Shown here: in pieces, positions 1 through 58,951 of the stretch
How positions within the stretch are numbered: the stretch's first letter is position 1
Layout of the letters: each line of letters opens with the position of its first letter
Translations under genes and position numbers: made by a program
Notes under the pieces: model-generated
Databases searched by the model: none
The model's input: the letters and a program-made list of their open reading frames with translations, nothing else
What the model was told of the DNA's origin: nothing
NCBI GenBank assembly: GCA_013204395.1
Contig: JABMNZ010000002.1
Coordinates: 1-58,951 of the forward strand
Origin: Parcubacteria group bacterium
Lineage (GTDB): Bacteria; Patescibacteriota; Patescibacteriia; UBA9934; GWF2-40-263
Reading direction: 5' to 3'
DNA length: 58,951 nucleotides

Positions 1-77
1 GCTGGCTTTCGCTTAGGAGCTGCCTTCTTCTTTGCAGCTGGCTTTCGCTTAGCCGGCGTTTTCTTTTTTGCTGGCAT
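1..77 (-). CDS. Lys/Ala/Pro-rich histone H1-like basic protein, N-terminal part (runs off window)
   Basis: Manual translation MPAKKKTPAKRKPAAKKKAAPKRKPA...; AGGAGGTGA SD just upstream of ATG at 77. Confidence 0.7.
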   Translation of the reverse strand, partial: MPAKKKTPAKRKPAAKKKAAPKRKP

Positions 78-310
78 AGTTCTGAATCACCTCCTCTGTG
101 TCACCGAAAAAATCGATGACCAAGTCAGAACCAACGGTTCCTCCGAGGATGAATTAATTAGAATCGTGCGCTCGATCGAGCCCTGCACATAAATGTGCAG
201 TGTTGATTCGTATGTTACATGACGCGATGCAACAAACGATAACTCTATTGTAAAAAACTTTTCGTGTTGCAACAAGATCAATGTATAGAAAAAAAACTTT
301 TTTGAAAAAA

Positions 311-1612
311 CTATTCTTTCACAACAACGGTTATTCCTTCTTCTGCCCACTCATAGATCCACCTCATGTCTTCAAGGGAAACGTTCACACATCCACGAGA
401 CATCTGATGACCGAAGTTGCTATGCCAAGGTGCATAGTGAATATAAATGTGTGGGAAGATGCGAAGATTATATGGAATCCAACCAAGGTCATAATTGTTT
501 GGATTGCCCTCTCCGTAATTCCACGCGTAATGCACAACTGGAACTTTGGCTAAGATGACATGATTTCCTAGGGGTGTTCTGTTACTGAGACCACTGGAAA
601 TGAGAAAGCTATTTTCTAATATGCCATCTATGGATGCATAGAGTCGTTGTTGTGTTACGTTTACTTCAATGCGTTTATCAGTTTCGGGAACAAACAAAAC
701 TCGTCCTGAGGTGTATAGCAATATGTTGTCGTCTGAGGCTATGTGAACACTTCCATCGGCAACTTTCACTGTTTGCGTAACCCCACTCTCATTGTAAATG
801 TATGAACTCGATGCTGTGGATAACATTATGTTTTTGTTGTGAACAACAAGCGAGTGAACACCGAGTGAATCAATAAAAAGTTGTTTTTCATTTTTTGTTA
901 CGACGGAACTTTCAAAACTAAATGTTCTTACTACAGGTGAGCTTGTGTGTTGTTGTGTCAAAAAAAGATTCTTGTCACTCACGTCACCAACAAGCCCGCC
1001 TCGGTCGTCAGCCCCGAATGCAAAAAAATTTTCTTCTATTTGTACCCCATCGTTCCAAGACCAAATGCGAACATGGGGACCACCGCCAGCAGCCGGAAGG
1101 GTCACAAGCTCAGCACGTGCATCTCCAGTAAGATCTCCGCACGCAAGATTCACGCCACCTCTAAATGATTCACCGAATGCGAAAAAACCACCACCATCAA
1201 TAGCTTCACCAAAACGATTAAACACTCTGACATGCGGACCGCCACCGCGCTGCGGTGCTGCGACAATTTCATCATAACCATCACCCGTCAGATCACAGGT
1301 TGTTACATTGATACCCACGCCCAATGTTGGTGCATAGGCTAAAAAACTTCCAACTTCAGATCCATCTTGGCGCAATACGCGTACTCGAGGTTCAGATCCC
1401 ATGCCAGCACCGATCACTATCTCCGATATGCCATCGTTCCCCAAGTCTGATAGGGCCATGGATACTCCACCAACAGTATCGTTCACATTCAATGAAAAAT
1501 CGATACTTCCATCTAATGATCGGATTTGCACGGATTCACTATGGTAGGCATGAGTTGGGATTGGAGGCGCAAGAAAGCTTATGGCTAGCAGTATCAGAAG
1601 AGATCGTTTCAT
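311..1612 (-). CDS. L,D-transpeptidase (YkuD) family protein with FG-GAP-like repeats
   Basis: Signal peptide; repeats DLGNDG/DLTGDG..GGGPHVR; C-terminal IHYAPWH...SRGCVN; start moved to MKRS (TACACT 8 nt upstream). Confidence 0.85.
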   Translation of the reverse strand: MKRSLLILLAISFLAPPIPTHAYHSESVQIRSLDGSIDFSLNVNDTVGGVSMALSDLGNDGISEIVIGAGMGSEPRVRVLRQDGSEVGSFLAYAPTLGVGINVTTCDLTGDGYDEIVAAPQRGGGPHVRVFNRFGEAIDGGGFFAFGESFRGGVNLACGDLTGDARAELVTLPAAGGGPHVRIWSWNDGVQIEENFFAFGADDRGGLVGDVSDKNLFLTQQHTSSPVVRTFSFESSVVTKNEKQLFIDSLGVHSLVVHNKNIMLSTASSSYIYNESGVTQTVKVADGSVHIASDDNILLYTSGRVLFVPETDKRIEVNVTQQRLYASIDGILENSFLISSGLSNRTPLGNHVILAKVPVVHYAWNYGEGNPNNYDLGWIPYNLRIFPHIYIHYAPWHSNFGHQMSRGCVNVSLEDMRWIYEWAEEGITVVVKE

Positions 1613-1644
1613 ATGGATATAGTGTAACAAAAAACCACCGTCGA

Positions 1645-1721
1645 TGGTGGACCTGAAGGGATTCGAACCCTTGACCCCCTGCTTGCAAAGCAGGTGCTCT
1701 AACCAGCTGAGCTACAGGCCC
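1645..1721 (-). tRNA. tRNA-Ala(TGC), CCA encoded
   Basis: GGGCCTGTAGCTCAGCTGGTTAGAGCACCTGCTTTGCAAGCAGGGGGTCAAGGGTTCGAATCCCTTCAGGTCCACCA; full cloverleaf. Confidence 0.97.
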
Positions 1722-1753
1722 ATCATCGACGGTGGTATTTGAATTGCGGCGAA

Positions 1754-1782
1754 ATATTACCAATCGTATCGCCTGTTGTCAA
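1754..1782 (-). promoter_or_regulatory. sigma70 promoter for tRNA-Ala
   Basis: TTGACA-17nt-TAATAT. Confidence 0.65.
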
Positions 1783-1824
1783 TGAGTTTATCCCCGATAA
1801 GCAGGGCCTTTTTTGGCTAATACA

Positions 1825-1853
1825 TTGACAAAACACCTATTTTAGTGTACCTT
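1825..1853 (+). promoter_or_regulatory. sigma70 promoter for accessory lipoprotein gene
   Basis: TTGACA-17nt-TACCTT. Confidence 0.55.
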
Positions 1854-1898
1854 TCATCGGTTCTGCGTGCGTTTTGTACCAGACAAGGAGGATGTTCC

Positions 1899-3341
1899 AT
1901 GCGCGAGCTTTACCGCTGTGTGCTTTTGACGCTGTGTGCGCTGTCCCTCCTGACGGCTGGATGCGGCGCGGACAAGGCCGAGAATGACGACGATTCGATC
2001 GTTTCAGTCGAGGGTTCGGGGCTGTCTGATTCGGCCTTGGTGCCTTTGGCAGCTCCTGCCTACGCACAGGTGATGATCGGGGACGACATGTCCTGGGTCC
2101 CACCGGGGCCACACCGACTCCCGGATGTGCCAGCGAACCTTCTCGAGTTCATCGAGCGCGGCAAGCGTCTGATGGAAGGAGCTCGGTTCAAGAGGATGAG
2201 CTGTGTTCCCGAGAATGTGCCTGACCTCACGTGGAAGCGATGTCTGGGCAACGATTACCTTCTGGCGGTCGTGAGCCCCGAAGGCAAGCTCAAGAGGATC
2301 GATGTCTATGGTGGGGTAGCAACCTCGCCATCCAACTTCAATGTCCGTTGTGAGCGAGAAGGGGCGTGCGACGGTGGCGTGAATCCGCCGTTCATCGTGA
2401 ATTCTCCTCCTGGTTGGACTGTCGTCGCCGTTCGCAAGGCGGTTCCGGATACAACAAAACAAGACGGAATCGGTGGTCAAGTCTACGTTCCGTACTCCAC
2501 CCGGCTCAACACGCCGGAACTTCGTCAGGCAGGTCTTCAGTACCTCCACCTGGTGGTGGAGGCCGTGCGTTACGATCTGCTCGCCAAGGACGTTCGTTCG
2601 GGTCGTATCGCTGGCAAGCATGTGCTTGAGACAACGACGCTGCGACATGCAGTCGTTCTGAGTCTCACCGAGCAGGTGTACAATCCCGAGCTATTCGTAT
2701 CGGGCACTGACATCGACCGTCTCGAGATGCTGAACCGGATCCTGGTCTTGTTCGCCATCAACCGTGAGCAGGCGTTCCGCTTCGTGATGTCCAACATGGA
2801 CGCACGTGGAGGGTGGCAGATCATCCCCGCGAGTTGGGAGACGCTTCGGACGTCGTACCCGTCGGCTCAGCTGCCGGAGGACTTCGTCTACGGCTCTACC
2901 AACCACTCGGTGGCTCTAAAGGCCGCGATCCTCCACACGGACGATCAGTGGTGGGGGCTCAAGCGCAATGGGTGCAAGGACGGACACATCGCTGCGTTCT
3001 CTGACCTCTCAGGAGACTGGGGTCCGCTGTTCGCAGCGGGCTACAACGGCTCGATGGCACGTGCCGACTCGGCTTACCACGCTTGTGGAGCCAATTGGCG
3101 CGATGGCGACTGCTGCAAGCAGATCGAGAATCCCCTGAAGAGGTTGGCATGCCACCCCCTTCGCGAGGAAACACTCATGTACTTGCCCAAGTACGAGTGG
3201 ATCGACAGCCTGCTTTTCGACGAAGAGCAGCGTCTGAGGATCGAATCACTCGTATGGCCACAACTGCGCGAGCAGGCACTGGCCTACGAGACGGCGCGCG
3301 CTCAGCGCATCATCGAAGAAGCACTGGTCACCACGCAGTGA
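1899..3341 (+). CDS. Accessory lipoprotein with lysozyme/lytic-transglycosylase-like C-terminal domain
   Basis: AAGGAGG SD; lipobox LTAGC; ARGGWQIIPASWETL and AAGYNGS resemble SLT motifs II/III. Confidence 0.55.
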   Translation: MRELYRCVLLTLCALSLLTAGCGADKAENDDDSIVSVEGSGLSDSALVPLAAPAYAQVMIGDDMSWVPPGPHRLPDVPANLLEFIERGKRLMEGARFKRMSCVPENVPDLTWKRCLGNDYLLAVVSPEGKLKRIDVYGGVATSPSNFNVRCEREGACDGGVNPPFIVNSPPGWTVVAVRKAVPDTTKQDGIGGQVYVPYSTRLNTPELRQAGLQYLHLVVEAVRYDLLAKDVRSGRIAGKHVLETTTLRHAVVLSLTEQVYNPELFVSGTDIDRLEMLNRILVLFAINREQAFRFVMSNMDARGGWQIIPASWETLRTSYPSAQLPEDFVYGSTNHSVALKAAILHTDDQWWGLKRNGCKDGHIAAFSDLSGDWGPLFAAGYNGSMARADSAYHACGANWRDGDCCKQIENPLKRLACHPLREETLMYLPKYEWIDSLLFDEEQRLRIESLVWPQLREQALAYETARAQRIIEEALVTTQ

Positions 3342-3346
3342 TCAAC

Positions 3347-3384
3347 GGGGGGCGACGGACTTACAATCCGCTCGCCCCTTTTTC
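3347..3384 (+). terminator. Rho-independent terminator
   Basis: GGGGCGA..CGGA/TCCG..TCGCCCC followed by T run. Confidence 0.6.
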
Positions 3385-3425
3385 GTTACAAAAAAATGAG
3401 GCCCTTTTGGGCCCCATGTTATTTA

Positions 3426-4223
3426 CTAGCTTCCGAAGGTTTCTGTCATGCACGTTTGTTGCTCTGTCTGTGCTCGTTGTCTAAGTATTTCCGGTAGAGG
3501 GAATTGACTAAGTCCTGAATAAGGCTCTGCCAGATCCATCATGAACATTTCAAGTGATCCATCATCTCCCATGAGCCACACATTTGAGCAGGGCCCAGGA
3601 GAGTTATCAACGAAGTCTTTAAGTAAGATTAGTGAGTTTTCTAGACGTCCTATAACACGGAACATGGCGGTTGGTGATCCCTCTTCTGCTTTAAAAGTTT
3701 GTTTGTAAATTCTTTGCCATCGATTTGTAACGGTGTTGTAGTGATAGATACCGGAGAATAAGTCGCCGGTATCTTGGTTGTAGTCCGATGTGGCAAAGTA
3801 AACCATGTTTTCACTTTGAGACTCAACAACACCAAAGACTAGTTTTTCAGATCCTTCTCCTGACACAGGTTTTCCTTGAGCCGAGTTAATGATCGTTGTG
3901 GCCTCATCAAGGTCGTCAAAGTTACTTAGCTCTGTAAAAGTTACGAAGTCTGTTAGGTCGATTCTTACCTCCTCGCCAGTTTCTTTATCGATTGTAACGA
4001 CCACATTAGCCACTGGGTCCACAACAGTAATATTTCTAGTATCTTCTATGATACTAGGATCATCCTCTTGTATGTTGGCGATCAAAATTGCACCAAGAAT
4101 TAAAACAACCGCGATCACATAGGTACCCACCGGGCGCTTAGGCTTCGGTGGAGGTGATGACGGCTGTGCTTGTGATGATTCAACGGCCCCTCCCAGCGGC
4201 TGTCCATTCTCGTAATCATTCAT
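3426..4223 (-). CDS. Hypothetical single-pass membrane protein
   Basis: 265 aa ORF, one TM helix, acidic extracellular domain. Confidence 0.75.
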   Translation of the reverse strand: MNDYENGQPLGGAVESSQAQPSSPPPKPKRPVGTYVIAVVLILGAILIANIQEDDPSIIEDTRNITVVDPVANVVVTIDKETGEEVRIDLTDFVTFTELSNFDDLDEATTIINSAQGKPVSGEGSEKLVFGVVESQSENMVYFATSDYNQDTGDLFSGIYHYNTVTNRWQRIYKQTFKAEEGSPTAMFRVIGRLENSLILLKDFVDNSPGPCSNVWLMGDDGSLEMFMMDLAEPYSGLSQFPLPEILRQRAQTEQQTCMTETFGS

Positions 4224-4227
4224 AGCT

Positions 4228-5217
4228 CTATTTTACTTTATTTGGTGGTATTTTCCCTCGAACAAACGCGAGGATATTTTGTGCAGCTATGCGGCTCATG
4301 GCCTGTCTTGTTTCAAGCGTGGCAGAGGCTGTGTGAGGTGTCAAGACGACATTTTGGAGGGTTCTAAGGTCAAGATTGTCATTTGGGTCACAGTCGATCA
4401 GAGGCTCACATTCATAAACATCAAGACCCGCACCAGCGATCTCACCCCTCATGAGTGATCTGACGAGTGCTTTTTCATCTACTACTGGACCGCGCGCAGT
4501 ATTAATCAAGAATGCTGTTTTTTTCATCATCTTGAGCTGCTTGGCGCCAATCAAATGTCTTGTAGACGGAAGGAGGGGGACATGGAGCGACACAAAATCT
4601 GATTGCTTCAATACCTGTGCCAATGAATGATATTTAGCATTAGTTTCTTTTTCTAGCTCTGGATTCCTCTTAATGTCGGTGTATACAACCTTCATGTTGA
4701 ATCCATTATGTAGTCTGTGAACGACACCTGAACCAATTTGGCCAGAACCAATTATTCCGACGGTTTTACCCCATAGGTCTGTTCCAAGAAGAAGTTGTGG
4801 TCCCCATGATTTGTATTTTCCAGCACGAGTAAACTTATCTGTCTCAACAATTCGTTTTGCTAGCGCAAACATCAACGCGACTGTATGTTCGGCAACAGAT
4901 TCAGCACCCTGTTCATTTGGTGCGTTTGTAACTGTAATACCACGAAGCTTGGCTTCTTTAATATCAATATTGTTAAATCCAACTGCGTAGTTGGCGATCA
5001 TCTTGAGCTGTGGACCGGCTGCATTCATAATTTCAGCATCCATCTTTTCGGTAAGAATCGAAAGAATGATGTCCGCACCTTTGACCCTACGCTTTAACTC
5101 GGCTCGAGGGATTTTTTTGTCATGCTCATACACCTCTAGTTTCACATTAGAGGCTTTTTTTAGCATCTTGATTCCTTCATCAGGAATCTCTCTTGTAACA
5201 AAGACTTTGTATTTCAT
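4228..5217 (-). CDS. D-isomer-specific 2-hydroxyacid (D-glycerate/glyoxylate) dehydrogenase
   Basis: GIIGSGQIG NAD motif, INTARG, LDVYECEP, LTPHTAS; ATGA overlap with upstream pfkB stop. Confidence 0.92.
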   Translation of the reverse strand: MKYKVFVTREIPDEGIKMLKKASNVKLEVYEHDKKIPRAELKRRVKGADIILSILTEKMDAEIMNAAGPQLKMIANYAVGFNNIDIKEAKLRGITVTNAPNEQGAESVAEHTVALMFALAKRIVETDKFTRAGKYKSWGPQLLLGTDLWGKTVGIIGSGQIGSGVVHRLHNGFNMKVVYTDIKRNPELEKETNAKYHSLAQVLKQSDFVSLHVPLLPSTRHLIGAKQLKMMKKTAFLINTARGPVVDEKALVRSLMRGEIAGAGLDVYECEPLIDCDPNDNLDLRTLQNVVLTPHTASATLETRQAMSRIAAQNILAFVRGKIPPNKVK

Positions 5218-6191
5218 AACTCCTTGATTTTGATTTTCATTCGTCTTGCCTTGCTTGGCCAATTTTTAAGCAGACCGTTCTTTGCCCCATGTTTTTGAAT
5301 AACAGACTCTGCATTTAAAGTACCTACCTTAAGGGCACCTTTTATATCATCGGTTTTCATGAGCTCAGATAGAAAACCTGACCCGAATGCATCGCCGGCT
5401 CCTGTTCTAGAAATAGATTTTGCACCCGTTGTGCCAGCATGAACTGTCCAGCCATCGCGATGAGCATATGAGCCATCGATCCCATCTGTTATCAGGCGGA
5501 CAGTTCCTTTGGAGTGAAGAACCTGACAGATCTCTGCGATATTCCGACTACCAGTGAGAAAATCTGCTTCCTCTCTGTTTACATTTAGCACATCAATCAT
5601 TGGTAGCAATGGCTTGATCTTTTTGATTCCAGCCTTGATCTCACGACTTCCAGGATTCCACATAACTTTAGTGCCAGCTTTATGCGCGGCGCGAATAATT
5701 TTGGCTGACAAAGCTATGTTGCCGCCAAGGCTTGTGAGGTAAATCCATTTTGTTCGACCAAGAGCTTTGAAATCAATGTCCTTGTCTGAGAATTTCGCGC
5801 TCACTCCTCTGTAGACAAGTACGGTACGCTCTCCGTCTTTCATGGTGAGTAGCGTTGAGTACCCCGTTTCGCCACCCACTACCGTGGTTACAAGTCGTAT
5901 GGCTACATTGAAACGTTTGAGATCTTCCATCACATCACGACCAGATGAGTCGTCCCCGATTTTGCAAATAGAAGCTGTTTTCAATCCAAGCGAACCAAAC
6001 GTAGCGGCGGCGTTTGTGGCCCCTCCTCCAGTAGTGAGCACGATCTGGTCGAGCTCGATTTTTGACCCAAGGGCCACGCACTCGCCTATGCCTGTGGGGA
6101 ACTGATCAGATTTGAGCGCGACAAATGCATCTGAGATAAGAAACACGTCTCGAACTCCCGCGCCTATAGTGATGACATCGTACATATTCAT
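5214..6191 (-). CDS. PfkB/ribokinase-family carbohydrate kinase
   Basis: GGGATNAA and RTGAGDAFGSGF motifs. Confidence 0.92.
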   Translation of the reverse strand: MNMYDVITIGAGVRDVFLISDAFVALKSDQFPTGIGECVALGSKIELDQIVLTTGGGATNAAATFGSLGLKTASICKIGDDSSGRDVMEDLKRFNVAIRLVTTVVGGETGYSTLLTMKDGERTVLVYRGVSAKFSDKDIDFKALGRTKWIYLTSLGGNIALSAKIIRAAHKAGTKVMWNPGSREIKAGIKKIKPLLPMIDVLNVNREEADFLTGSRNIAEICQVLHSKGTVRLITDGIDGSYAHRDGWTVHAGTTGAKSISRTGAGDAFGSGFLSELMKTDDIKGALKVGTLNAESVIQKHGAKNGLLKNWPSKARRMKIKIKEL

Positions 6192-6409
6192 TTGTTTAAC
6201 ATCTCGTTCCAGTCATCTGCTGTCATCCCAGCTTGTCGCAAAATTTCTGAAAGAAGTGACTTAGATATGTCTCTTTTGTGTGGGTTGGGAATATGTAGTT
6301 TGAGATCATCCTTTACCATAAATAAATGACGGCCACCTGAATACGGACCGTCAAAACCAAACCGTCGAAGCATTTTTATAAACTTCCTCCACGAAATGCT
6401 ATTAGGCAT
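6188..6409 (-). CDS. hicA: HicA-family toxin
   Basis: 73 aa, GF..GGRHLFM..IPNPH dsRBD-like HicA motif. Confidence 0.85.
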   Translation of the reverse strand: MPNSISWRKFIKMLRRFGFDGPYSGGRHLFMVKDDLKLHIPNPHKRDISKSLLSEILRQAGMTADDWNEMLNK

Positions 6410-6647
6410 ATTTTTTCATCTGGCGGCGGTCGAACTTAATTCTAAGTCCAGGAACAGGTTCATGGGAGCGTATCTTTAACAGAGCCCAATCCTCAAGGAC
6501 TTCCTGTAATTCTTTTCGACACATCTCTAAGGTCTTGGCATTAGCCCAAACACCCTTGATACCCGACACTTCACCAAAATACGTTTTATCCTCAAGGATT
6601 TTGTATTTGGCTGTGCCCATCTTTTTTTCAATAAAGTTTGAAAACAT
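6402..6647 (-). CDS. hicB: HicB-family antitoxin (short, no C-terminal DNA-binding domain)
   Basis: YFGEVSGIKGVWANAKTLEMCRKELQEVLEDW partial RNase H fold; overlaps hicA start. Confidence 0.85.
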   Translation of the reverse strand: MFSNFIEKKMGTAKYKILEDKTYFGEVSGIKGVWANAKTLEMCRKELQEVLEDWALLKIRSHEPVPGLRIKFDRRQMKKYA

Positions 6648-6880
6648 ATAATGATATGGTAACAGACCATTAACAAATTGGCTAAGGTTAGTCTCTGTAT
6701 AAGCACCGGGTGCTTATGTATTCTTTTCCTTGGAGCTATTGACATTTCGGCCATTTCCGCTAAAGATAGCGGGTCGCATGCTGCGGCAAAACTGATTTTC
6801 TGGGGATGGCCCTGAGACTGCCTGAGATTACTCAAAGGGGTCGATTACATCCGTCTGCCAGGAAAGAAAGAAAACATACC

Positions 6881-8311
6881 GTGAAGACCAGAGAAGATGC
6901 CTTTACCAGGTTGACCGTGGCGGCCGCACAGGCTCGTCACAGCGATATTCCCAAAGAGCGAGCCAACGCTGCCCTCACCACCTTGATGGGTGGACTCCCT
7001 CCACTGCCGGCGGGAGTCGAAGCGATGATCGCCACCCAGTACGTCGAGGTTCCCGTGGCTGTGATTTCCCAAGGTGGGAGCATTGCTTTCCTGGGGATCA
7101 AGCGAAGTGGGAGCAAGTACGTCGTACGCATTGACGGAGGAACCTTCGAGATGCGTGTGGTTGATCGCTACAAAGAGTGGGAGCACATCGGTCATGTCCA
7201 CTTCCCAGAGGGGAGTGAGGATGTCGCCTATACCACCGTACTTGGTGGAGGACGTGCATTCGTGATTTGGGGCGACTGGCTGGCTCCGATCCTTCGTGGA
7301 ATCGGAGGTGAGTGTGTGGGGATTTACTGTTTCGACAGGGCTCCCCACAGGAAGTGTTTGGTAACCTACCAGCACGGTACTTTCCAGAAGATGGTCCTGT
7401 ACACCGAAGGTGTGTGTATCGGTGATAATTCGGAGTTGGACCCCGTCCATTTCAATTGTGCTGATACCAAGCTCACCGTCATGGGCATGTTCGACAACAA
7501 GATCGCCGTTGCGATGAAGTCGGCGTCCAAGACCCACCGCATTTCACAGTTCCACATGGAAGGAACTCTTGCCTGCCCAAGTCTTGCCTACGACGCTATC
7601 GTCAAGGACTCGCTCATGATCCGCGACGGCGAACTGAGCTTCGTGGGATGGAATGATCAATCTTCCGAAGAGGAGGTTGGAGTTACGGGGGAAGCGTTCC
7701 TCGTTAGGAGCGACTCTCAAGTTTCTCTGGGACCTGTCTACCAGGTGGGCCAGATTCACTGCCTCGATAGTGGGCGCGTGCTCGTCGAGACGTACATGCG
7801 GAGGATCAAGCCCGGTGGGAAGACGGTTCCGTCGGTCGGCCACCTCATGCTGAGCGATCCCCTGACAGGGCATACGCTCACGCTTCGCCGCACCATCAAT
7901 GTGCGCAGGATTCTGGAGACGGACTCCCATTTGGTGATGTTCGTCACCGATGATGGTTCAGAGGATGGACACATCAAGCGTCTCTACTTCATCAAGAAGA
8001 GTGTGGATGGGGGATGGGAAGATCGAGAGAGTTACACGGTCATTTCTGGTGCTTGTGCCCTTCTGGACAGTGGAAACAAAAAGACGTTCACGATCGAGCG
8101 TGGTCACGGGGGTCAGAGGCAGCTCGTTGCGCTGGATTGGGAGCGAGCGGCGCCGATGAATGAGGTGATGAGCGGTTCTCTGAACGTACATCGCTACTGT
8201 TCCTCTGCACCGCTCTACACGCCGTCGGACTGCCTGGTGCAGACCGATAGGGGTCTCATGTCCTGGAAGTTCGTCAACGGCACCTTCTACGTGATCCGCT
8301 ACCCCTGGTAG
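6881..8311 (+). CDS. Accessory hypothetical protein, beta-strand rich
   Basis: Long ORF with C/G-ending codons; probable GTG start at 6881; downstream hairpin. Confidence 0.7.
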   Translation: MKTREDAFTRLTVAAAQARHSDIPKERANAALTTLMGGLPPLPAGVEAMIATQYVEVPVAVISQGGSIAFLGIKRSGSKYVVRIDGGTFEMRVVDRYKEWEHIGHVHFPEGSEDVAYTTVLGGGRAFVIWGDWLAPILRGIGGECVGIYCFDRAPHRKCLVTYQHGTFQKMVLYTEGVCIGDNSELDPVHFNCADTKLTVMGMFDNKIAVAMKSASKTHRISQFHMEGTLACPSLAYDAIVKDSLMIRDGELSFVGWNDQSSEEEVGVTGEAFLVRSDSQVSLGPVYQVGQIHCLDSGRVLVETYMRRIKPGGKTVPSVGHLMLSDPLTGHTLTLRRTINVRRILETDSHLVMFVTDDGSEDGHIKRLYFIKKSVDGGWEDRESYTVISGACALLDSGNKKTFTIERGHGGQRQLVALDWERAAPMNEVMSGSLNVHRYCSSAPLYTPSDCLVQTDRGLMSWKFVNGTFYVIRYPW

Positions 8312-8465
8312 CACAAACGCAAACCACCCTTCGACTAGCTCAGGGTGGATTTTTATTTACGCGAATTAGATCTCACACCCAGGCATTTTTCTTGTTGCTA
8401 TTGTGTCTTACTGGGACTACCATTCCCCTTAGATGGGAATGTAATCCCGGGCACCTGTGACCTCT

Positions 8466-9425
8466 ATGAACAAGTCAACGCTTAACCTAATCCTTTTGAG
8501 TATTCTTCTGGTCGCGGGGATTGGATATGGAGTCTTTTTGAGCAACGATGATTTTTTTGAAGGGGAAGTTCCTGTGGACAGTGAGGAGGATGTAGACAGC
8601 AACATGATTCAGTACGATGAAGAGCTAGGGCTCACGTTCAGCTATCAATCGGGGGAGGATGGCTATCTGCTTATCGAGCCACCAAACAGCACTCAAGAGC
8701 ATGAGGAGCTTGTAAAGGCGTTCATTCTTATGAAGACCTCTGAGTATAAAGAGTTGCAGGGTGCAGAGGGTGGTGAGGGTCCGCCAACGATGAATGTTAC
8801 GGTGTTCAAGCCCACTGAGCGGCATGTGGCTTTCTGGCTTGAAAACAACTTTGGGTATACGGGATATGAAGGTGAGAGAGAACCTTTTGTGGTTGATGGG
8901 GTCACGGGGCTTTCGTATGAAACAGATGGACTCTACAGAGGTAAAACGGTCGCTGTGCTCTATGGCGATTTTCTCTATCTCTTTACCGCCTCCTACCATG
9001 AGCAAGATGATGGTCGCTTAGACGCATTCACCGAATTCCTTGCCACCGTCCAGTTTGATGGTTCACATGAGGTTGCGGTGAAAGATGATTTGATTCGCCT
9101 CTTTTATCCGGAGGAAAACGCATCTGTTGCAAGCCCTCTTGCCCTCCGTGGGGAGGCTCGAGGGAACTGGTTCTTTGAGGCTACGTTTCCCGTAGTGCTT
9201 ACAGATTGGGATGGACTCATCATTGCGCAGGGTCATGCAACGGCGTTAGATGAATGGATGACGGAGTCCTATGTCCCATTTGAAGCCTCGTTGGAGTTTG
9301 ATGCGCCAGGAGTTTATGATAGGGGTTCACTCATCCTCCACAAATCTAATGCATCCGGGCTTCCTGAACATGACAATGCCCTTGAGATCACTGTGCGTTT
9401 TTCTGAGAGTCCGGCTGGAAAGTAG
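8466..9425 (+). CDS. Membrane-anchored protein with C-terminal Gmad2 Ig-like domain
   Basis: N-terminal TM; SPLALRGEARGNWFFEATFPVVLTDWDG. Confidence 0.8.
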   Translation: MNKSTLNLILLSILLVAGIGYGVFLSNDDFFEGEVPVDSEEDVDSNMIQYDEELGLTFSYQSGEDGYLLIEPPNSTQEHEELVKAFILMKTSEYKELQGAEGGEGPPTMNVTVFKPTERHVAFWLENNFGYTGYEGEREPFVVDGVTGLSYETDGLYRGKTVAVLYGDFLYLFTASYHEQDDGRLDAFTEFLATVQFDGSHEVAVKDDLIRLFYPEENASVASPLALRGEARGNWFFEATFPVVLTDWDGLIIAQGHATALDEWMTESYVPFEASLEFDAPGVYDRGSLILHKSNASGLPEHDNALEITVRFSESPAGK

Positions 9426-9592
9426 AAGTGCAACGCTTATGGGTATCTAGCGATATATCTATGTACTAATTCATAATCATTTACACTCACTCAGAGCTAC
9501 CCTGAGCTTTCCAAAGGTCGTTCAGGGTAGCGACAAGAGGCTGTAAATAAACAAAAAACCGCCCCCACAAGCATGAGGACGGTTTTTTTAGT

Positions 9593-10516
9593 TTATCCTT
9601 TTCCACTACTTCCTAGCATGCGCATTTTTTGTGAAACTACTTTTGTGATGAGATCTTTGGCTGGGGTGAGGATCTTTCTTGGGTCGAATACCTCGGGTTG
9701 ATCGTGAAGAAACTTTCGTACTCCAGCATCAAAGGCGATGCGCAGATCTGAATCGATGTTTATCTTATCTATTCCCAGACTCACCGCTTTTTTGATGTGG
9801 GCGTCTGAGACCCCCTTAGCGTTCTCGATTTTACATCCGTATTTGATGCACTGCTTCTTAATGTCAGACGGAATACCAGATGCGCCATGGAGGACAAGTG
9901 GAATCTTCACTAAGTCAGATATTTGGGAGAGCCTTTTAAAATCTAGTTGGCTGTCGCCTCCAAATTTGTAGGCCCCATGACTTGTACCAATCGCCACAGC
10001 AAGCGCGTCGCAGCCAGTTCGCTCAACAAAGTCTAGTGCCTGCTCTGGATCCGTTAGGTGAGCATCCTTCTCCTCGACAGATACAAAGTCTTCAATGCCA
10101 GCAATTGCTCCCAGCTCTGCTTCTACAGAGATCCCGAGCTTGTGTGCCATTGTGACGATCTTTTTTGTAACCTTAACGTTCTCCTTATAGGGAAGTGATG
10201 AGCCGTCGAACATGACGCTCGTGTACAAACCACTTTTGATAGCTTTGACCACAAGGTCATAGTTTTTCCCATGGTCTAGATGAAAGACTACTGGGCGTTT
10301 TGACCTTTCGGCTGCTAAATGAACAAGAGCCCCAAGCTCTTCCATGCCAGCGTAGTCGATGGCACCTTCGCTGGTCGAAATGATCACTGGGGATTTTTCC
10401 TGTTCAGCTGCCACCATGACAGCTTGGAGAGTTTCAAGATTATTGATGTTGAATGCACCAACGGCATAGCCGCCGCGATTGGCTTTGTTTAAAACAGTGG
10501 CAAGTGATGTCAGCAT
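9593..10516 (-). CDS. fba: Class II fructose-1,6-bisphosphate aldolase
   Basis: HLDHG, VEAELG, GTSHGAYK, LHGASG, KINIDSD. Confidence 0.95.
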   Translation of the reverse strand: MLTSLATVLNKANRGGYAVGAFNINNLETLQAVMVAAEQEKSPVIISTSEGAIDYAGMEELGALVHLAAERSKRPVVFHLDHGKNYDLVVKAIKSGLYTSVMFDGSSLPYKENVKVTKKIVTMAHKLGISVEAELGAIAGIEDFVSVEEKDAHLTDPEQALDFVERTGCDALAVAIGTSHGAYKFGGDSQLDFKRLSQISDLVKIPLVLHGASGIPSDIKKQCIKYGCKIENAKGVSDAHIKKAVSLGIDKINIDSDLRIAFDAGVRKFLHDQPEVFDPRKILTPAKDLITKVVSQKMRMLGSSGKG

Positions 10517-10518
10517 AC

Positions 10519-11481
10519 TTACAGTGCAGTAGGACGATATGATTTATTCTTTTTGATTCTTGATAGAATTTCAGTGTGTGTTAACAGGCCTGGGACTGGT
10601 CCAACGTGCTGAACAACTTCTGCTGAATTTATTGCTCCCCATATAAGCCCCTCTTCCACACCCTTTCCATGTAAACGAGCTCCTAGGTAAGCGGCTGCGA
10701 AACTGTCACCAGCACCAGTTGCTTCCACTCGTTTTGCTGGAAACATGGGGATCTTCCAGAGGGTTTTTCCATCGTAACCGTAGGCTCCATTGCGAGCATC
10801 TGTAATGATAACTTCACTGGGCCCCATTTTAAACAATCGTTTTGCCATTTGAGGTACGCCAATTTTTTTGCTCTTTAAGATCTCTCTTCCTTCACCGACG
10901 TTCACAAATAAGACATCAGTAACAGCTATTAGGTCATAGAGCTCTGGTTTTAGGTCTGCTATCTGTTTGTTTCCTGGGTTAAAAGCGAGCTTTGTCTCGC
11001 CCTTTTTCATGAATTTTATGACCTGCTTGAAAAGTTTGTCATAGCCATTGCCCATTTCAGAGACAAATAACCATTTTGTAGACAGACGTTTGGGGAGCTT
11101 GTACTGCTTTAGGATATATGAAACGAGAATCGTTTTTTCTCCCTGGAGGGTTAGTACGGCACTGAACGCACTTTTCTCTCCTTTGTGTGGAGTGATAAAG
11201 CGCGTATCAACACCTTCATTTGAAAGGTCGCGCTGTGCCTGTAGGTAGGTTTGGTCCTGACCCATGTTAGAAATCACTGCCGTTTTGAAGTTCATTCGAG
11301 ACAGAGCTGTAGCAACATTCGGGGCAGAACCAGCGGTTTGTTGGTCCAAGACTTCGACACTGATCTTTTCACCAAAATCGAAGGAAACCTTTTTTTCTTT
11401 CAAATTACATTTTTGTAAACATTGGTCGAGAGAGATGAAAACGTCTAGTTTTACATCGCCTATAGAAACGAGGTCATACAT
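10519..11481 (-). CDS. PfkB-family carbohydrate kinase (second copy)
   Basis: AGSAPNVA and EATGAGDSF motifs. Confidence 0.92.
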   Translation of the reverse strand: MYDLVSIGDVKLDVFISLDQCLQKCNLKEKKVSFDFGEKISVEVLDQQTAGSAPNVATALSRMNFKTAVISNMGQDQTYLQAQRDLSNEGVDTRFITPHKGEKSAFSAVLTLQGEKTILVSYILKQYKLPKRLSTKWLFVSEMGNGYDKLFKQVIKFMKKGETKLAFNPGNKQIADLKPELYDLIAVTDVLFVNVGEGREILKSKKIGVPQMAKRLFKMGPSEVIITDARNGAYGYDGKTLWKIPMFPAKRVEATGAGDSFAAAYLGARLHGKGVEEGLIWGAINSAEVVQHVGPVPGLLTHTEILSRIKKNKSYRPTAL

Positions 11482-11555
11482 ACGTCAGTAGTATAGCAAT
11501 TCTTGCTATACTGAGCGAAGAGTAAAAAACATCCGCGTAATGCGGATGTTTTTGG

Positions 11556-12722
11556 TTATCTTGATTTCAGTGAGCTGTCGGGTTTTTTGCCTCCCCATTT
11601 TTTTGGTGTGCGAGATAGAGCTTCTTTCATAATGTTGTCTCGAGAGATTTGAAGTAGGTTTTGTGCAGCTGTGATGTGGGCAGGGATTGCTGGCACACGC
11701 TTACCAAGTTTTCTTTGAAGTACTCGGTCAGCGGCAAGTGCGATGAATGGAGCTGTTACTCCCAAGCCTTCTTGGACCTGACGAGGGGCGCCCGATTCAC
11801 CGAATCGATCCTGTGCACCAATTCGTTCAACTGGCACTGGCGTTGTAAGGGCTAATGTTTCACATACGGCCCCAGCGAGTCCGCCTGCCACCTGAGCTTC
11901 TTCAACTGTCACAATGGCACCGGTTTCCTTTGCTGCCTGTACGATGAGTTTAACGTCTAATGGCTTGATGGTGTGACAATTAATCACACGACATTCAATT
12001 CCATGATCTGTGCTGAGCAGTTCTGCTGCAAGTAGGGCCTCATATACCAGTGGTCCAGCTGCAATAATCGTTAGGTCTGTTCCATGTCGGTATGTTTCAG
12101 CGCGACCAACTTTGAACGGTGTGTTTGCCGTAGTGAAGGCTGGTGAGCCTGCACGAGCAAAACGGAAGTAGTATGGACCTTTACGTTTAGCACCCTCCAG
12201 GGTGGCTTTTTTTGTTTCGAGATAATCGCAGGGGACTACCACGGTCATGTTTGGTACAGCTCTCATGATGGCGATGTCCTCAAGCATTTGATGAGTTGCA
12301 CCATCGGGTCCAACGGAGAGACCGGCGTGTGCACCTGCGATCTTTACGTTTGAATTCTGTAGAGCGATGGTCGTTTTAATTTGCTCCCAGTTGCGTCCGG
12401 GGGAGAATGCAGCATAGCTGGATATGAATGGAACCTTACCCGCCATGGCAAGTCCAGCACCAATAGAGGCAAGAGATTGCTCTGCAATACCCATCTGAAT
12501 GAAACGATCTGGAAAAGCCTCTTTAAAGGCGAGAGACCGTGTTGATTCTGTTAGGTCACAACAAAGCACCACAACGTTTTTGTTGTTCTGTCCTGCTTCA
12601 ACAACACCCTCACCGTAGCCATTGCGGGTAGGAATTTGTTTAAGCTTGGTTGGATCAAATAGATGTCGAACAAGTCGAACGTCCTTATTGATGCCAAGTC
12701 TTGGAGCTTTTGTTTTTGCCAT
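11556..12722 (-). CDS. Transketolase C-terminal subunit
   Basis: GIAEQ, GPDGATHQ, HTIKPLD motifs. Confidence 0.93.
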   Translation of the reverse strand: MAKTKAPRLGINKDVRLVRHLFDPTKLKQIPTRNGYGEGVVEAGQNNKNVVVLCCDLTESTRSLAFKEAFPDRFIQMGIAEQSLASIGAGLAMAGKVPFISSYAAFSPGRNWEQIKTTIALQNSNVKIAGAHAGLSVGPDGATHQMLEDIAIMRAVPNMTVVVPCDYLETKKATLEGAKRKGPYYFRFARAGSPAFTTANTPFKVGRAETYRHGTDLTIIAAGPLVYEALLAAELLSTDHGIECRVINCHTIKPLDVKLIVQAAKETGAIVTVEEAQVAGGLAGAVCETLALTTPVPVERIGAQDRFGESGAPRQVQEGLGVTAPFIALAADRVLQRKLGKRVPAIPAHITAAQNLLQISRDNIMKEALSRTPKKWGGKKPDSSLKSR

Positions 12723-12723
12723 A

Positions 12724-13653
12724 TTACTTACGGGAACGTTTCCATTTCACGATAAGCCATACAATGAGAGCGACTGGGATTCCAATGCCTCCACCAACTA
12801 TAACTAGCCAGATTATGAGATTTACAAAACCTTGGGCTAGAGCAACTACAGCGGCGGCGGCGAGCAGGACTGTGGTACCAGGACGGAATGTCTTGCCAGC
12901 GATTTCTATGGTTGGTTCCTCTGAGAGACTTATTGTGATTGTAGAAAGCGATGTTTGTGAGTCGAGATAGTTGATCTGACCTTGGTAACGTTCAATAAGT
13001 TCGCGAGTGACAGTAAGTTCACGCTCAACGGACAGAATATCTTCCACGGTATCTGCACGAGTAAGGATTGCCAGGTAACGCTTTTCTTGTGACTTGGCGT
13101 TGTTGAGTCGTGCGAGCACGTCAACGTAATCTTCTGTTACGTCATCGGCTCCAACACTTTCACTTTCAACAACATTGGCATATCCCTTCACACCTTCCAT
13201 TGCCGCCGTGAAGTTTTCTACGGGGACCCTGATGGTAACTGATGCGTGACGTGTTCCGTCCGTTCCTTCGTAAGCATTCTGTCTTTCCACATACCCGTCA
13301 TTAACTGTCGCAATCTGTCCGATATTGTCGGATGTCTCGTCAACGTCGTCAACGATAAGTTCTAGCGAGCCAGTTTTAATGATTTTTGGATCCACCACGG
13401 TTCCATCACCCATGGTGACAGATTTACCTGATCGTACAGAAGTGTTTCCACCGTAATCTCCTGATTGATCAAAGGCCATCATGGACTCAGCATCCGCCAT
13501 GCCTGAGAGTGTGGTTACAGGGGCGCCATAAGACGCTGTAGAGGCACTCATTTCATATATTACATCTCGACCTGAGATGAAGAAGAAAAAGAGTATAGCT
13601 ATTAAGCCAATGCCTGCTAGGGCCCATAGACCGTATTGTTTGAAATTATTCAT
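12724..13653 (-). CDS. DUF4349-domain membrane protein
   Basis: ASVTIRVP..DVTEDYVDVLARL..IERYQGQINYL..TITISLSE; two TM segments. Confidence 0.85.
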   Translation of the reverse strand: MNNFKQYGLWALAGIGLIAILFFFFISGRDVIYEMSASTASYGAPVTTLSGMADAESMMAFDQSGDYGGNTSVRSGKSVTMGDGTVVDPKIIKTGSLELIVDDVDETSDNIGQIATVNDGYVERQNAYEGTDGTRHASVTIRVPVENFTAAMEGVKGYANVVESESVGADDVTEDYVDVLARLNNAKSQEKRYLAILTRADTVEDILSVERELTVTRELIERYQGQINYLDSQTSLSTITISLSEEPTIEIAGKTFRPGTTVLLAAAAVVALAQGFVNLIIWLVIVGGGIGIPVALIVWLIVKWKRSRK

Positions 13654-13654
13654 A

Positions 13655-14554
13655 TTATTCGTGTTCGCTTATTATTTTTCCAGAAAGTGTGCGTAGGCTG
13701 GTCAAAGCGTCTTGCGCCTCTTTGCCTGGTGCCGGGGGTTTTCCATGCCAGGTAAAGTCATATTCCATAAAGTCGATTCCGTAGCCCGGGATTGTGTCAG
13801 CTAGGATGACTGAGCATTTTTCACTGACCCCATGAGCACGCTCGACCGCTGTTACGAAATCACGAATGGAGTTTCCGGCGCAACGAATTACATTTAAGCC
13901 AAATGCCTCCAGTTTTTCTTGGAGTGGCTCAAGTGGCATGACGTCTTCTGTTGTCCCGTCGATTTGAATGTTGTTGCGATCTACAATAAAAGTCAGGTTG
14001 TAGAGTTTATTTGCTCCTGCGAACATGAGGGATTCCCAAGCGATACCTTCATTGAGCTCTCCATCACCTGTGACGCAGTAAACGCGCCAAGGTGATTGGT
14101 CCATGAGTCCTGCGTACGCCATCCCCACTGCCTGGGCCATGCCTTCTCCAAGTGGGCCAGAAGTTGTTTCTAGGGCCTCCATGTATTCTCGTTCTGGATG
14201 TCCTTGGAGGGGGGAACCTAGTTTGCGAAGGGTCATCAGGAGCTTTTTTGGAAAGTATCCTGCATGAGCCATGGTTACATAGCGCACGGGGGTGATGTGT
14301 CCATTTGATAGTATGAGGCGATCACGGTCTTTCCAAATTGGTTTTTTTGGATCGTGGACAAGGACGTGGAAGTACAGGGCAGTGAAAATATCTGCCATGC
14401 CCAAAGGGCCTGCACTGTGACCAGAACCTGCTTCGACTAACATGTCGATTATGTCCTCGCGGATGTCCCCAGCCTTTTTCTCGAGTGTTTTGAGTTTACG
14501 GTCATGTAAGTGCAATGGTTGTCGCACTTTTGGACCTAGTGTTAAGTTTGGCAT
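13655..14554 (-). CDS. Transketolase N-terminal subunit
   Basis: SGH, RDRLILSNGH, LQGHP, TPP motif GDGELNEG..DRNN. Confidence 0.95.
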   Translation of the reverse strand: MPNLTLGPKVRQPLHLHDRKLKTLEKKAGDIREDIIDMLVEAGSGHSAGPLGMADIFTALYFHVLVHDPKKPIWKDRDRLILSNGHITPVRYVTMAHAGYFPKKLLMTLRKLGSPLQGHPEREYMEALETTSGPLGEGMAQAVGMAYAGLMDQSPWRVYCVTGDGELNEGIAWESLMFAGANKLYNLTFIVDRNNIQIDGTTEDVMPLEPLQEKLEAFGLNVIRCAGNSIRDFVTAVERAHGVSEKCSVILADTIPGYGIDFMEYDFTWHGKPPAPGKEAQDALTSLRTLSGKIISEHE

Positions 14555-14608
14555 AGTGAGTGTATTTTAGCATGACTGTGGAGTTCGTGGAGAGGGAGGG
14601 TTGTGGTG

Positions 14609-14688
14609 AGGGAAGCTGGTCACGGGAACGAACTTGTGAGATCGGTCGCATATTGCCGACTCAAAGTTGTTCTCGTGCCCACTTCCCC
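14609..14688 (+). repeat. Diverged copy of intergenic hairpin repeat family
   Basis: Core AACTTGTGAGATCGG..CCGACTCAAAGTT resembles copies at 34.4, 46.0 and 53.8 kb. Confidence 0.5.
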
Positions 14689-14755
14689 AGGTCGTGCGGT
14701 GTGGTGGTGGGGGAAATAAAATAAGGGGCATCGAGCCCCTTATTTTATTGTTTTT

Positions 14756-15577
14756 TTACTGGGCGGTGATAGTTGCTGTTACTGCTGAGTCGTACTTGTC
14801 GTGGTAAGTGTAGGTGCCTGCTTCGAAGTTTCTTGTGAAGTGGCCGCCTTCGTTTAGGGTTCCTGTACCCCATGAGCCGTCGTCTGCACTAGCACCGTGC
14901 TTTTCTGCACTGTCGCTTACAAAACGTACAGATGTTCCTGCTTCGATATTGAGAGATGATGGGCTGAATCCTGAGTCACTAACGGTTACTATTGTGTAGA
15001 TTTGTAGGTCTCTGTCACTTCCGATGTCGAATGCGTCTGCTTCCTCTGCACTAGCGTCATACTGGGATGCGAATTCTATTGTAGAACCCATTGTGTAGTT
15101 AGAGAAGAATCCATCTGGTACGTCATCGATCATGGTGTTCCAGTTGGAACCATAGAGAGCTGTGGCAACGCTTTCAGAAGGAATGCTTCGAATGACTCCA
15201 CCAGCCTCTACTACATATACCGTTGGGTCGGAGTTGATTTTGATCATTCTTACACCTGGCTTGTAGGTAACATTTCCACCAATCTGTACCGTGGACATGT
15301 CTGAGTCTGTTAGCCATAGCACGTCATCAAAGTTGTCGTACCATGTGAAGTAAGCTTTGCTGTTAGGGAATACGTATCGGAATCCGTCTGCACCGTAGTA
15401 GTAAACTGCGGAGAATCCTTCTCCACGGATTAGGTCACCAGCTTGTAGGTCTGATGGGTCAACGGTTGCAGTTGCGTTTGCCTGTGGTACAGCTTGTGCA
15501 AAAAGGATTGTGAACGCCAAGGCGATCGTCACAGAGAGCACGGAGAAAAACGTAAGTCGTTTTGTCATAGGATGCAT
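14756..15577 (-). CDS. Secreted/surface protein: CPR-type GDLI..AVYYYG domain plus cupredoxin-like C-domain
   Basis: GDLIRGEGFSAVYYYGADGFRYVFPN; SGFSPSSLNIEAGTSVRF; start uncertain (15577 or 15568). Confidence 0.75.
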   Translation of the reverse strand: MHPMTKRLTFFSVLSVTIALAFTILFAQAVPQANATATVDPSDLQAGDLIRGEGFSAVYYYGADGFRYVFPNSKAYFTWYDNFDDVLWLTDSDMSTVQIGGNVTYKPGVRMIKINSDPTVYVVEAGGVIRSIPSESVATALYGSNWNTMIDDVPDGFFSNYTMGSTIEFASQYDASAEEADAFDIGSDRDLQIYTIVTVSDSGFSPSSLNIEAGTSVRFVSDSAEKHGASADDGSWGTGTLNEGGHFTRNFEAGTYTYHDKYDSAVTATITAQ

Positions 15578-15644
15578 GTTTATAAAGGATAACGAGAAAA
15601 TTATAGCATAAAGCAAAAACGGCCGCGAGGGCCGTTTTCCTCAA

Positions 15645-16457
15645 TTACTCCACAATGATGGCACCTTCAAAAGTGTTCCGATCATCAAGTTTTGAGTAGT
15701 AAATCCAGGTTCCAGCTTCAGTAAAGTAACGGGTGAAGTGACCATCTGGCTGCATGGTTCCCGAACCCCACAACTTATCAAACTCTGTCGCGGTATGGGT
15801 TTGTGATCCGTTGTTGATAAACCGGACCGCTGTTCCAGCTGGAATAGTTATGGTTGGGTCGACATAACCACTATCTGTAATGGATATCTGACGTGCAGGC
15901 ATAAGCCCCTTGTCGTCATCTATGTCTCTCGCATCTAGACTCTCGGTTTCAACAGAGAACTGCCCAGCAAACTCTAGGGAACTTCCAATGGAGTAGTTTG
16001 GGAAGAATCCATCTGGCACATCATCTACCATTGTGTTCCAACTTGATCCATACAGTTCTGTTGCCACAGCTTCTGATTCGATCCCGCGAAGCACGCCACC
16101 AGCACCCACAGCATAGACCGTTGGGTCTGAAGTGATCTTGACCATTCTTACTCCTGGCCTGTAGGTCACGTTGCCACCAATCTGGATGGTGGACATGTCT
16201 GAGTCTGAGATCCAGACAACATCGTTAAAGTTGTCGTACCAAGTGAAGTAAGCTTTGTCGTTTGGGAAGACATAGCGCATGCCGTCTTCTCCGTAGTAGT
16301 AAACCGCAGAGAAAGACTCACCACGAATGAGGTCACCGGCAGACAGATCATCTGGGGAGACTGTAGCAGCGCTGGCTGGCATGGCCATGAGTAGTAATCC
16401 AATTGTCATGGCTAGGATTCCGAGGAATTGATTTTGTATTGAAAAGGTTTTGTTCAT
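15645..16457 (-). CDS. Tandem paralog of the 14756 surface protein
   Basis: Near-identical GDLIRGESFSAVYYYG..QIGGNVTYRPG domain. Confidence 0.8.
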   Translation of the reverse strand: MNKTFSIQNQFLGILAMTIGLLLMAMPASAATVSPDDLSAGDLIRGESFSAVYYYGEDGMRYVFPNDKAYFTWYDNFNDVVWISDSDMSTIQIGGNVTYRPGVRMVKITSDPTVYAVGAGGVLRGIESEAVATELYGSSWNTMVDDVPDGFFPNYSIGSSLEFAGQFSVETESLDARDIDDDKGLMPARQISITDSGYVDPTITIPAGTAVRFINNGSQTHTATEFDKLWGSGTMQPDGHFTRYFTEAGTWIYYSKLDDRNTFEGAIIVE

Positions 16458-16467
16458 ATATTTGTTG

Positions 16468-17121
16468 TTATTGGCCCCCGAGTCTCTTGTTTAACTCTTG
16501 TAGTTTACCAGCAGGGTCTGAATCTTTGAAGACGAGTGAGGAGGCGCAGAGGCGATTGGCGCCTGCCTGCACAAGAGAATCAATGATCTCATCTGTCAGC
16601 CCACCGTCCATTTCTATGATGAGATCCTCGCGATGGTGGCGTGCTTGTTTAATTTTTTCCAAGATCGAGTCCCCCAAGAAAGCTTGCCCAGACGCACCGG
16701 GGTGTACCCCCATCATAGTGAGCTGGTCGATTACATGCATCACGCCTTCGAGTGCAGACAGTGGAGTTTCTGGATTGATGGCCACACCAGCCTCTAGTTT
16801 CAAGACTTCCTTTATGTGATCTATTACCACGCCTGTTGGTCTGCTTATTTCATCGTGCACGATCGCTCGTACTAGGCCCGGGACATGTTGCTTCCATTCA
16901 TCGATGATTGGGATCGGATTTTCAACCATGAGGTGCAGCTCCATCTTTACATCTGTACGCAGGGAACCGACTTTTACGGGATCAAACCAGTTGGTCACGC
17001 CAAACATTGACCCATCAAGAACATCGACCTGGATTAGGTCTGTGTAAGGTTCAATAAGTCGGAGTTTTTTTTCAAACTCATCGAACGACTCGGCCAGGAT
17101 AGCTGGGACAATTATGCTCAT
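16468..17121 (-). CDS. rpe: Ribulose-phosphate 3-epimerase
   Basis: QVDVLDG, ELHLMV, MGVHPGASGQ, EMDGG. Confidence 0.93.
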   Translation of the reverse strand: MSIIVPAILAESFDEFEKKLRLIEPYTDLIQVDVLDGSMFGVTNWFDPVKVGSLRTDVKMELHLMVENPIPIIDEWKQHVPGLVRAIVHDEISRPTGVVIDHIKEVLKLEAGVAINPETPLSALEGVMHVIDQLTMMGVHPGASGQAFLGDSILEKIKQARHHREDLIIEMDGGLTDEIIDSLVQAGANRLCASSLVFKDSDPAGKLQELNKRLGGQ

Positions 17122-17582
17122 ACTCCAAATTCTTGATTCTCGATTTCCTTAACTTTGTTTAGTCGGCGTATGTGACGTTCTGATCCAGAGAACTCTGTGT
17201 TTAGCCAAGCCTCAACGATTTTTAATGCTTCTTTGTTTTTTACGTGACGACCAGGGAGGCAGAGTATATTTGAGTTGTCGTCTTCGCGGGCACTTTTGGC
17301 AACTTCTTCGTTAAATCCAGTTGCTGCTCGAACCCCCTTTACTTTGTTGGCGACAATGCAGATCCCTTGAGCATTTCCACAGATAACAATGCCGTGCGAT
17401 CCTTCATCGGCGATTACTCTTTTGGCAACAGCATGTCCAAAGGCTGGATAATCGTCACCTTCTACAAGATTTTGATTACCCATGTCGACAACTCGATAAT
17501 CTTCCTTTTTAAGGTGTGCTTCAATTACCTCCTTGAGCTCCCATCCTGCGTGGTCAGCTCCTATGTATATAGTTGGTTTCAT
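17118..17582 (-). CDS. rpiB: Ribose-5-phosphate isomerase B
   Basis: GADHAG, DDYP, GIVICG, AREDDNSNILCL. Confidence 0.95.
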   Translation of the reverse strand: MKPTIYIGADHAGWELKEVIEAHLKKEDYRVVDMGNQNLVEGDDYPAFGHAVAKRVIADEGSHGIVICGNAQGICIVANKVKGVRAATGFNEEVAKSAREDDNSNILCLPGRHVKNKEALKIVEAWLNTEFSGSERHIRRLNKVKEIENQEFGV

Positions 17583-17643
17583 ATACCGCTATCCTACCAG
17601 TTTCATTGATTTTTCTTATCCACATGAGTAAACTCTCTTCTGT

Positions 17644-20535
17644 ATGAATTTTCCTGAAAAAGAAGAAGAGGTTCTCCGATATTGGGAGGAGAACAACATT
17701 TTTAAAAAGACCCTAGATAAACAGGCCCCTAAGGGTCCGTTTGTGTTTTACGAGGGGCCACCTACGGCAAACGGTAAACCTGGTATTCACCACGCCGAGT
17801 CACGTGCCTATAAAGACTGTATTCCTAGGTTCAAAACCATGCAGGGATATAAAGTGATGCGAAAGGCTGGATGGGATACCCATGGCCTTCCCGTTGAAAT
17901 TGAGGTTGAGAAGCAGCTTGGATTTAAGAGTAAGTCTGAGATTGAAGAGTACGGCATCGCTAAGTTTAATGAGAAATGTCGTGAGAGTGTGTGGGCCTAC
18001 AAGGAAGATTGGGAGGCGTTCACTCGTCGACTTGGCTATTGGGTGGATCTTGAGGATGCTTACATTACCTATAAACCTGATTACATTGAATCGCTCTGGT
18101 GGATCATCAAGCAGGTTTGGGATAAGGGACTTTTGTACCAAGATTACCGAGTGACCCCTCACTGTCCGCGTTGTGGCACGTCCCTTTCTAGTCATGAGCT
18201 GTCACAAGGCTATAAGGATGTGAAGGATTTATCTGTGACAGGAGAGTTTCTTGTGACAGAAGGTTCCCATGAGGCACTCACCTCACAGATACCAACAAGT
18301 CTTTTGGCTTGGACCACCACACCATGGACTCTTCCAGGGAACGTGGCGTTGGCCGTTGGTCCAAAGGTTACCTACGTTGTTATTGAAAAAGAAAATGAGG
18401 GGGGAGAGGGTCGCGTGCGTTTTGTTCTTGCAAAGGATCTTGTTGAAAAGATTTTTGATGGGTCTGAGTATGAGGTTGTTGCCGAGGTAACTGGTGAGGA
18501 TTTGATTGGAACAAAGTATAAACCTTTATATAACTTTCTTGGGGAAGTTGCCGATGAGGAAAATAAGGAAAAGATGCAGGCGAAGGCCTATCAGGTTTAC
18601 GGCGCAGACTTTGTGACCACAGAAGATGGAACAGGGATTGTGCACACAGCCGTTATGTATGGTCAGGATGACTTCGTGCTCGGAAATGAGATCGGGTTGC
18701 CAAAGATTCACATGGTGAATCTAGACGGCACCTTTATGGAACCAGCTGGGTTCCTCGCGGGAAGGGTTGTTACAGATGAAGAGGTTGCCATTGATATCAT
18801 TAAGGACTTAGCACATCGTGGACTCCTGTTCTCCAAAGCAAAGTATGAACACAGCTACCCTCATTGCTGGCGCTGTAAGAACAAGGTGATTTATTACGCG
18901 AAGGATTCTTGGTATATCGCCATGAGTAAACTCCGTGAAGAGTTACTCGACGGTAATAGTAAGACTCATTGGGAGCCGTCACATATTCAAGATGGACGTT
19001 TTGGTGAGTGGCTACGAGAGGTGAAGGATTGGGCATTTTCACGTGAACGTTATTGGGCAACACCTCTGCCAATTTGGCAGAGTGAGGATGGAGACCGTTT
19101 GTGTATTGGTTCGTTTGAAGAGCTCCGCGCCCTAGCAAAGGATCCGTCTCAGGTGGGAGAATCTTTTGATCCACATCGCCCATTCGTGGATGAAGTGATC
19201 TTGGTAAAAGATGGAAAAGAATTTACACGCGTCCCTGATGTGTGTGACGTGTGGTTTGATTCTGGGTCCATGCCGTTTGCTCAGATGCACTATCCGTTTG
19301 AGAATAAAGAACTGATTGATTCTGGTGAGGCATTTCCTGCGGATTATATTTCTGAAGCCATCGACCAGACTCGAGGGTGGTTTTACACCATCTTGGCCGT
19401 CTCAACTTTGCTTGGAAAAGAAAGACCATACAAGAATGTTATCTGTCTTGGGCATGTAAATGATGCGGATGGCAAGAAAATGTCTAAATCGATAGGGAAC
19501 ATTGTTGAGCCAATGGAAATGATGGATAAGCATGGGGCTGACGCTGTGCGTTGGTACATGTATTCCATTAACCAGCCGGGCGAGTCAAAACGGTTTGATG
19601 AGAAAATGCTTTCTGACATGGTCAGGCAGAACTTTGGGATTCTTATGAACGTGGCGGCTTTCTATGAGATGTATGCTCAAGAAGATGGTGGTCAAGCGAG
19701 TGCAACCCATGTGTTGGATAAGTGGATTTTTGCTCGGTTGAATAAACTCACTCTTGAAACAACCAAACGCCTCGAGGCTTACGTTGTTACCGAGACCGTT
19801 CGTGAGCTGGGGGATTTTATTACGGATTTGTCGACCTGGTATGTACGTCGATCAAGAGACAGAATGAAGGGGACAGATGACGCTGATAAAGCGGCAGCTG
19901 TTAGTACGCTTGGGACCTGCTTGCTTACATTCTCAAAACTGATGGCTCCATTCGCTCCGTTTTTAGCGGACACACTGTATTCTCAGGTTGGTGGAAAGCT
20001 AGAGTCGGTTCATTTAGATGAGTGGCCTGAGGCAGACGAGGGTCTTATTGATGAAACCGTTATAAGTCAGATGGCCCGTGTACGTTCCTTGGTAACGGCT
20101 GCATTGGAAAGACGGGCTGAAGCTGGAATTGGGATCAGACAAGCTCTTGGGGCCATGACGGTGAAAGAGGCGATTGATGAAGAATATAAGCAGCTTGTGT
20201 TGGATGAGGTGAATGTAAAAACAATTATCTTTGATGAAAATCTTAATAGTTCGGTTGAACTGGATACAACCCTTACTCCCGAACTGATTCGTGAGGGAGT
20301 GTCTAGAGAAATTATTCGAAATGTGAATTCGCTTCGCAAGAGTGAGAATCTAACCATTGAAGACAAAATTGCTTTGTACGTAAGCGGTGCAGATGAAGCA
20401 GTTGCAGAACATAAAGAAGCAATTCTTCACGGAACACTAGCTGATTCTATTCAAACAGACGGTGAGCTGCCGGCCGTGACGAAGACCTTCTCCACAGGGG
20501 AGCTGCAGATCACCGTCGGGTTTGCTACACTGTAG
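17644..20535 (+). CDS. ileS: Isoleucyl-tRNA synthetase (type 2)
   Basis: GPPTANGKPGIHH, WTTTPWTL, AIDQTRGWFY, KMSKS. Confidence 0.98.
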   Translation: MNFPEKEEEVLRYWEENNIFKKTLDKQAPKGPFVFYEGPPTANGKPGIHHAESRAYKDCIPRFKTMQGYKVMRKAGWDTHGLPVEIEVEKQLGFKSKSEIEEYGIAKFNEKCRESVWAYKEDWEAFTRRLGYWVDLEDAYITYKPDYIESLWWIIKQVWDKGLLYQDYRVTPHCPRCGTSLSSHELSQGYKDVKDLSVTGEFLVTEGSHEALTSQIPTSLLAWTTTPWTLPGNVALAVGPKVTYVVIEKENEGGEGRVRFVLAKDLVEKIFDGSEYEVVAEVTGEDLIGTKYKPLYNFLGEVADEENKEKMQAKAYQVYGADFVTTEDGTGIVHTAVMYGQDDFVLGNEIGLPKIHMVNLDGTFMEPAGFLAGRVVTDEEVAIDIIKDLAHRGLLFSKAKYEHSYPHCWRCKNKVIYYAKDSWYIAMSKLREELLDGNSKTHWEPSHIQDGRFGEWLREVKDWAFSRERYWATPLPIWQSEDGDRLCIGSFEELRALAKDPSQVGESFDPHRPFVDEVILVKDGKEFTRVPDVCDVWFDSGSMPFAQMHYPFENKELIDSGEAFPADYISEAIDQTRGWFYTILAVSTLLGKERPYKNVICLGHVNDADGKKMSKSIGNIVEPMEMMDKHGADAVRWYMYSINQPGESKRFDEKMLSDMVRQNFGILMNVAAFYEMYAQEDGGQASATHVLDKWIFARLNKLTLETTKRLEAYVVTETVRELGDFITDLSTWYVRRSRDRMKGTDDADKAAAVSTLGTCLLTFSKLMAPFAPFLADTLYSQVGGKLESVHLDEWPEADEGLIDETVISQMARVRSLVTAALERRAEAGIGIRQALGAMTVKEAIDEEYKQLVLDEVNVKTIIFDENLNSSVELDTTLTPELIREGVSREIIRNVNSLRKSENLTIEDKIALYVSGADEAVAEHKEAILHGTLADSIQTDGELPAVTKTFSTGELQITVGFATL

Positions 20536-20539
20536 GCGT

Positions 20540-21295
20540 ATGCCAACGGATTTCCTTAAGCTTTTAACAGACCTTGGTTTGTCTCCAACTGAGACGCGAG
20601 TCTATCTAGCCTCTTTGAAGTTAGGGCCAACGTCTGTGCAAGAGATTGCCAAAAAGGCAAAGCTGTCACGGACAGCAAGTTACGACGTCATTTCTTCGCT
20701 TCAAGAGCGTGGACTCATGTCTACTTTTGAACGCGGAAAAAAGAAGTTCTTTGCTGCAGAAGATCCTGAAAGGGCCGTAAGTTATTTCCGAAGGCGTGTT
20801 CATGATCTAGAAGATCAGATTGAAATGTTTTCTCGTTCCGTTGATGAGATGAAAATGCTTACAGGTGGTGAAAGGCCAACGGTAAGATTTTTTGAGGGGA
20901 GAGAAGCCTTGTTTTCTTTGTTCAGCGATCTATCTTCATCAAATGCATCAGAATTACTTGAACTTTCAAATGTAGATCTTGTTTACGAGAAGTTGGATCC
21001 AGAGATCTTAACTGAGGCAAGAAAGGCCTTTGGTACATCGACGACAAAATTGCGCATGTTGCATTCTGGTGAGATTCGTAATCCAGCGAAGAATGCAGAG
21101 TACTGTAGACTGCTTCCAGAGTTTGGAGAGATTGGGGGAGAGATATGGATTTATGCAGATAGAGTTGCGTTCTCGCAGTGGGTGGGGAAGATGGTGGTGG
21201 TCATTGTACAAAGTAAAGTTTTTTCAGATATGGCGAAAACACTTTTCAATGCCGCTTGGTCTGTGTGTAGCGCTCAGTCGTATAAAAAGAAATAG
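20540..21295 (+). CDS. TrmB-family transcriptional regulator
   Basis: LGLSPTETRVYL..SVQEIAKKAKLSRTASYDVISSLQERGL wHTH. Confidence 0.88.
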   Translation: MPTDFLKLLTDLGLSPTETRVYLASLKLGPTSVQEIAKKAKLSRTASYDVISSLQERGLMSTFERGKKKFFAAEDPERAVSYFRRRVHDLEDQIEMFSRSVDEMKMLTGGERPTVRFFEGREALFSLFSDLSSSNASELLELSNVDLVYEKLDPEILTEARKAFGTSTTKLRMLHSGEIRNPAKNAEYCRLLPEFGEIGGEIWIYADRVAFSQWVGKMVVVIVQSKVFSDMAKTLFNAAWSVCSAQSYKKK

Positions 21296-21486
21296 AATTG
21301 AATTTGCTGTGGCTGGGTGCCTCAAGGCATTCCTCGACCGTCCTCGTCGGACTGCGGGCGGGTCGAGAAATACCTTGTGCCACCTGTGGTTAACTAATGG
21401 TTGGTAGTGGTGATGGGGGTGAAAAAATTCGTGGCGTCGAGCCACTTATTTTTTTTTGCAAAGAGCAATCACTAAAACTTGTCACT

Positions 21487-21520
21487 AAAAAGCAAAGCCG
21501 ACCCTTTTGTTGGGGGCCGG
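21487..21520 (-). terminator. Rho-independent terminator for minus-strand transcript
   Basis: CCGGCCC-loop-GGGTCGG then CTTTGCTTTTT. Confidence 0.55.
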
Positions 21521-22047
21521 TCGTCGTGGGGTCGAGCTGAGCTCGAGAGAAACGCAAGTGATCGGGGGTTGGTGGTGTTTGGTGGAGCTCGCCCGGGCCC
21601 GGATGCTTTGCTGCATCCGGGACACCGGGGTCGTCGCTCTCCGAACTAGCCTCCCATACCTCACCTCCTCCCTGCGTTACCTCGTCCACAACGATGCTTT
21701 GCCGGCCTCGAAGGCTGGCGGACGTCTTCATCGTCTTCAGGTCGTCACGAATGCGCCGTTGCGCTTATGTACGTCCTGATGGTGGGTTGATCTGACGAAT
21801 CAGCCTCTTTGTTCACCGTTATCGGTGTCATTGAAGTCGACAGTCTGATCTCGCAGGGAGGGTATGACTCTCTTCACGTGTTGGTTTCTCCGTTTTTTGG
21901 CCGAGTTTGGCCGATGGAAGTGATGGACTGATTCCTGCACTTCCAGATTCTCCTTACGATCTGCTCTCAATGGGTTCTAGCCTCCGAACATGGTGGGCTC
22001 CGGAACAGGCGAGACCGGGATGGTCCGCCAAAACTGCAGAACGGAGA

Positions 22048-22076
22048 AGACTACCATGAATCGTCCATTGTGTCAA
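22048..22076 (-). promoter_or_regulatory. sigma70 promoter (leftward of divergent pair)
   Basis: TTGACA-17nt-TAGTCT. Confidence 0.65.
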
Positions 22077-22194
22077 TGGTTCACGGACAAATAGATGTTG
22101 AAGGTCAAAAACAGCAAATTATACTGTGTTCAGAAAGTTTGAACAGAATTCTTTGCTAAATTTAGTTATATCATTCAATCTTGACCAATATGCC

Positions 22195-22223
22195 TTGACA
22201 CTTAGTTTATAAGATGATAGTCT
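22195..22223 (+). promoter_or_regulatory. sigma70 promoter (rightward of divergent pair)
   Basis: TTGACA-17nt-TAGTCT. Confidence 0.7.
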
Positions 22224-22656
22224 TCTGCCTTGCCTGATGTCAGCCCTGGCCGACAGAAGGTAAACCAACCACTTCACCAGAGAGAGGTTAATCGAGGAGA
22301 TAACATCTCTCTGGTGAGGAGGCCATTGTCAGTGATACTTGTCCTGATGATGAAATCTGGACTGTTCGTAGATAACGTCCCCACTGCTTACTCAGAAAAT
22401 GCACGAGAGTATCGTGCAAAGGACAACTGTCTGGCGACACTCCGGCTCTGAATCAATAGATTCAGTAGTAAATATCTCTAGGGGAGATAAACACAATTGA
22501 ACGGGGCGTTTTGCCCCACGGATTTGGTCCTGTGCCTGAGTTGTACCCCAGCAACTCAGCGTGCGGAGCCAATTCTGTGGGGCGACAGGTCGCTCTGGCC
22601 CATGCTTTGTGGAGACGTGCCACAAACTCGCCCTAGGGCGGGAAGAGGTCAACAGG

Positions 22657-23235
22657 ACTTCTCGGGGGATGTTATAAGAGCATCATTCCTCGGTAAGCCT
22701 TGGCGAAAGTCAGGGAAGACATCGGTTGTTATCGATGTTCCACTGCCCGTTGTTCGGGAATAGTGGCTAAGGGGAAGAACAGGTGAGTGGAGCCTGCGCC
22801 TTAGAAAATAGTTATTGCTCTTTACCACACAGACCTCGTTCGTGGTGCCTAGAGATGGGTAACACGACTGTACTCGGCGCTCAGAGTCGTCGATCCCCAG
22901 GTGGGAAAAGTGTGTGCGTAGGAGCCGCTGTCGCGGAAGCTACAATCACAAAGGGTGTAAACGAGGCACCCATACTCTAAACTCCGGCACAAAAGGATGT
23001 GTCGGTCGACTGAAGTCGGTGCGTGTGTTTCATCCTTAGTTGGGTGTGCACATGAAGGGAATCCGGATCCCATCATTCCTTGCGCCCTGCACGGAGACGT
23101 GACCAGGGATAAATCCGGCGGGGGGTCGTCGGTTGAGTGTTAAAAAACTCAGTGTTGTTACTCAGGAACCAACGGGGAGCTGAGTAATAAAAGGGCGGTC
23201 GAAAAGCCTAAATACCCGCCTACGTCGCTAGAAGT
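22657..23235 (+). ncRNA. Candidate large structured ncRNA, unit A (unknown family)
   Basis: No credible ORF; consecutive helices conserved with compensatory changes in unit B. Confidence 0.6.
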
Positions 23236-23240
23236 CTAAA

Positions 23241-23825
23241 ACTTCTCGGGGATGCATCAGAGCATCATTCCTCGGTACGCCTTGGCCAGAAGCTAAGGAA
23301 GACATCGGTCATGATCGGTGTTTCACCCCCAAGTGGGTGGCTAGTGCGACGAGTCCACGGAGCTCGTGCATTAGAAAATGGTTGTTCTTTCCAAACCCAC
23401 CACAAACTTGTTTTCCGAGAGGAAAGCAAAGTAACCCCGGCGAAGAGTGAACTCGTCGGTTGGCCACAGGCCAGTGCATCCGTTCAGGATCTCTTTGGAG
23501 AAGCTGTTCAGATGAAACGTGGGTGGAGATGAAACACTCCTCCGTTCAGTTGTTGTTGAGAAACAATGGCTACGCAAATCCGGCTGGGTGAAGTCGGTTG
23601 GCCCTTAGGTCAGTGCCTTGAACTAGGAACCGCCACGGCGGGAGCTAGTAAAAGGAAAGGCGAGATTAACGGACGCCAAATCACCCATCTTCACTGCAGC
23701 GCGAGGTCAAATAACCTCCTCCCTGCGTACGTCCACGCTGACGTCGCGCTGCGGGACCATAAGGCTCACAAGGCTTTCATGGTCCCTATTCTCCCCCTTG
23801 TCATTTATTACTCTGGTAATGAAGT
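23241..23825 (+). ncRNA. Candidate large structured ncRNA, unit B (homolog of unit A)
   Basis: Shares ACTTCTCGGGG(G)ATG, GAGCATCATTCCTCGGTA, GGAAGACATCGGT, TTAGAAAAT, TGAAGTCGGT and AGGAACC..GGGAGCT with A in the same order; 3' end approximate. Confidence 0.6.
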
Positions 23826-23867
23826 GGCAAGAGGGAGAACCATGTCCCACAAACCAAGGAGGTACAC

Positions 23868-24224
23868 ATGAACACTCTCAATTTGACGCAGCACCTGGCC
23901 AGCGAGCCGCAGATCGAAGCCGGTGTGGTGGAGCCCAAGGACAAGGCGGCGGTGCAAGCCCTGCTGACGTTCACGGAGCTGCCCAGCCAGCAGACGCTCC
24001 TTCAGCGTGCAAGCGCACTGGCCACCCTGGCCAAGGAGTCCGACTGCCAGTCCGCCATGATCGGCGGCGCCCCCTACTTCATGGGGCACCTGGAGCAGGC
24101 TCTGCGAGGAGTCGGTGTCCGTCCGCTCTACGCTTACTCGGAGCGTCGCAGCGTGGACAACGTGCAGGAGGATGGATCGGTCCGCAAGGTCGCCGTGTTC
24201 GTCCACCTCGGGTTCGTGGGGTAA
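23868..24224 (+). CDS. Small alpha/beta hypothetical protein (NLTQH...IGGAPY...RKVAVFVHLGF)
   Basis: AAGGAGGT SD; strong C/G codon bias. Confidence 0.85.
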   Translation: MNTLNLTQHLASEPQIEAGVVEPKDKAAVQALLTFTELPSQQTLLQRASALATLAKESDCQSAMIGGAPYFMGHLEQALRGVGVRPLYAYSERRSVDNVQEDGSVRKVAVFVHLGFVG

Positions 24225-24450
24225 GAGCCCGCATGGTGTGATCCGCAATCACTAAGCACAACGGGGAAACCTGGGGGACGCTACGCAAACTGGGGTCCTT
24301 TACTGCAAAGCTTTCTAGGGTTAGCTCTGCTGAAAGGACAATAAATAAAAAAAACTTATGTATACACTTGCTTATTTCACTTCATCTATTCTCATGTTTG
24401 GTCTTGTACTCGCAGCATAAAATATGAATTCACATTCGGTACTGGGGCAT

Positions 24451-24487
24451 CTTCCTGAGTTTTCGAAAATATCGAATGTTCAGGAAG
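24451..24487. repeat. 37-bp imperfect palindrome, copy 1
   Basis: CTTCCTGAGTTTTCGAAAATATCGAATGTTCAGGAAG. Confidence 0.85.
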
Positions 24488-24543
24488 CACCGTGAGTCTG
24501 GACACTCATGATGTATCACATCCAATCCTTTAAGGAGGAACCC

Positions 24544-25047
24544 ATGTCCAAGCCCCTGACCATCGCCCGCGGTCTGCGTCGTGCCAAGCAGGTCCAAGGT
24601 CGTGTCGCCGAGATGCGCGCGCGCCTGCTGACCACCACCAGCTGGCAGAAGGACCAGAAGCCCGAGTTCACCTTCGACGAGACGCTCGCGTCCTTCGACG
24701 CCGCTGTCGACGAGTTGGTGAGCCTGCGCACCGCAATCGCGCGTGCCAATGCCACCGCCACGGTGCAGTTCGGTGATCGTTCGATCACGCTCGCCGAGGC
24801 CATCCGGCAGCAGGCCGAGCTCAAGGGCCGCATCACTCTCTTCCAGTCCTTGGGACTGCGGCAGGGTGAGGAGCGGGTGCACGTCGGCTACGACGAGCGC
24901 TCCCGTCCGACCCACGAGGTCGTGGTGTACGAGGCTGTCTGGACCGAGCGCCAGCGCGCCGAGCAGATCGAAGGGCTTCGCGCCCGGCTCGAGACCCTGG
25001 GCGAGCTGCTCGAGGAGGCCAACCACACCACCCGCCTGGAGCTCTAG
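24544..25047 (+). CDS. DIP1984-like alpha-helical coiled-coil protein
   Basis: AAGGAGG SD; ITLAEAIRQQAELKGRI and LLEEANHTTRLEL resemble the DIP1984 family. Confidence 0.7.
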   Translation: MSKPLTIARGLRRAKQVQGRVAEMRARLLTTTSWQKDQKPEFTFDETLASFDAAVDELVSLRTAIARANATATVQFGDRSITLAEAIRQQAELKGRITLFQSLGLRQGEERVHVGYDERSRPTHEVVVYEAVWTERQRAEQIEGLRARLETLGELLEEANHTTRLEL

Positions 25048-25055
25048 CTTCAGCG

Positions 25056-25347
25056 CGCGGTGGGCGCCTATCGCTTGGGGCGGGGAGATTCCAACGGATG
25101 TGAGACTGATCTGAACCTAGGGCTTGTCCTAGGGGAGGTGAAGTAGGTCGCCAACCAATTTCCGACCCACCGGTTGGAGGATGGTTACCACGCGCAAGCG
25201 TGATAATGCACAAAGATTTCGATCGCGATGCCGATGCTCAGGGTTTAAGGCTTAAATGCTAAAGACTCAAGGCTAAGGATTAAAGATTCAGCGATCAGGA
25301 CTTGTGAAGACCACTTACGTCCCGCGGGCTCCCCGTCCCTCACCGCG
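25056..25347 (+). ncRNA. Candidate structured 3' ncRNA with heptamer tract
   Basis: Nested closing helices CGCGGTG/CACCGCG and CGGGGAG/CTCCCCG; GCAA-tetraloop hairpin at 25189-25202. Confidence 0.55.
25242..25304 (+). repeat. Degenerate 7-nt tandem repeat, 9 units
   Basis: GGTTTAA GGCTTAA ATGCTAA AGACTCA AGGCTAA GGATTAA AGATTCA GCGATCA GGACTTG. Confidence 0.85.
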
Positions 25348-25386
25348 ATACCACGAAGGGACCACACAACTTACGCCTGGGGTACT

Positions 25387-25423
25387 CTTCCTGAGTTTTC
25401 GACAATTTCGAGTGTTCAGGAAG
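25387..25423. repeat. 37-bp imperfect palindrome, copy 2 (followed by GGTTTTTT)
   Basis: CTTCCTGAGTTTTCGACAATTTCGAGTGTTCAGGAAG; 34/37 identical to copy 1. Confidence 0.85.
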
Positions 25424-25461
25424 GGTTTTTTGAACAGAACTTAGAATGACAAGGGAGACAG

Positions 25462-25659
25462 ATGAGCAATTCCAATGGTCCGATGACTTTGACCGCTGGA
25501 GTCAAGCGCGCGCGTCGGTGCAGTAGTGACCAGCTCGTGCGAAAGATCAAGCTGGCTGCCCATCGCCGTGTTCGTCGAAGTGTTCGTCAGCAGCTCTGTG
25601 AGTCTCACGACGATCAGGATCTGATGATGCGCGGCGCATGCGAGCGGGTGGTCTGCTAA
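25462..25659 (+). CDS. Small Arg-rich hypothetical protein
   Basis: AAGGGAGA SD-like; coupled to next ORF. Confidence 0.6.
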   Translation: MSNSNGPMTLTAGVKRARRCSSDQLVRKIKLAAHRRVRRSVRQQLCESHDDQDLMMRGACERVVC

Positions 25660-25674
25660 ACAACAGGAGAGAGA

Positions 25675-26004
25675 ATGCAAGTTATTCTAATTGGTTCTGC
25701 GAGGGGAATTCTGCTGGGAGAAGACATTCACATTCTCAGGCGAAGCAGCAGCAGTTCCTACACCATGGCTGTGGACAGTAGGACATGGTACAGGTACTGC
25801 TGCCAGGATGGTTGTTGCGATAGAGGATTGCAGCCTGATGTGCGAGAGGTAGTTGAGGCGGCCAAGGAACAGGGCGCTACACGCGTCATCATTAGGACTG
25901 GACAGGGGTCCTATTACCACGGCTCTATTGCGGGCCTTCCTGTCAGTGATGTCTCAAGTCATGTCGGCATGCTCGACGAAGGGCATATGATCATTCGTCG
26001 GTAG
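25675..26004 (+). CDS. Hypothetical protein
   Basis: AGGAGAG SD; YCCQDGCC motif. Confidence 0.65.
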   Translation: MQVILIGSARGILLGEDIHILRRSSSSSYTMAVDSRTWYRYCCQDGCCDRGLQPDVREVVEAAKEQGATRVIIRTGQGSYYHGSIAGLPVSDVSSHVGMLDEGHMIIRR

Positions 26005-26140
26005 TTCAGACTTTTTAGGAGGAGACGGTCGGGGAGCAATTCTCGACACGGTGAATGTTACGCATTCACCACGCTCCAGATGTTCACGATTTACTCGTGG
26101 GTGCCTGGAGCGTTTTGGTTTGCTGTATAATGTGATTGCT

Positions 26141-27010
26141 ATGAATATGAATAAAACTGTACTTATCGTGCCTCCAAATGATGCGGAGGCCATGATGATC
26201 AAAACACTGGCAGAAAAGCTTGGATTACCTACCATTGTTAGCAAGCAGCTTCACGGAGCTTCTTTAGACAAGGGCCATGACTATGTGCTAGCTGTGAAGG
26301 AGGGAGAATATACTCAGGTGATAGTTATTGAAATGCCTGGCGAGAAGTCCGAGAAGCAACTTCGTTCAATGGGTGTTGAGGTAACGATTATCGATCATCA
26401 TCATTACACGGGCCTCGATCGCGCTCATGGTCCAGATGGTGAGATTTTAAAAAGTTCTTTGGAACAGTTTTTGGCGATGTTTAAGATTACAGATCGTCAG
26501 ATAAAGGGTTGGGGGCTAGACCCCCTTATGGTGAGAGGAATTGGCATTCAGGATCGAGGATATGTTTGGTCTCTTCAAGACGAGGGCTATACCAAGTCAC
26601 AGATCGCAAAAGTAATGACTTATGCAGATGAACTCACAGCGCATCTACACAACCCTAAGACCGAGGCGCGAAAGTTGCAGCTGGCACAAGCGGCTTGGGA
26701 TCGAAGTATAAAGTGGAAGGAATTTTATATCGTATCAACGCGTGCAAATTTACAGCTCCGCCCACGTCTGTCAAAGATAGTCGCAGACGAGCGTGGTAAA
26801 CCAACACCTTTGATCATTGTTGAGCATGGTAGGGGACTTATCTATGTACAAGAATCCCCTTATGCATTACATTTGTTCGAGCGTTTTGGCGGCTTCACTT
26901 TTGGTCTCGATAGAAATTGGGGTCATAAGAATGAGCCTGGGGGCGTAAAGATAAATCTTCGAGATGTAAAAAAAGCCATTAATACCGTAAGACACGATTC
27001 GTCATTATGA
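26141..27010 (+). CDS. Conserved hypothetical protein, DHH-like (NDAE, IDHH, SSLEQ, DRGY)
   Basis: Motif recognition; start after TATAAT at 26126. Confidence 0.7.
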   Translation: MNMNKTVLIVPPNDAEAMMIKTLAEKLGLPTIVSKQLHGASLDKGHDYVLAVKEGEYTQVIVIEMPGEKSEKQLRSMGVEVTIIDHHHYTGLDRAHGPDGEILKSSLEQFLAMFKITDRQIKGWGLDPLMVRGIGIQDRGYVWSLQDEGYTKSQIAKVMTYADELTAHLHNPKTEARKLQLAQAAWDRSIKWKEFYIVSTRANLQLRPRLSKIVADERGKPTPLIIVEHGRGLIYVQESPYALHLFERFGGFTFGLDRNWGHKNEPGGVKINLRDVKKAINTVRHDSSL

Positions 27011-27975
27011 ACCCACTTATAGCATTGTCCCTGTTTGCCCTCATCGCTCTTTCCGGACTTTTTTCTGGGCTAACACTGGGACTATACTCAATCAACAAAA
27101 CAGAACTTAGTAGAAAAACTGAGCTTGGTGACAAAAGAGCCGCTCGTGTTCAGCGAGTGCGAAATAAAGGGAATCTTTTGCTTGTCAGCTTGCTTTTAGG
27201 GAATGTCGCTGTGAACTCAGCGATTTCTATTATTTTAGGAACGGTTGCGTCTGGTTTTCTTGCTGGTCTAATGGCAACTGGATTAATTGTCATTTTTGGA
27301 GAGATCATTCCTCAAGCGAGTTGTGCCCGTTACGCCATGTGGGTCGGATATCACACCGCTTGGATTGTGGAGTTGATCATGATCATCCTCTATCCAATTG
27401 CAAAACCAATTGCATGGACCTTGGACTTGGTGCTTGGGGAAGAGCTTAGGACCATCTGGTCAAAACGTGAATTAGAGCACATTATTCGAATGCATGAAGA
27501 TGATCCACGTAGTACGGTAGATGCGGATGAAGAAAGAATCCTTCTGGGGGCGTTGAGTTTTTCTGAAAAGACGGTTGAACAGGTCATGACTCCTCGTAAA
27601 GAGGTTTATCAGATTCAGAAAAACACAAAGCTCAATCAATTAGAACTTCACAAAATTCGCAAGAATGGTTTTACGCGCATTCCCGTGTACGCAAAAGATC
27701 GCAATAATATTATTGGTGTTCTTTATGCAAAGGACTTGATTGGAGCTGATCCAGATGATGCTGTCGTGGTTGAAAAGATGATGCGCACGACAGAACTTAT
27801 TCATGTCTCTAGACTCAAGAAGCTTGATAGCTTACTTAATATGATGATCAAGCGCAGGGCTCACTTAGCTGTGGTTACAGAAAAGTCTGGAGCGTTTGTA
27901 GGGATCGTAACACTTGAAGATGTGGTTGAAGAGATCATTGGTCGAGAGATCAATGACGAAGATGATGTAGAGTAA
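27007..27975 (+). CDS. CNNM (DUF21)/CBS-domain membrane protein
   Basis: LFSGLTLGL, LLVSLLLGN, IFGEIIPQ, GFTRIPVY, GIVTLEDVVEEIIG. Confidence 0.93.
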   Translation: MNPLIALSLFALIALSGLFSGLTLGLYSINKTELSRKTELGDKRAARVQRVRNKGNLLLVSLLLGNVAVNSAISIILGTVASGFLAGLMATGLIVIFGEIIPQASCARYAMWVGYHTAWIVELIMIILYPIAKPIAWTLDLVLGEELRTIWSKRELEHIIRMHEDDPRSTVDADEERILLGALSFSEKTVEQVMTPRKEVYQIQKNTKLNQLELHKIRKNGFTRIPVYAKDRNNIIGVLYAKDLIGADPDDAVVVEKMMRTTELIHVSRLKKLDSLLNMMIKRRAHLAVVTEKSGAFVGIVTLEDVVEEIIGREINDEDDVE

Positions 27976-28036
27976 ATAAAAAAAAGTGGGTTTACGCGTT
28001 GACCCACTTTTTTTATTGCCAACGGTGTGTTTAGCA

Positions 28037-28065
28037 TTGACATGGCCATACTTCTCGGGTATAAA
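28037..28065 (+). promoter_or_regulatory. sigma70 promoter for Smr gene
   Basis: TTGACA-17nt-TATAAA. Confidence 0.6.
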
Positions 28066-28095
28066 TCAGTGTCACCAAATTATATGGAGGTAGAC

Positions 28096-28392
28096 ATGAA
28101 TCATTCACATGAGACAGCCGTGTTTGCCGCCGAGTTGGGTGAAACCCCTACGGTGGACTTGCACGAAGCACTCGATACTCGCGATGGAGTGCAGGAACTC
28201 GAGAGGTTTCTCGATAGTCAGTTTGTTGCTGGAACACCTGTGGTGAGAATCATCCACGGACGTGGCACGGGCGCTATGCGCCAAGCGGTTCACGATGCCC
28301 TCAGTACAAGTCCCTACATTGTGTTCTTCAAAGACGCGACAGGTGGGCACAGTGCGGGTGGAGTCACCTTCGCCGTACTCGATACCAGATAG
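28096..28392 (+). CDS. Stand-alone Smr/MutS2-domain protein
   Basis: VDLH..RIIHGRGTGAMR..GGVT; GGAGG SD. Confidence 0.88.
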   Translation: MNHSHETAVFAAELGETPTVDLHEALDTRDGVQELERFLDSQFVAGTPVVRIIHGRGTGAMRQAVHDALSTSPYIVFFKDATGGHSAGGVTFAVLDTR

Positions 28393-28481
28393 CGCCTGGG
28401 GAAACCCCGTTACGACCGAGCCTCTCGCAGGCTCGTTTTATATTTGTCGCTCTAGATTAACCGCGCTACACTGTCTCTATT

Positions 28482-29066
28482 ATGAAACCTATCTTTATTG
28501 GTTTAGCGGGGCTTTCAGGTGCTGGCAAATCTACGTTGGTAGATCATTTAGAGGCTCAAGGCGGGGTAAATAGATTTAGGTTAGATGCTTATTATAAGAC
28601 CGCGACAGATTGCCCAAAGCTTCCAGATGGGAGGTTGCATTGGGATCTACCAGAGAGTCTGTATCTTGATGAAGTCCTCCAGGCGTTAGTAAATCTTCGT
28701 GAGGGGAATGATATTTTTCTTCCTATCTATAACCGAAGACTTTGTGAACGGACTGGTCAGATATTATACAAGCCTGCCCCAGTTATTTTTGTTGAAGGAC
28801 TACAGTTGTATGCCAGTCCGGCTATTCGAGAACTATTTGATTTACGTCTTTGGTTAGATATCGATGAGGATTTAGCGCTGGAACGTCGATTGCAACGCCA
28901 GCCAGATTACGATACGGAATATCATCGAACAGTTGCTCTTCCCGCTCAGAGAAAACATGTTGCGCCGTTGCGGATCCACGCCCATGGAATTATCGATGGA
29001 AGTCAGTCTATCAAGACGGTTGCAGAAACCACTGACCAGATCATCCACCAGTTTCTTGGGTTGTAG
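28482..29066 (+). CDS. Uridine kinase-like P-loop kinase
   Basis: GLAGLSGAGKST, LDAYY, WDLPES, IFVEG. Confidence 0.85.
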   Translation: MKPIFIGLAGLSGAGKSTLVDHLEAQGGVNRFRLDAYYKTATDCPKLPDGRLHWDLPESLYLDEVLQALVNLREGNDIFLPIYNRRLCERTGQILYKPAPVIFVEGLQLYASPAIRELFDLRLWLDIDEDLALERRLQRQPDYDTEYHRTVALPAQRKHVAPLRIHAHGIIDGSQSIKTVAETTDQIIHQFLGL

Positions 29067-29093
29067 AGGATCATCGCGTACAATAGAAGAACT

Positions 29094-30311
29094 ATGTGGC
29101 GACTCGAATCAGTACATGAACGTTCAGAGGCAGAGTATCTCGATCAAGCGATCGAGCGTATTGAAGGTGACCCGCTTTTACGAGAACAAGCTGATGCATT
29201 GCTTCATGGTGCTTCAGCTCAGGAGCCGATGATTACTCAGCTATTAGATACTCCGCAGGATATTCGTTTTCACGCAGAAGGACCCATTGTAAAAGATCAC
29301 CTTCGACTCATGCTTACTGGTTTATATGCCTTGGCAGAAGGAAAACTTCACCTTATTGATATCGAAGAGTTTCGTCGTCTTAAAGGTTTTGAAGGAGAGA
29401 TTGATGAGCTTGAAGAGATAATAAAAGAGAATGTTGGTTTGTTTGAAGTGTTTACTCTTGTACATGACGTGGCTAAATACTCGACCATAACCTTTTCTGC
29501 TCCAGAGGGATCTCGTGGAGCAGATCTGGGTTTCAACTCCCCACAGTCTCACCATTTTGATGAAGCGGCACATGAGCGCGCTGCCCTACGCGGACAATAT
29601 CAAGATTTATTTAAAGAATTTTCTGCCATGCACTCGACGGCATCTGATCGTGAGATCCAAGTACAGTTTTCGCTTACGTATGGGATTCAGATTCATTATC
29701 CTCACCACGGCAGAAAAATTCATGCACCAATGTATGAGGATCTTTTAGATAGATTCTGTGAAGCCCATCAACTTCCATCCCGTGACAGGGATTTGTTAGA
29801 TGATCTCATTGCCCATCACATGGAGTTCAATACTGATTTTGGGAGAGAAAAAGTAAGTTCCATGCGGCGCTATATGCACCTGGCAAAAAAGCGAGGATAT
29901 GATGCTGATGATTTTATTGATCTCATGCAAGGTTGCCTGTTTCTCGATGCGGTAATTGGATCAAAGCGATTGGCTCCGCATGGGTACTGGCATGATCCAA
30001 CACCTCTTGAAAAGTGTTTACGATCAGAACATGATTGGGCACCTGAGCGTCGTATGGAAAGAGCTAAGATGAATGAATCGAAGGAATCTCGAGAAAGAAA
30101 CAAGGCTTTTCAGGGTGCTGGTCTTGATGGGTTGTCTCTTATGGACCTCCTTGGAATGGATGCGGGTAAAGAATTTGGAATCTCTCTGAGACGTATACAG
30201 GCTGCCATTCTTGGAAAAGGAGAGATGCCACGTTTTGAAAAGAAGATAGATCAAGAAATAAGTGTGAGAGCTGGTGAGTACTACAAACAAGTTTTTCAAA
30301 AGGGGGAGTAA
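29094..30311 (+). CDS. Hypothetical protein with HD-domain-like motifs
   Basis: DH, LVHDVAK, HGR, IAHHM, FLDA in HD-like order. Confidence 0.6.
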   Translation: MWRLESVHERSEAEYLDQAIERIEGDPLLREQADALLHGASAQEPMITQLLDTPQDIRFHAEGPIVKDHLRLMLTGLYALAEGKLHLIDIEEFRRLKGFEGEIDELEEIIKENVGLFEVFTLVHDVAKYSTITFSAPEGSRGADLGFNSPQSHHFDEAAHERAALRGQYQDLFKEFSAMHSTASDREIQVQFSLTYGIQIHYPHHGRKIHAPMYEDLLDRFCEAHQLPSRDRDLLDDLIAHHMEFNTDFGREKVSSMRRYMHLAKKRGYDADDFIDLMQGCLFLDAVIGSKRLAPHGYWHDPTPLEKCLRSEHDWAPERRMERAKMNESKESRERNKAFQGAGLDGLSLMDLLGMDAGKEFGISLRRIQAAILGKGEMPRFEKKIDQEISVRAGEYYKQVFQKGE

Positions 30312-30320
30312 CTAGTTGCT

Positions 30321-30866
30321 ATGATGTCCTATTTACAAGGAACAGTTTTGCATCAGGGGAAAGGATATGTGATCGTGGAAAATGCTGGAGTTGGTTACAA
30401 GATTTCAACGCCAGAATCTATGGCACGTGACTTTCATGGGGAAGTCACGTTGTTTTTGCATGAGGTTATCCGTGATAGTGAGCGGGAGTTGTTCGGATTT
30501 TCCTCCATCCAGCAGCTGGAACTTTTTTGGAAACTCATTTCGATTTCTGGAGTGGGGCCACGAGGAGCTCAAAAAATTGTTTTTGCCGATAGGATCGATC
30601 AGGTAAAAGCAAAAATTATGGCAGGAGATTTAACGGCTCTCACGAGTGTACCGGGTGTTGGTAAGAAAACGGCACAGAAGATTATTTTGGAGCTCAAAGG
30701 TGTTTTTGCTGATGATACAGACGTTTCCGCACTTAACGGAGAAGCAATCGATGCCCTTGTGGGGCTAGGGTATGCTAAACGTGATGCTGAGGCGGCCCTA
30801 TCTGGACTTGAGTTAGATGATACTGAGGCTTGCATACGAGCAGCCCTTAAACGATTATCCATGTGA
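30321..30866 (+). CDS. ruvA: Holliday junction branch migration protein RuvA
   Basis: GVGY, LFGF, ISGVGP, VPGVGKKTAQKIILEL. Confidence 0.96.
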   Translation: MMSYLQGTVLHQGKGYVIVENAGVGYKISTPESMARDFHGEVTLFLHEVIRDSERELFGFSSIQQLELFWKLISISGVGPRGAQKIVFADRIDQVKAKIMAGDLTALTSVPGVGKKTAQKIILELKGVFADDTDVSALNGEAIDALVGLGYAKRDAEAALSGLELDDTEACIRAALKRLSM

Positions 30867-31792
30867 TCGATAAAGAAATTTGGAATCAGTTTGTCTTAAA
30901 GAATAGCCCACGTTCGGGCGCTTTTTTGCAGTCATGGGAATGGGGAGTATTTCAACGATCGATTGGGGAGAGCGTGCGCAGAAAAGTTTATCGGGAAGAA
31001 GGTGAGATTGTCGGGGTTGGGCAGTGGATTGATCGCGCCATCCCGTTTATTGGAAGTTATAGCTTTTGTCCTAAGGGTCCAATTGGTAAGTGGCAGCCGA
31101 ATGAAGATGGCCAAATGTTTCTTAGGGTCGAGGCCAACGATTCAGATCTTCCTTCTTACGCTCGTAAAACCATTGATTTAGATCCGGCCAACACACTCAT
31201 TACAAATCTGTCTTTGAGTGAAGAAGCATTGCTTGCACAAATGCATCATAAGACGCGCTATAACATAGGCCTTGCTAAGCGACATTGGGTACACATCCAT
31301 GTTAGGTCATCAGATTTCGACAACGCATGGGAGCTCTTTGAGCAGACGGCGGCCCGTGGTGAATTTAAACTACATTCTCGAGACCACTACGAAAAAATGC
31401 TTGAGGCACTGGCGAAAGAGCCATGCAGGGCTTTTCTTGCGACAGCTTCCTATGAAGATAGGGTCATTGCTGCCAACATCATGATTGATTTTAAGGGTAC
31501 ACGAACGTACTTACATGGTTCATCTGGTGGCGAACACCGAAAGATCATGGCACCATATCTGCTTCATTGGGAATTGATGAAAGACGCAAAAGCACATGGA
31601 ATAAAATCCTATGACTGGTGGGGCGTTGCTCCTGAAGGAGCTAAGCATCACCCATGGGCAGGTATATCTAGATTCAAACGTGGGTTTCATGGAGAAGATG
31701 TGAGTAGTCCCGGCACATTCGACTTGGTGAATAAACGTGCTGCTTACAAGCTCTACAAGATGGCTCGTAAGATTCGAAGAAAAATATCATAA
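30863..31792 (+). CDS. FemAB/FemX-family peptidoglycan bridge aminoacyltransferase
   Basis: FLQSWEWG, KTRYNI, YLHGSS, APYLLHW, YDWWG, RFKRGF. Confidence 0.92.
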   Translation: MIDKEIWNQFVLKNSPRSGAFLQSWEWGVFQRSIGESVRRKVYREEGEIVGVGQWIDRAIPFIGSYSFCPKGPIGKWQPNEDGQMFLRVEANDSDLPSYARKTIDLDPANTLITNLSLSEEALLAQMHHKTRYNIGLAKRHWVHIHVRSSDFDNAWELFEQTAARGEFKLHSRDHYEKMLEALAKEPCRAFLATASYEDRVIAANIMIDFKGTRTYLHGSSGGEHRKIMAPYLLHWELMKDAKAHGIKSYDWWGVAPEGAKHHPWAGISRFKRGFHGEDVSSPGTFDLVNKRAAYKLYKMARKIRRKIS

Positions 31793-31837
31793 AAATAAAA
31801 ACACACCGGCTCGCTTGCCGGTGTGTTTTGTTGTTGA

Positions 31838-32974
31838 CTAACTTGTTGGGCGGATTTTGAATTCTTGATTGAGCTTCTCCATTGAATCCACCATGCCGGT
31901 GTAGGAGAGTTCTGCTTCGCTTGCCATGTTGGCACCAATGAAACCACCACGTCGCCATTCCTCTGCTTTTTCTTGAATCTTAAGGCGAGTGTGATCCCAT
32001 GCAACATTATCAAACATGTCTACGTACTCGTCTGTGAATTTACCTGTAGCATCCATTGAAAATGCTAGGCATGAGACAAGTGGTAGGCAATATGGGCCTG
32101 TTACAGGCGTACTAATTGCAACTGGCATGATTGGCATTACGTGAGAGCCACGCGCACCGCCGGTTACATAGTGCCCTAACATGAATGGTTCAAGTGCTTC
32201 CTCTGGAGCAGGGAACATTCCCTGTGTCCGAACGATAGCAATCGGATCATCTTTTCCTACGTACTTTCCAGCTACATTGTGTAGTCGTGTGGCACTGATA
32301 GATGCGATCTGCTCTTCTGGTGCATGACGTGATCGAATCTTTTCAATTGCGTAACGATCTGTGTTTTGTAGAAGTACTGCAAGGTCCCAGATTCTCTCCG
32401 GAAGGTTGATATCAATCACTCGATCTCCTTCTTTGTTTTCCATGTCGATCACAGTGACCATGAATCCCTTGCGGAGCTTTGGATTGAGAAGCAATCCTCC
32501 GTTTCGCATTGGGTCGCAGAAAATGGAATAGAGTGGATAGTTGTATGCGCCTGGGCCACACTTGTCAGCGGCAAATACCAGGAACGCTTCGGCTGGACGG
32601 TCTTTATTATCATCACTTCTTTCAAACTCGATCTCTGCAACAGCTGGGCCTGCGCCATTTACATTGCCAGCTGGTGCGTCTACGAGCAGATCTTGTCCTG
32701 CCCCGTACAGACCATGTTTTGCTGCCACTCCAGTAGCAGAAGTGAATAAGTTCCATGCAAACATATGGATCTTCTCTGCGTTCTTGCCGTGAGTGTGACT
32801 CATCATTATGGCAATGTCGTCCCCCGTATAGGTGACAAGGCCGTCAATGAGTAGTCCTTGGTCTACTGCGGCGCGGACTAAAGAGCGGATGTGTTCGAGC
32901 ATCTTTTCGCTCGGCTTGGTGTGTCCCCCTATGGAGCCGATATCGGCTTTAATCACGGAAAAAGTGATCTTCAT
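31838..32974 (-). CDS. fbp: Bifunctional fructose-1,6-bisphosphate aldolase/phosphatase (FBPase class V)
   Basis: IKADIGSIGGH, GDDI, LYGAGQDLL, GKYVGKDDP, RGSH; start reassigned to MKIT. Confidence 0.92.
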   Translation of the reverse strand: MKITFSVIKADIGSIGGHTKPSEKMLEHIRSLVRAAVDQGLLIDGLVTYTGDDIAIMMSHTHGKNAEKIHMFAWNLFTSATGVAAKHGLYGAGQDLLVDAPAGNVNGAGPAVAEIEFERSDDNKDRPAEAFLVFAADKCGPGAYNYPLYSIFCDPMRNGGLLLNPKLRKGFMVTVIDMENKEGDRVIDINLPERIWDLAVLLQNTDRYAIEKIRSRHAPEEQIASISATRLHNVAGKYVGKDDPIAIVRTQGMFPAPEEALEPFMLGHYVTGGARGSHVMPIMPVAISTPVTGPYCLPLVSCLAFSMDATGKFTDEYVDMFDNVAWDHTRLKIQEKAEEWRRGGFIGANMASEAELSYTGMVDSMEKLNQEFKIRPTS

Positions 32975-33070
32975 AGAACCTTGATAAGGATTAAGACCTT
33001 TATTGTAGCATAAGAAAAAGTACCCATGCGTAGGGTACGTGCAACGTTTTTTTAAGGTGTCAGGTGACAC

Positions 33071-33583
33071 CTAGTCTTCTTGCGAGGAGTCGTCATCTCC
33101 TTCTTCGTCAGCTGGCTGCCATGGAAGCAGGGTGAGGGAGCCGATGAAATCGACGCCCACCTCCAGTCGCGTGCGTTCTGTGTTGAAGAGTCCGTCAAAG
33201 GTGAGAGTCACCCCTTCCAGCTTGATGTATCCCGAGAGGACCTCATTTGCGACGGTCAGCCCGTCGATCTCTTCTGTTTCCGGACCCTCAAACGGTTTCC
33301 ATCCCCCTCCGTGGAAAAACTCCAGACCTTCTGACAGCCGAACTTGTGCTTCAAGCCTTTCGTCCTCGTCGCCCGAGAAGGTGATTCGGACATTGGCCTC
33401 ATTGTCCGTGATGCGCACCAAGGCACCTAGGTCTGCGTCGATGAGCATTCCCTGGAAGGCCATACCAGAGAGATCGCCCAGTGAGTTGTCGTCTTGAACC
33501 CCATTAGCACACCCTGCAATCAGGAACCCGCTAAGGAGAAAGGGAATAAGCCTCGTGAGGCCGGGTCCGGCGTTCTGCCGCAT
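33071..33583 (-). CDS. Accessory acidic lipoprotein, hypothetical
   Basis: GGAG-type SD; lipobox LIAGC. Confidence 0.7.
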   Translation of the reverse strand: MRQNAGPGLTRLIPFLLSGFLIAGCANGVQDDNSLGDLSGMAFQGMLIDADLGALVRITDNEANVRITFSGDEDERLEAQVRLSEGLEFFHGGGWKPFEGPETEEIDGLTVANEVLSGYIKLEGVTLTFDGLFNTERTRLEVGVDFIGSLTLLPWQPADEEGDDDSSQED

Positions 33584-33665
33584 GACGGGCTCCTTTCTCC
33601 TCCATCTCTGAATTCACTATACCACAGGAAAGTACTTATTTATGTAGAAATTCTGTCGGGATGGG

Positions 33666-33694
33666 TTGACAGAATGTAAAAAATCTGGTATCTT
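33666..33694 (+). promoter_or_regulatory. sigma70 promoter overlapped by 8-bp inverted repeat (33650-33675)
   Basis: TTGACA-17nt-TATCTT; ATTCTGTC-10nt-GACAGAAT. Confidence 0.6.
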
Positions 33695-33898
33695 ATCCAC
33701 GCTGCCGCCGGTACATCCGGGGGCCACCAACGGTTCGCGGCTGATCATCATGCCCCGCACCGTCCTTGAGCCGGGCGCCCTCTGCCCAAACACATCAAAC
33801 CCCTAACGTCGCAACAGGAGGTATAGAAGGTGACCTACAAGTACCCTTCAGAGTTCTTCTAGATCTAGGTTCGTAAGGACCTCGGCGCTTGATAGGAT

Positions 33899-33929
33899 AA
33901 AAAAGCAAAACCGCCGATGTCCCCTCGGC
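33899..33929 (-). terminator. Possible minus-strand terminator
   Basis: GCCGA-GGGGACA-TCGGC then GGTTTTGCTTTTTT. Confidence 0.45.
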
Positions 33930-34290
33930 TGGGAGAGTGTCCCAGTGTAGCCGGCCCAGCCGTGAGTTCGCCAGGCAAAGACGCCTGCGAAACATTGCCA
34001 CTGGCCCAGTTATCCTTGAACCCGCGCTCGCTCGATCTACGCAGCGCGGCCCTGGCATAACAACAAGGAGCGTCATGCTTCCGAGCCACTTCCTGTAGCA
34101 ACTTCAAGATCTCCGCCACCGTGAGCGTTTCACGGTTTCTGTAATATCTCGCACCCGGCCCAGTCTGATCGCGGGCGGTTCGAGATCACAATGAAAACGG
34201 TAGGAGGCACCGTGTACCCGTCCCACTTCGGTTAGGTACGCCATGACCCGTTGTTGAAAGACAACCGAGTTGGAAACAGCTCTGAAGACG

Positions 34291-34341
34291 GCCCCACCCC
34301 TCACGCATAAAACGCGCGTGACGGGTGGGGCTCTTTCGTTT
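34291..34341 (+). terminator. Long hairpin terminator
   Basis: GCCCCACCC..TCACGC/GCGTGA..GGGTGGGGC then TCTTTCGTTT. Confidence 0.55.
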
Positions 34342-34409
34342 AAACAAAAAATAGATCCTCGATGGACCTATTTTTTAGTCTCTACTCCACCCAAACAACT
34401 GGTAACAAC

Positions 34410-34483
34410 GGCGAAAGACGTTGGTGACAAATTTTAGTCGGCTTTCTGTCCAGCCGATCTCAAATTTAGTCCCAACGGCTGTT
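34410..34483 (-). repeat. Intergenic hairpin repeat family copy
   Basis: Reverse complement of AACAGCCGTTGGGACTAAATTTGAGATCGGCT..GCCGACTAAAATTTGTC..CGTCTTTCGCC. Confidence 0.85.
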
Positions 34484-34522
34484 AGCCAAATAATCAACAC
34501 ACTTATCTTATCAACAAACCAG

Positions 34523-36346
34523 CTAATCAATCACCACCCCCTGTCCAACAGCAAAATCATCTAAAGAAAGCTCAGTAGTAAGTATATCAATTGTCTTGCT
34601 CATACTCTCACTAGTCACAATATCAGTAGCACTCATCGAGGTTGTATTTGTAAGTTTAAGGAATCGTCCTACATCCGCATCTGATGGATTGATTGCGATC
34701 TCGAACCAGGCTCCAGCATTTTCAATACTTGTGATGAGTTTTGGAATCGTCCAGGTAACAAGACGTGTTGTTGCGTTGTAGCTAACCGTACCAATGTCCG
34801 TGTCAGTTGTGTCTAGCCAAGTGACATCTTGTGGAATTGTCGTGGTCATTTTTACATTTTCAAGTGTGTGTAGTGAGTTGGCCATGGACCAGTAAACACG
34901 AAACGATGTTGTCTCGCCAACTTCAGGGGGTAGTGGACCAGATCCGATTGCCGCTCCTCCCTCAGAGAAATATCTAGCATGAGCCCCAACTCTCGTATCA
35001 GAGTTCATGGAGATCACTATTGGAGTCGACTCAAGTGTTCTGGTTGAGATTACGTCACCAACTTTGTTGATTGTGAGAGTCACGTTAATTGTAAAGCTAT
35101 CAGCATCATCATCAGATAGACTCGAGTTAATTGGAATGCTCAGGTCTATCACACCAGATTGTTCAGAATCTAAACTCTCAAGACTTTCTATTTGTCCTGA
35201 GCTCCAGTGAACTGTGTCTCCAGTCCTTACACCATCGCCAAGATTGGCGTATGCCCAGTCAACAGGCACTGATCCATCCTCTGTGGAGAGTTCAAGATCG
35301 AATGAAAGCCCTTCTACAGAATCTGCTCCGTTATTTGCGTAGTCCAGAGAGAGTCGGAGTGAATCGCCAAGTTCTGCACTTTGACTAGAGCTTGAGCCGT
35401 TCACAATAACTGAGTAGGCAACAGAACCACCAAGAACATCTGTCACCAACTCCTCACTTACTTGCTTCATATAGAGATCATCTGCAACAAATCCAGTGCT
35501 CACACCAAGGGTTTGTTCTCCACTTGCTGTGGAAGTGAAAGAACCGGTAATGGTGATAGCGGTAAGTTCACCTGGTTGCAGTTGATCAATAGACCAGTAA
35601 GTTTGACCCTCTTCAACGGCTGGTTCAGTAGAGGTTATTGGGAAATCTACGGATAGATAAGGAACGACTCTTAGGTTATAGATTGGGTCAGGGCCCGTAT
35701 TTTGAATGTTGATAACGTATTCGGAAGTGTCACCCACGAGAGCTTTTTCTGGACCAGTAAACGATAGGGCTACGACAGAATCTTCAATATCGACTTTCTG
35801 CGTAACTATATCTTGAAATTCTGAGGAGAAGTTTGCTGGCTTATAAGTGAACAATGCTTGGAGCCGTTGAGAACTCGGTACTTCTGCAAGGAAGACACCG
35901 GTTATGGTTACAGCACCATCAGAACCTGCACTCAGTGAGCCTATGGTCCACTCTCCAGTTGTATCTGATTCAGGGATGGCACCATACACATGGAAGCTTT
36001 CCGGAACATTGAGTTTCATCACCAGGCTGGCCACTGGAACGTCACCAGTGTTTTCATATCGGAATGTATAAGAGAGTTCTTCCCCAGCCTTTACTTGATC
36101 AGGCCCCTCTATCGACAAGGTTAGGGTCTCACCTGATTGAAATAAGCCTTCGGTGAAGAGAAAAAAACCACCCCAAGCAATAGTGCACAGAACTGTTAAA
36201 AGAATAATGCTCTTAACAAGAAAACTTGTGAGACCAGACTTTTTACCTTTATCAAGTTTTGTTAGATCTGGCACATTACCGTCTGCATCTGCGTAAATGG
36301 ATCTAAGATCCTTTTTTATCTCCCGTGATGTGAGTCGTTTTTTCAT
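34523..36346 (-). CDS. Membrane-anchored protein with DUF11-like Ig repeats
   Basis: TM helix then GPDQVKAGEELSYTFRYENTG-type repeats. Confidence 0.75.
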   Translation of the reverse strand: MKKRLTSREIKKDLRSIYADADGNVPDLTKLDKGKKSGLTSFLVKSIILLTVLCTIAWGGFFLFTEGLFQSGETLTLSIEGPDQVKAGEELSYTFRYENTGDVPVASLVMKLNVPESFHVYGAIPESDTTGEWTIGSLSAGSDGAVTITGVFLAEVPSSQRLQALFTYKPANFSSEFQDIVTQKVDIEDSVVALSFTGPEKALVGDTSEYVINIQNTGPDPIYNLRVVPYLSVDFPITSTEPAVEEGQTYWSIDQLQPGELTAITITGSFTSTASGEQTLGVSTGFVADDLYMKQVSEELVTDVLGGSVAYSVIVNGSSSSQSAELGDSLRLSLDYANNGADSVEGLSFDLELSTEDGSVPVDWAYANLGDGVRTGDTVHWSSGQIESLESLDSEQSGVIDLSIPINSSLSDDDADSFTINVTLTINKVGDVISTRTLESTPIVISMNSDTRVGAHARYFSEGGAAIGSGPLPPEVGETTSFRVYWSMANSLHTLENVKMTTTIPQDVTWLDTTDTDIGTVSYNATTRLVTWTIPKLITSIENAGAWFEIAINPSDADVGRFLKLTNTTSMSATDIVTSESMSKTIDILTTELSLDDFAVGQGVVID

Positions 36347-39126
36347 AGGGATTCAAACAAGGTCGCGAGTAACGCATCCGAATCATTATCAATAGTTGTT
36401 CCCGCAATATCATGAGAGCTCCAAAGGGTCGATAGGGTACTTGGCACGTTAACAGTAACGTTCGTTGTTCTTTCAAGTACTCCAGGCTGCTTTTGAACTA
36501 GGAGTGTGTATTGATCTGTTTGTGGAAGGCCCATCCAAGATTTCATGGCTGCCATAAACCCCTCTTGTGGTTCGAGTGCGTCTATGGTTATTGGGAGTCG
36601 GTAAGAGAATTGGATAGTGGAGGTAGTTCCAGGTTGTGTCTGAACCCAGTTTCCAAATACTGTTTTTCCATGCTCTTCCGTAATATCTGTATGGCTCAGT
36701 GGGTCGGAAGAGTGAGTGAGTGCTGCGTACGTTAGATCGTCATCGAGTACCCAGTCATCCTCCGGTCGATCAAATAGATAGTCATCCGGCTTTTCAAAAC
36801 CTGTCGCTGAGAGAAGTTCACTTCCCTTAGGGACATACACACGTAAGTAATCCACGTTATTCACGCCGGTGAACAGTAGTCCTCGAATTCCGTAGTGAGT
36901 CCGAGCGATCGTAACGGTATTGATAATTGAACCATCCTCTGCAATGTCTACTTGAACATCAACATTCTGTTTGATCACACCGTCTGTTTTTCCTCCACCT
37001 AGGTTAGTGTCGACCACCATGAGGTAATCTCCCTCTGTCCATTTTAATTCACCACCCCAGCCACGAGCGATGATTTCACGCTGAAGATTCTCGTCGTCTA
37101 AATAAAGCTGAACATGCTTTTGACTCAGACCGGTGTTGAGATAGTCCACGACAGAGAGGAAATCTTGAGATGTTTTTTCTATGGCACGTTCAACAAGCTT
37201 TGGGGCTAAGTCACCAATAAAGGCCTTCGGTCGGTTTTCTTCTCTGTCGTACTCGAGTTCAACAATTTTCTGTGCTTCAAAGATAAAGTTGTCTTGATCT
37301 ATGGTGCGACCATATTCATCCATGGTGACAGGTCCCAAAATGGCCAGCAAGTCTGCCACAAACGTTGCGTTGATTGCCAAGACACCGTCAACGCTTGGTC
37401 CGCCAGCATCTTGATAAAATTGCATGAGCTGTCTGGCGCTGGTTGGGAAGTCAGGGAACCAGTTACCATCTTGGAATTCCCATCGAGCACTCAGCAATTG
37501 AAGTGGCTTTGGGGCGATAAGGTTCTCTTGCAAAGTGCCCTGGAGATCATAAGAACCTCCACCTGGGATTTGCATATGTTCGATCACTCCGTCATGAATT
37601 TTAATTTCAGCGAAACTTCCAATGAAACCTCCTGTGGGTCGGATCTCTGTATTATTTTGAAAAACAACTAAGTAACGCTTAGTTCCATCTGCGCCTAGTA
37701 GTGGAGCGGCCAATGCATACAGTTCTTGGAATTCCTCCACTGTCTCAATTAAAGCAGGCAAGGCCGAAGCTAGCATTCTGAGTTGATCAGCTTGGTTATC
37801 ACTGAGAACCTCTGGGGTGACATTTGTAAGCGCGGCACGTGCTTTGTGAAGATGGGGAAGCGCGGATGATAGATATGCTTGTAGTAAATTGAGTCGAGAG
37901 ATTGGGGTAGGTGAGAGCTCCTTCTCAATGGCATGATACCCGTCGGCGATACGCTCACCAGCGATGGCGAGTTCTTCTCCTGCTGTGATCAGGGAGGTTC
38001 CTGTTTGAAAACTTTCTTTGGTATTAGGTAGCGATGAAAGAATAAGGCTTGTAATGGTTCCAAGATCACCGACCGTTTCTTTTGCTTCGTCGAACCGTCT
38101 TCCGGCATTTGCAAAGGCGTGACTTGCTCCAGCTCCATCTCGTTGGATGGCTGATTGGGCGGCGCTTGATAGTAGCTCGGCTCCCTGCGCTCCCGCATTT
38201 TCAAGATCAGACTGAGTTTGTCGAAGTCCTTGCACCACACTCATGGCATGCAGAGGCAGGACAAAAATAAAAGATAGGACAAGGAATGACGCCACGGCCC
38301 TAAAGGTCCCATTGGGGAGCATGAAGGCTGGCATTTGGAATGACGGAAGTTTAATTGAGGGCCAGGTGAAACCAGGGGCGACAATTTCTTCATCAATTTC
38401 TTCTGGATCTTCTATAAATAGAAGATCCTCGATATCTTCCTCGAGCTCGTCCAACTGAGAGAGAGCTTCTTCTTCTGGAAAATCAAAATAAGCAAAAATA
38501 TCTTCTGGAACTTGTGAGGGGGCGAAGGATTTACTTGATGTGAGTGGTACAAGTGGTTGTTGGGCAAAAGCTCCCTGCGCAATTGGTTGCTCAATACGTT
38601 TTATGGAAAGGGTTGGTTCAGTGCTGCCCAAAGGGAGGCTCAGCCTGTTCCATCCATGTGTCGCAAGCACTTCCTCTGCGAGCTGCTCAGCAATATCCTC
38701 ATGTGAGAGTGATAAGTTACCAATATCAACAGCAGCGTTATCAGAAACTTTTTGTACAAGTGGGATCATCGAGTGATTACGACCCTGTAAGAGGTTTAGG
38801 CGAATCAGCTCAAACTGTGCCTCCTCGATTAGGGCCTTTGGGGTCTCTAATTCACTACGCAGAGAAAGAACAAATGGGGATGTCTCATGCTCTCTGCTAT
38901 AGGCAACAGCTGGAGACTGTTTGTGGTTTGCTGTAGCGATAACCCCTTGAAACAACAAAGTCTCCGGTACACTGTGGTCCATTAGCTCGGTGTGATTCTT
39001 TCGTGTTTTTGCCCGTGAGAGAGCACGCTTTAGTTGTGCATCGCTAGCCTTAGCGGTAATAAAAACAGGCTTCGCGGGTTTGCGAGTGGATCGGCGGGCG
39101 GTTTTTTTGGTTTTTTTAACCGGCAC
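36343..39126 (-). CDS. DUF4012-domain protein
   Basis: YLVVFQNNTEIRPTGGFIGS, NWFPDFPTSA, DTNLGGGKTD. Confidence 0.88.
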   Translation of the reverse strand: MPVKKTKKTARRSTRKPAKPVFITAKASDAQLKRALSRAKTRKNHTELMDHSVPETLLFQGVIATANHKQSPAVAYSREHETSPFVLSLRSELETPKALIEEAQFELIRLNLLQGRNHSMIPLVQKVSDNAAVDIGNLSLSHEDIAEQLAEEVLATHGWNRLSLPLGSTEPTLSIKRIEQPIAQGAFAQQPLVPLTSSKSFAPSQVPEDIFAYFDFPEEEALSQLDELEEDIEDLLFIEDPEEIDEEIVAPGFTWPSIKLPSFQMPAFMLPNGTFRAVASFLVLSFIFVLPLHAMSVVQGLRQTQSDLENAGAQGAELLSSAAQSAIQRDGAGASHAFANAGRRFDEAKETVGDLGTITSLILSSLPNTKESFQTGTSLITAGEELAIAGERIADGYHAIEKELSPTPISRLNLLQAYLSSALPHLHKARAALTNVTPEVLSDNQADQLRMLASALPALIETVEEFQELYALAAPLLGADGTKRYLVVFQNNTEIRPTGGFIGSFAEIKIHDGVIEHMQIPGGGSYDLQGTLQENLIAPKPLQLLSARWEFQDGNWFPDFPTSARQLMQFYQDAGGPSVDGVLAINATFVADLLAILGPVTMDEYGRTIDQDNFIFEAQKIVELEYDREENRPKAFIGDLAPKLVERAIEKTSQDFLSVVDYLNTGLSQKHVQLYLDDENLQREIIARGWGGELKWTEGDYLMVVDTNLGGGKTDGVIKQNVDVQVDIAEDGSIINTVTIARTHYGIRGLLFTGVNNVDYLRVYVPKGSELLSATGFEKPDDYLFDRPEDDWVLDDDLTYAALTHSSDPLSHTDITEEHGKTVFGNWVQTQPGTTSTIQFSYRLPITIDALEPQEGFMAAMKSWMGLPQTDQYTLLVQKQPGVLERTTNVTVNVPSTLSTLWSSHDIAGTTIDNDSDALLATLFESL

Positions 39127-40216
39127 AGTTGTTGTAAATGGTTTGGATTTCCTCAGCCATGGTCTGCCAGGAATACTTCTTGATCTGTTCTTTACCCTTA
39201 GCTATCAATGTTTCTCGTAGACGTTCATCGCTGAGAAGGCGACTGATCGCCTGCGACATGTCTTGGGTATCTTGTGGGTTGAAGTAAGTGACTGCGTCAC
39301 CAAGAATTTCTGGTAAGCAGCTGGATCTTGCTGCGGCGACCGGCACGGAAAAACTCATTGCCTCCAGTGGTGGCAGTCCAAAGCCTTCTGATAGAGATGG
39401 AAAGACGTACCCCTTTGCTCCTTGATAAAGACTGGCAAGTTCACTGTCTGTTGGGTCCGGACGGAAGGTGACTCCGTCCGGCGCAGTGGCCTTTAGTCTT
39501 TGGTAAAACACTCCATCTTTTCCAGCGAGTACTAGATTGATTTCAGGATGTGTGCCCCGCACGATCTTGAATGCCTCTAAGAGTCTTTCAAGATTTTTGT
39601 GAGGGTAGGCGTTGCCGACGTAGAGCAGGTAAGGGGTTGTGTCTGTATTTGGCGGCGCATTCAAACGGACAAGATCTGTTATTCCTTCATGAACAACATG
39701 AATTTTGCCTGGGGCAGTGTCTGGGAAAAAATGTAGGATGGAATTCTTCGTGTACTGTGATGGGGCAATGATGGCACGCGATTTTTTCACAGCGTGGCGC
39801 AGGACGCGACGGAACAGGGCGTGCTTGACCCAGTACATCAGGGGTCCACGGGTCGTGGCTCTGGCGGATCTGGGTTGCTCGAGCAAGATGAGGTCGTGAA
39901 TGGTCACGACAAATGGAGTCTTAGCTCTTACGGGGATGTTCCAGTGTGGGTAGTGAATGAGGTCGAGGTCTTCTTGATCAATTTTGTGTGGCATGATCAC
40001 CTGTTCTAACAAGGTGTACCAGTGCACATCAGCGATGCGATGATCAAACGTATTTCCCCCTGTGGTAGGTAACTGAGTTTCGCTTTTCAGAAATAAAACA
40101 TAGCGGTGCTTGTGGTCGAGTTGAGAAAGTCCACGCGTGAGCTCTTCAACATATCTTCCAAGACCGCCACCCCCCACCGTTGGACCTAACATCCTGGCGT
40201 CGATGCCAATGTTCAT
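39116..40216 (-). CDS. Glycosyltransferase family 4
   Basis: GIDAR, PHKN, FPSLSEGFGLPPLEAM. Confidence 0.93.
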   Translation of the reverse strand: MNIGIDARMLGPTVGGGGLGRYVEELTRGLSQLDHKHRYVLFLKSETQLPTTGGNTFDHRIADVHWYTLLEQVIMPHKIDQEDLDLIHYPHWNIPVRAKTPFVVTIHDLILLEQPRSARATTRGPLMYWVKHALFRRVLRHAVKKSRAIIAPSQYTKNSILHFFPDTAPGKIHVVHEGITDLVRLNAPPNTDTTPYLLYVGNAYPHKNLERLLEAFKIVRGTHPEINLVLAGKDGVFYQRLKATAPDGVTFRPDPTDSELASLYQGAKGYVFPSLSEGFGLPPLEAMSFSVPVAAARSSCLPEILGDAVTYFNPQDTQDMSQAISRLLSDERLRETLIAKGKEQIKKYSWQTMAEEIQTIYNNCAG

Positions 40217-40268
40217 GGGTCTATTGTACCAAAAAATCCTAGGTTTGTGCCCAGGATATCCACACGGT

Positions 40269-41396
40269 TTAGGCTAGTTTTTCAAAGATATTGAGTGTTT
40301 GCTGTGCAGACTTGCTCCAAGAGAACTGTTTGGCGCGCGAAAGACCTTTTTCAATCAATCTGGAGCGAAGCATGTTTGATCCAAGAAGGTGTTCAAGGGC
40401 GCAGGTGATGTCTGCGCGGTTGTATGGGTCTATGAGTATGGCTGCATCGTTTGTTACCTCAGGAAGTGAAGATGTGTGCGTGGCGATGACTGGTGTGCCA
40501 CAAGCCATGGACTCAAGAGCTGGTAAACCAAAACCTTCATAGATCGATGGGCACACAGTGACAGCTGCTGAGCGGTAGAGGGCAGGAAGGTCTTGGTGTG
40601 GGACATAGTCTAGAACGTGCACCCAGCTTTTCGTGTCCTGTTTCCATAGTCTGCGACGAAGATCATGAGATCGCCACCCCCATGAGCCAGCCATAACGAG
40701 ATGAAGGTCTTCGCGAGTTTTCTCGCGATAGGTTTTTACCGCTTCAACAAGTGTAAGTAGATTCTTTCTGGGCTCTATGGTTCCCACATGGAGGGCAAAT
40801 TGCTTTGGGAGCTTTAATCTGCCTCGGACCCCGTGGTCTTGTGCACGCATCGTGTGTGAAAACTGTTTGTCGAATCCATGGTGGACTGTGTGGACTCGAT
40901 TTGAATCGACTCCCATGTGGGTTTGCAGATCTTCTGATGTTGACTCAGATGGGGCGATGATTGCGGAGGCTTGTTCGACTAGCTGATTGGGTCGCGTAGC
41001 TTTGTGCCATAGCTGCATCTTGTGAGAGTAAAATTCTGGATATAATTTCCACGACAGGTCATGAATGGTGAGTACTGTTGGAATGTCTGTTGGGAGTGTT
41101 GTGATATTTAAGTTCGGGAGAAAAATCAGATCGATGGGTTCTCTGGCATGCCAGTTAATGACTGGGTGGTGTAGGAGTAGCGTTTGCAGATTGAGGAGCT
41201 TGTTTGGTGTTGGAATGTGGATGCGGGTTCCTTGATCTAGTTCAGGAAGACGGTGTTTCTTTGATCCACTAGATAGAAGTACATACTCATTATTTTTATC
41301 GATATCAAAAAGAGCACGGAGAAGATGGATGGTGTATTCCCCCACGCCCGATGGCTTTTCTGTATTTAAATGTCTGATATCTACCAGTATTCGCAT
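40269..41396 (-). CDS. Glycosyltransferase family 4
   Basis: GTIEPRKN, PSIYEGFGLPALESM. Confidence 0.93.
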   Translation of the reverse strand: MRILVDIRHLNTEKPSGVGEYTIHLLRALFDIDKNNEYVLLSSGSKKHRLPELDQGTRIHIPTPNKLLNLQTLLLHHPVINWHAREPIDLIFLPNLNITTLPTDIPTVLTIHDLSWKLYPEFYSHKMQLWHKATRPNQLVEQASAIIAPSESTSEDLQTHMGVDSNRVHTVHHGFDKQFSHTMRAQDHGVRGRLKLPKQFALHVGTIEPRKNLLTLVEAVKTYREKTREDLHLVMAGSWGWRSHDLRRRLWKQDTKSWVHVLDYVPHQDLPALYRSAAVTVCPSIYEGFGLPALESMACGTPVIATHTSSLPEVTNDAAILIDPYNRADITCALEHLLGSNMLRSRLIEKGLSRAKQFSWSKSAQQTLNIFEKLA

Positions 41397-41398
41397 AT

Positions 41399-42490
41399 TT
41401 ATGTGCGTCTGGCCCACTGCTCTTCAACAAATGACCTCATTTGTTGTTCAAAGCGTTTGCGAGAGAACTGCTCGGCGTGAGCTTTGATGTCTTGTGGGTT
41501 GTAACTGCTGTTATCAAATCGGATCATGTGATCAGCAAGCTCTTCCCAAGACTGCTCATCAAAAAATTCTCCAGAGAGTCCTTCGACAACCGTCTCTGTG
41601 GCCCCACCCTTACGATATGCAATCACTGGTCGGCCTGTGGCCATGGACTCTACTGGTGTAATTCCAAAGTCTTCTTCTTGCGGGTGAATGAAAGCGCGGG
41701 CTCCAGCGTAAAGCTTGGCTTGCTCTTCATCACTAACACGTCCAAGAAATTCAATGTTCTTTTTTGCACTGAGGCGAAGATCCTTTTCTACGGGTCCAGA
41801 TCCAAATATCTTTAATGGGATGCCAGTTCTGTTTGCAGCTTCAACAACCATGTCATAGCGCTTGTAGGCAACAAGTCGACCACCTGTAAGAAAATAATCT
41901 TTAGGGCCGTGGTCGATCGCAAAGCGGTGTGTGTCCACGGGTGGGTGAATGACGTGAGCATCACGACGATAGTATTTTTTGATTCGACGACGGACAGTGT
42001 CAGAGTTTGCAACAAATACATCCACGCGGTCAGCAGCCTGTCGGTCCCAGACTCGCAGCCGCGAGAGTAGGGGCGGTAAAAGCATTTTTACAATTCGTGG
42101 CACGCGCAGTTCTTCAATGTAGGAGTGGGTGTCGCTCCAGAGGTAGCGCGTAGGGGTGTGGCAGTAGCAGATATGCAGAGCATCGTCTCGTGTAAGCACA
42201 CCTTTGGCAAAGGCACTGGTTGAGCTGACAACAACGTCATAACCCGATAGATCATAGTGCTCTGTGGCTGTTGGCATGAGGGCCAGATACCACTGATACT
42301 TGCGCTTACCCAAAGGAAGACGTTCCAAGAAGGAAGTTCTAATATCCCGACCTTTGAAAGCCGGGAGTTTATTTTGGTCGAAGAGGAGGGTGTAGATAGG
42401 GCTGTCAGGCCAGAGGCCATGCATTACATCTACCACCTTTTCTGCTCCACCATCCTGGATGAGATAATCGTGTACCAGCGCAAGTTTCAT
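41399..42490 (-). CDS. Glycosyltransferase family 4
   Basis: ALVHDYL..GGAE, CYCHTPTRY, EEDFGITPVESMA. Confidence 0.93.
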   Translation of the reverse strand: MKLALVHDYLIQDGGAEKVVDVMHGLWPDSPIYTLLFDQNKLPAFKGRDIRTSFLERLPLGKRKYQWYLALMPTATEHYDLSGYDVVVSSTSAFAKGVLTRDDALHICYCHTPTRYLWSDTHSYIEELRVPRIVKMLLPPLLSRLRVWDRQAADRVDVFVANSDTVRRRIKKYYRRDAHVIHPPVDTHRFAIDHGPKDYFLTGGRLVAYKRYDMVVEAANRTGIPLKIFGSGPVEKDLRLSAKKNIEFLGRVSDEEQAKLYAGARAFIHPQEEDFGITPVESMATGRPVIAYRKGGATETVVEGLSGEFFDEQSWEELADHMIRFDNSSYNPQDIKAHAEQFSRKRFEQQMRSFVEEQWARRT

Positions 42491-42512
42491 ATCGACCAAA
42501 GCCTACCAACGA

Positions 42513-42541
42513 TTGACGTTTTTGCCAAAAAAGACTAGTGT
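42513..42541 (+). promoter_or_regulatory. Duplicated promoter, copy 1
   Basis: TTGACG-TTTTTGCCAAAAAAGAC-TAGTGT. Confidence 0.6.
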
Positions 42542-42710
42542 GCCACCTTACATTCAACCCGCCGTTTCCGTGTAGGCTCTGATAAGCTAACGGCACGAAC
42601 ATCCTTTACGGAAAAGAGGGTGATGAGTATTTTGCTCGTCACCCTCTTTTTGATTCTTACCTAGCACACGCTTCAGGTATGAGTTGAATTAACAAGGTTT
42701 GGAGGACGGT

Positions 42711-43493
42711 ATGGAGGTTCCGAAGCGTTTGCAAGCGATCTGTGATCGAGTGGAAGCGGAGAGCAAATTGGATATCGAGATGTTCATGAATCATTTCGTC
42801 TTGTTTCTTGATCTTGCTGGCATTATCCGAAAGAGCCCTGATTTTCTCATGGTTCTCGATGGACTTATCGAGTATCACAAGCGGGTGCAAGGAGGTGGAG
42901 TCAGCTCCCCTCACAGGGCGCGCACCGCAGCAGCCAGGCGTCTGTGGGAACTCGGGTTTGGAGAAGCTGCAGGAGCCGCAAGTTTCGATGAGTATCTCCA
43001 TGAGATCCCACCGATTCCCAACCAGCTCCTGTGGTTTGATCACAAGGTCCCTCTGATCTCGCTGGCAGACCCAAGACCTGGTCTGTCTCGCTGTTGTCAG
43101 TTTGCTAGTGTTCAGTTCTCGGAGCTGGGACTGCAGGACTGGTCGGCAGTGCCGTACAGTGATCAGTTCAAGCCTCCTGTCACACCATTTTGGTTCCGGC
43201 ACGATGCAGGAATCGAGACGTTGGGTCTTATCGCGAGCGACGTTCGTGATCAGCAGAGAGGTTCCATCAAGGCCGGTATTGCCATTGAGGGATTGTTCGC
43301 TTACGTGCATCATCCCTTCGTGATTGAGGAGGGGGTGCGGGTTGTAAAGATGCCCGGCACGGTAAAGAAGTTCGCGCGAAATCTCGGGGCCTGCATCGGA
43401 ATCTGGGACGGCAAGGTTAAACTACATCTTGATTCGGGGATTGAGCTGCCGAACCAACGAAGTGGCACGCTTCTAGTTCGTCACGGGACGTAG
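42711..43493 (+). CDS. Accessory hypothetical protein, paralog 1 (possible C-type-lectin-like fold)
   Basis: RLWELGFG..F..YL..IP..LADPRPGL..PFWFRHD..HHP..PG shared with next ORF; GGAGG SD. Confidence 0.75.
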   Translation: MEVPKRLQAICDRVEAESKLDIEMFMNHFVLFLDLAGIIRKSPDFLMVLDGLIEYHKRVQGGGVSSPHRARTAAARRLWELGFGEAAGAASFDEYLHEIPPIPNQLLWFDHKVPLISLADPRPGLSRCCQFASVQFSELGLQDWSAVPYSDQFKPPVTPFWFRHDAGIETLGLIASDVRDQQRGSIKAGIAIEGLFAYVHHPFVIEEGVRVVKMPGTVKKFARNLGACIGIWDGKVKLHLDSGIELPNQRSGTLLVRHGT

Positions 43494-43551
43494 GATCTCA
43501 ACGATGGACATGTTACGCATGTCCTTTTTTTATTGGCACAAATAGCAATGA

Positions 43552-43580
43552 TTGACGTTTTGGGCAAAAAAGACTAGTCT
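43552..43580 (+). promoter_or_regulatory. Duplicated promoter, copy 2
   Basis: TTGACG-TTTTGGGCAAAAAAGAC-TAGTCT. Confidence 0.6.
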
Positions 43581-43721
43581 GACCAGTCGTCTGCAGAGCT
43601 GGAAACAGCCAGTAATGTGGAAACCCGCGCACGCGGAACCGTGCATCCTGCCCGAAAGCTTAGGTGTCGGCTGGCGAGAGCTGTCTGACATACATGCCAA
43701 GGTTGGGAGAAAGGTACGGCC

Positions 43722-44417
43722 ATGAGGCTGACAACAGGACAGATGAGAGAGCTGCTCGCGATCGATGCAGCTGGAAGAGGGATCGGGAGAGAGGTTCAAC
43801 AGCTCATCGCACGTCTATCGTCCGGAGGTGTGAAGATCAATGCTGATGATGTTCGGCGTATTCAGGCCAAGCGCCTGTGGAACCTCGGTTTCGGCAATGG
43901 GCACAGTTCGTTCACTGGGTACCTCACCACCATCCCTGAGATCCACGAGAGTCTTTTGGGGGTTGATCCAGAATCCCCCATGCTTTCACTGGCGGATCCA
44001 AGACCGGGTCTTGTGGCTATCTGTCAGATGGTCGGTGTGGATTACGATCCTGCTGCCAATGGTCAGGCTATGCCACTTTCGGGCAAGCCAAGACTCGAGG
44101 ATCCAACAGAGCCCTTCTGGTTCCGTCATGATGACGGACGCCCGAACCGGAATCGCAAGCCCGAGGACTGTATCCGGAATGTGAAGAAAGGAACGATCGC
44201 CGGTACGGCACTGACTGGCGTCATTGTTTTCCTGCATCACCCTTTGATCTTCTCGGGAGAAGAGTTCTGCATCGATCTCCCTGGATCTGAGAGCTCAGTG
44301 AGCAGCAGGGACTGTGCGTCTCTGCGGATGAATGGAGAGACTGTCACACTGGAAGTTGATCGGTGTGCAGCTGTCGGAGAAGAGAACAGTGGTTCTCTGC
44401 GAGTACGGCGGGTGTAG
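43722..44417 (+). CDS. Accessory hypothetical protein, paralog 2
   Basis: Same motif order as 42711 ORF. Confidence 0.75.
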   Translation: MRLTTGQMRELLAIDAAGRGIGREVQQLIARLSSGGVKINADDVRRIQAKRLWNLGFGNGHSSFTGYLTTIPEIHESLLGVDPESPMLSLADPRPGLVAICQMVGVDYDPAANGQAMPLSGKPRLEDPTEPFWFRHDDGRPNRNRKPEDCIRNVKKGTIAGTALTGVIVFLHHPLIFSGEEFCIDLPGSESSVSSRDCASLRMNGETVTLEVDRCAAVGEENSGSLRVRRV

Positions 44418-44510
44418 AGCCCAGCAAACACGTGCGTCAGGTCCTCGGACCCTGGCGCTTTTTTCTTTATCAAAAAACCGACTAGATCTAGCTAGCCGGT
44501 TTTGTTTTTT

Positions 44511-45923
44511 CTACGATGCGCCTTTGGAGAAGATGACGACCAGTGGGGTCTTGAATAGGATGTACAGGTCTAACCATGGACTCCAGTGTTCAATGTAATA
44601 GGTGTCGAGCCTCACCTCGTCGTTGAAGTCTAGGTCAGCTCGGCCTGAGATTTGGGCCATGCCAGTGATGCCCGGCTTGATGGTAAGGACTTTGCGTTGT
44701 TCAGGTTTGTACTGATCAACTTCCTCGGGCAGGTGAGGACGAGGGCCTACGAGTGACATTCTGCCTGTGAGGACTAGGAAAAATTCTGGGAGCTCATCGA
44801 TTGAAAACTTGCGGATGAAGGCTCCTACACGGGTGACGCGTGGATCGTGTTTGATCTTTACTAGAGGGCTGTCCTTGCGAGTGTTGTCGCCGGAGAGTTC
44901 ATCGTAACGCATGGAGTGGGTGCCTGGGCGCATGGAGCGAAATTTAAAATAGGGGAATGGGCGACCGCTTTGGCCGATACGTTGGGACTTTGAGCCATCA
45001 TCTAGAGTTTTGAAAAAGACCGGACCTCGAGAATCAACCTTAATGGCGATGGCCGTAATTATCATGATCGGGCTTGTTAGGATGATCAGTAGCAGAGCGC
45101 CAACTACATCGAATACACGTTTATAAATGGCCCCCCAACCATCCAGTGGCGTTTTTTGTACTTCGATCACGGGGACACCCGCATAGGTATGAACAATGCT
45201 TCTACCCACTGCGGCCGTAAACAAGTCGGCGCTATAGCGGAAAGTTAGATGTTCTTGTTCTGTGAAAGCGATTAGTTCCAGGGTCTGCTGGCGAGTTGCT
45301 TCTGGGTCAGCAAGAACGATCTCATCGATCTTGTCGGTGCGTTTCATTTGGCGCAAACGTCCAGCTAGAGCCTTGGTAAAAGTTTTGTGGTGAGCCACGA
45401 CACGGAACCCCAGTCGGCGCTTGCGAGCAAATTCGTTCATGAGAGCTTTGGCAGCTGTGGTGTCGCCAATGACAACGATTCTGTGCGTACCAATATCTAA
45501 ATGAAGAAGCGATCGCTGTAAACCACGAAGCGTCAGGCGAGTGACAGAGACAAAGAGTATAGAGAGGACCCAAGCGGCCAGGGCAATGAATCGAGATTCA
45601 AACAGTGTGAGAGAGAAAAAGGAGATCGCAAACACGGTGGCCATGGAGGCTGAGCAGGCTAAGGTGACTCTGGAAAGTTCGCTGCCGATTGAAGACCTGC
45701 GGACACTATAAAGACCAGCTACGGCAAATACGGCAATGAACATCAGAACGATAGGGGTAACAACGGCAAGGTAACGCTGGAGATCTAAATCAAAAATCAC
45801 CGGACGTAGTGCGGTGAGGGCTGGATGGAAACGGGCAAAGAAGGCTGCGGTGGCCGCGGCGATCAGTGCTAGGAAATCAAAAGGTAAGAGGGCTAATGTA
45901 AATGTCAGTTCTGAACGTTTCAT
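44511..45923 (-). CDS. Polyprenyl-phosphate glycosylphosphotransferase (WcaJ-like sugar transferase)
   Basis: [36 protein letters not shown]. Confidence 0.95.
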
Positions 45924-45969
45924 AGTTGTTATAGTATAGCAAAAATGTTTGGGTCTGGCTGGGTTGGTG

Positions 45970-46083
45970 AGTTGAGAGTTGGGCGAACAGCCGTCGGGAC
46001 TAAATTTGAGATCGGCTAGACAGAGGGCCGACTAAAATTTGTCGCCTACGTCTTTCGCTGGTGTGGACCGTCTGGTGGGTGGG
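45970..46083 (+). repeat. Intergenic hairpin repeat family copy
   Basis: Highly similar to 53830-53943. Confidence 0.88.
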
Positions 46084-46137
46084 GGGAGAGGGGGGTGACA
46101 AAACACACGGCATCGAGCCGTGTGTTTTGTCGTCCTA

Positions 46138-46601
46138 GGAGCTATCTGTAAGCCGAATTTTGTCTGCTTGTGGCGACTGCCGCAAGGAGATGACAATTTA
46201 TCTAGCCCAGCTATTGCTAGCTGGATCGTGCGAGCTACCAAATTTGCTCTTACACCAGAAAGGGTTTACCACGCCTCCGTGTCGCCACGGGGCGAGACGT
46301 GTAGCCATCCTAACCGATCCCGCGAAGCGGGACCCCGAACCAACTGGCGTCGGGGCTGATCAGGGGACACCACATCACTTTTCACTTTTCACCTCACCCA
46401 AGGGTGAGGTTAGTATTGTCTCTGTGGCACTTTCCCTAGGCTTTGATCATGATGCTCGGGAGCAATATTCCAGCTCCTGAATTTCAGAACTTATACCTGG
46501 TTGTCGTTAACAACTTTCTTTTTCGATGCCCCTTACGAGACATCGGGTGTTCGGACTTTCCTCGAACTGGCTCTCACCAGCCCGTAGCCATCCGATAGTC
46601 C
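46138..46601 (-). ncRNA. rnpB: RNase P RNA
   Basis: GAGGAAAGTCC, GGGAAAGTGCCACAGA, GGTAAACCC, ACAAAATTCGGCTTA; P1 pairs the two ends. Confidence 0.93.
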
Positions 46602-46635
46602 TAAGACGGAGAGAAGATACCAAACAAGAGGGCAA

Positions 46636-46691
46636 TTGTCAATGGAACTGTTGACAAATTGGCCATTTTTAGTTATCTTATCGCGTTCGTG
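46636..46691 (+). promoter_or_regulatory. 56-bp duplicated promoter, copy 1
   Basis: Identical to 48594-48649; TTGACA-17-TATCTT with TTGTCAA/TTGACAA inverted repeat. Confidence 0.85.
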
Positions 46692-46738
46692 AACCAGAGC
46701 ATTTTTGCCGCGGTTCCGGCGCCATGGAGGACAGAGGC

Positions 46739-47287
46739 ATGCAGAACAAGGGACTTTTGGTCGCACTGATCACCGTCGCAGTGGCAGCAATGCTCATTGT
46801 GGGAATGGCCGTCAGCTACAAGAACAGCGAGGTCGGTCTGCGCAACACCGCAGCCGCTCAGCAAGAGAAGCTCACGGTCGTGTACGACGCGACCTGGAAG
46901 ATCATCCAGCAGAAGGCTGGTGTGAGCGCCCAGTACGCTGACAACTTCAAGGAGATCTACCCCGCCCTCATGGAAGGACGCTACGGCGACAGTCGTGGTG
47001 GCGCCATGATGAGCTGGATCACTGAGAGCAACCCGGACTTCGACACCTCGCTGTACGCGGACCTGATGCGGTCAATCGAGTCCGAGAGGACCAAGTTCGC
47101 ACGAGAGCAGTCGCGGCTAATCGACATCAAGCGTGAGCACGACGACCTCCGGCTCAAGATCCCAAGCTCGCTGTTCGTCGGTGGCAAGCCCGAGCTGGAG
47201 ATCCAGCTGGTCACCTCCGGTAGGACCAAGGAAGTCTTCTCCACCGGTGAGGAGAACGACATCGACCTGTTCGGTAACGGCAAGTAG
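46739..47287 (+). CDS. LemA-like membrane-anchored helical protein
   Basis: N-terminal TM; SYKNSEVGLRN..YDATWKIIQQKAGV..IESERTKF..IPSSLF. Confidence 0.6.
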   Translation: MQNKGLLVALITVAVAAMLIVGMAVSYKNSEVGLRNTAAAQQEKLTVVYDATWKIIQQKAGVSAQYADNFKEIYPALMEGRYGDSRGGAMMSWITESNPDFDTSLYADLMRSIESERTKFAREQSRLIDIKREHDDLRLKIPSSLFVGGKPELEIQLVTSGRTKEVFSTGEENDIDLFGNGK

Positions 47288-47302
47288 CCACAGGAGGTCG
47301 AC

Positions 47303-48478
47303 ATGATCATTTGGGGAGCCATGGCTGTGCCAGTTGTGACAGCACTCGTGCTGCTCGGCTGGTTCAGACACAAGACCGTTGCATGGGAATTCCTGATCCC
47401 CTTTGCGGTGTCTATTGTGTGTATCGGCCTCTTCAAGTGGGGGGCTGAAAAGCACGAGACAACAGACACCGAGAACTGGGGTGGCTGGGGTGCAGTTGCA
47501 GAGTACTACGAGCGTTGGGACGAAGAAGTCCCGTGTTCGCACGTAAAGTACTGCACACGCTCGGTCACAAGGACCAGATCAGACGGAACCACCTACAGTG
47601 ATACAAAGCAGTACGACTGTGGGAGACTGGATCCATACGATGTCGACGACCACCCGGCTTACTGGCGGGTGACCGACTCCAATGGGGAGACCCAGAGGAT
47701 CTCATCGACCAAGTTCGAGTGGTTTGCAACTCGGTGGGGAGAGCGACGATTCGTCGACCTCAATCGAAACTACCACTTGATCGACGGTGACAAGTACGTC
47801 GCCAATTGGGACAGGGACGACGTCACACTCGTTCCGATCACCACCAAGCACACGTATGAGAATCGCGTTCAGGCGGCCTCGAGCGTGTTCAACTTCGAGG
47901 AGGTTGATCCGACAGTTTGGGGACTCTACGAGTACCCGTCGATCAGCGGCTTGGATCAACGGGCCGTGCTTGGAGCAGTACGCGACGCTGACAAGGCTGA
48001 TACAAGACTGCGCTTCTGGAACGCCAAGCTCGGCGCAGTGAAGCAAGTGAAGATGTTTCTCCTGGTGTTCGGACCGGAATCCACCTTGGAGACTGGGCTG
48101 GCACAGGAAAACTACTTCAAGGGTGGAAACAAGAACGAGTTCATTCTCACTCTGGGTGTCGACGCCACTGGCAACGTGACCTGGGCGCATGTCATCTCTT
48201 GGACGGAGGAAGACAGGCTCAAGATCGATGTGCGGGAGTACGCTCTGGACCAAGACAAGCTGGACCTGGTCGACCTGGTCGAGTACATGGCAGCTGAGGT
48301 GCACAAGAACTTCGAGCGCAAGGAGTTCGAGGACTTCTCCTACCTCATGGTGGAGCCACCCCTGTGGTCCGTCCTGCTCTCCTACTTCCTGACCATCTTG
48401 ATCAACATCGGGCTCAGCGCCTGGATCGTGATGAACAGACATAGCGAGTACACACGCCCCTCCTGGCGAACGTACTGA
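47303..48478 (+). CDS. Membrane protein (2 N-terminal + 1 C-terminal TM), possible TPM-like domain
   Basis: AGGAGG SD; YFKGGNKNEFILTLG..VISWT. Confidence 0.7.
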   Translation: MIIWGAMAVPVVTALVLLGWFRHKTVAWEFLIPFAVSIVCIGLFKWGAEKHETTDTENWGGWGAVAEYYERWDEEVPCSHVKYCTRSVTRTRSDGTTYSDTKQYDCGRLDPYDVDDHPAYWRVTDSNGETQRISSTKFEWFATRWGERRFVDLNRNYHLIDGDKYVANWDRDDVTLVPITTKHTYENRVQAASSVFNFEEVDPTVWGLYEYPSISGLDQRAVLGAVRDADKADTRLRFWNAKLGAVKQVKMFLLVFGPESTLETGLAQENYFKGGNKNEFILTLGVDATGNVTWAHVISWTEEDRLKIDVREYALDQDKLDLVDLVEYMAAEVHKNFERKEFEDFSYLMVEPPLWSVLLSYFLTILINIGLSAWIVMNRHSEYTRPSWRTY

Positions 48479-48593
48479 AGCAACCCTCGGATACGCATCC
48501 GGGGTTTTTTAATTCTCAAGTGGAATTAGTAATTCTAAAGTTTTCCTGAGGGGCCTACTCATGGTTGGATGATGTATTGAATATAGAACATGG

Positions 48594-48649
48594 TTGTCAA
48601 TGGAACTGTTGACAAATTGGCCATTTTTAGTTATCTTATCGCGTTCGTG
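48594..48649 (+). promoter_or_regulatory. 56-bp duplicated promoter, copy 2
   Basis: Identical to 46636-46691. Confidence 0.85.
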
Positions 48650-48694
48650 GGCAGTTGTAAGGTATGACTGTTTCGACGATTTGGAGGATGAATC

Positions 48695-49942
48695 ATGGCA
48701 CCAAGGCAAGGCGATACCCGCAAGGGTTCAAAGCGGCGCTGGTCTTCATGGCCATGCACATCATGCAGTGTGCAAGTCGAGATCGGCTTGTTCTACACTC
48801 GCTGGCAGGCTGGTGAGATCTCCAAGGATGCGTTCGACAAGACTCGAACTCATTGCCCCAACTGCGGCAATCCCAAGTCTGAAGAGGCTGAGGGTGAGGC
48901 ATACGAGGCTCCAGCGCAGACGGTGCTCATCACAGACCGTGCGACCTACGACCGTACGGATCGCGGTGCCAATGTCGCGTGTGACTACTGCACTGGCGAG
49001 AGCACGGTGATTGATGTCGATGGCGCTGCGCTGCGCAGCTGCGTCAACTGTGGTGCTGGAATGGACGGACGTGACTACGCAGATGGTCCGCTCCCAGATT
49101 CAACACCGACACCTGCTGCAGAACCGGTGTCGCGCCAAGAGCGCCCTCTGCCACAGGCGCCACTTTACGATGATTCAGGTCCAGAACCCAGCTACGGCGA
49201 TCCATTCGCCAAGGTTCTGTGGCTGCTGGGGATTGCCTTGTCCCTCGCGTTGGTCATCTGGCTGTGCGTGTACCTCTTCGGGAAGCACGAGACCACGGCC
49301 CAGGTGAGTTCGATCGGTTGGGAGATCACACACGTGGTTACCCAGCGGAAGGTCAACACGGATTCGGACTGGAAGTCCAACATGCACAGCGGCTCCTACG
49401 CCGAGAGCTGTACCAACAAGTTTCGGGAGACCGAGGCCTGTTCACACGAGGACTGCAACCCGCATCAGGTGGTAGGTCCTGATGTAGATTGCAACTGTGG
49501 GTATGTCGGAACCGGCACATGGAGCGACAACGGTGACGGGAGTCAGACTGAGATTGAGGTGTACACGTGTGACACCTGTCCAGGTCCCTCTGTCACGGAG
49601 TACGACCTGTGTCACCCCGGCGGAGACGACATCTACGAGGACTGGTGCGACTACAAGTACGACACCTGGCCAGAGCTCGCTCGCAAGACATCCGATGGAG
49701 AAGACCATTACCCAGTACCTCCATCGCTGGTGGCTGTCGGCAATGACCAGCGTCTCGATGCCAAGCAGACCCTGACGGTCAAGTGGAACGACCCCGAGGG
49801 TCTCAATGGTCCGTGGGTTGACCATCCAAGTACCGTCTTGGACTACAGCAGGTACGACAAGGGCGACTACTGGATCGTCGACTACAACCGCAGTGGGTCC
49901 ATCTGGCCCAAGCAACGAATCGGCGACAGCACATCCCGCTGA
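48695..49942 (+). CDS. Multi-zinc-ribbon membrane protein with Cys-rich extracellular domain
   Basis: CTSC, CPNC, CDYC, CVNC; one TM; GGAGG SD. Confidence 0.8.
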   Translation: MAPRQGDTRKGSKRRWSSWPCTSCSVQVEIGLFYTRWQAGEISKDAFDKTRTHCPNCGNPKSEEAEGEAYEAPAQTVLITDRATYDRTDRGANVACDYCTGESTVIDVDGAALRSCVNCGAGMDGRDYADGPLPDSTPTPAAEPVSRQERPLPQAPLYDDSGPEPSYGDPFAKVLWLLGIALSLALVIWLCVYLFGKHETTAQVSSIGWEITHVVTQRKVNTDSDWKSNMHSGSYAESCTNKFRETEACSHEDCNPHQVVGPDVDCNCGYVGTGTWSDNGDGSQTEIEVYTCDTCPGPSVTEYDLCHPGGDDIYEDWCDYKYDTWPELARKTSDGEDHYPVPPSLVAVGNDQRLDAKQTLTVKWNDPEGLNGPWVDHPSTVLDYSRYDKGDYWIVDYNRSGSIWPKQRIGDSTSR

Positions 49943-50053
49943 CGCACCCCCCGGACACGCATCCGGGGTTTTTAAATTGGATTTTTTTCAAAGAAAAAAC
50001 CCACCGAGCGCCGCGTTGGCGTGGTGGGGTGTCGAGCGTGTGCTCGTCGTGTC

Positions 50054-51271
50054 TCACGGGTTTTCGACAACCTGAGAGATGTAGTTCTTGGTCGGCGAAA
50101 GCGACCAGGTATGAGCGAGTCCGCGGAGGGTCTCGTTCTCTACTCCGTAGAGCTGCACGTGCATGCGTACATTGGCACTGTCGAGGCGCCGTCGCAGGCT
50201 TTGAGAGAGTTCGTTGTCCTGACCATCCGTGTGGATCATCAGGTCGGCGGTATCAACACCTGCCGTCAGGAGATCGTCGATGGCAACGTTGATTGCCGCT
50301 GAGATCTTGGTTCCTTGTTGACTGAAGCTCTTGATGTACTTATCCAGACCCTCTACAGGGGTTCCTGGCGTCCAGGTGAACAGCGGGTAGACTTCGCTGT
50401 CAAACCCACGGCAGAAGAAGGGGACTCCCTCTTGTACACACCTTTCCAGGACGGCGTGGGCTACCCGGCGGAGCAAGCGCATGCGCCAGGCTGCACCTCC
50501 TCCCGCTCTTGAGTACATCGAGTAGGAACAGTCCATCAGCAGGTACACCGCGTGTTTGCGCTTGCGGGTGATCGGCTCGTGGATCGGCTCCCAGATGGTT
50601 TCGATGACGTCTTTCCATTCATCATCCATCACCGGTTCGGTGACATCTTCCCAGACGGGTTCCAGCACGTCTTCCATTACCGGTACCATGACCGGTCCCA
50701 TGATCTCGACCCTGCGGTCGTGGGTTAGAACCTGTGCTCGACCAGTGAGGATACGCATCTCCTGCAGGTCTTCGGGAAGGAGCATCTCAGACGGGCGTCG
50801 TCGGTGCGCTTCATGGAGACCACGGATGGACCTCAAGCGAATGCGATCAGCGGGAATGGGTGATTCTTTCCATTCAACCCTCACCACCTCTTCACCCACT
50901 TGTCGTTCGCCGACCTGTTTTTGTTCACCTGTCTTTCGGTATTCGACAATCCTTTGGTCTACGACTCTTGTGTCGACCTGGATCTGCCTTCCTGTTTTTA
51001 CTCGGTCAACAACCTCATCGCGGACAGCCCTTTGGCCTGTGACCTTCTGTCCGATGGTGATGAGGGTGTGTGTGATGACAACGCGACGCGCCATCTCTTT
51101 GACCATATCGCGAACGGAGAACCGTTCGTAGGTGATCGGCTGCCCTGAGGGGGTCGTCTTGGGGAACCCCGCCTTCAGGATCGCCCGGTACAGGGCAACA
51201 GCTCCGGCAACTCCACCAATCGCGCTGCTCGCCCCAAGGACGGCAAGCGCCGCTAGAGTGAGCGGATCCAT
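50054..51271 (-). CDS. vWA-domain protein with N-terminal TM helix
   Basis: MIDAS DCSYSM, GTKI, HTDG. Confidence 0.85.
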   Translation of the reverse strand: MDPLTLAALAVLGASSAIGGVAGAVALYRAILKAGFPKTTPSGQPITYERFSVRDMVKEMARRVVITHTLITIGQKVTGQRAVRDEVVDRVKTGRQIQVDTRVVDQRIVEYRKTGEQKQVGERQVGEEVVRVEWKESPIPADRIRLRSIRGLHEAHRRRPSEMLLPEDLQEMRILTGRAQVLTHDRRVEIMGPVMVPVMEDVLEPVWEDVTEPVMDDEWKDVIETIWEPIHEPITRKRKHAVYLLMDCSYSMYSRAGGGAAWRMRLLRRVAHAVLERCVQEGVPFFCRGFDSEVYPLFTWTPGTPVEGLDKYIKSFSQQGTKISAAINVAIDDLLTAGVDTADLMIHTDGQDNELSQSLRRRLDSANVRMHVQLYGVENETLRGLAHTWSLSPTKNYISQVVENP

Positions 51272-52641
51272 CAGGATCCCGGTTCGTCGTCAGGACCCGG
51301 TTCGCTGGTTTCCGGATCGTCGCCCGAGGGCGGATCGACCGGCTCCAGATCTGCCCCTGAGGCGATGAGCTCTTCCTTCTCGGTTCTGGGAGTGGTCACT
51401 TTCTGTACAACACCCCAGAGCATCGTTTGATGCACCTCGACCATTGCTCGCAGGCGCCCGTGGCGATCGCGGTTCTGTGAAGAGGTCATGGTGGCCTTGG
51501 CCAGCGTTGCCTCGGCAGCCTTCAGATCTCCCAGCAGCTTCATGAACTGACTCGCTGCCCGTTCACGAATGTCTTCCTCGCTGGGGATTTGACCTTCGAT
51601 CCGATCGAGGTACTCCTCTTCCACCCTGATGCGAGCACGGTGTTCCTGCTGCTTCCACTTGCCCTCAACCACCCTTGCGATGGCTTCGTCGAAGGCTTCC
51701 TGCTCTCCCGGACGCCGAACGAGCGCTAGACCCGTGATGCGAAGATCATCCAGAGTGACTACTTGCCGGCCGTTCATCATGGCCTCCACCTCGGCGAGCT
51801 CTGCGATCTTGCAGAACATGCGGTTGGTGAGGGTCCGCCCAGTGGCTTCGCAGAGGGTCTGGTAGAGCTCGACGTAGGCCTGCTCAATGACCGCGTCATC
51901 GAACAGGTCGCTTCCGTGGGTGATTCCACTGACCCGAACGATGTCTCCCAGGGACAGCGGCGGCATCGACTTGGCTCGCTCACGCGACAGGTGCAAGCGC
52001 AACATGCGCGAGAGCTGATCCGTTTGTGTGAGCGTGGCCACGGGGACGAGGAACATGTACCGGTCGATGACCGGAACGAACCTGTCGTCTTTCTTCATGG
52101 CCTCGATGGGATCCACGTTGGTGTCTGCAAACGTTGAGATCAGCGGGCAGTGCGTGAGCACCTGCCTGCCGCGACGGAAGTCACGATCCTCGAGGAAGTC
52201 GTTGAGCGACTCCAGGAGCTGCCGACCACCATTGAGAGTCTCTCCCAGGTGCACGACATGTGCATTGAGGATGGACCCTTCCACCTGGTGGCGTATTTCT
52301 CCAGCCTCGCGCCAGTGCTTGCCATCGGGATCTCCGAAGACTCGGTCCTCGATGGTCTCTGCGGTCAGGCCCAGTGAGAACCAGCGCATGTCCGTGGTAC
52401 TACCCACGATCTGCTTGGTGATGCTGGTCTTGCCAGTCCCCGAATCGCCGTAGCTCAGCACGTGCTCTCGTCGCAGGAGTGCATACTCCATGCGGGTAAT
52501 GAGATCGTCGCGACCCACGTATTGGAGTCTCAATGCAACGAAGAACGCCCTGATGCGCCTCGTGCTCGCCAGGACATCGTCCCAGCTTTCTTGGGTGGTT
52601 GTCCCATCCAGCTGCAGACAGTCAAGAAGTGGTCTGGACAT
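51271..52641 (-). CDS. MoxR/RavA-like AAA+ ATPase
   Basis: Walker A GDSGTGKT, EDRVFG, IDRY; GGAGG SD before MSRP; stop overlaps vWA start. Confidence 0.85.
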   Translation of the reverse strand: MSRPLLDCLQLDGTTTQESWDDVLASTRRIRAFFVALRLQYVGRDDLITRMEYALLRREHVLSYGDSGTGKTSITKQIVGSTTDMRWFSLGLTAETIEDRVFGDPDGKHWREAGEIRHQVEGSILNAHVVHLGETLNGGRQLLESLNDFLEDRDFRRGRQVLTHCPLISTFADTNVDPIEAMKKDDRFVPVIDRYMFLVPVATLTQTDQLSRMLRLHLSRERAKSMPPLSLGDIVRVSGITHGSDLFDDAVIEQAYVELYQTLCEATGRTLTNRMFCKIAELAEVEAMMNGRQVVTLDDLRITGLALVRRPGEQEAFDEAIARVVEGKWKQQEHRARIRVEEEYLDRIEGQIPSEEDIRERAASQFMKLLGDLKAAEATLAKATMTSSQNRDRHGRLRAMVEVHQTMLWGVVQKVTTPRTEKEELIASGADLEPVDPPSGDDPETSEPGPDDEPGS

Positions 52642-52789
52642 TCTGTCTTTCCTCCAGTGTGAAGTTTTATACAACCAGGCCCGGAATAGGGCTGTTTCTA
52701 GCGGTTGTAACGGGAGAGCTTGCCCCAAATTGGGGATTTTGTCAATGCAAAAGCAGGGCTAAGCCCTGCTTTTATAGTCTTTTGTGTCT

Positions 52790-53773
52790 TTAGAGCGTTA
52801 CGCCAATTCGGTCGCGGACAATGCGCATTTTTTCGCTTGCTATAGCCTTGGCCTTCTCAGCCCCTTTGTCCAAGATGGCTATCAGTTCCTTTGGGTCATC
52901 CAAGTGGGCGTTAATCTTCTCTTGAAGAGGTGATAGGAAATCACTGAGCGCTTCGGCTAGACCAACTTTGAAATCGCCATAGCCCTTTCCTTCATATTCA
53001 GCAACGATGGCGTCAGTGGACTTTTCACTGGCTAGAGAATAGATGGTTAACAGATTGGCCAGACCAGGTCGGTCTTTGGTGTATTCAATGGTGGTGCCAG
53101 AATCTGTGACCGCGGATTTAATTTTCTTTAGTACCGTCTTTTCATCGTCCATGAGGGATATGAAGTTTTTCTCGCTTGAGGCGGACTTGCTCATCTTCTT
53201 GGCTGGATCGTCCAGGCCCATGATGCGGGCGCCTTGTTTTGGAATGCTTGGTTTTGGAACAGTGAAGGTATCTCCAAATCGATTATTAAAGCGTTCGGCC
53301 AAATCACGCGCAAGTTCAAGATGCTGTTTTTGATCTTCTCCAACAGGCACAATCTCTGTGTCATAGAGCAAGATGTCTGCCGCCATGAGTACGGGGTAAT
53401 CAAACAAACCAACACTGACTCCTTCACCTTTGCCCGCAGCCTTGTCTTTGTACTGGGTCATGCGCTCTAACTCTCCCATGTGAGCGATCGTGTTTAAGAT
53501 CCATGCAAGCTCTGTGTGCTCGCTTACTCGGGACTGTTGGAAGAGGGTGGTTTTTTCAGGATCAATACCAGCGGCAAGATATGTGGCTGCTGCAAACAAG
53601 AGGTTCTTGCGAAGTTCAGCAGGGTCTTGTGGGACCGTTATGGCGTGATAATCGACTGCAAACAAAAAGTTCTCGTTTCCATCTTGGAGCGAAACCATCG
53701 GTGCAATAGCGCCGAAGTAGTTGCCGATGTGTAGGATGCCCGATGGTTGTAGGGCGGTAAGGATTCTTGACAT
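52790..53773 (-). CDS. trpS: Tryptophanyl-tRNA synthetase
   Basis: QPSGILHIGNY, YPVLMAADIL, VGEDQKQH, KMSKS. Confidence 0.98.
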   Translation of the reverse strand: MSRILTALQPSGILHIGNYFGAIAPMVSLQDGNENFLFAVDYHAITVPQDPAELRKNLLFAAATYLAAGIDPEKTTLFQQSRVSEHTELAWILNTIAHMGELERMTQYKDKAAGKGEGVSVGLFDYPVLMAADILLYDTEIVPVGEDQKQHLELARDLAERFNNRFGDTFTVPKPSIPKQGARIMGLDDPAKKMSKSASSEKNFISLMDDEKTVLKKIKSAVTDSGTTIEYTKDRPGLANLLTIYSLASEKSTDAIVAEYEGKGYGDFKVGLAEALSDFLSPLQEKINAHLDDPKELIAILDKGAEKAKAIASEKMRIVRDRIGVTL

Positions 53774-53829
53774 ACGTCAGCTATCCTAGCAAATGAGGGG
53801 GAAGATTCATAGGATGATGGGGGTGTTTT

Positions 53830-53943
53830 AGTTGAAAGTTGGTCGAACAGCCGTTGGGACTAAATTTAAGATCGGCTGAAACAGAGAGCCGACTAAAATT
53901 TGTCGCCGACGTCTTTCGCCGGTGTGGACCGCGTGGTTGGTGG
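53830..53943 (+). repeat. Intergenic hairpin repeat family copy
   Basis: Highly similar to 45970-46083. Confidence 0.88.
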
Positions 53944-53986
53944 GAAAAATAAAACAGGGCCCATCGAGGGCCCTGTTTTATTTTGG

Positions 53987-55807
53987 TTAGACTTCTATGA
54001 TCACTGGGAGGATCATTGGGCGGCGTTCTGTTCGTTTGAACAAGAGTTTGCCTACCTTGTCTCTGATCTGGTCGCGGATGTATTTAGGATCTGCGGCAGA
54101 TTTTTTGTCGGTTTCCTCAGTAACTTTTTTGATCAAGTCACGTGTGTCGGAGATGAGTTTTTGATTATCCTGCATCATGACAAACCCTCGACTAACAATG
54201 TCTGGGCTGCCAAATAGTTTGCCTGTCTTTTTCTCAATCTTCACGATCACGACAACCATACCTTCTTCTGCCATATGGTTTCTGTCACGCAATACGACCT
54301 GTGATACGTCGCCCACTCCAAGTCCATCTACAAAGACGTACTCAGTCGGGACCTTCTCATTAGTCTGGCGTCCGCCATCTTTCCAGAATTCCATTACCTG
54401 TCCGTTGTCTGAGACAAACACATGTTCTTCGTCCCATCCCATGGAGTAAGCCACAGAAGCGTTTTCACGCAATAGGAAGTGGTTTCCTTCGATAGGTACG
54501 TAGTACTTTGGTTTGAATAGAGCCAACATTAGTTTGATGTCTTCCTTTTTGGCGTGGCCACCTGCGTGTACATCCATCATTTGATAGTGCACAACCTTTG
54601 CGCGCTTTCTATAAACGGTGTCCATGAGCCTCTGCACAGAAGCTTCGTTTCCAGGAATAACCGATGAAGAAAAGATCACTGTGTCGGTTTTCCTAATTTG
54701 GACGCTGCGGTGCTCTCCGTTAGCAATACGGTTTAAAGCAGCACGTTTTTCTCCCTGGGCTCCAGTACAGATAAGGATGACTTTGTCGTCAGGATAGTTA
54801 TCCATCTGTTCTGGTTTGATAAGGGTAGATAGTTTGCATTGGATGAAGCCAAGTTCTTTGGCGATCTCTACGTTTGTACGCATTGAGAAGCCGTCGATGG
54901 CAACTTTCTTTCCAAGTCTTTCTGAGATTTCAATGAGCTGTTTCACACGAGCTAGAAGGGAAGCAAAGGTTCCAACGATCACACGCCCCTCTGCTTTTTC
55001 TAGAATTCGTTCCAACTCTTCGCCAATGACCCTTTCAGATACTTGGTGCCCTTCACGGTTGGCGTTTGTTGAGTCTCCCATCAGACAGAGTACGCCCTCT
55101 TTTCCAAGAGCAGCGATTTGCTGGAAATCCGCGTGTTCTGTGCCAGAAGGGTGGAAGTCAAACTTCCAGTCACCTGTGTGACAGACACGACCAACTGGTG
55201 TGTCGATCACAATCCCCACTGAGTCAGGGATGTTGTGGTTGATGTGGAAGAAAGAAACGGTGAAGCTTCCAAGCTTTAGTACGTCGGTGGCTTTTGTCAC
55301 CTTTAGGTTCAGCTTCTTAGTGTGGAAGTCTTCTTGGCGACGCTTGATGATGGCCGCTGAAACAGGGAGCGCGTAAATTGGTGGGTTACCAATGTTTGGC
55401 ACCGTGTGGGGGATTGCCCCGATGTGGTCATAGTGACCATGAGTGATAATGACACCACGAATATTTTTTTCCTTACCCTTAAGGTATGTCATGTTGGGGA
55501 TAATGTAGTCTACTCCCGGCATGTTTTCTTCTGGAAACTCCAGGCCCATGTCAACGATGATGATGTCGTTCTTATATTCAATCAGCGTACAGTTGCGACC
55601 AACTTCTTCCAGGCCTCCAAGAACGATAATTCGTAACTTGTCGCCACTAGGAGATTTAATTGTTTGCACGCGTGGTTGGTGTTGTGGTCGGTTTGGTGTG
55701 TGTGGCTTCTTAGGGGCATCTTTAGAACGAAAAACTCGTCCTTTATGCTTGGACTGCACGCCACCTTTCTGGGTTTGTGGGCGCGGTGTAGGTTTTTTTG
55801 TAACCAT
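53987..55807 (-). CDS. rnj: Ribonuclease J
   Basis: LGGLEEVGRN, THGHYDHIG, HTGDWK, HAGGH. Confidence 0.96.
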   Translation of the reverse strand: MVTKKPTPRPQTQKGGVQSKHKGRVFRSKDAPKKPHTPNRPQHQPRVQTIKSPSGDKLRIIVLGGLEEVGRNCTLIEYKNDIIIVDMGLEFPEENMPGVDYIIPNMTYLKGKEKNIRGVIITHGHYDHIGAIPHTVPNIGNPPIYALPVSAAIIKRRQEDFHTKKLNLKVTKATDVLKLGSFTVSFFHINHNIPDSVGIVIDTPVGRVCHTGDWKFDFHPSGTEHADFQQIAALGKEGVLCLMGDSTNANREGHQVSERVIGEELERILEKAEGRVIVGTFASLLARVKQLIEISERLGKKVAIDGFSMRTNVEIAKELGFIQCKLSTLIKPEQMDNYPDDKVILICTGAQGEKRAALNRIANGEHRSVQIRKTDTVIFSSSVIPGNEASVQRLMDTVYRKRAKVVHYQMMDVHAGGHAKKEDIKLMLALFKPKYYVPIEGNHFLLRENASVAYSMGWDEEHVFVSDNGQVMEFWKDGGRQTNEKVPTEYVFVDGLGVGDVSQVVLRDRNHMAEEGMVVVIVKIEKKTGKLFGSPDIVSRGFVMMQDNQKLISDTRDLIKKVTEETDKKSAADPKYIRDQIRDKVGKLLFKRTERRPMILPVIIEV

Positions 55808-55984
55808 AAAAAATAATAGGTTGTTTGGTAGTTAATAATATATTCAATTGTGAAAGAACGTGTTTCAGCCGTGCAATCGCTTTGCTATAGCGCTGGCTGG
55901 AATCTCTCTCCATTAGACGGACGTGATCTTTTTGATCCGGCCGCATGTTGCAGCAGGACTGAAAAGGGCACGTACCTGTACACA

Positions 55985-56069
55985 TGGTGGGCGAGGGGGG
56001 ACTCGAACCCCCACGAGGTAACCTCACTACGCTCTGAACGTAACGCGTCTACCATTCCGCCACTCACCC
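55985..56069 (-). tRNA. tRNA-Leu(CAG), CCA encoded
   Basis: GGGTGAGTGGCGGAATGGTAGACGCGTTACGTTCAGAGCGTAG..GGTTCGAGTCCCCCCTCGCCCACCA; long variable arm. Confidence 0.95.
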
Positions 56070-56085
56070 AATATGTGGACAGGTG

Positions 56086-57930
56086 TTATCGTAACGCCTT
56101 CTTTGTTTTGATGTACCAATCACTTATATTTGTGAATCGGTCTGCTGGACTGGTGATAGTTTGAATTGGCTCTAATGTAATTTTTTTTGCCACAGCTGCG
56201 CTGTAACGGGAGCGGTATAGAAACACGGCTGGTAGGTCTTTGGCAAGAAGTTCTTGAAATTGTATATATTTTTCTGCACGAACCGCGTCATCTGTTTCTG
56301 TTCGAGCTTCTTCTAGAAGTGTGTCTACATCATCATTCTCGTAGTTTACCAGATTCAGGCCCAGACCATTGCCTTGGCTTGAATGCCAGAACGGATATGG
56401 ATCTGGATCAGCTTGTAGCATTACTGATGTAAGTAGCATCTCAAAGTTTTGTGGCTCGATAACTTCTGAGAGCATGAGTTCTGCTGGTATTAGCGCGAGC
56501 TCGATATTGATTCCGATGTTGAGCAAGTCCTCTTTTATGCGTTCTGCGACTACTTTCATCTCTGATGAGTCGACAGTTGTAAGGGTTAATGAAAGCGCTG
56601 CTGGATCAGAGGAAGTCTCTTCCCCTGAGTCTTCCTTAGAAAGTTCTTCTACAAGACTATTTTTCAATTCGCGCATTCCAGTCAAGATATTTGCACGATA
56701 ACCGGCTTCAGTTAGATTGGACTGTGAAAGATCTGGGTCTAAGACGACCGTGAACCCTTCGTTGTATCCCAGCATTCCATTTAAGATCGGGCCATGGATG
56801 ATCTCTGCGTACCCATCGTGGAGTTCATCGACAATAGCCTGCTTGTTGATAGCTTCGGATATGGCCGTGCGTACGACCAGATCACCTAGAGCTGGGCTGA
56901 GTGTCTGGTTCAAATATAAGTTGGTTTCACGTGGAAGCTGTGGTGTGAGTAGCTGGACGTTTTTATTCTCTTCTACTTGGACAAGATTATCGTAACTGAC
57001 AATACTTGCACCCTCTACATTTTTATTTCCAAGGGCTTCAGTCAGAGCATTCACGTCAGAGTAAAATTTAAAGGTAAGGGTTTCAATGAATGGGGGTTGA
57101 AAATAGTAATCTTCGTTGCGTGTCAGGCTGTAACTTCGTACGGATCCTTTCTTATCTTTTGTGAACTCGTGAAATTTATATGGCCCAGTCCCAATCGGCT
57201 GAAGGTTGAGGGCGGCCAGGGGAACATTTTGTGGGAGCACATCCGCCCAGAGACTTGCGGGTAGAATGCCGACCGTTAAATGCTGCAAGAAAGGAGCGAA
57301 TGGTTCGTCTAAGATGAACGAAACGGTTTTGTCATTTTCTTGCACAACCGTAACTCCTTGAAAGTTAACAGCTAAAGGACTTCGATAGCTAGACGTTTGG
57401 ATGGCATTGATGGTGAATAGGATGTCGCGAGCTCGAACCTCTTCCCCGTTGTGGAAGCGCGCCTCGTCGCGGATGGTAAACGTGTAAACCGTTTTGTCTT
57501 CGTTGATCAGAATGTCGCTTGCAAGATCCGGGATAAACGATCCCTCACCGTCCCAGCGGACAAGTCCTGAATAGACAAGTCTTGATATGTCTTGATCCAC
57601 GTCATTCGTGGATGCATACAGGGGGTTGATGAATTGAGGCTCTCCAACAAGTCCTTCGGTGTATTCTCCACCGACGGCTGGAATTTCAATACGGTGAGCG
57701 GCTAAATATCCAATCGTACTAACACAAAAAGATAGCACTAGTACGATCAAGGCACTCCCCACTATTCGTTTTTCAGAGATAGAGAGGATGCTTGGAAGTT
57801 GTTTCCACTGTCGCCAACTTGGAAGCATGTGGGTTTTAGAAACGGAAAGGACCTGGCGCATCGTCAGATCTTTGACGGAGTCAGTTTTCTTTCCTGTTAA
57901 CTGTCTGAAGAATGTACGTATGTCTGGCAC
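56086..57930 (-). CDS. Peptide ABC transporter substrate-binding protein (family 5)
   Basis: GGEYTEGLVG, LVYSGL, PDLA, PIGTGPY, YPFWHSSQ. Confidence 0.92.
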   Translation of the reverse strand: MPDIRTFFRQLTGKKTDSVKDLTMRQVLSVSKTHMLPSWRQWKQLPSILSISEKRIVGSALIVLVLSFCVSTIGYLAAHRIEIPAVGGEYTEGLVGEPQFINPLYASTNDVDQDISRLVYSGLVRWDGEGSFIPDLASDILINEDKTVYTFTIRDEARFHNGEEVRARDILFTINAIQTSSYRSPLAVNFQGVTVVQENDKTVSFILDEPFAPFLQHLTVGILPASLWADVLPQNVPLAALNLQPIGTGPYKFHEFTKDKKGSVRSYSLTRNEDYYFQPPFIETLTFKFYSDVNALTEALGNKNVEGASIVSYDNLVQVEENKNVQLLTPQLPRETNLYLNQTLSPALGDLVVRTAISEAINKQAIVDELHDGYAEIIHGPILNGMLGYNEGFTVVLDPDLSQSNLTEAGYRANILTGMRELKNSLVEELSKEDSGEETSSDPAALSLTLTTVDSSEMKVVAERIKEDLLNIGINIELALIPAELMLSEVIEPQNFEMLLTSVMLQADPDPYPFWHSSQGNGLGLNLVNYENDDVDTLLEEARTETDDAVRAEKYIQFQELLAKDLPAVFLYRSRYSAAVAKKITLEPIQTITSPADRFTNISDWYIKTKKALR

Positions 57931-57933
57931 AGA

Positions 57934-58155
57934 TTAGATCAGTGCATTTGCGAGCGCTACGGCAAAAAATAAAATGGCGAGAATGACTGTAAGCTGAAAC
58001 AGTTTTTTCTCTGCGCCGCGCTTTGTGCGGTAGACATTGCCACCACCCCCGAAGGCAGCACCAAGGCCTGTTCCACTTGCTTGTACCATTATAGCGGTTA
58101 CGAGCAGGATAGCGAGCACGATTTGAGCGATATTGAAAACAAGATCCAAATTCAT
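57934..58155 (-). CDS. secG: Preprotein translocase subunit SecG
   Basis: IMVQASGTGLGAAFGG..TKRGAEKKLFQLT. Confidence 0.93.
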   Translation of the reverse strand: MNLDLVFNIAQIVLAILLVTAIMVQASGTGLGAAFGGGGNVYRTKRGAEKKLFQLTVILAILFFAVALANALI

Positions 58156-58204
58156 AGTCGTCTATTACTAACGCACGGAAGGCTATCAGTTTTTGCTTGT
58201 TACG

Positions 58205-58327
58205 TCAATCCTTACGCTTGGGAGTCCGTTTCATCCCTTTCCCAGACATGCGCATTTTCGGCGTACGTTTTTTTATTCTCCGAGCGCTACGTTTTTCCTC
58301 CTTCTGCTGTTGATGAGAGTCCTCCAT
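58205..58327 (-). CDS. Small highly basic protein (40 aa)
   Basis: AGGAGG SD; MEDSHQQQKEEKRSARRIKKRTPKMRMSGKGMKRTPKRKD. Confidence 0.5.
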   Translation of the reverse strand: MEDSHQQQKEEKRSARRIKKRTPKMRMSGKGMKRTPKRKD

Positions 58328-58359
58328 ATAGATACCTCCTATGATATACTTTTTCTTAT

Positions 58360-58951
58360 ATGGAGACCATACAAAGCGATGAGCATGTTCACAGGGCTCG
58401 GAGTTGGGTTGCCACAATTGTGACAGTGATCCTCTTAGCTCTTCTTTCTGTTTTTGTTTGGCGCGTGCTGCATTACGTGAATCTCATTAAGTCAGGAGAG
58501 TTATCTTCCGGGAGTTATAATTTTACAGAAAGCTTTACCACCTCTATAGATCTTGCCTCACAGCCAGTCCGTGATGGAACCATCGATGTGGTCACGAGCG
58601 ATGATCCTTCTCTTGGTAATCCCTCTGCACCGGTCAAGATTGTGGAGTTCGCTGATTTCCAATGCCCCTACTCAAAAGAGGCGAGTTCCACTCTTCGTGA
58701 GTTGGCTTTGAAATATCCAAACGAGGTGTATTACGTCTACAGAGATTTTCCTTTGACTGAGATTCATCCTCTTTCTCAGAAGGCAGCGGAGGCAGGAGAG
58801 TGTGCAGATGATCAAGGAAAGTTTTGGGAGTATCACGATAAGCTTTATCAGAATCAGTCACGGTTAGACGATGATTCATTTGTTCAATTCGCCATGCAGT
58901 TGAATATGAACGTTAAACGTTTTGAAGGATGCCTTAGCTCTGGTCAGCATA
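58360..58951 (+). CDS. DsbA-family thioredoxin-fold protein, partial (runs off window)
   Basis: Manual translation: TM, then LGNPSAPVKIVEFADFQCPYS..YRDFPL..HP..AAEAGECA..QGKFWEYHD. Confidence 0.9.
   Translation, partial: METIQSDEHVHRARSWVATIVTVILLALLSVFVWRVLHYVNLIKSGELSSGSYNFTESFTTSIDLASQPVRDGTIDVVTSDDPSLGNPSAPVKIVEFADFQCPYSKEASSTLRELALKYPNEVYYVYRDFPLTEIHPLSQKAAEAGECADDQGKFWEYHDKLYQNQSRLDDDSFVQFAMQLNMNVKRFEGCLSSGQH

Follow-up and report, generated by a model that had tools for sequence, protein, structure and literature searches.

A conserved leader-trailer helix encloses a stand-alone tRNA-Ala(UGC) gene of Candidatus Uhrbacteria and may take part in transcript termination and end processing

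The leader and the trailer of a stand-alone tRNA-Ala(UGC) gene form a long helix with each other, and this helix is real and non-random. The best reading of the aligned sequences is that it would be a selected structure of a monocistronic pre-tRNA-Ala, stacked coaxially on the acceptor stem. Across orthologues, the long helix and an ordinary terminator hairpin are mutually exclusive, a point that an earlier note on this DNA had missed. The gene lies in the window, i.e., the whole analysed stretch of 58,951 nucleotides, which is contig C14 of a 1.10-Mb genome (31 contigs, 47% G+C). The host is an ultra-small bacterium belonging to Candidatus Uhrbacteria, and all matches obtained in an exact-pattern search for relatives were Candidatus Uhrbacteria MAGs.

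The gene is read from the minus strand in the order TTGACA-17 nt-(TGg)TAATAT, ttcgccgcaattcaaat, ACCACCGTCGATGAT, the tRNA body ending in CAGGTCC, ACCA, TCGACGGTGG, TTTTTT, gttacactatatccat and ATG (Table 1). The predicted promoter consists of TTGACA (1782-1777), a 17-nt spacer ending in TGg, and TAATAT (1759-1754), and the layout TTGACA-17/18-TGnTAnnAT is kept in 7 of 10 orthologues. The transcription start is predicted near 1747, and therefore the leader arm falls within the transcript, as the earlier note had proposed on the basis of this promoter. The leader arm ACCACCGTCGATGAT is antiparallel to and in register with ACCATCGACGGTGGT, with 14 Watson-Crick pairs out of 15. In the leader, the nucleotides at -1 and from -3 to -15 pair with A73 and C75 to U87, and the sole mismatch is A(-2) opposite C74. 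The complementarity had been described in the same terms before, and the description was exact; the helix also buries the region of the RNase P site and the CCA end, as had been stated. The A-rich run caaata is located directly 5' of the leader arm, while at the distal end of the helix the T6 run (1634-1629) begins at the last pair. The tRNA itself carries G3:U70, its CCA is encoded (1647-1645), and A73 is at 1648. This stand-alone gene is a second copy; another tRNA-Ala begins behind tRNA-Ile where contig C12 ends. Downstream, the ATG (1612-1610) of an L,D-transpeptidase gene is located 16 nt past the T6 run and 33 nt past the CCA. Synteny of this gene and tRNA-Ala(TGC) extends to most of the family and to further families of the order. 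A homologue of the FemAB family (aminoacyl-tRNA-dependent peptidoglycan bridge) is encoded in the same window at 31211-31771 on the plus strand (68.6 bits), and the stand-alone tRNA-Ala(UGC) might conceivably be dedicated to a function in the cell wall.

Table 1. Positions of the tRNA-Ala(UGC) locus and related features in the window.
Feature	Position	Strand	Basis
tRNA-Ala(UGC), 77 nt	1645..1721	-	ARAGORN (as TGC) and Rfam RF00005, 74.8 bits
Predicted promoter of the tRNA-Ala gene	1754..1782	-	Consensus scan, 10/12 match with upstream TG
Leader arm of the helix, positions -15 to -1	1722..1736	-	Direct reading, in-register pairing, covariation (alignment A1)
Trailer arm: A73, C74 (unpaired), C75, A76 and 11 trailer bases	1634..1648	-	Direct reading, pairing, covariation
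T6 run at the distal helix end; putative termination point	1629..1634	-	Direct reading
Local hairpin CCACC-ATCGAC-GGTGG, borrowing C71 and C72 of the acceptor stem	1635..1650	-	Terminator scan
Extended -10-like TGtTACACT, 8 nt upstream of the next gene's ATG	1621..1629	-	Putative promoter, from sequence
Secreted FG-GAP / YkuD L,D-transpeptidase gene	311..1612	-	Pfam YkuD, 66 bits, and FG-GAP
Second helix case: tRNA-Leu(CAG) (56069-55985) with both arms	55974..56084	-	ARAGORN, in-register pairing, duplex energy
RNase P RNA, bacterial type A	46132..46603	-	Rfam RF00010, 158 bits

Leader/trailer pairing was determined for all 28 tRNAs of the genome with both flanks, using 20 nt of the leader and 20 nt counted from position 73. 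The duplex energies were bimodal. Four tRNAs formed long in-register duplexes, namely Ala-UGC (-25.9 kcal/mol), Arg-UCU (-17.5), Leu-UAG (-14.9) and Leu-CAG (-14.7), and the remainder were at -8 or weaker. Shuffling the tRNA-Ala leader 2000 times gave a mean of -7.3 kcal/mol (sd 2.2), with -19.2 as the best value. When leaders were combined with the trailers of other tRNAs, 0.66% of the 756 mismatched pairs reached -14.7 kcal/mol or lower; therefore, about 0.2 helices are expected in this 1.1-Mb genome, against the 4 of 28 observed (Poisson P ~4e-5). The comparison with shuffled flanks that had been suggested in the earlier note was thus positive, for a subset of tRNAs, both in this genome and in related ones. 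The predicted 119-nt precursor (1747-1629) folds at -58.7 kcal/mol (z = -6.7), and the helix is present in both the MFE and the centroid structure. The view that the complementarity is a product of chance or of base composition can refer only to the small size of the motif and, given both null distributions, the recurrence of the helix and the covariation described below, its probability is negligible.

In the second case within the window, tRNA-Leu(CAG), the leader arm (56084-56070) pairs in register with the trailer containing A73 and A76 (55988-55974) at 12 of 15 positions, and the leader begins right behind the stop codon of the upstream ORF (56086-57930). The duplex energy was included in the analysis because the in-register score alone misses offset helices. 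Such variants were observed in L140 (G006) and L082 (G038), where 8-9 perfect GC-rich pairs follow an asymmetric internal loop and the entire ACCA end is left single-stranded. Values of -12 or better for tRNA-Ile, tRNA-Ser and tRNA-Leu(CAA) of G001 were rejected as artefacts of an adjoining tRNA or an upstream terminator.

The tRNAs were compared with those of 40 relatives and then across 73 genomes of the family. The congener G001 has helices at the same four tRNAs (4 of 42 in total), with different flank sequences, and the census gave 1-2 of 39 tRNAs in G005 and 2 of 46 in G006. The flanks of Arg-UCU have no recognisable similarity between this genome (G000) and G001, yet those of G001 pair at -17.9 kcal/mol. 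The Leu-CAG helix of the congener (L085) also has a changed sequence and an energy of -23.4 kcal/mol. Isolated cases were found in other families of the order (L036, L082). The tRNA-Ala(UGC) helix, together with a T5-7 run, is kept in eight genomes from five genera (G000, G001, G068, G064, G062, G060, G005 and G006), and a weaker helix is present in G008 and G046. In an alignment of these 10 orthologues (A1), which contained 17 proposed pairs, 85% of the cells were paired, compared with 34-57% after the 3' partner had been slid by 1-3 columns, the paired percentage being inflated because the orthologues were selected for flanks that pair. Both sides had changed at 9 of the 17 pairs, and one column pair contained all four Watson-Crick types with zero unpaired cells. 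G000 and G001 differ by three double compensatory changes. The helix is present in 8 of 41 distinct tRNA-Ala loci, which is far above the 1% null. These eight loci share a homologous promoter, the motif AAAACC...GGTGG and TTTTTTGTTAT, and they are syntenic, as all of them adjoin the same L,D-transpeptidase gene. The excess of G:U over A:C (13 vs 6) leans to the sense RNA strand but is too weak to decide.

The trailer can also be drawn as the local hairpin CCACC-ATCGAC-GGTGG followed by U6, and a terminator scan recovered this hairpin as the earlier note had described it. That note had further proposed two mutually exclusive structures acting as a processing switch. In a two-state switch, the trailer would alternate between the long helix and the local terminator hairpin and so tune processing or read-through. 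Both folds can be drawn in G000, G001, G068 and G064, where the local hairpin has -7.5 to -8.3 kcal/mol in isolation. In G005, G006, G062 and G060, however, it reaches only 0, -0.9, -1.8 or -3.9, while all four retain the long helix and the T-run. The hairpin is therefore weak or absent in 4 of 8 genomes, and the conservation of both structures that would be expected of a two-state RNA switch was not found. In the window, the local hairpin (-7.6 kcal/mol in isolation) falls short of the long-range helix by about 18 kcal/mol, and G1:C72 and G2:C71 must melt before it can form. Moreover, the compensations that separate G000 from G001 are located in the hairpin loop, and at these positions selection would come from the long helix alone. 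The lack of hairpin conservation and the position of these compensations therefore indicate selection on the long helix, not on an alternative pair, and the switch is highly improbable. As a conserved alternative, the local hairpin was ruled out by folding the eight orthologous 3' ends.

The mutual exclusion of the long helix and the ordinary hairpin links the helix to termination. In most tRNAs of these genomes, a canonical terminator (AAAAA-stem-loop-stem-TTTTT) comes after the CCA. Among the 41 tRNA-Ala loci, a local hairpin terminator was found in 0 of 8 loci with the helix vs 22 of the 33 others (p = 8e-4), and among 155 tRNAs from four genomes a canonical terminator was present in 1 of 11 helix-bearing tRNAs vs 100 of 144 others (p = 1e-4). 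All eight helix-bearing tRNA-Ala loci have an A-run before the helix and T5-7 at its distal end, as in the canonical AAAA-stem-TTTT terminators of the genome. The locus of G011 (L004), which is without the leader arm, agrees with the window locus in its tRNA body (identical), its promoter including the -10 box and its T-run. It differs in having a local hairpin and a leader that is some 16 nt shorter. Thus, the 5' arm of the terminator stem can be located either downstream or upstream of the tRNA. Like an intrinsic terminator, the helix provides a G+C-rich stem that ends 0-2 nt before a U-run: it ends at G86/U87, T6 comes next, and the same arrangement is found in 8 of 8 orthologues. The compact hairpin with a loop of about 3-8 nt that characterizes intrinsic terminators is not present, as the arms are about 72-75 nt apart with the tRNA body between them. 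We know of no experimental precedent for a terminator in which a folded tRNA of 72 nt takes the place of the loop. Among public sequencing runs, only metagenomic DNA contains this locus, and the RNA runs match just the conserved tRNA body of other organisms.

An extended -10 element (TGnTAYNAT) or TATAAT, placed 8-9 nt before the ATG, is kept in G000, G001, G068, G005 and G006. The element after the T-run is probably an extended -10 promoter of a leaderless L,D-transpeptidase mRNA, with no room for a -35 box. With such a promoter downstream, a strong stop after the tRNA would therefore make sense, and the T-run could in part be kept as an upstream element of this next promoter. The helices of Arg-UCU and Leu-CAG have no U-run directly after them, and their trailers are without a significant local fold; both tRNAs are wedged between co-oriented ORFs that are 17-41 nt away. 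Downstream of Arg-UCU, Ala-UGC and Leu-UAG, the next ORF begins 28-41 nt past the CCA. Since the U-run is lacking at Arg-UCU and Leu-CAG, termination cannot be the general function of these helices. The general role is more likely that of an end-clamp and processing stem, to which termination has been added at tRNA-Ala and possibly also at tRNA-Leu(UAG).

According to the explanation that we propose, the helix at tRNA-Ala would take over from the usual downstream hairpin and supply the terminator stem, giving an intrinsic terminator that may be described as "split". The acceptor stem would nucleate it: the 3' strand of the acceptor and then the trailer would exit the polymerase and zip onto the waiting leader arm. 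With the helix ending exactly at U6, the polymerase would let go of the RNA immediately ahead of the promoter from which the next, leaderless gene is transcribed. Both ends of the released RNA of about 119 nt would be clamped, and RNase P could still recognise its site by a conserved bubble of one or two bases, formed by A(-2) and C74 and in many cases also by -1/73. RNase III would most likely make a double-strand cut, after which the trailer, still paired, and the detached leader would be removed. Termination at the U-run, the role of the bubble for RNase P and the cutting of the helix by RNase III are inferred steps of this scheme. Taken as a whole, this explanation is moderately probable.

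The pattern of conservation near the cleavage site is in agreement with the proposed bubble. In 9 of 10 orthologues position -2 is A, which leaves C74 without a partner. The pairs G(-3):C75 and U(-4):A76 do not vary, and -1:A73 is paired in only 4 of 10. A(-2) acts as a positive determinant for bacterial (E. coli) RNase P, while a leader that forms two pairs with RCCA inhibits the enzyme (PMC9433436). In yeast and human pre-tRNAs, an extension of more than 6 bp requires a mismatch or bulge at the cleavage site (PMC8457004), and the A(-2)/C74 bubble fits this eukaryotic rule. The G+1 of the helix-bearing precursors must be cut by RNase P, the RNA component of which is encoded in the window (Table 1). 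This RNA has 472 nt compared with 367 positions of the model, which corresponds to about 100 nt of inserted sequence.

The set of nucleases found in the genome is a further factor to be considered. An RNase III gene is present at C22:832-1488 (TIGR02191, 222 bits), and the genome also encodes RNase J, RNase Y and PNPase, whereas the genome search revealed no RNase E/G, no RNase Z above the cut-off and no RNB-family enzyme (RNase II/R). Among the 3' exonucleases covered by this search (RNB family and PNPase), PNPase was the only one detected. PNPase is expected to stall at a GC-rich duplex. As the GC-rich 14-bp trailer duplex would thus be hard to remove unless both strands are cut, RNase III is the obvious candidate, and the helix may be an RNase III-like substrate. 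The RNase J gene (TIGR00649, 568 bits) is located at 53987-55807 on the minus strand, downstream of the helix-bearing tRNA-Leu(CAG), and a 455-aa beta-CASP protein similar to aCPSF1/Cas14 is encoded at C17:14293-15660.

The same data bear on a simpler interpretation, in which the helix is purely a processing stem for RNase III, as in rRNA, while the terminator lies elsewhere and the T-run belongs to the next promoter. The arrangement at Arg(UCU) and Leu(CAG), with no adjacent U-run and co-oriented ORFs close by, is in favour of this interpretation, as are the presence of RNase III in a genome where RNase E/G, RNase Z and RNB were not detected and the expected stalling of PNPase. The paired and covarying flanks (9 of 17 pairs changed on both sides) are also what is found in RNase III leader-trailer stems, which the enzyme cuts in a staggered way with 2-nt 3' overhangs. 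On the other hand, the T-run follows the tRNA-Ala helix in 8 of 8 genomes, including G062 and G060, which are without an adjacent -10 box, and the mutual exclusion of the helix and hairpin terminators also counts against it. The length of the helix is a further difficulty. It has 13 contiguous pairs and a 1x1 mismatch, and its 14-15 bp alone are short for a classical RNase III substrate, the stem of which has about two turns; about 22 bp are reached only if the helix is stacked on the acceptor stem. A role in processing alone is therefore unlikely, though far from negligible, and the split terminator with RNase III processing is the preferred reading.

Inverted repeats around a whole tRNA gene may also act at the level of DNA. 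In three relatives, G060 (L153, ~1400-1700), G008 (L007, ~1400-1660) and G046 (L159, ~1400-1660), a complete tRNA-Ala(TGC) is nested in a broken tRNA-Ala. The nested gene keeps its own leader/trailer helix and is placed between separate inverted arms of 14-17 bp, so that a 5' fragment (1 to ~22) is followed by the arm CCCCGTATTACAAC or CCCAGCACTACAACAAT, the whole unit, the complementary arm, and a 3' fragment starting from the anticodon loop. The outer broken copy has acquired acceptor-stem mismatches in G008 and G046; in G060 it is still next to the L,D-transpeptidase gene and has kept its ancestral promoter, helix and T-run. Among 185,579 species genomes, the junction motif was found only in these three. 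The presence of helix-bearing inserts in three relatives therefore indicates that a DNA-level role of flanking inverted repeats is real in this lineage.

It might be supposed from these cases that the inverted repeat in the window is likewise the border or stalk of a small mobile "replacement tRNA" cassette inserting in resident tRNA genes, rather than a signal in the RNA. The GGGCCTG-type tRNA body is 95-100% identical across distant genera while close relatives differ, which agrees with such mobility, as do the nested genes themselves. The fragments of the old copy that are found just outside the repeat in G060, G008 and G046 are, however, absent here, with no tRNA fragment in the 1.5 kb to either side of the four helix tRNAs; for want of tRNA wreckage nearby, the cassette reading was rejected for the window locus. 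Further evidence against it is that the 3' arm contains the tRNA's own A73 and CCA, and that the helix occupies one syntenic site, from a conserved promoter to the L,D-transpeptidase, with compensatory changes over five genera. In G060, the outer gene has its helix, and the insert carries another of its own, enclosed by a separate pair of outer arms; helix and cassette border are therefore distinct. A cassette border is thus quite improbable as the explanation of the helix. A wider proposal combines both levels: some of the tRNA genes of Patescibacteria would be "stalked", with leader, trailer and acceptor stem joined in one long helix. The stalk would be a split terminator stem, an RNase III entry standing in for the missing RNases E, Z and R in 3'-end maturation, and, when folded as DNA, a handle for copying tRNA units over resident genes, as in the nested cases of G060, G008 and G046. 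We regard this proposal as improbable.

Several further observations concern the other tRNAs of the genome. The same 40-nt palindromic trailer, gccgtcgctccatcagtattgttagttgatggagcgacgg, follows tRNA-Ala(GGC) (C5, 62595) and tRNA-Leu(TAA) (C27, 39482), and similar palindromes (...cgctcca...tggagcg...) are located after tRNA-Ala in genomes of other families (L010, L011). At C28:22493-22566 on the minus strand, a tRNA-Arg(GCG)-like gene (49 bits) escaped ARAGORN because of three mismatched pairs in its acceptor stem. A 27-bit tRNA-like sequence with an odd D/anticodon region is located at C25:75230-75305 on the plus strand.

To our knowledge, no experimental work has dealt with tRNA maturation in the candidate phyla radiation. 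By genome search, these cells are without several textbook tRNA-processing nucleases, and a conserved helix burying both ends of a pre-tRNA implies an ordered pathway unlike those of E. coli and B. subtilis. It would also be a simple case of an intrinsic terminator with distant arms and bears on the nucleation of terminator hairpins. For genome annotation, it is worth noting that tRNA genes in these genomes may have no recognisable downstream terminator.

The helix may be compared with several known systems, although our literature search brought up no account of bacterial tRNAs flanked by a long leader/trailer helix, nor of tRNA processing in CPR. As in miniature inverted-repeat elements or tRNA-inside-tRNA cassettes, the inverted repeats flank a whole tRNA gene; unlike in those, there is no broken outer copy in this genome, and the helix is an old, syntenic and covarying part of the resident gene. 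As in the RNase III stems of bacterial pre-rRNA (PMC10250234; for S. aureus, PMC3386247), the flanks enclose a stable RNA, they covary, and an RNase III gene is present, but the pre-rRNA stems are longer, belong to operons with antitermination and are not known around single bacterial tRNAs. The E. coli leader:3'-RCCA anti-determinant (Zhu et al. 2022, PMC9433436) is similar in that the leader pairs with RCCA and extends the acceptor stem. In that case, the pairing comprises 1-2 pairs at -1/-2, with N(-1) and N(-2) both paired with R73 and C74, whereas here -2 is unpaired and the pairing runs from -3 for at least 12 bp into the trailer. The Rho-independent terminators abutting tRNA 3' ends in E. 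coli (Agrawal, Mohanty and Kushner, 2014, PMC4176162) must likewise go before the CCA is usable, and they are removed by RNase P, PNPase or RNase E. Both of their arms are downstream, however, while in tRNA-Ala the 5' arm is upstream and the tRNA is in the "loop". The architecture bears a resemblance to eukaryotic pre-tRNAs, including the mismatch at the RNase P site. Extended acceptor stems are known from eukaryotic nuclear pre-tRNA (Lee et al. 1997, in the account given in PMC8457004) and from the MALAT1-mascRNA precursor (Torabi et al. 2021, PMC8457004), with which the helix shares leader-trailer pairing of more than 6 bp, coaxial stacking, a mismatch or bulge by the RNase P site and a U-run after the trailer. 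In tRNA-Ala, the extension likewise exceeds 6 bp and has an adjoining mismatch, which in a bacterial host is a functional likeness rather than membership. Those precursors are transcribed by Pol III or Pol II and have no encoded CCA, whereas tRNA-Ala is bacterial, its encoded CCA lies inside the helix, and the helix appears to be the terminator stem. Summarizing, the tRNA-Ala helix resembles the eukaryotic extended stem, the rRNA stem and the Rho-independent terminator in the way it would work, but it is a full member of none of these three classes; it is well supported as a structure, and the mechanism proposed for it is plausible.

Follow-up and report, generated by a model that had tools for sequence, protein, structure and literature searches.

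Within the window, the whole stretch of 58,951 nucleotides that was analysed, we observed two homologous, structured RNA units, A and B, that lie in tandem on the plus strand and are non-coding. Judged from their sequences, the units are duplicated composite modules, each combining a domain that we call M1 with iterated copies of a motif that we call X, inside one long modular RNA predicted to be non-coding. The closest named relative of the host is a Candidatus Uhrbacteria MAG, in agreement with the CPR-like host suggested by an earlier note on this DNA. Genomes of CPR bacteria (Patescibacteria) are small and gene-dense and, to our knowledge, almost nothing is known of the non-coding RNAs they encode; the present CPR genome has about 2.5 kb of non-coding sequence that is both conserved and intensely structured.

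The tandem homologous repeat described in the earlier note is borne out by direct-repeat blocks of 37, 31 and 28 nt, which recur between the two units at a spacing of 570-583 nt and far above chance, and by an alignment of unit A with unit B that has about 80% identity over the 5' ~170 nt. The size of ~580 nt given there to both units holds for unit A; unit B has ~460 nt because its motifs X2 and X3 are fused. The units and the terminal hairpin are laid out as follows:

22644-23229, plus strand: unit A, 586 nt, made up of H0, M1, X1, X2, X3 and a terminal hairpin T
23193-23220, plus strand: terminal hairpin T of unit A, GGGCGG paired with CCCGCC
23230-23688, plus strand: unit B, ~460 nt, made up of H0, M1, X1, an X2/X3 fusion and a terminal hairpin T (23659-23677)

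Unit B has GGCG/CGCC as its counterpart of the terminal hairpin, and L028, one of several related metagenome contigs to which the units were compared, has GGGC/GCCC. The unit borders bear short direct repeats, AGRRGUC, which are compatible with plain recombinational duplication and deletion. A CCTTAG block, previously listed as shared by the two units, appears to be coincidental. We also considered a diversity-generating retroelement and rejected it, the differences between A and B not being visibly confined to adenines in an alignment read by eye and uncounted.

That the repeat is a structured RNA with compensatory base changes, as had been proposed, is supported for every helix. In the 3' part of the unit, a comparison of three sequences gives compensatory change in 32 of 106 predicted pairs. 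Folding energies are -239 kcal/mol (z -5.6) for the plus strand and -185 kcal/mol (z -2.7) for the minus strand, and we assign the RNA to the plus strand because the X motif contains a near-invariant G-U pair. No conserved reading frame was found across the units, and the hypothesis that they code for protein was rejected: stop-to-stop matches occur on both strands and in every frame, none of them persists across L032 or L092, and the alignments carry many indels of 1-5 nt.

M1, a domain of ~180 nt, opens each unit and consists of six hairpins, H0 to H5, and a loop-to-tail pseudoknot:

22644-22822, plus strand: M1 of unit A (covariance model R1, 175.7 bits; fold z -3.4)
22644-22662, 22663-22692 and 22698-22715, plus strand: hairpins H0, H1 and H2 of unit A
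22719-22738, 22740-22766 and 22767-22804, plus strand: hairpins H3, H4 and H5 of unit A
22676-22682 with 22816-22822, plus strand: pseudoknot of unit A
23230-23389, plus strand: M1 of unit B (model R1, 170.1 bits; fold z -2.9)

Eight helices follow one another in constant order in unit A, unit B, L028 and L032, and despite differing helix sequences 192 of 194 positions are standard pairs (four copies from three genomes, all of one narrow Uhrbacteria-like clade). Many pairs have changed on both sides, those of the pseudoknot (G-C, G-U, A-U) included, and model R1 matches with E values from 1e-16 to 1e-56. In the pseudoknot the H1 loop, AAGAGCA, pairs with UGCUCUU in the tail 3' of the sequence AAAAURGUU. 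The five hairpins named earlier, H1 to H5, are present in both units and in the copies from L028 and L032, and H0, 5' of H1, is an addition to them. H1 itself is a real hairpin, but its register is CGGGGGAUG/CAUUCCUCG and not GATG/CATC.

The X motif is ~85 nt long and contains three hairpins; there are three copies in unit A and two in unit B:

22866-22955, plus strand: X motif 1 of unit A (covariance model R2, 60.8 bits; closing stem 22835-22841/22960-22966)
22976-23059, plus strand: X motif 2 of unit A (model R2, 34.5 bits, E 5e-8; outside the training set)
23107-23195, plus strand: X motif 3 of unit A (model R2, 76.4 bits)
23429-23519, plus strand: X motif 1 of unit B (model R2, 69.8 bits)
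23572-23660, plus strand: fused X motif of unit B, 5' part of X2 and 3' part of X3 (model R2, 66.4 bits)

Hairpin a pairs CCGGCG with CGUCGG, including a fixed G-U, and is followed by hairpin b and a conserved GUG; in hairpin c an invariant AGGA...AGCU flanks an internal loop. The invariant elements of the motif are thus CCGGC, GUCGG, AGGA and AGCU. Across 17 copies from five genomes, all belonging to the same narrow Uhrbacteria-like clade, pairing amounts to 87.4%, versus 28-52% in slid controls. Both sides have changed in 16 of the 21 pairs, and the observed values were reached by none of 500 shuffles; these covariation statistics, like those for M1, come from few, related sequences in model-fitted alignments. 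Copies of X2 outside the training set were recovered by model R2 with E values from 1e-7 to 1e-10. A 26-nt block of X motif 2 in unit A, UGUCGGUCGACUGAAGUCGGUGCGUG, is identical in L028 and L032, and UGAAGUCGG, in the fused motif of unit B, recurs in X2 of unit A as a direct repeat.

Two observations of the earlier note find their place in this motif. Its blocks of the form stem-GAA/GAG-stem are real and correspond to hairpin c. Its pairing of AACGAGG with CCTCGTT also stands, but fits better as the closing stem of the first X motif than as a contact between loops, and six of the seven pairs can form in each of L028, L032 and L096 (sequences read by eye). Hairpin c, with its AGG...AGC, bears some resemblance to SRP domain IV; this likeness was dropped, as X alone matched no Rfam model at E<=10.

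The units had been described as two independent RNAs of ~580 nt. This is not what we find: the modules sit in a longer RNA, whose predicted promoter is ~430 nt upstream. This plus-strand RNA is predicted to be non-coding over ~1.6 kb here and to run into a gene of the MJ1673 family that is distantly similar to Csx20. The surrounding features are:

22195-22223, plus strand: promoter of the long RNA (TTGACA at 22195-22200, 17-nt spacer, TAGTCT at 22218-22223, TG just 5' of the -10 hexamer)
22503-22583, plus strand: 'GGGGC module', a conserved long hairpin module 5' of the variable unit site
23689-23867, plus strand: conserved 3' leader with hairpins, a sequence resembling the 3' end of 16S rRNA, ACCUCCUCCCUGC (23714-23728 region), and the Shine-Dalgarno sequence AAGGAGG 5' of the gene
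23868-24224, plus strand: MJ1673-family gene (PF27247), 118 aa, distantly Csx20-like
21487-22076, minus strand: divergent partner RNA, structured, ~560 nt (promoter TTGACA at 22076-22071 and TAGTCT at 22053-22048)
about 21520-21487, minus strand: intrinsic terminator of the divergent partner

The promoter at 22195-22223 was read by eye and is absent from the list of a consensus scan; L030, L032 and L103 have the same two hexamers at the same distance, so that with the window four lineages share them. The GGGGC module is conserved with compensatory changes in L028, L030, L032, L092 and L103, and its sole Rfam signal is a chance miRNA-like match (E 0.013). The 3' leader is present in every relative that bears the gene, including L092, which is free of units. 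Conservation of promoter and terminator suggests that the long RNA is transcribed, and its processing and ends are placed on the same grounds. A search of sequencing runs found no RNA run with the stretch, and the DNA runs were those of the window strain and an L028-like strain only.

The MJ1673-like protein matches the NCBIfam model of Csx20 with an E value of 1.9e-5, under the curated cutoff. Its AlphaFold2 model has a pLDDT of 95; Foldseek found no convincing neighbour for this model (best E 0.012, TM 0.32), giving weak CARF- or Rossmann-like matches, and a PDB profile search with the protein came back empty. Many MJ1673 homologues occur in phage-like contexts. The units do lie 5' of this gene, which the earlier note had called the NLTQH gene and linked to them, but the link is not obligatory, L103 and L104 having the RNA without the gene. 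An obligatory association was also rejected from the side of the gene, as M1 and X are absent at the other 56 MJ1673 loci searched. The divergent partner RNA carries GCAGGGAGGAGGU, which is complementary to the plus-strand leader, and a mini-ORF of three codons. A Csx20-like (ring-nuclease-like) gene with an antisense partner nearby, the two RNAs being complementary in the manner of SD and anti-SD sequences, hints at a regulatory circuit.

Related metagenome contigs carry zero, one or two units, or X arrays at another site. There are no units in L092, where the flanking modules are joined directly, one in L028 and two in the window; L030 also has none, and from these two zero-unit strains we conclude that the module is dispensable for the locus. 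L096 and L032 have flanks that are 91-97% identical, yet L096 is without M1 and its four X motifs, only ~74% like those of L032, are placed ~500 nt further downstream. Overall, the units are ~74% alike versus 88-97% for the flanks, and this higher divergence could reflect either relaxed constraint or fast, constrained evolution. The promoter pair and the GGGGC module recur in L103 and L104 together with an intrinsic terminator but without the MJ1673 gene, which indicates that the RNA stands on its own there; a single X motif was found, in L103 only. In L030 and L092, 735 nt are inserted at a second variable site. Among close relatives, modules have thus been duplicated, lost, fused and placed differently.

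Scanning the 59-kb window and fetched loci totalling ~0.8 Mb revealed no copies outside this trmB-like/CNNM locus, and blastn against phage and plasmid records gave no match. Pattern scans of viral contigs gave zero or chance matches, which on inspection of their flanks and re-scoring with R2 were without AGGA/AGCU. Among JGI metagenome contigs, the M1 pattern had no match and the pattern of the GGGGC module had one, L092.

Searches against Rfam 15 upheld the earlier statement that the units match no known family: at E<=10, models of rRNA, tmRNA, SRP, introns, riboswitches, ROOL, GOLLD, OLE and HEARO all fail. At the gathering score, cmscan of the whole window gave no match to ROOL, GOLLD, OLE, HEARO or raiA; at E<=10, it gave chance matches to unrelated families only for 21300-24500, and none for unit A, M1 alone or X alone. 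Models of group I and II introns and of small self-cleaving ribozymes had no match at E<=10 in the window or in unit A, and five related loci had no intron or small-ribozyme match at E<=0.1. Taken together, the Rfam scans of this region, of its unit A, M1 and X, and of the five related loci gave only chance miRNA and sRNA matches, outside the units; elsewhere in the window, RNase P was found at 46132-46603. ARAGORN found no tRNA or tmRNA genes in 21000-26000. The ribozyme class that had been inferred for the units receives no support, and nothing indicates ribozyme activity.

From these observations, we lean towards the hypothesis that the units are tandem duplicates of a new, lineage-restricted composite RNA module, which probably serves as a multivalent scaffold within a long leader or non-coding RNA. 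We propose scaffolding or docking because a motif with invariant unpaired nucleotides is iterated and its copy number varies. The long plus-strand RNA would begin at the promoter at 22195-22223, carry the modules at its variable site and continue into the Csx20/MJ1673-like gene. A single partner, be it a protein or else the ribosome or another RNA, would dock at each of the iterated X motifs; M1 would serve as folded core or as sensor, and the copy number of the module would tune how many sites are offered. The RNA would act as part of a long leader or non-coding RNA, and not as a ribozyme or a classical riboswitch. More tentatively, and with considerable doubt, M1 and the X block may be seen as exchangeable cassettes: in Uhrbacteria-like CPR bacteria, a dedicated non-coding locus with two divergent, co-regulated RNAs, complementary in an SD/anti-SD-like manner, would gain, lose, duplicate and relocate whole folded domains from strain to strain, and selection, rapid and possibly conflict-driven, would act on how many docking sites the resulting multivalent RNA offers to a protein, the ribosome or a nucleotide signal.

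Several other explanations have to be weighed against a multivalent scaffold. M1 is aptamer-like in size and layout, with several hairpins, a pseudoknot and conserved joining nucleotides, so the units may form a riboswitch-like leader in cis, in which tandem aptamers regulate the MJ1673-like gene at the level of transcription or translation. Tandem aptamers occur in glycine and other riboswitches, the Csx20-like gene makes a nucleotide signal such as cyclic oligoadenylate a candidate ligand, units and gene are co-oriented with no strong terminator between them, and sequences of the 3' leader could mask the Shine-Dalgarno sequence. We nevertheless regard a riboswitch as unlikely: distances of 1.2 kb and 0.6 kb, with X arrays intervening, separate the two copies of M1 from the start codon, L092, L030 and L096 keep the gene and the 3' leader without M1, the other 56 MJ1673 loci searched also do without it, the RNA occurs without the gene in L103 and L104, and M1 alone matches no known model (E<=10). 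It is similarly improbable that the units are a mobile or selfish element, at the RNA or the DNA level, such as an ORF-less intron-like ribozyme or a cassette entering a non-coding 'landing pad'. Every copy found is at this one locus (59-kb window and ~0.8 Mb of fetched loci), the island holds no recombinase, reverse transcriptase or transposase, neither terminal inverted repeats nor target duplications were seen at the junctions, intron and small-ribozyme models are without match at E<=10, and the AGRRGUC border repeats suit recombinational duplication and deletion. Such an element would, for its part, account for the precise junctions between presence and absence, with an empty site in L092 and other inserts there in L030 and L028, for the X arrays of L032 and L096, which are placed differently and ~74% alike despite flanks 91-97% identical, and for the 735-nt insert at the second variable site in L030 and L092.

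We give little credence to a self-assembling, RNA-only particle of the ROOL, GOLLD or OLE kind, in which the repeated motifs would mediate intra- and intermolecular contacts to form a homo-oligomer. Homo-oligomers are now known for ROOL, GOLLD and OLE (PMC12286853), unit A with its 586 nt falls in the size class that had been likened to ROOL, and its many hairpins and invariant unpaired nucleotides make for an ornate architecture that, like the patchy, strain-variable distribution, would fit; but the ROOL, GOLLD and OLE models do not match, embedding in a longer transcript and variable composition are hard to square with a symmetric assembly, and phage context is absent, searches of viral contigs, phages and plasmids being negative. 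Least credible, and disfavoured, is a non-functional remnant, a decaying duplicate of for example a dead gene or repeat. The units do diverge more than their flanks and some strains do without them, yet dozens of double substitutions, spread over all helices, have left pairing intact, folding is strand-specific with a conserved G-U pair, and there is no conserved frame.

The modular RNA of M1 and X can be regarded as a new RNA family by sequence and structure, while the claim to a new kind of system is provisional. It joins two elements unrelated to Rfam families, a pseudoknotted domain of ~180 nt and an iterated motif of 85 nt, whose number and position shift between near-identical strains. 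If transcribed and functional, it would be a new large-RNA family beside OLE, GOLLD, ROOL, raiA and HEARO, and its internal repetition and module turnover offer direct experimental handles. Were M1 and the X block indeed exchangeable cassettes, this would amount to a novel class among large modular RNAs and to a novel way in which RNA domains turn over.

Among known systems, ROOL (RF03087), GOLLD (RF01998), OLE (RF01071) and raiA resemble the units in having several hundred nucleotides, many hairpins and conserved unpaired nucleotides, and in being non-coding, patchily distributed and of unknown biochemical role. The units match none of their covariance models and differ from them in the iterated 85-nt motif and separate pseudoknotted domain, in being set within a longer RNA predicted to be promoter-driven, in their CPR lineage without phage context, and in a number and position of modules that vary among near-identical strains. 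Tandem riboswitch aptamers, such as those for glycine, likewise place two homologous complex domains in series on one leader 5' of a gene; here, however, hundreds of nucleotides of other structured RNA separate each M1 domain from the gene, the domain is absent from close relatives that keep the gene, and no known aptamer model matches. Tandem RNA repeats directly 5' of a small, co-oriented protein gene also recall the type III toxin-antitoxin system ToxI/ToxN. ToxI-type repeats are ~36 nt long and are required for toxin neutralisation, whereas the units measure 460-586 nt, strains with zero units (L092) retain the gene, and the MJ1673/Csx20-like protein is no ToxN-type endoribonuclease. With CsrB and RsmZ, the sponges of CsrA and RsmA, the analogy is functional only: with three hairpins and ~85 nt the X motif greatly exceeds theirs in size, and its AGGA, which is paired with AGCU, belongs to an internal and not to an apical loop. 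What the long RNA has in common with them is the repetition, in a number that varies among relatives, of a structured motif in which a GGA-containing element is invariant, and by this analogy it may bind one partner multivalently.

The earlier note had described two homologous structured RNAs in tandem, and our analysis confirms this observation. The stretch 21296-23867 contains no credible reading frame, carries direct-repeat blocks of 28-37 nt at a spacing of 570-583 nt and, on alignment, gives ~80% identity between units A and B across their first ~170 nt. The + strand folds far better than shuffled sequence: for the whole of unit A the fold reaches -239 kcal/mol (z -5.6), compared with -185 kcal/mol (z -2.7) when the reverse complement is folded, and the two copies of its 5' domain, M1, have z-scores of -3.4 and -2.9. 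The hairpins named in the note are present.

Features of the locus in the window
20522-21295, TrmB-like gene, 5' neighbour of the non-coding stretch
21487-22076, - strand, predicted ~560-nt structured RNA, its promoter and intrinsic terminator included
21646-21671, - strand, Shine-Dalgarno sequence GGAGGAGGUGA, ~6-nt spacer and 3-codon mini-ORF AUG-GGN-GGC-UAR
22076-22048, - strand, predicted promoter driving the ~560-nt RNA, TTGACA-17-TAGTCT, near-identical to the + strand promoter
22127-22145, palindrome TGTTCA-N7-TGAACA between the divergent promoters, also in the related loci L032 and L103
22195-22223, + strand, predicted promoter TTGACA-17-TAGTCT, TG ahead of its -10 hexamer, kept in L030, L032 and L103
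22644-23229, + strand, unit A: H0-M1, stem-closed X1, X2, X3, terminal hairpin
23230-23688, + strand, unit B: X1 and an X2/X3 fusion
23689-23867, conserved 3' leader: three hairpins and C-rich stretches (CUCCCCCUUG)
23868-24224, 118-aa gene, 3' neighbour of the non-coding stretch

With two added copies from other genomes, M1 was resolved into the hairpins H0-H5, an inner helix of H5 and a pseudoknot in which the H1 loop (AAGAGCA) pairs with the tail (UGCUCUU). The four copies share one order of all eight helices (8/8), with 192 of 194 positions paired; pairing is kept despite sequence differences in H0, H2, H3, H4 and H5, and at one position of the pseudoknot G-C, G-U and A-U all occur. The 3' remainder of the unit contains an iterated ~85-nt motif, X, and is not unstructured spacer. 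In this motif hairpin a (CCGGCG/CGUCGG, with a near-invariant G-U) is followed by hairpin b, a conserved GUG and hairpin c, whose internal loop is flanked by invariant AGGA...AGCU and which is the 'GAA/GAG' motif of the earlier note. Unit B is ~125 nt shorter than unit A because its X2 and X3 are fused. A covariance model built from nine X copies recovered three that were not used to build it (X2 of unit A, L028 and L032; E 1e-7 to 1e-10). Over 17 copies, in a model-fitted alignment that flatters the values somewhat, 87.4% of cells are paired, against 28-52% with slid partners, and 16 of 21 pairs are altered on both sides; none of 500 shuffles reached the observed values. Compensatory change was found in 32 of the 106 predicted pairs of the unit 3' part in three full-length copies, the covariation sample being small and made up of closely related sequences.

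The failure of the earlier note to match the units to a known family is borne out by Rfam 15, which returned nothing on them at the gathering score or at E<=10 (queries: 3.2 kb, unit A, M1 alone and X alone), nor in five related loci at E<=0.1. ARAGORN found nothing, and no relative was found in phage and plasmid records or IMG/VR contigs. When four related loci are compared, their stop-to-stop frames match in all frames on both strands; a coding reading was rejected, as no frame persists to more distant relatives and the alignments contain many short indels. Elsewhere in the window, a bacterial class A RNase P RNA (46132-46603, - strand) is 472 nt long against a 367-position model and therefore has sizeable insertions.

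Comparison of related loci did not bear out the view of the units as free-standing RNAs; they are variable modules within a longer RNA, present as zero, one or two units or with relocated X motifs. In the syntenic contig L092, the GGGGC module, a conserved long hairpin upstream of the units, is joined straight to the 3' leader, leaving zero units; unrelated sequence of 270 nt occupies the unit site in L030, L028 has one unit and a 190-nt extra piece, and the window has two units. The flanks of the window and L028 are 88-97% identical, the unit only 74%. Likewise, L096 and L032 have flanks 91-97% identical, and L096 has 32 nt at the site of L032's 867 nt (M1 and X arrays); it carries ~800 nt with four X motifs, only ~74% like those of L032, after the 3' leader and immediately before the start codon. 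Both divergent promoters, the GGGGC module and the minus-strand RNA are retained in L103 and L104, with a single X motif detected, in L103; since their + RNA ends at an intrinsic terminator and no MJ1673 gene follows, the predicted + strand RNA counts as an independent RNA gene. In the window genome, it doubles as a 1.6-kb leader.

The + RNA has a second variable site at 22259/22270, where L030 (119-853) and L092 (634-1364) have an insert of 735 nt with abundant UUCG/GNRA-capped hairpins; this insert is absent from the window and L028 and has no Rfam match. The block ~21296-26050, comprising the two RNAs, the MJ1673-like gene, a DIP1984/DUF6847 gene and small ORFs, has a G+C content of 49-60% against about 43-47% in its flanks. 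In L099 and L100 the entire block is missing, the TrmB-like gene being followed directly by the genes that start at 26051 in the window; its behaviour is that of an accessory island. A few kb upstream, near rpiB, L097 (704-2119) and L101 (1497-2887) have parts of a diversity-generating retroelement (bAvd and a reverse transcriptase fragment).

The minus-strand RNA is kept in L028, L032, L092, L096 and L103, and its terminator is conserved. Internally, CCUCCCUGC pairs with GCAGGGAGG, a segment that has a second complement in the + strand leader (23714-23728 region). The leader contains ACCUCCUCCCUGC, resembling the 3' end of 16S rRNA, and the minus-strand RNA its exact complement, both kept in four lineages; this complement includes the strong Shine-Dalgarno sequence ahead of the mini-ORF. 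The mini-ORF is conserved in all seven lineages with the locus, the element being present in two copies in L103 and L104, and its sequence suggests a start-stop or ribosome-docking element. Together, these features hint at, without proving, an RNA-RNA and ribosome-related circuit. The C-rich stretches of the 3' leader could pair with the Shine-Dalgarno AAGGAGG, and the leader is retained also by relatives without units; it may thus serve to control translation of the MJ1673-like gene. The conserved palindrome is a possible operator, which the neighbouring TrmB-like regulator might bind.

These results show a new family of strongly structured + strand RNAs that combine a pseudoknotted domain with an iterated motif; the unit is duplicated in tandem in the window and varies in number and position among relatives. 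The most fitting description of the pair is that of a composite module, duplicated in tandem, within a long modular non-coding RNA/leader of an Uhrbacteria-like CPR bacterium. We infer that the mode of action is somewhat more probably than otherwise multivalent docking: the X motifs would offer a single partner several binding sites, M1 would be a folded core or sensor, and the RNA would act as part of a long transcript. We think the other readings rank lower. A riboswitch-like leader is improbable, given that M1 lies far from the gene and is dispensable. Precise presence/absence sites and relocation would suit a mobile intron-like element or cassette, but we found no ribozyme match, mobility gene or terminal repeats, and the sequences searched contain no copy away from this locus, so that this too is unlikely. 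Junk sequence, contradicted by the covariation, is very improbable, and a self-assembling RNA of the ROOL/GOLLD kind is improbable.

Of the named genomes, a Candidatus Uhrbacteria MAG (L032) is the closest, and therefore the window belongs to the CPR/Patescibacteria; Uhrbacteria also account for many of the TrmB-like neighbour's homologues. Among the MJ1673 loci searched, M1 was found only in the window (twice), L028/L029 (once) and L032 (once; 57.7 bits, E 1e-16). Because the other 56 loci contain neither M1 nor X, the RNA tracks lineage and locus, not protein family. The distribution seen is narrow. The 118-aa protein belongs to Pfam PF27247 (MJ1673) and matches NCBIfam Csx20 weakly (E 1.9e-5, below cutoff); Csx20 proteins are cA4 ring nucleases (bioRxiv 10.1101/2024.09.24.614671). 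Two MJ1673/Csx20-like homologues, L094 and L095, have phage-like or mobile surroundings, with a DEAD helicase and DUF3310 in one and TnpB and an amidase in the other, contexts consistent with mobile carriage of ring-nuclease-like proteins.

What the first reader, a model, noticed from the sequence alone, without database searches (positions are those of the whole stretch)
24544..25347. DIP1984-like coiled-coil gene followed by a structured RNA containing a strict 7-nt-period tract
After the stop, nested helices (25056-62/25341-47 and 25081-87/25329-35) enclose several hairpins and nine degenerate heptamers. These have T at 25246, 53, 60, 67, 74, 81, 88, 95 and 25302, and TAA/TCA in eight units; TAA stops fall in all three frames, so the tract is non-coding. 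Period is conserved while sequence drifts, as expected if each unit is read by one subunit of a ring or filament. DIP1984-family proteins are uncharacterised. Inference: a protein-ncRNA system in which the oligomer binds its own 3' repeat RNA.
Basis: partly seen in the sequence, partly recalled or inferred. Interest (0 to 1): 0.8.

Follow-up and report, generated by a model that had tools for sequence, protein, structure and literature searches.

The report
New protein-partnered RNA with heptad rail
A small gene of unknown function (DUF6847/DIP1984-like) is followed by a conserved, uncatalogued folded RNA that carries about ten evenly spaced 7-base units, seen in 24 of 25 related loci from candidate-phyla bacteria, other bacteria and phages, which points to an undescribed protein-RNA particle, possibly linked to tRNA or RNA repair.

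Summary
Gene 24544-25047 matches Pfam DUF6847, and its predicted fold matches only PDB 3KDQ (DIP1984).

The about 290 nt after the stop fold strongly on the + strand (z -5.1).

Bases 25235-25305 show the strongest lag 4-11 periodicity in the 59-kb window.

In 24 of 25 distinct homologous loci (protein identity down to about 26%, plus a remote branch) the same kind of RNA follows the stop codon. It has:
- closing helices with compensatory changes;
- hairpins;
- three hexamers;
- 9-12 heptamers with U (84%), any base, A (98%), purine (93%).

No pairing inside this "rail" is conserved, and a short helix closes it into a loop. Rfam 15, PADLOC and the paper library hold nothing like it.

It resembles TRAP and HutP sites in logic only.

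Contexts point to tRNA or RNA repair: phage tRNA arrays, a tmRNA gene, a CCA-adding enzyme gene and one RlaP-gene-RNA-RtcB operon.

Earlier notes of this scan describe the same gene-RNA pair in other genomes.

The parts
24450..24487 (+). 38-nt palindrome, copy 1, upstream boundary of the gene-RNA cassette (no U-run)
   Evidence: two copies in the window, 0 expected by chance; contigs of close relatives diverge just upstream, at 24410.
24532..24538 (+). Shine-Dalgarno AAGGAGG, 5 nt before the ATG
   Evidence: Sequence.
24544..25047 (+). DUF6847/DIP1984-like gene, 167 aa, GC3 0.88
   Evidence: Pfam PF20935, E 1.2e-10. AlphaFold pLDDT 96.2. Foldseek matches only 3KDQ at E<=0.001. GC3.
25056..25062 (+). 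It starts 9 nt after the stop.
   Evidence: Exact complement of 25341-25347. The energy-minimum fold draws alternative outer pairs.
25077..25087 (+). P1 closing helix, 5' strand GGGGCGGGGAG
   Evidence: 11 bp with 25329-25339. Compensatory changes across loci. Cognate against permuted partners, p<5e-5.
25096..25104 (+). P1b helix, 5' strand GGAUGUGAG (pairs with 25314-25322)
   Evidence: Different complementary sequences stand at the same place in L001 and L002.
25116..25202 (+). Four hairpins of the 5' domain (25116-25133, 25137-25152, 25153-25186, 25189-25202)
   Evidence: Minimum-energy fold. Hairpins occupy the same place in all homologues, with variable number and sequence.
25209..25215 (+). 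5' strand of the short helix that closes the rail (CACAA.G; pairs with 25301-25306)
   Evidence: Cognate against permuted partners -7.6 against -6.2 kcal/mol, p 0.007.
25220..25237 (+). Three hexamers: CGAUCG CGAUGC CGAUGC
   Evidence: Invariant G every 6 nt in 18 aligned RNAs.
25235..25298 (+). Nine units (eight heptamers and one octamer) in register xxxUNAR: TGCTCAG GGTTTAAG GCTTAAA TGCTAAA GACTCAA GGCTAAG GATTAAA GATTCAG CGATCAG
   Evidence: No conserved internal pairs. Five substitutions in close relatives all fall at variable positions.
25299..25306 (+). Terminal unit GACUUGUG, 3' strand of the rail-closing helix
   Evidence: Conserved (G/C)ACUUGU end in most loci. Pairing.
25314..25322 (+). 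P1b helix, 3' strand CUUACGUCC
25329..25339 (+). P1 closing helix, 3' strand CUCCCCGUCCC (one G-U pair)
25341..25347 (+).
25384..25432 (+). Intrinsic terminator: 13-bp plus 5-bp hairpin that holds palindrome copy 2 (25386-25423), then a U6 run
   Evidence: Relatives' contigs diverge at 25430-25434.

Best explanation
The stretch is one transcription unit. It runs from a Shine-Dalgarno site through a 167-aa DUF6847/DIP1984-like gene and an RNA of about 290 nt (25056-25347) to an intrinsic terminator (25384-25432).

The RNA belongs to an uncatalogued family that accompanies this protein family. Nested closing helices hold a hairpin domain. They also hold a single-stranded loop of about 90 nt, closed by a short helix. 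This loop carries three hexamers and about ten heptamers, each showing U-N-A-purine in a fixed phase.

Most likely mechanism (inferred): the loop is a docking rail that binds a fixed number of copies (about 10-12, or half as many dimers) of a sequence-specific RNA-binding protein. The most probable partner is the co-encoded DUF6847 protein. The result would be a defined ribonucleoprotein particle. The logic matches TRAP, which binds 11 NAG triplets, and HutP, which binds NAG every 7 nt.

Genomic neighbourhoods suggest, more weakly, that the particle works on tRNA or damaged RNA, in cells and in phages, like a Ro60-Y RNA platform.

Shown: the RNA family, its architecture, its linkage to the gene, and the phase conservation.
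Inferred: co-transcription, single-strandedness of the rail, the identity of the binder, and the role in RNA repair.
For: 1. Linkage. 24 of 25 distinct loci encoding relatives have the RNA directly after the stop. These relatives have 70 to about 26% identity, plus a remote branch tied in by hhalign at probability 99.3%. The helix starts 4-33 nt after the stop in most loci. No promoter-like site lies between gene and RNA in the window.

2. RNA-level selection.
- P1 arms are complementary within each locus but differ between loci. The cognate score is 30.7 against 23.7 +/- 1.1 for permuted partners, with 0 of 20000 permutations reaching it.
- RNAalifold finds compensatory pairs.
- The gene-strand fold is more stable in 15 of 16 loci.
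- The window fold has z -5.06.

3. Rail.
- 18 aligned RNAs share an invariant A every 7 nt and an invariant G every 6 nt.
- Over 178 units from 19 loci, U is 84%, A 98% and purine 93% at their fixed positions. 85% of units are exactly 7 nt. Each RNA has 9-12 units.
- No conserved base pairs lie inside the rail.
- A short helix closes the rail.
- In relatives of 95-97% identity, all five listed tract substitutions hit variable positions.

4. Neither component belongs to a described system.
- No Rfam match.
- No PADLOC match.
- The fold matches only 3KDQ and uncharacterised phage proteins.
- No paper in the library deals with the DIP1984/DUF6847 family; every hit of the search was the annotation word septicolysin.

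5. Context.
- Phage contigs read tail tube, gene, RNA, then 3-4 tRNAs.
- tRNAs flank the pair in L157 and L154, and L279 sits in a 22-tRNA array.
- A tmRNA gene lies directly after the RNA in L007.
- A CCA-adding enzyme gene lies upstream in L152.
- L278 reads RlaP, gene, RNA, RtcB.
- RlaP and RtcB are RNA-repair enzymes (PMC12776372, PMC7824862).
Against: - There is no direct evidence that the DUF6847 protein binds RNA. It has no known RNA-binding domain, and its oligomeric state is unknown (3KDQ has four chains).
- Thermodynamic folding of single sequences does not make the rail more open than the rest (unpaired probability 0.37 against 0.34).
- A small hairpin sits at unit 3-4, so the rail is not a plain repeat.
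- No expression data exist.
- L279 has the gene but no RNA directly behind it.
- The tRNA and repair context is absent in the window itself, where the conserved neighbours are TrmB and a 319-aa protein.
- Heptamer arrays as such are not specific. Another class is common in viral contigs without DUF6847.
- My cutting of the tracts into units was done partly by hand.
Confidence: 0.45

Rival explanations
1. The rail is read by some other repeated partner: a host or phage RNA-binding protein, a tRNA-acting enzyme or nuclease, or the ribosome. DUF6847 would then act on or with the RNA in another way, for example as a chaperone, an enzyme or an adaptor.
For: The protein has no recognised RNA-binding fold. 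The contexts are rich in tRNA genes and RNA-repair enzymes that could be the real clients. The unit Y-U-N-A-R is as long as an anticodon loop and has a similar pattern.
Against: The only gene found next to the RNA in all 24 loci that carry it is DUF6847. The other neighbours vary. Phage copies carry gene and RNA together.
Confidence: 0.2
2. The rail is an RNA-only structural device. The phased adenosines would make tertiary contacts (A-minor or U-turn type) with the RNA's own helices or with other copies, as in self-assembling large RNAs. The protein would only help folding or be unrelated to the rail.
For: One adenosine per unit is invariant (98%), with little else conserved. The rail sits in a closed loop beside a helical domain. 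A position-specific small hairpin lies at unit 3-4.
Against: No covariation links the rail to any other part. The hairpin domain varies greatly in number and length of hairpins while the rail is constant.
Confidence: 0.12
3. The RNA acts only in cis, as a 3'-UTR element that stabilises the mRNA or controls termination and read-through into downstream cassettes. It would have no function as a particle.
For: It lies between the stop codon and a terminator. The closing helix starts within ribosome reach of the stop in many loci.
Against: About 290 nt of conserved, ornate architecture with a phase-locked rail is far more than stabilisers or attenuators need. Downstream genes are not conserved. In phages and tRNA arrays the next feature is often a tRNA.
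Confidence: 0.1
4. The repeats act at the DNA level, as iterons, recombination sites or upstream promoter arrays, and the helices are merely inverted DNA repeats.
For: Heptamer arrays of DNA type exist. NNCAAGC arrays abutting TTGACA boxes are common in viral contigs. The cassette is bracketed by palindromes, and relatives diverge outside them.
Against: The strand asymmetry of folding (15 of 16 loci) and the G-U pairs in P1 argue for RNA. The orientation and distance to the stop codon are fixed. No -10 box follows the tract. Only 3 of 7 positions are conserved.
Confidence: 0.05

Closest known systems
TRAP binding sites in the Bacillus trp leader (11 G/UAG triplets wrapped round an 11-subunit ring; PMC1474065, PMC3184956)
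   Same: Both have about ten phased NAG-like triplets on otherwise variable single-stranded RNA. The copy number falls in the range of a ring's subunit number.
   Different: The period here is 7 nt rather than 5-6. The core is U-N-A-R. The site is a closed loop in a 3' RNA rather than a 5' leader attenuator. The protein is not of the TRAP family or fold.
HutP sites in the Bacillus subtilis hut terminator RNA (NAG triplets spaced by four bases; PMC2425495)
   Same: Both have a 7-nt period of NAG-type triplets read by an oligomeric protein.
   Different: HutP reads two sets of three units in a 5' regulatory region. Here 9-12 units plus three hexamers lie behind the gene. There is no sequence or fold similarity to HutP.
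Ro60 (Rsr) with bacterial Y RNAs in rsr-yrlBA-rtcBA operons (PMC4201824, PMC7790460)
   Same: Both are a dedicated protein plus structured-RNA gene pair. Both are found in phages and, in at least one case here, inside an RtcB RNA-repair operon (L278).
   Different: There is no TROVE domain, no Y RNA or tRNA-like module, and no Rfam match. The rail has no counterpart in Y RNAs.
CsrB/RsmZ sponge RNAs with CsrA
   Same: Both are RNAs that carry many copies of a short protein-binding motif.
   Different: CsrB motifs (GGA) sit in hairpin loops at irregular spacing, and the RNA is unlinked to csrA. Here the phase is strict, GGA is not conserved, and the RNA is fused to the gene's 3' end.
Type III toxin-antitoxin systems (ToxIN)
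   Same: Both pair a protein gene with a repetitive RNA as a compact module carried by mobile elements.
   Different: ToxI repeats are about 36 nt, fold into pseudoknots and lie upstream of the toxin gene. DUF6847 has no ToxN/AbiQ fold, and there is no PADLOC match.

Membership tests
Pfam PF20935 DUF6847 (DIP1984-like proteins) | Score above the Pfam gathering cut-off | tested here: met
   42 bits against a cut-off of 27, covering profile positions 3-141 of 141.
Pfam PF20935 DUF6847 (DIP1984-like proteins) | Fold of the solved family member 3KDQ | tested here: met
   AlphaFold model with pLDDT 96. Foldseek to 3KDQ gives probability 1.00 and TM 0.62-0.70, with no other PDB match at E<=0.001.
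NCBIfam NF038048 DIP1984 family (subfamily model) | Score above the curated cut-off of 70 bits | tested here: not met
   47.8 bits. The protein is a divergent branch, not a member of the named subfamily.
Any Rfam 15 RNA family | Covariance-model match at the gathering score or at E<=5 | tested here: not met
   Nothing matches in 25048-25440, nor in the RNAs of 15 related loci.
TRAP / HutP type periodic protein-binding RNA | Phased NAG-like triplets at constant spacing on unpaired RNA | tested here: met
   U-N-A-R recurs every 7 nt, 9-12 times. No conserved pairs lie inside the tract.
TRAP / HutP type periodic protein-binding RNA | Partner protein of the TRAP or HutP family | tested here: not met
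   Pfam gives only DUF6847. No TRAP or HutP structure appears among the Foldseek matches.
TRAP / HutP type periodic protein-binding RNA | Site overlaps a terminator/antiterminator in a 5' leader | tested here: not met
   The tract lies 190 nt after the stop codon and 80 nt before the terminator.
TRAP / HutP type periodic protein-binding RNA | Direct binding of an oligomer, one unit per subunit | not testable with these tools
   This needs binding assays and stoichiometry measurements.
Ro60-Y RNA ribonucleoprotein | TROVE-domain protein and Y RNA with a tRNA-like module | tested here: not met
   No TROVE hit and no Y RNA match in Rfam.
Ro60-Y RNA ribonucleoprotein | Residence in RtcB RNA-repair operons | tested here: inconclusive
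   One of 25 loci (L278) reads RlaP-gene-RNA-RtcB. The window locus has no repair gene nearby.
Type III toxin-antitoxin | Tandem repeats of about 34-36 nt upstream of a ToxN/AbiQ-like endoribonuclease gene | tested here: not met
   The units are 7 nt and lie downstream of the gene. No PADLOC match.
Integron gene cassette (for the bracketing palindromes) | attC site with RYYYAAC / GTTRRRY core sites and an IntI integrase nearby | tested here: inconclusive
   By eye the palindrome CTTCCTGAG...GTTCAGGAAG does not fit the core consensus. Integrases were not searched for systematically.

The most novel reading that the evidence does not exclude
DUF6847 proteins and their rail RNAs form a widespread, undescribed ribonucleoprotein of bacteria and phages (and, by earlier notes of this scan, archaea). 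The hexamer and heptamer rail counts out a ring or filament of about 10-12 protomers. The particle serves tRNA or RNA damage surveillance or repair, as a functional analogue of Ro60-Y RNA. The Y-U-N-A-R units, which have the length of an anticodon loop, may act as decoys or sensors for anticodon-loop-directed nucleases.
Probability: 0.2. Interest if true: 0.9.

Novelty: categorically new. Interest (0 to 1): 0.8.

Why it matters
DUF6847/DIP1984 is a large protein family: 1292 clusters at 50% identity match the profile of this branch. Its function is unknown, although a crystal structure has existed since 2009.

A dedicated, conserved RNA partner with a strict counting device turns an orphan family into a testable particle. 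Bind it, count the protomers, solve the structure.

It would add a new class to the short list of dedicated bacterial protein-RNA pairs, such as SmpB-tmRNA, Ro60-Y RNA and CsrA-CsrB. It would also be a new example of how repeated short motifs set the stoichiometry of an assembly.

The pair occurs in genome-reduced candidate-phyla bacteria, in phage tRNA arrays and in an RtcB operon. This suggests a role in keeping the translation apparatus intact during conflict.

Tried and rejected
The window's own genome could not be searched.
- The single metagenome scan, with a conserved 15-mer, returned only chance matches. None of those loci shows the tract.
- A scan of viral contigs for six AGC units at 7-nt spacing was meant to find the RNA independently of the protein. 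It found a different class of heptamer arrays, and 0 of 120 loci carried DUF6847. The reverse association, RNA without gene, therefore stays untested.
- duplexfold on long arms was uninformative, because GC-rich arms pair with anything. An ungapped-helix score with permutation replaced it.
- I tested whether the ORF avoids U-N-A-R. The motif is depleted against synonymous shuffles (z -4.2), but so is the TA dinucleotide in general (z -4.9). No conclusion follows.
- I tested whether the very high GC3 marks high expression. The other high-GC3 genes in the window have no Pfam match and are not housekeeping genes. The anomaly is unexplained.
- tblastn of the protein against cultured phages and plasmids found no match.
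- A full-length covariance model was not built, because 260-300 positions exceed the calibration limit.
- The MAFFT columns are not in register for the small helices. Formal pair counts on A4 were therefore replaced by per-locus helix searches.
- Type III toxin-antitoxin, CsrB-like sponge, retron and tRNA-like readings were rejected on anatomy. Coding was rejected because stops fall in all frames.

Full report
**What is in the window.**
- ORF 24544-25047 (+) follows a strong Shine-Dalgarno site.
- It matches Pfam DUF6847 above the cut-off and NCBIfam DIP1984_fam below the cut-off.
- With 21 homologues, AlphaFold gives a confident model (pLDDT 96.2) of four long helices and two beta-hairpins.
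- In the PDB the model resembles only 3KDQ, the uncharacterised DIP1984 protein. In BFVD it resembles only uncharacterised phage proteins.
- phmmer against PDB sequences finds 3KDQ only weakly.
- No paper in the library deals with DIP1984 or DUF6847; every hit of the search came from the annotation word septicolysin.

**The RNA in the window.**
- The 393 nt after the stop fold to -154.5 kcal/mol on the + strand (z -5.06). The - strand gives z -2.3.
The second is part of an 11-bp helix, P1, at 25077-25087 / 25329-25339, followed by a 9-bp helix, P1b.
- Inside lie four hairpins and a short helix, 25209-25215 / 25301-25306. This helix encloses three hexamers (CGAUCG CGAUGC CGAUGC) and nine units with U-N-A-purine.
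- A 13-bp plus 5-bp hairpin with a U6 run (25384-25432) ends the unit.
- No promoter-like site lies between gene and RNA.
- Rfam has no match, even at E<=5.

**Is the periodicity more than chance?**
- Lag-7 identity is 0.55 in 25240-25310. None of 20000 shuffles reached this at lag 7, and 0.0002 reached it at any lag.
- A sliding scan of the whole window puts the maximum for lags 4-11 at 25238.
- Tandem Repeats Finder sees nothing, since only three of seven positions are kept.

**Relatives.**
- Word-indexed and exhaustive protein searches find a large branch: 202 clusters at E<=1e-30 and 1292 at E<=1e-3.
- I read 25 distinct loci.
  - Chromosomal loci of Patescibacteria and Candidatus Uhrbacteria.
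  - IMG/VR phage contigs.
  - More distant metagenomic loci.
  - A remote branch, tied to this one by hhalign at probability 99.3%.
- In 24 of the 25 loci, an RNA of the same plan directly follows the stop.
- The exception is L279. There the gene sits inside an array of 22 tRNA genes and the next ORF starts 2 nt after the stop.

**Evidence that the structure is selected as RNA.**
- The two arms of P1 differ widely between loci but match within each locus. Examples are GGGGCGGGGAG/CTCCCCGTCCC, TGGGCGAGGTGGAA/TTTCACCTCGTCCA, GTGGTGACGGCGCG/CGCGCCGTCACCGC and TCGGGAAGAGGGGCGG/CCGCCCTTCTTCCTGA.
- The mean helix score of cognate arms is 30.7, against 23.7 +/- 1.1 for permuted partners. None of 20000 permutations reached the cognate value.
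- RNAalifold on six sequences reports both-side changes in P1 pairs.
- The gene strand folds better than its complement in 15 of 16 loci, and P1 contains G-U pairs.
- The rail-closing helix is weaker evidence: cognate -7.6 against -6.2 kcal/mol, p 0.007.

**The rail.**
- An alignment of 18 RNAs shows an invariant A every 7 nt. It is preceded by an invariant G every 6 nt, three times.
- I cut 19 tracts into 178 units, partly by hand.
  - 85% of units are exactly 7 nt.
  - Position 4 is U in 84%, position 6 is A in 98%, and position 7 is a purine in 93%. The other positions are nearly free.
  - Each RNA has 9-12 units, most often 10.
- Clades differ in the flanking preference: G-R-Y-U-N-A-R in the window's clade and N-N-U-N-A-G-C in Uhrbacteria and phages. 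The remote branch uses x-x-x-N-C-A-A.
- RNAalifold predicts no conserved pair inside the hexamer-heptamer region. Single-sequence folding does pair parts of it.
- A small hairpin sits at unit 3-4 in most loci.
- Contigs of 95-97% identical relatives from seawater runs carry five listed substitutions in the tract. All are at variable positions or purine-to-purine.

**Context.**
- In 11 chromosomal loci the order is TrmB-like regulator, 1-1.6 kb with few ORFs, gene, RNA. In eight of the 11 a conserved protein of about 300 aa follows. TrmB identity falls together with DUF6847 identity, which suggests vertical inheritance.
- In phage contigs the pair lies between a tail tube gene and a baseplate hub gene, next to 3-4 tRNA genes.
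- tRNA genes flank the pair in L157 and L154.
- A tmRNA gene follows the RNA in L007.
- A CCA-adding enzyme gene precedes TrmB in L152.
- L278 reads RlaP, gene, RNA, RtcB. RlaP and RtcB act in repair of cleaved tRNA (PMC12776372, PMC7824862).
- PADLOC has no model for the protein.

**Interpretation.** The data establish a new RNA family genetically tied to a protein family of unknown function. The rail has the hallmarks of a multi-site docking platform:
- strict phase;
- minimal sequence per unit;
- narrow copy number;
- no conserved pairing;
- presentation as a closed loop.

The nearest mechanistic precedents are TRAP and HutP (PMC1474065, PMC2425495). Neither protein is related to DUF6847, and the location differs, so this is an analogy and not membership. 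The binder is unproven. DUF6847 is the only constant neighbour, which makes it the best candidate. The repair link rests on a minority of contexts.

**Earlier notes of this scan.** Notes describe the same gene-RNA pair in other genomes. I treated them as leads. I verified here the phage and candidate-phyla occurrence, the 7-nt array, and one RtcB operon.

**Limits.**
- There are no expression data.
- No full-length covariance model was built.
- The RNA could not be searched independently of the protein.

Noticed in passing
window 24450-24487 and 25386-25423; L006 481-520, 1399-1437, 2028-2065: A 38-nt palindrome (CTTCCTGAG...TTCAGGAAG) brackets the gene-RNA unit. In L006 it precedes each of three successive small ORFs. 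Contigs of 95-97% identical relatives from seawater runs diverge just outside the two copies (24410 and 25430-25434), so the unit behaves like an exchangeable cassette.
   Followed up: partly
window 21300-23860: This is a 2.5-kb stretch without credible ORFs between the TrmB gene and the 118-aa gene. It contains two units about 583 nt apart (22674-22743 against 23256-23326) and a TTGACA-type promoter near 22193. Relatives have 0.8-1.6 kb of ORF-poor sequence at the same place.
   Followed up: no
window 23868-25047 and the DUF6847 genes of 15 further loci: GC3 is 0.84 for the 118-aa gene and 0.88 for DUF6847, against 0.33-0.45 in neighbouring genes. DUF6847 GC3 is 0.72-0.96 in every locus, whatever the host G+C (0.40-0.63). 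This is unexplained. Other high-GC3 genes in the window have no Pfam match.
   Followed up: partly
window 23868-24224: The 118-aa protein just upstream has weak matches to Csx20 models, all below cut-offs (NCBIfam E 1.9e-5, PADLOC E 7e-5). This position is occupied by unrelated small genes in relatives (for example 103 aa in L002).
   Followed up: partly
window 26051-27010: A 319-aa protein is conserved downstream of the pair in eight loci (47-70% identity). It has no Pfam match. An IIDHHHY stretch recalls motif III of DHH phosphoesterases, by eye only.
   Followed up: no
L158-L277 (IMG/VR contigs), e.g. L160 855-892, L172 531-568: Many viral contigs carry 6-10 heptamers NNCAAGC that run directly into a TTGACA box followed by a TATAAT-like box. 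They look like phased arrays upstream of promoters. None of the 120 loci encodes DUF6847.
   Followed up: partly
L142 2882-2957; L133 4919-4985; L140 410-485; L007 9033-9100: Other 7-nt periodic tracts occur in loci of candidate-phyla bacteria. Some form hairpins of heptamers (GTAATGN against CATTACN), and one is a run of UGAAG-type units.
   Followed up: no
L149 4435-4669 and L144 4437-4744: The phage tRNA cluster next to the pair includes genes that ARAGORN reads oddly: tRNA-Ile with anticodon AAT, and one with a two-base 'anticodon'.
   Followed up: no
window 46132-46603 (-): A bacterial class A RNase P RNA carries two large insertions of 53 and 73 nt relative to the model.
   Followed up: no
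L007 1-3391: The isoleucyl-tRNA synthetase is split into two ORFs, and a histidine phosphatase domain hit lies inside the synthetase domain.
   Followed up: no

Follow-up and report, generated by a model that had tools for sequence, protein, structure and literature searches.

The window, i.e. the whole stretch of 58,951 nucleotides that was analyzed, lies on contig C14 of a 1.10 Mb genome (G000; 47% G+C, 31 contigs, 97.7% complete), which represents a tiny, uncultivated lineage of Candidatus Uhrbacteria (Patescibacteria/CPR) whose close relatives have been deposited as metagenome-assembled genomes under that name. Both tRNAs that ARAGORN and Rfam identified in the window lie on the minus strand: tRNA-Ala(UGC) at 1645-1721 and tRNA-Leu(CAG) at 55985-56069, the latter being 85 nt long with an encoded CCA, an A73 discriminator and a match of 51 bits to Rfam RF00005. 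The window also encodes a bacterial class A RNase P RNA (46132-46603, minus strand; Rfam RF00010, 158 bits), the RNA of the enzyme that must cut at the junction between the tRNA and the helix described below. The match to this RNA spans 472 nt compared with the 367 positions of the class A model, and it therefore carries sizeable insertions.

The gene directly upstream of tRNA-Leu(CAG) encodes an SBP_bac_5 solute-binding protein (56086-57930, minus strand), the stop codon of which (56086-56088) lies 1 nt ahead of the inner helix of the tRNA precursor. No consensus promoter was found between the SBP_bac_5 gene and the tRNA, and the two are therefore likely to be co-transcribed, as judged from the sequence. 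Downstream lies the RNase J gene, rnj (53987-55807, minus strand), and this synteny of tRNA-Leu(CAG) and rnj recurs in most of the ~120 related loci with a tRNA call. Read along the minus strand (56086-58155 together with the tRNA at 55985-56069), the order of genes is secG, SBP_bac_5, tRNA-Leu(CAG) and rnj. In Escherichia coli, secG is co-transcribed with a tRNA-Leu gene (leuU), in a unit whose terminator blocks RNase P until it is removed (PMC2241853); the secG/tRNA-Leu likeness between the two organisms may reflect old synteny or coincidence. A T-run motif resembling GTG(A/C)TTTTT(G/C)C is found at variable distance 3' of tRNA-Leu(CAG) in many Uhrbacteria (L004, L008, L049, L056, L064, L071-L073, L079, L080, L086 and L118; about 55905-55965 in the window), including many orthologues that have no leader-trailer helix, and a block AAAAAGATCACGTYCGTCT before rnj is common to G000 and to the single other species of the genus that was compared (G001, JAERTI01, 42 tRNAs). 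The T-run motif may be the rnj promoter, or part of a regulatory 5' UTR or leader.

Leader-trailer pairing of the tRNA-Leu(CAG) precursor

The leader of tRNA-Leu(CAG), ACCTGTCCACATATT (56084-56070), pairs in register with A73-C74-C75-A76 plus TGTGTACAGGT (55988-55974) at 12 of 15 positions, the non-pairs falling opposite C74, opposite C75 and at -9/+5 (C.T). Re-scoring thus reproduced exactly what an earlier note on this DNA had described, namely a 12/15 pairing with mismatches opposite C74, C75 and one other position. Numbered from the tRNA, the inner leader strand, ACCUGUCCACAUAUU, runs from -1 to -15 (56070-56084, minus strand), and the inner trailer strand, ACCAUGUGUACAGGU, comprises A73, C74, C75, A76 and trailer positions +1 to +11 (55974-55988, minus strand); both strands are defined by the 12/15 anchored pairs, by the minimum free energy (MFE) fold and by a score of 12/15 in G001.

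The MFE fold of the precursor includes this inner helix and extends it. Going outward, it consists of the pair -1:A73, a 2x2 internal loop at C74/C75 and 11 bp with one mismatch, and continues through a 5x1 loop that holds the upstream stop codon to a further nine pairs with two 1-nt bulges. The outer leader strand, AAGGCGUUACG (56090-56100, minus strand), corresponds to the codons (K A L R) with which the SBP_bac_5 gene ends, and the outer trailer strand (55962-55972, minus strand) is made up of CGUGCCCUU (55972-55964) followed by two more U, which complete a run of U4. The predicted duplex past the acceptor stem thus amounts to ~21 bp (12 inner plus 9 outer, interrupted by loops) and ends at this U4. 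The fold of the G001 precursor has the same three-part shape (z = -4.6), with outer strands AAAAAAGCGC/GUGUUUUUUU, and ends at U7. Relative to G000, the outer helix of G001 combines a synonymous change of a Lys codon (AAG to AAA) with a matching change in the trailer (CCC to UUU); the outer helix is based on the MFE folds and on this one comparison between G000 and G001. The inner helix of G001 also reaches 12/15, although with the mismatch moved: the C.U has become G-C, and the adjacent U-A has become G.A. In addition, C75 is unpaired in G000 and paired with G(-3) in G001.

The Leu-CAG helix was not called in a consensus terminator scan, and its strands are set apart by the entire 85-nt tRNA, as compared with the loops of about 3-8 nt by which such terminators are recognized. 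The U4 of G000 would make a weak terminator tail. An archaeal bulge-helix-bulge motif (two 3-nt bulges around a 4-bp helix) was considered and rejected for this fold, in which the interruptions are 2x2, 1x1 and 5x1, with no 3-4-3 arrangement.

Excess over chance and distribution among tRNA genes

For a genome-wide comparison, leader positions -1 to -15 were scored against N73, C74, C75, A76 and +1 to +11, counting Watson-Crick and G.U pairs, in all 28 tRNAs of G000 with full flanks. Ala-UGC scored 14, Leu-UAG 13, Leu-CAG 12 and Arg-UCU 11 of 15, and the remaining 24 of the 28 tRNAs scored 0-6. Four scores of at least 11/15 were thus observed, against 0.024 expected per 28 genes (binomial). When each leader was instead paired with the trailers of the other tRNAs, the mean score was 4.6 and the maximum 11, reached in one of 756 combinations, and a shuffled Leu-CAG leader reaches 12 at p = 1e-4. 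The earlier note had proposed to look for such an enrichment across the genome, and had pointed out that both tRNAs of the window carry the helix, with flanks unrelated to each other, so that the pairing would have recurred independently. These points hold: the helix is absent from the other 24 scorable tRNAs of G000, and the Leu-CAG and Ala-UGC leaders have only 6 of 15 letters in common, and are therefore not copies of a repeated element. A shared repeat or mobile element as the source of the flanks was likewise ruled out for all four helices, which have no common sequence.

The same note had also suggested a precursor architecture of the whole lineage, and this is contradicted by the distribution. 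Helix-bearing tRNAs number 4 of the 28 with full flanks in G000, 4 of 42 in G001 and 2 of 39 in the related genome G005. Among Leu-CAG orthologues, duplex outliers make up 4 of 58 on genome contigs, while 5 of 43 on metagenome contigs score at least 11/15, and the leader-trailer duplex energies of the 58 orthologues show no overall shift relative to cross-paired controls (P = 0.46). Roughly a tenth of the tRNA genes carry the helix, as do some 8-10% of the Leu-CAG orthologues. Each of the Leu-CAG duplex outliers has an unrelated helix sequence, from which it follows that the helix arises repeatedly at this gene, persists for a while and gets replaced. A metagenome scan for further Leu-CAG congeners returned none above 81% RNase J identity, leaving G001 alone as informative for covariation of the Leu-CAG helix; the scan did yield additional, independent Leu-CAG helices.

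Conservation and covariation of the helix

The helix-bearing genes of G001 are exactly those of G000 (Leu-CAG, Ala-UGC, Leu-UAG and Arg-UCU), and they score 12-13/15. Comparing the four helices between the two genomes, 37 pairs are unchanged, 4 have changed on one side via G.U and 10 are double compensatory changes; a further 8 pairs have been gained and 9 lost, so that mismatches shift position. The flanks of Arg-UCU are wholly different in the two genomes, yet those of G001 pair at 13/15. For Ala-UGC, the helix was followed through 10 genomes from at least 6 genera, over 18 pairs, of which 10 show changes on both sides. In this alignment, 83% of the cells are paired, single positions show as many as four types of pair, and the helix covaries more strongly than the stems of the tRNA itself. 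None of 500 column shuffles was as good, and registers slid against each other were 34-57% paired. The compensatory changes that the earlier note had proposed as a second check were therefore found, both between the two congeners and across genera. The Ala-UGC helix further contains 11 G.U against 5 A.C, an excess that, on the sequence, speaks for an RNA structure formed by the tRNA-sense strand. The leader-trailer helix is under selection.

Next to the tRNA, all ten Ala-UGC genes and most of the other helices have the pairs T(-4):A76 and G(-3):C75. C74 mostly has no partner, facing A(-2) in many cases (Ala-UGC, Leu-UAG), and is paired in at least three helices (L110, L247 and the Arg-UCU gene of G032). 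Nearly all helices have at least one non-pair among positions -1 to -3, the exceptions being L110 and L247, which are fully paired. The earlier view that the CC is left unpaired consequently has to be revised: C75 and A76 mostly pair, with G(-3) and T(-4), and it is C74 alone that is usually mismatched.

Apparent replacement of the ordinary terminator

For most tRNAs of these genomes, a canonical terminator (AAAAACACC...GGTGTTTTT) comes directly 3' of the CCA. Applying a simple hairpin-plus-T-run detector to the tRNAs of three related genomes, we found a local hairpin with T-run at 1 of 10 helix-bearing tRNAs versus 76 of 98 others (Fisher P = 4e-5, which is optimistic because orthologues are not independent). 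Considering this mutual exclusion, the leader-trailer helix seems to replace the usual post-CCA hairpin.

The Ala-UGC unit (1629-1736, minus strand) illustrates the arrangement, with its leader strand at 1722-1736, its trailer strand at 1634-1648 and a T6 at 1629-1634. Across genomes, the layout of the flanks is A-tract, variable stem, TGAN, tRNA, ACCA, variable stem, GGT and T5-T7, which resembles the usual AAAACACC...GGTGTTTTT terminator of G000 with the tRNA splitting it. The T5-T7 starts exactly where the helix ends in 8 of the 10 genomes, and the precursor folds with z = -6.4. A promoter-like site (TTGACA-17-TAATAT, 1782-1754) is positioned such that the leader strand falls inside the transcript, and a promoter-like site at Leu-UAG likewise places its leader strand within the transcript. 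In both Leu-UAG genes, the partner of the leader is ACCA with the one or two nt that follow it, and T6-T7 comes next. Since the T-run follows the helix immediately, the Ala-UGC and Leu-UAG tRNAs would lie inside an intrinsic terminator. At the Leu-CAG locus L062, a T7 begins right after the CCA; here, as in Leu-UAG, the acceptor stem together with a few leader pairs would be the terminator stem. Termination is not the general function of the helix, as the adjacent T-run is absent from the Leu-CAG helices of L110, L233, L235, L247 and L272, and from all three Arg-UCU helices. No consensus promoter was found just 5' of tRNA-Arg(UCU).

The Ala-UGC trailer could also form a small local hairpin (CCACC/GGTGG) followed by the T6. 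We regard this hairpin as secondary and not as the real Ala-UGC terminator: its loop is where the three compensatory changes that distinguish G000 from G001 are located, and it cannot form in G005 or G060.

Several further features of the tRNA 3' flanks were observed. A YkuD/FG-GAP gene on the minus strand starts at about 1612, ~33 nt past the end of tRNA-Ala and 17 nt past the T6. Neither a promoter nor a Shine-Dalgarno sequence is obvious in 1612-1645, and the gene may be expressed through read-through of the tRNA-Ala terminator or from a leaderless start. A 40-nt palindromic hairpin without T-run, gccgtcgctccatcagtattgttagttgatggagcgacgg, stands 3' of two different tRNAs in G000, i.e. after tRNA-Ala(GGC) (contig C5, 62595-62670) and after tRNA-Leu(UAA) (contig C27, 39482-39568), and hairpins of the type tccttcgctcc...ggagcggagg were seen 3' of tRNAs in other genera (L011, L014, L040, L041, L111); together, they are a dispersed hairpin family. 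Finally, the anticodon/3' half of tRNA-Ala is repeated in part (cggggttgcaagcaggggg...) just 3' of the full tRNA-Ala(UGC) at L209/L223 (G060), L037 (G008) and L215 (G046), and in G008 and G046 an extra outer 12-bp helix, CTACAACAATGA/TCATTGTTGTAG, surrounds the first tRNA-Ala.

RNA-processing enzymes encoded in the genome

A search of G000 (97.7% complete) for Rho gave only weak, ATP-synthase-like matches, so that termination must be intrinsic, and RNase E/G and RNase Z were not detected in the same genome. The genome does encode an RNase III (Ribonucleas_3_3 plus dsrm, E = 3e-37), RNase Y, RNase J, a second beta-CASP nuclease, PNPase, a CCA-adding enzyme and RnpA; regex motif searches for RNase II/R (RNB), YbeY and Mini-III, a weak test, found none in G000. 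Overall, the RNA-decay toolkit resembles that of Bacillus, not that of E. coli. In E. coli, terminators following tRNAs are removed via RNase E (PMC2241853), a route that is closed to G000 as RNase E is absent. Going by the gene inventory, RNase III would be the obvious enzyme to act on a 20-bp duplex in this organism. As for transcripts, no RNA run matched the Leu locus, and the one run that shared words with the Ala locus contained only the tRNA-Ala cores of other organisms.

Comparison with known systems

Leader-trailer helices are textbook knowledge for rRNA, and are known for eukaryotic pre-tRNAs. With the rRNA leader-trailer helices of bacteria and archaea (PMC11404451, PMC10250234), the helices described here have in common that complementary flanks enclose a stable RNA, that they covary amid sequence drift and contain bulges, and that RNase III is encoded. 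They differ in length, rRNA helices having 17-40 bp or more and those of the Uhrbacteria tRNAs 11-21 bp. Compared with the duplex of about two helical turns (at least 17-20 bp) of an RNase III stalk, the helices other than that of Leu-CAG have 11-15 bp, or 18-22 bp when the coaxial acceptor stem is counted. Moreover, and unlike its rRNA counterpart, the Uhrbacteria helix encloses one tRNA outside any rRNA operon, stacks on the acceptor stem and takes in the CCA end; it is found in ~10% of tRNA genes, is gained and lost between genera and often has a U-tract next to it.

In eukaryotes, the CCA is added later, and the trailer pairs straight after position 73. In yeast (Lee et al. 1997) and human (Gogakos et al. 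2017) pre-tRNAs, both as cited in PMC8457004, the acceptor stem is extended and contains a mismatch near -1. The Uhrbacteria precursors resemble these, as well as MALAT1-mascRNA, in a leader-trailer extension of more than 6 bp, in a mismatch, bulge or internal loop beside the RNase P site and in an A-rich leader facing a U-rich tail (in several cases: Leu-UAG, L062, and the outer parts of Ala-UGC and Leu-CAG). They differ in having sigma-70-type promoters, an RNA-based class A RNase P and an encoded CCA within the helix.

Among bacterial systems, ordinary intrinsic terminators likewise consist of an A-tract, a G+C-rich stem and a T-tract, and follow tRNAs; their loop has 3-8 nt, whereas here it would be a whole tRNA of 77-85 nt, with the 5' strand upstream of the tRNA and the acceptor stem within the stem. 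The E. coli secG-leuU unit (PMC2241853) is similar in that a terminator follows a tRNA-Leu. In E. coli, RNase P is slowed by pairing of the leader with RCCA and works best on leaders that end in A(-2)U(-1) (Zhu et al. 2022, PMC9433436). In both organisms, pairing of the 3' RCCA involves N(-1) and N(-2), and the A(-2)U(-1) favoured in E. coli is also the commonest leader end of the Uhrbacteria helices (TGAT); the E. coli pairing, however, amounts to 1-2 pairs that RNase P itself unwinds, whereas the Uhrbacteria helix has 11-21 pairs reaching far into the trailer. The literature that we searched contained no bacterial tRNA nested in a terminator and no long covarying leader-trailer helices around individual bacterial tRNAs, but only the analogues from rRNA, eukaryotes and E. 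coli.

Discussion

The best explanation of these observations, and one that on balance we believe, is that the closing helix acts as a terminator stem and/or as a double-strand processing site. Under this explanation, the Leu-CAG flanks of the primary transcript would pair into an RNA helix that is under selection and that prolongs the acceptor stem outward. The 3' sides of Uhrbacteria tRNAs would have two interchangeable solutions, the common one being a local hairpin and T-run after the CCA, and the rare one (~10% of genes) a trailer that pairs back onto the leader, such that the tRNA becomes the 'loop'. Where a U-tract directly follows the helix, as in Ala-UGC in at least 6 genera, in Leu-UAG and in some Leu-CAG loci, the helix would be the stem of an intrinsic terminator. 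The Leu-CAG helix of the window may act as a weak terminator or 3'-end hairpin ahead of rnj, and also as a double-stranded RNase III site that releases the tRNA from the mRNA, after which RNase P and PNPase would finish the tRNA ends. What the analysis shows is the helix with its excess over chance and its covariation, the mutual exclusion between helix and local terminators, and the set of enzymes encoded; termination, cleavage by RNase III and this order of processing are what we infer. A helix of 11-21 bp that seals the RNase P site is expected to hinder 5' maturation; the C74 mismatch (plus that of C75 in Leu-CAG), often opposite A(-2), may keep the site openable, and the favoured A(-2)U(-1) leader end may also do so once the helix has been shortened.

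An alternative that we consider rather unlikely is that of a pure processing stalk, a miniature of the rRNA type that serves excision by RNase III and perhaps also insulates the folding of the tRNA from the neighbouring mRNA, with the T-runs being incidental. Such a function would fit a genome that encodes RNase III with a dsRBD and is devoid of RNase E/G and RNase Z, a Leu-CAG gene that has no promoter of its own and a helix that takes in upstream coding sequence, as well as the many Leu-CAG and all Arg-UCU helices without T-run; rRNA leader-trailer helices, moreover, occur universally and remain important when RNase III is missing (PMC11404451). It would leave unexplained, however, why the helix ends exactly at a T-run in 8 of the 10 Ala-UGC genes and in the two Leu-UAG genes, which are units of a single gene driven by a promoter, and why helix-bearing genes in particular are missing the ordinary terminator. 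In addition, the inner helices, at 11-15 bp, fall short of the length of a classical RNase III substrate if the acceptor stem is left out of the count. The pairing could instead serve as a brake or timer of RNase P, in which the leader, by pairing with A73, C75 and A76, hides the 5' site until the trailer is gone, with the outcome that 3' maturation is enforced before 5' maturation or that these tRNAs are down-regulated. Two or more leader-RCCA pairs already lower the kcat/Km of E. coli RNase P (PMC9433436), terminator structures inhibit this enzyme at secG-leuU (PMC2241853), and the Ala-UGC set shows no variation at T(-4):A76 and G(-3):C75. We nevertheless hold this to be improbable, given that a brake needs 2-4 pairs and not 11-21 covarying ones, that these four isoacceptors have no obvious need of it, and that both the loss of the normal terminator and the adjoining T-runs would be left unexplained.

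It is very improbable that the helix has no RNA function at all and is a DNA palindrome (the relic of a split terminator, a recombination site or a product of chance) that persists in close relatives. The Ala-UGC flanks do look exactly like the usual terminators split by a tRNA, and the helix is sporadic across species, but chance is excluded by four helices observed against the 0.024 expected, and mere descent is contradicted by the 10 double compensatory changes and by the four pair types at single Ala-UGC positions. The predominance of G.U over A.C pairs on the sense strand, and the repeated origin of unrelated helices at the same gene, also speak against it.

Combining termination and processing, we arrive at a joint reading that is tentative and may well turn out to be wrong: Uhrbacteria, and perhaps Patescibacteria generally, would use an undescribed intrinsic terminator that nests a whole tRNA, RNase III would start 3' maturation, and the two forms of terminator would interconvert freely at the same gene. 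In such a nested terminator, the leader would pair with ACCA and a short trailer, thereby carrying the acceptor stem up to the U-tract, and RNase III would replace the absent RNase E and RNase Z in starting 3' maturation. Termination by Pol III is aided by a tRNA acceptor stem beside a short T-tract (bioRxiv 10.1101/2021.08.27.457903), and a nested tRNA terminator, should this tentative joint reading be right, would be the bacterial counterpart of that arrangement.

The scope of the phenomenon is modest: the helix has so far been seen in a single candidate phylum, at ~10% of the tRNA genes. If confirmed, terminator predictors would overlook a class of sites, because the loop of a nested terminator is far too large for them, and the helix would represent a natural case of a tRNA acceptor stem acting as the termination hairpin for bacterial RNA polymerase. 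The helix-bearing precursors would also provide a compact substrate with which to see how a class A RNase P meets a sealed CCA end. For the organisms themselves, confirmation would give a hint at how bacteria with minimal genomes that are devoid of Rho, RNase E/G and RNase Z produce the 3' ends of their tRNAs; in this lineage, a role of the leader-trailer helix in termination and processing is, from its sequence, plausible.
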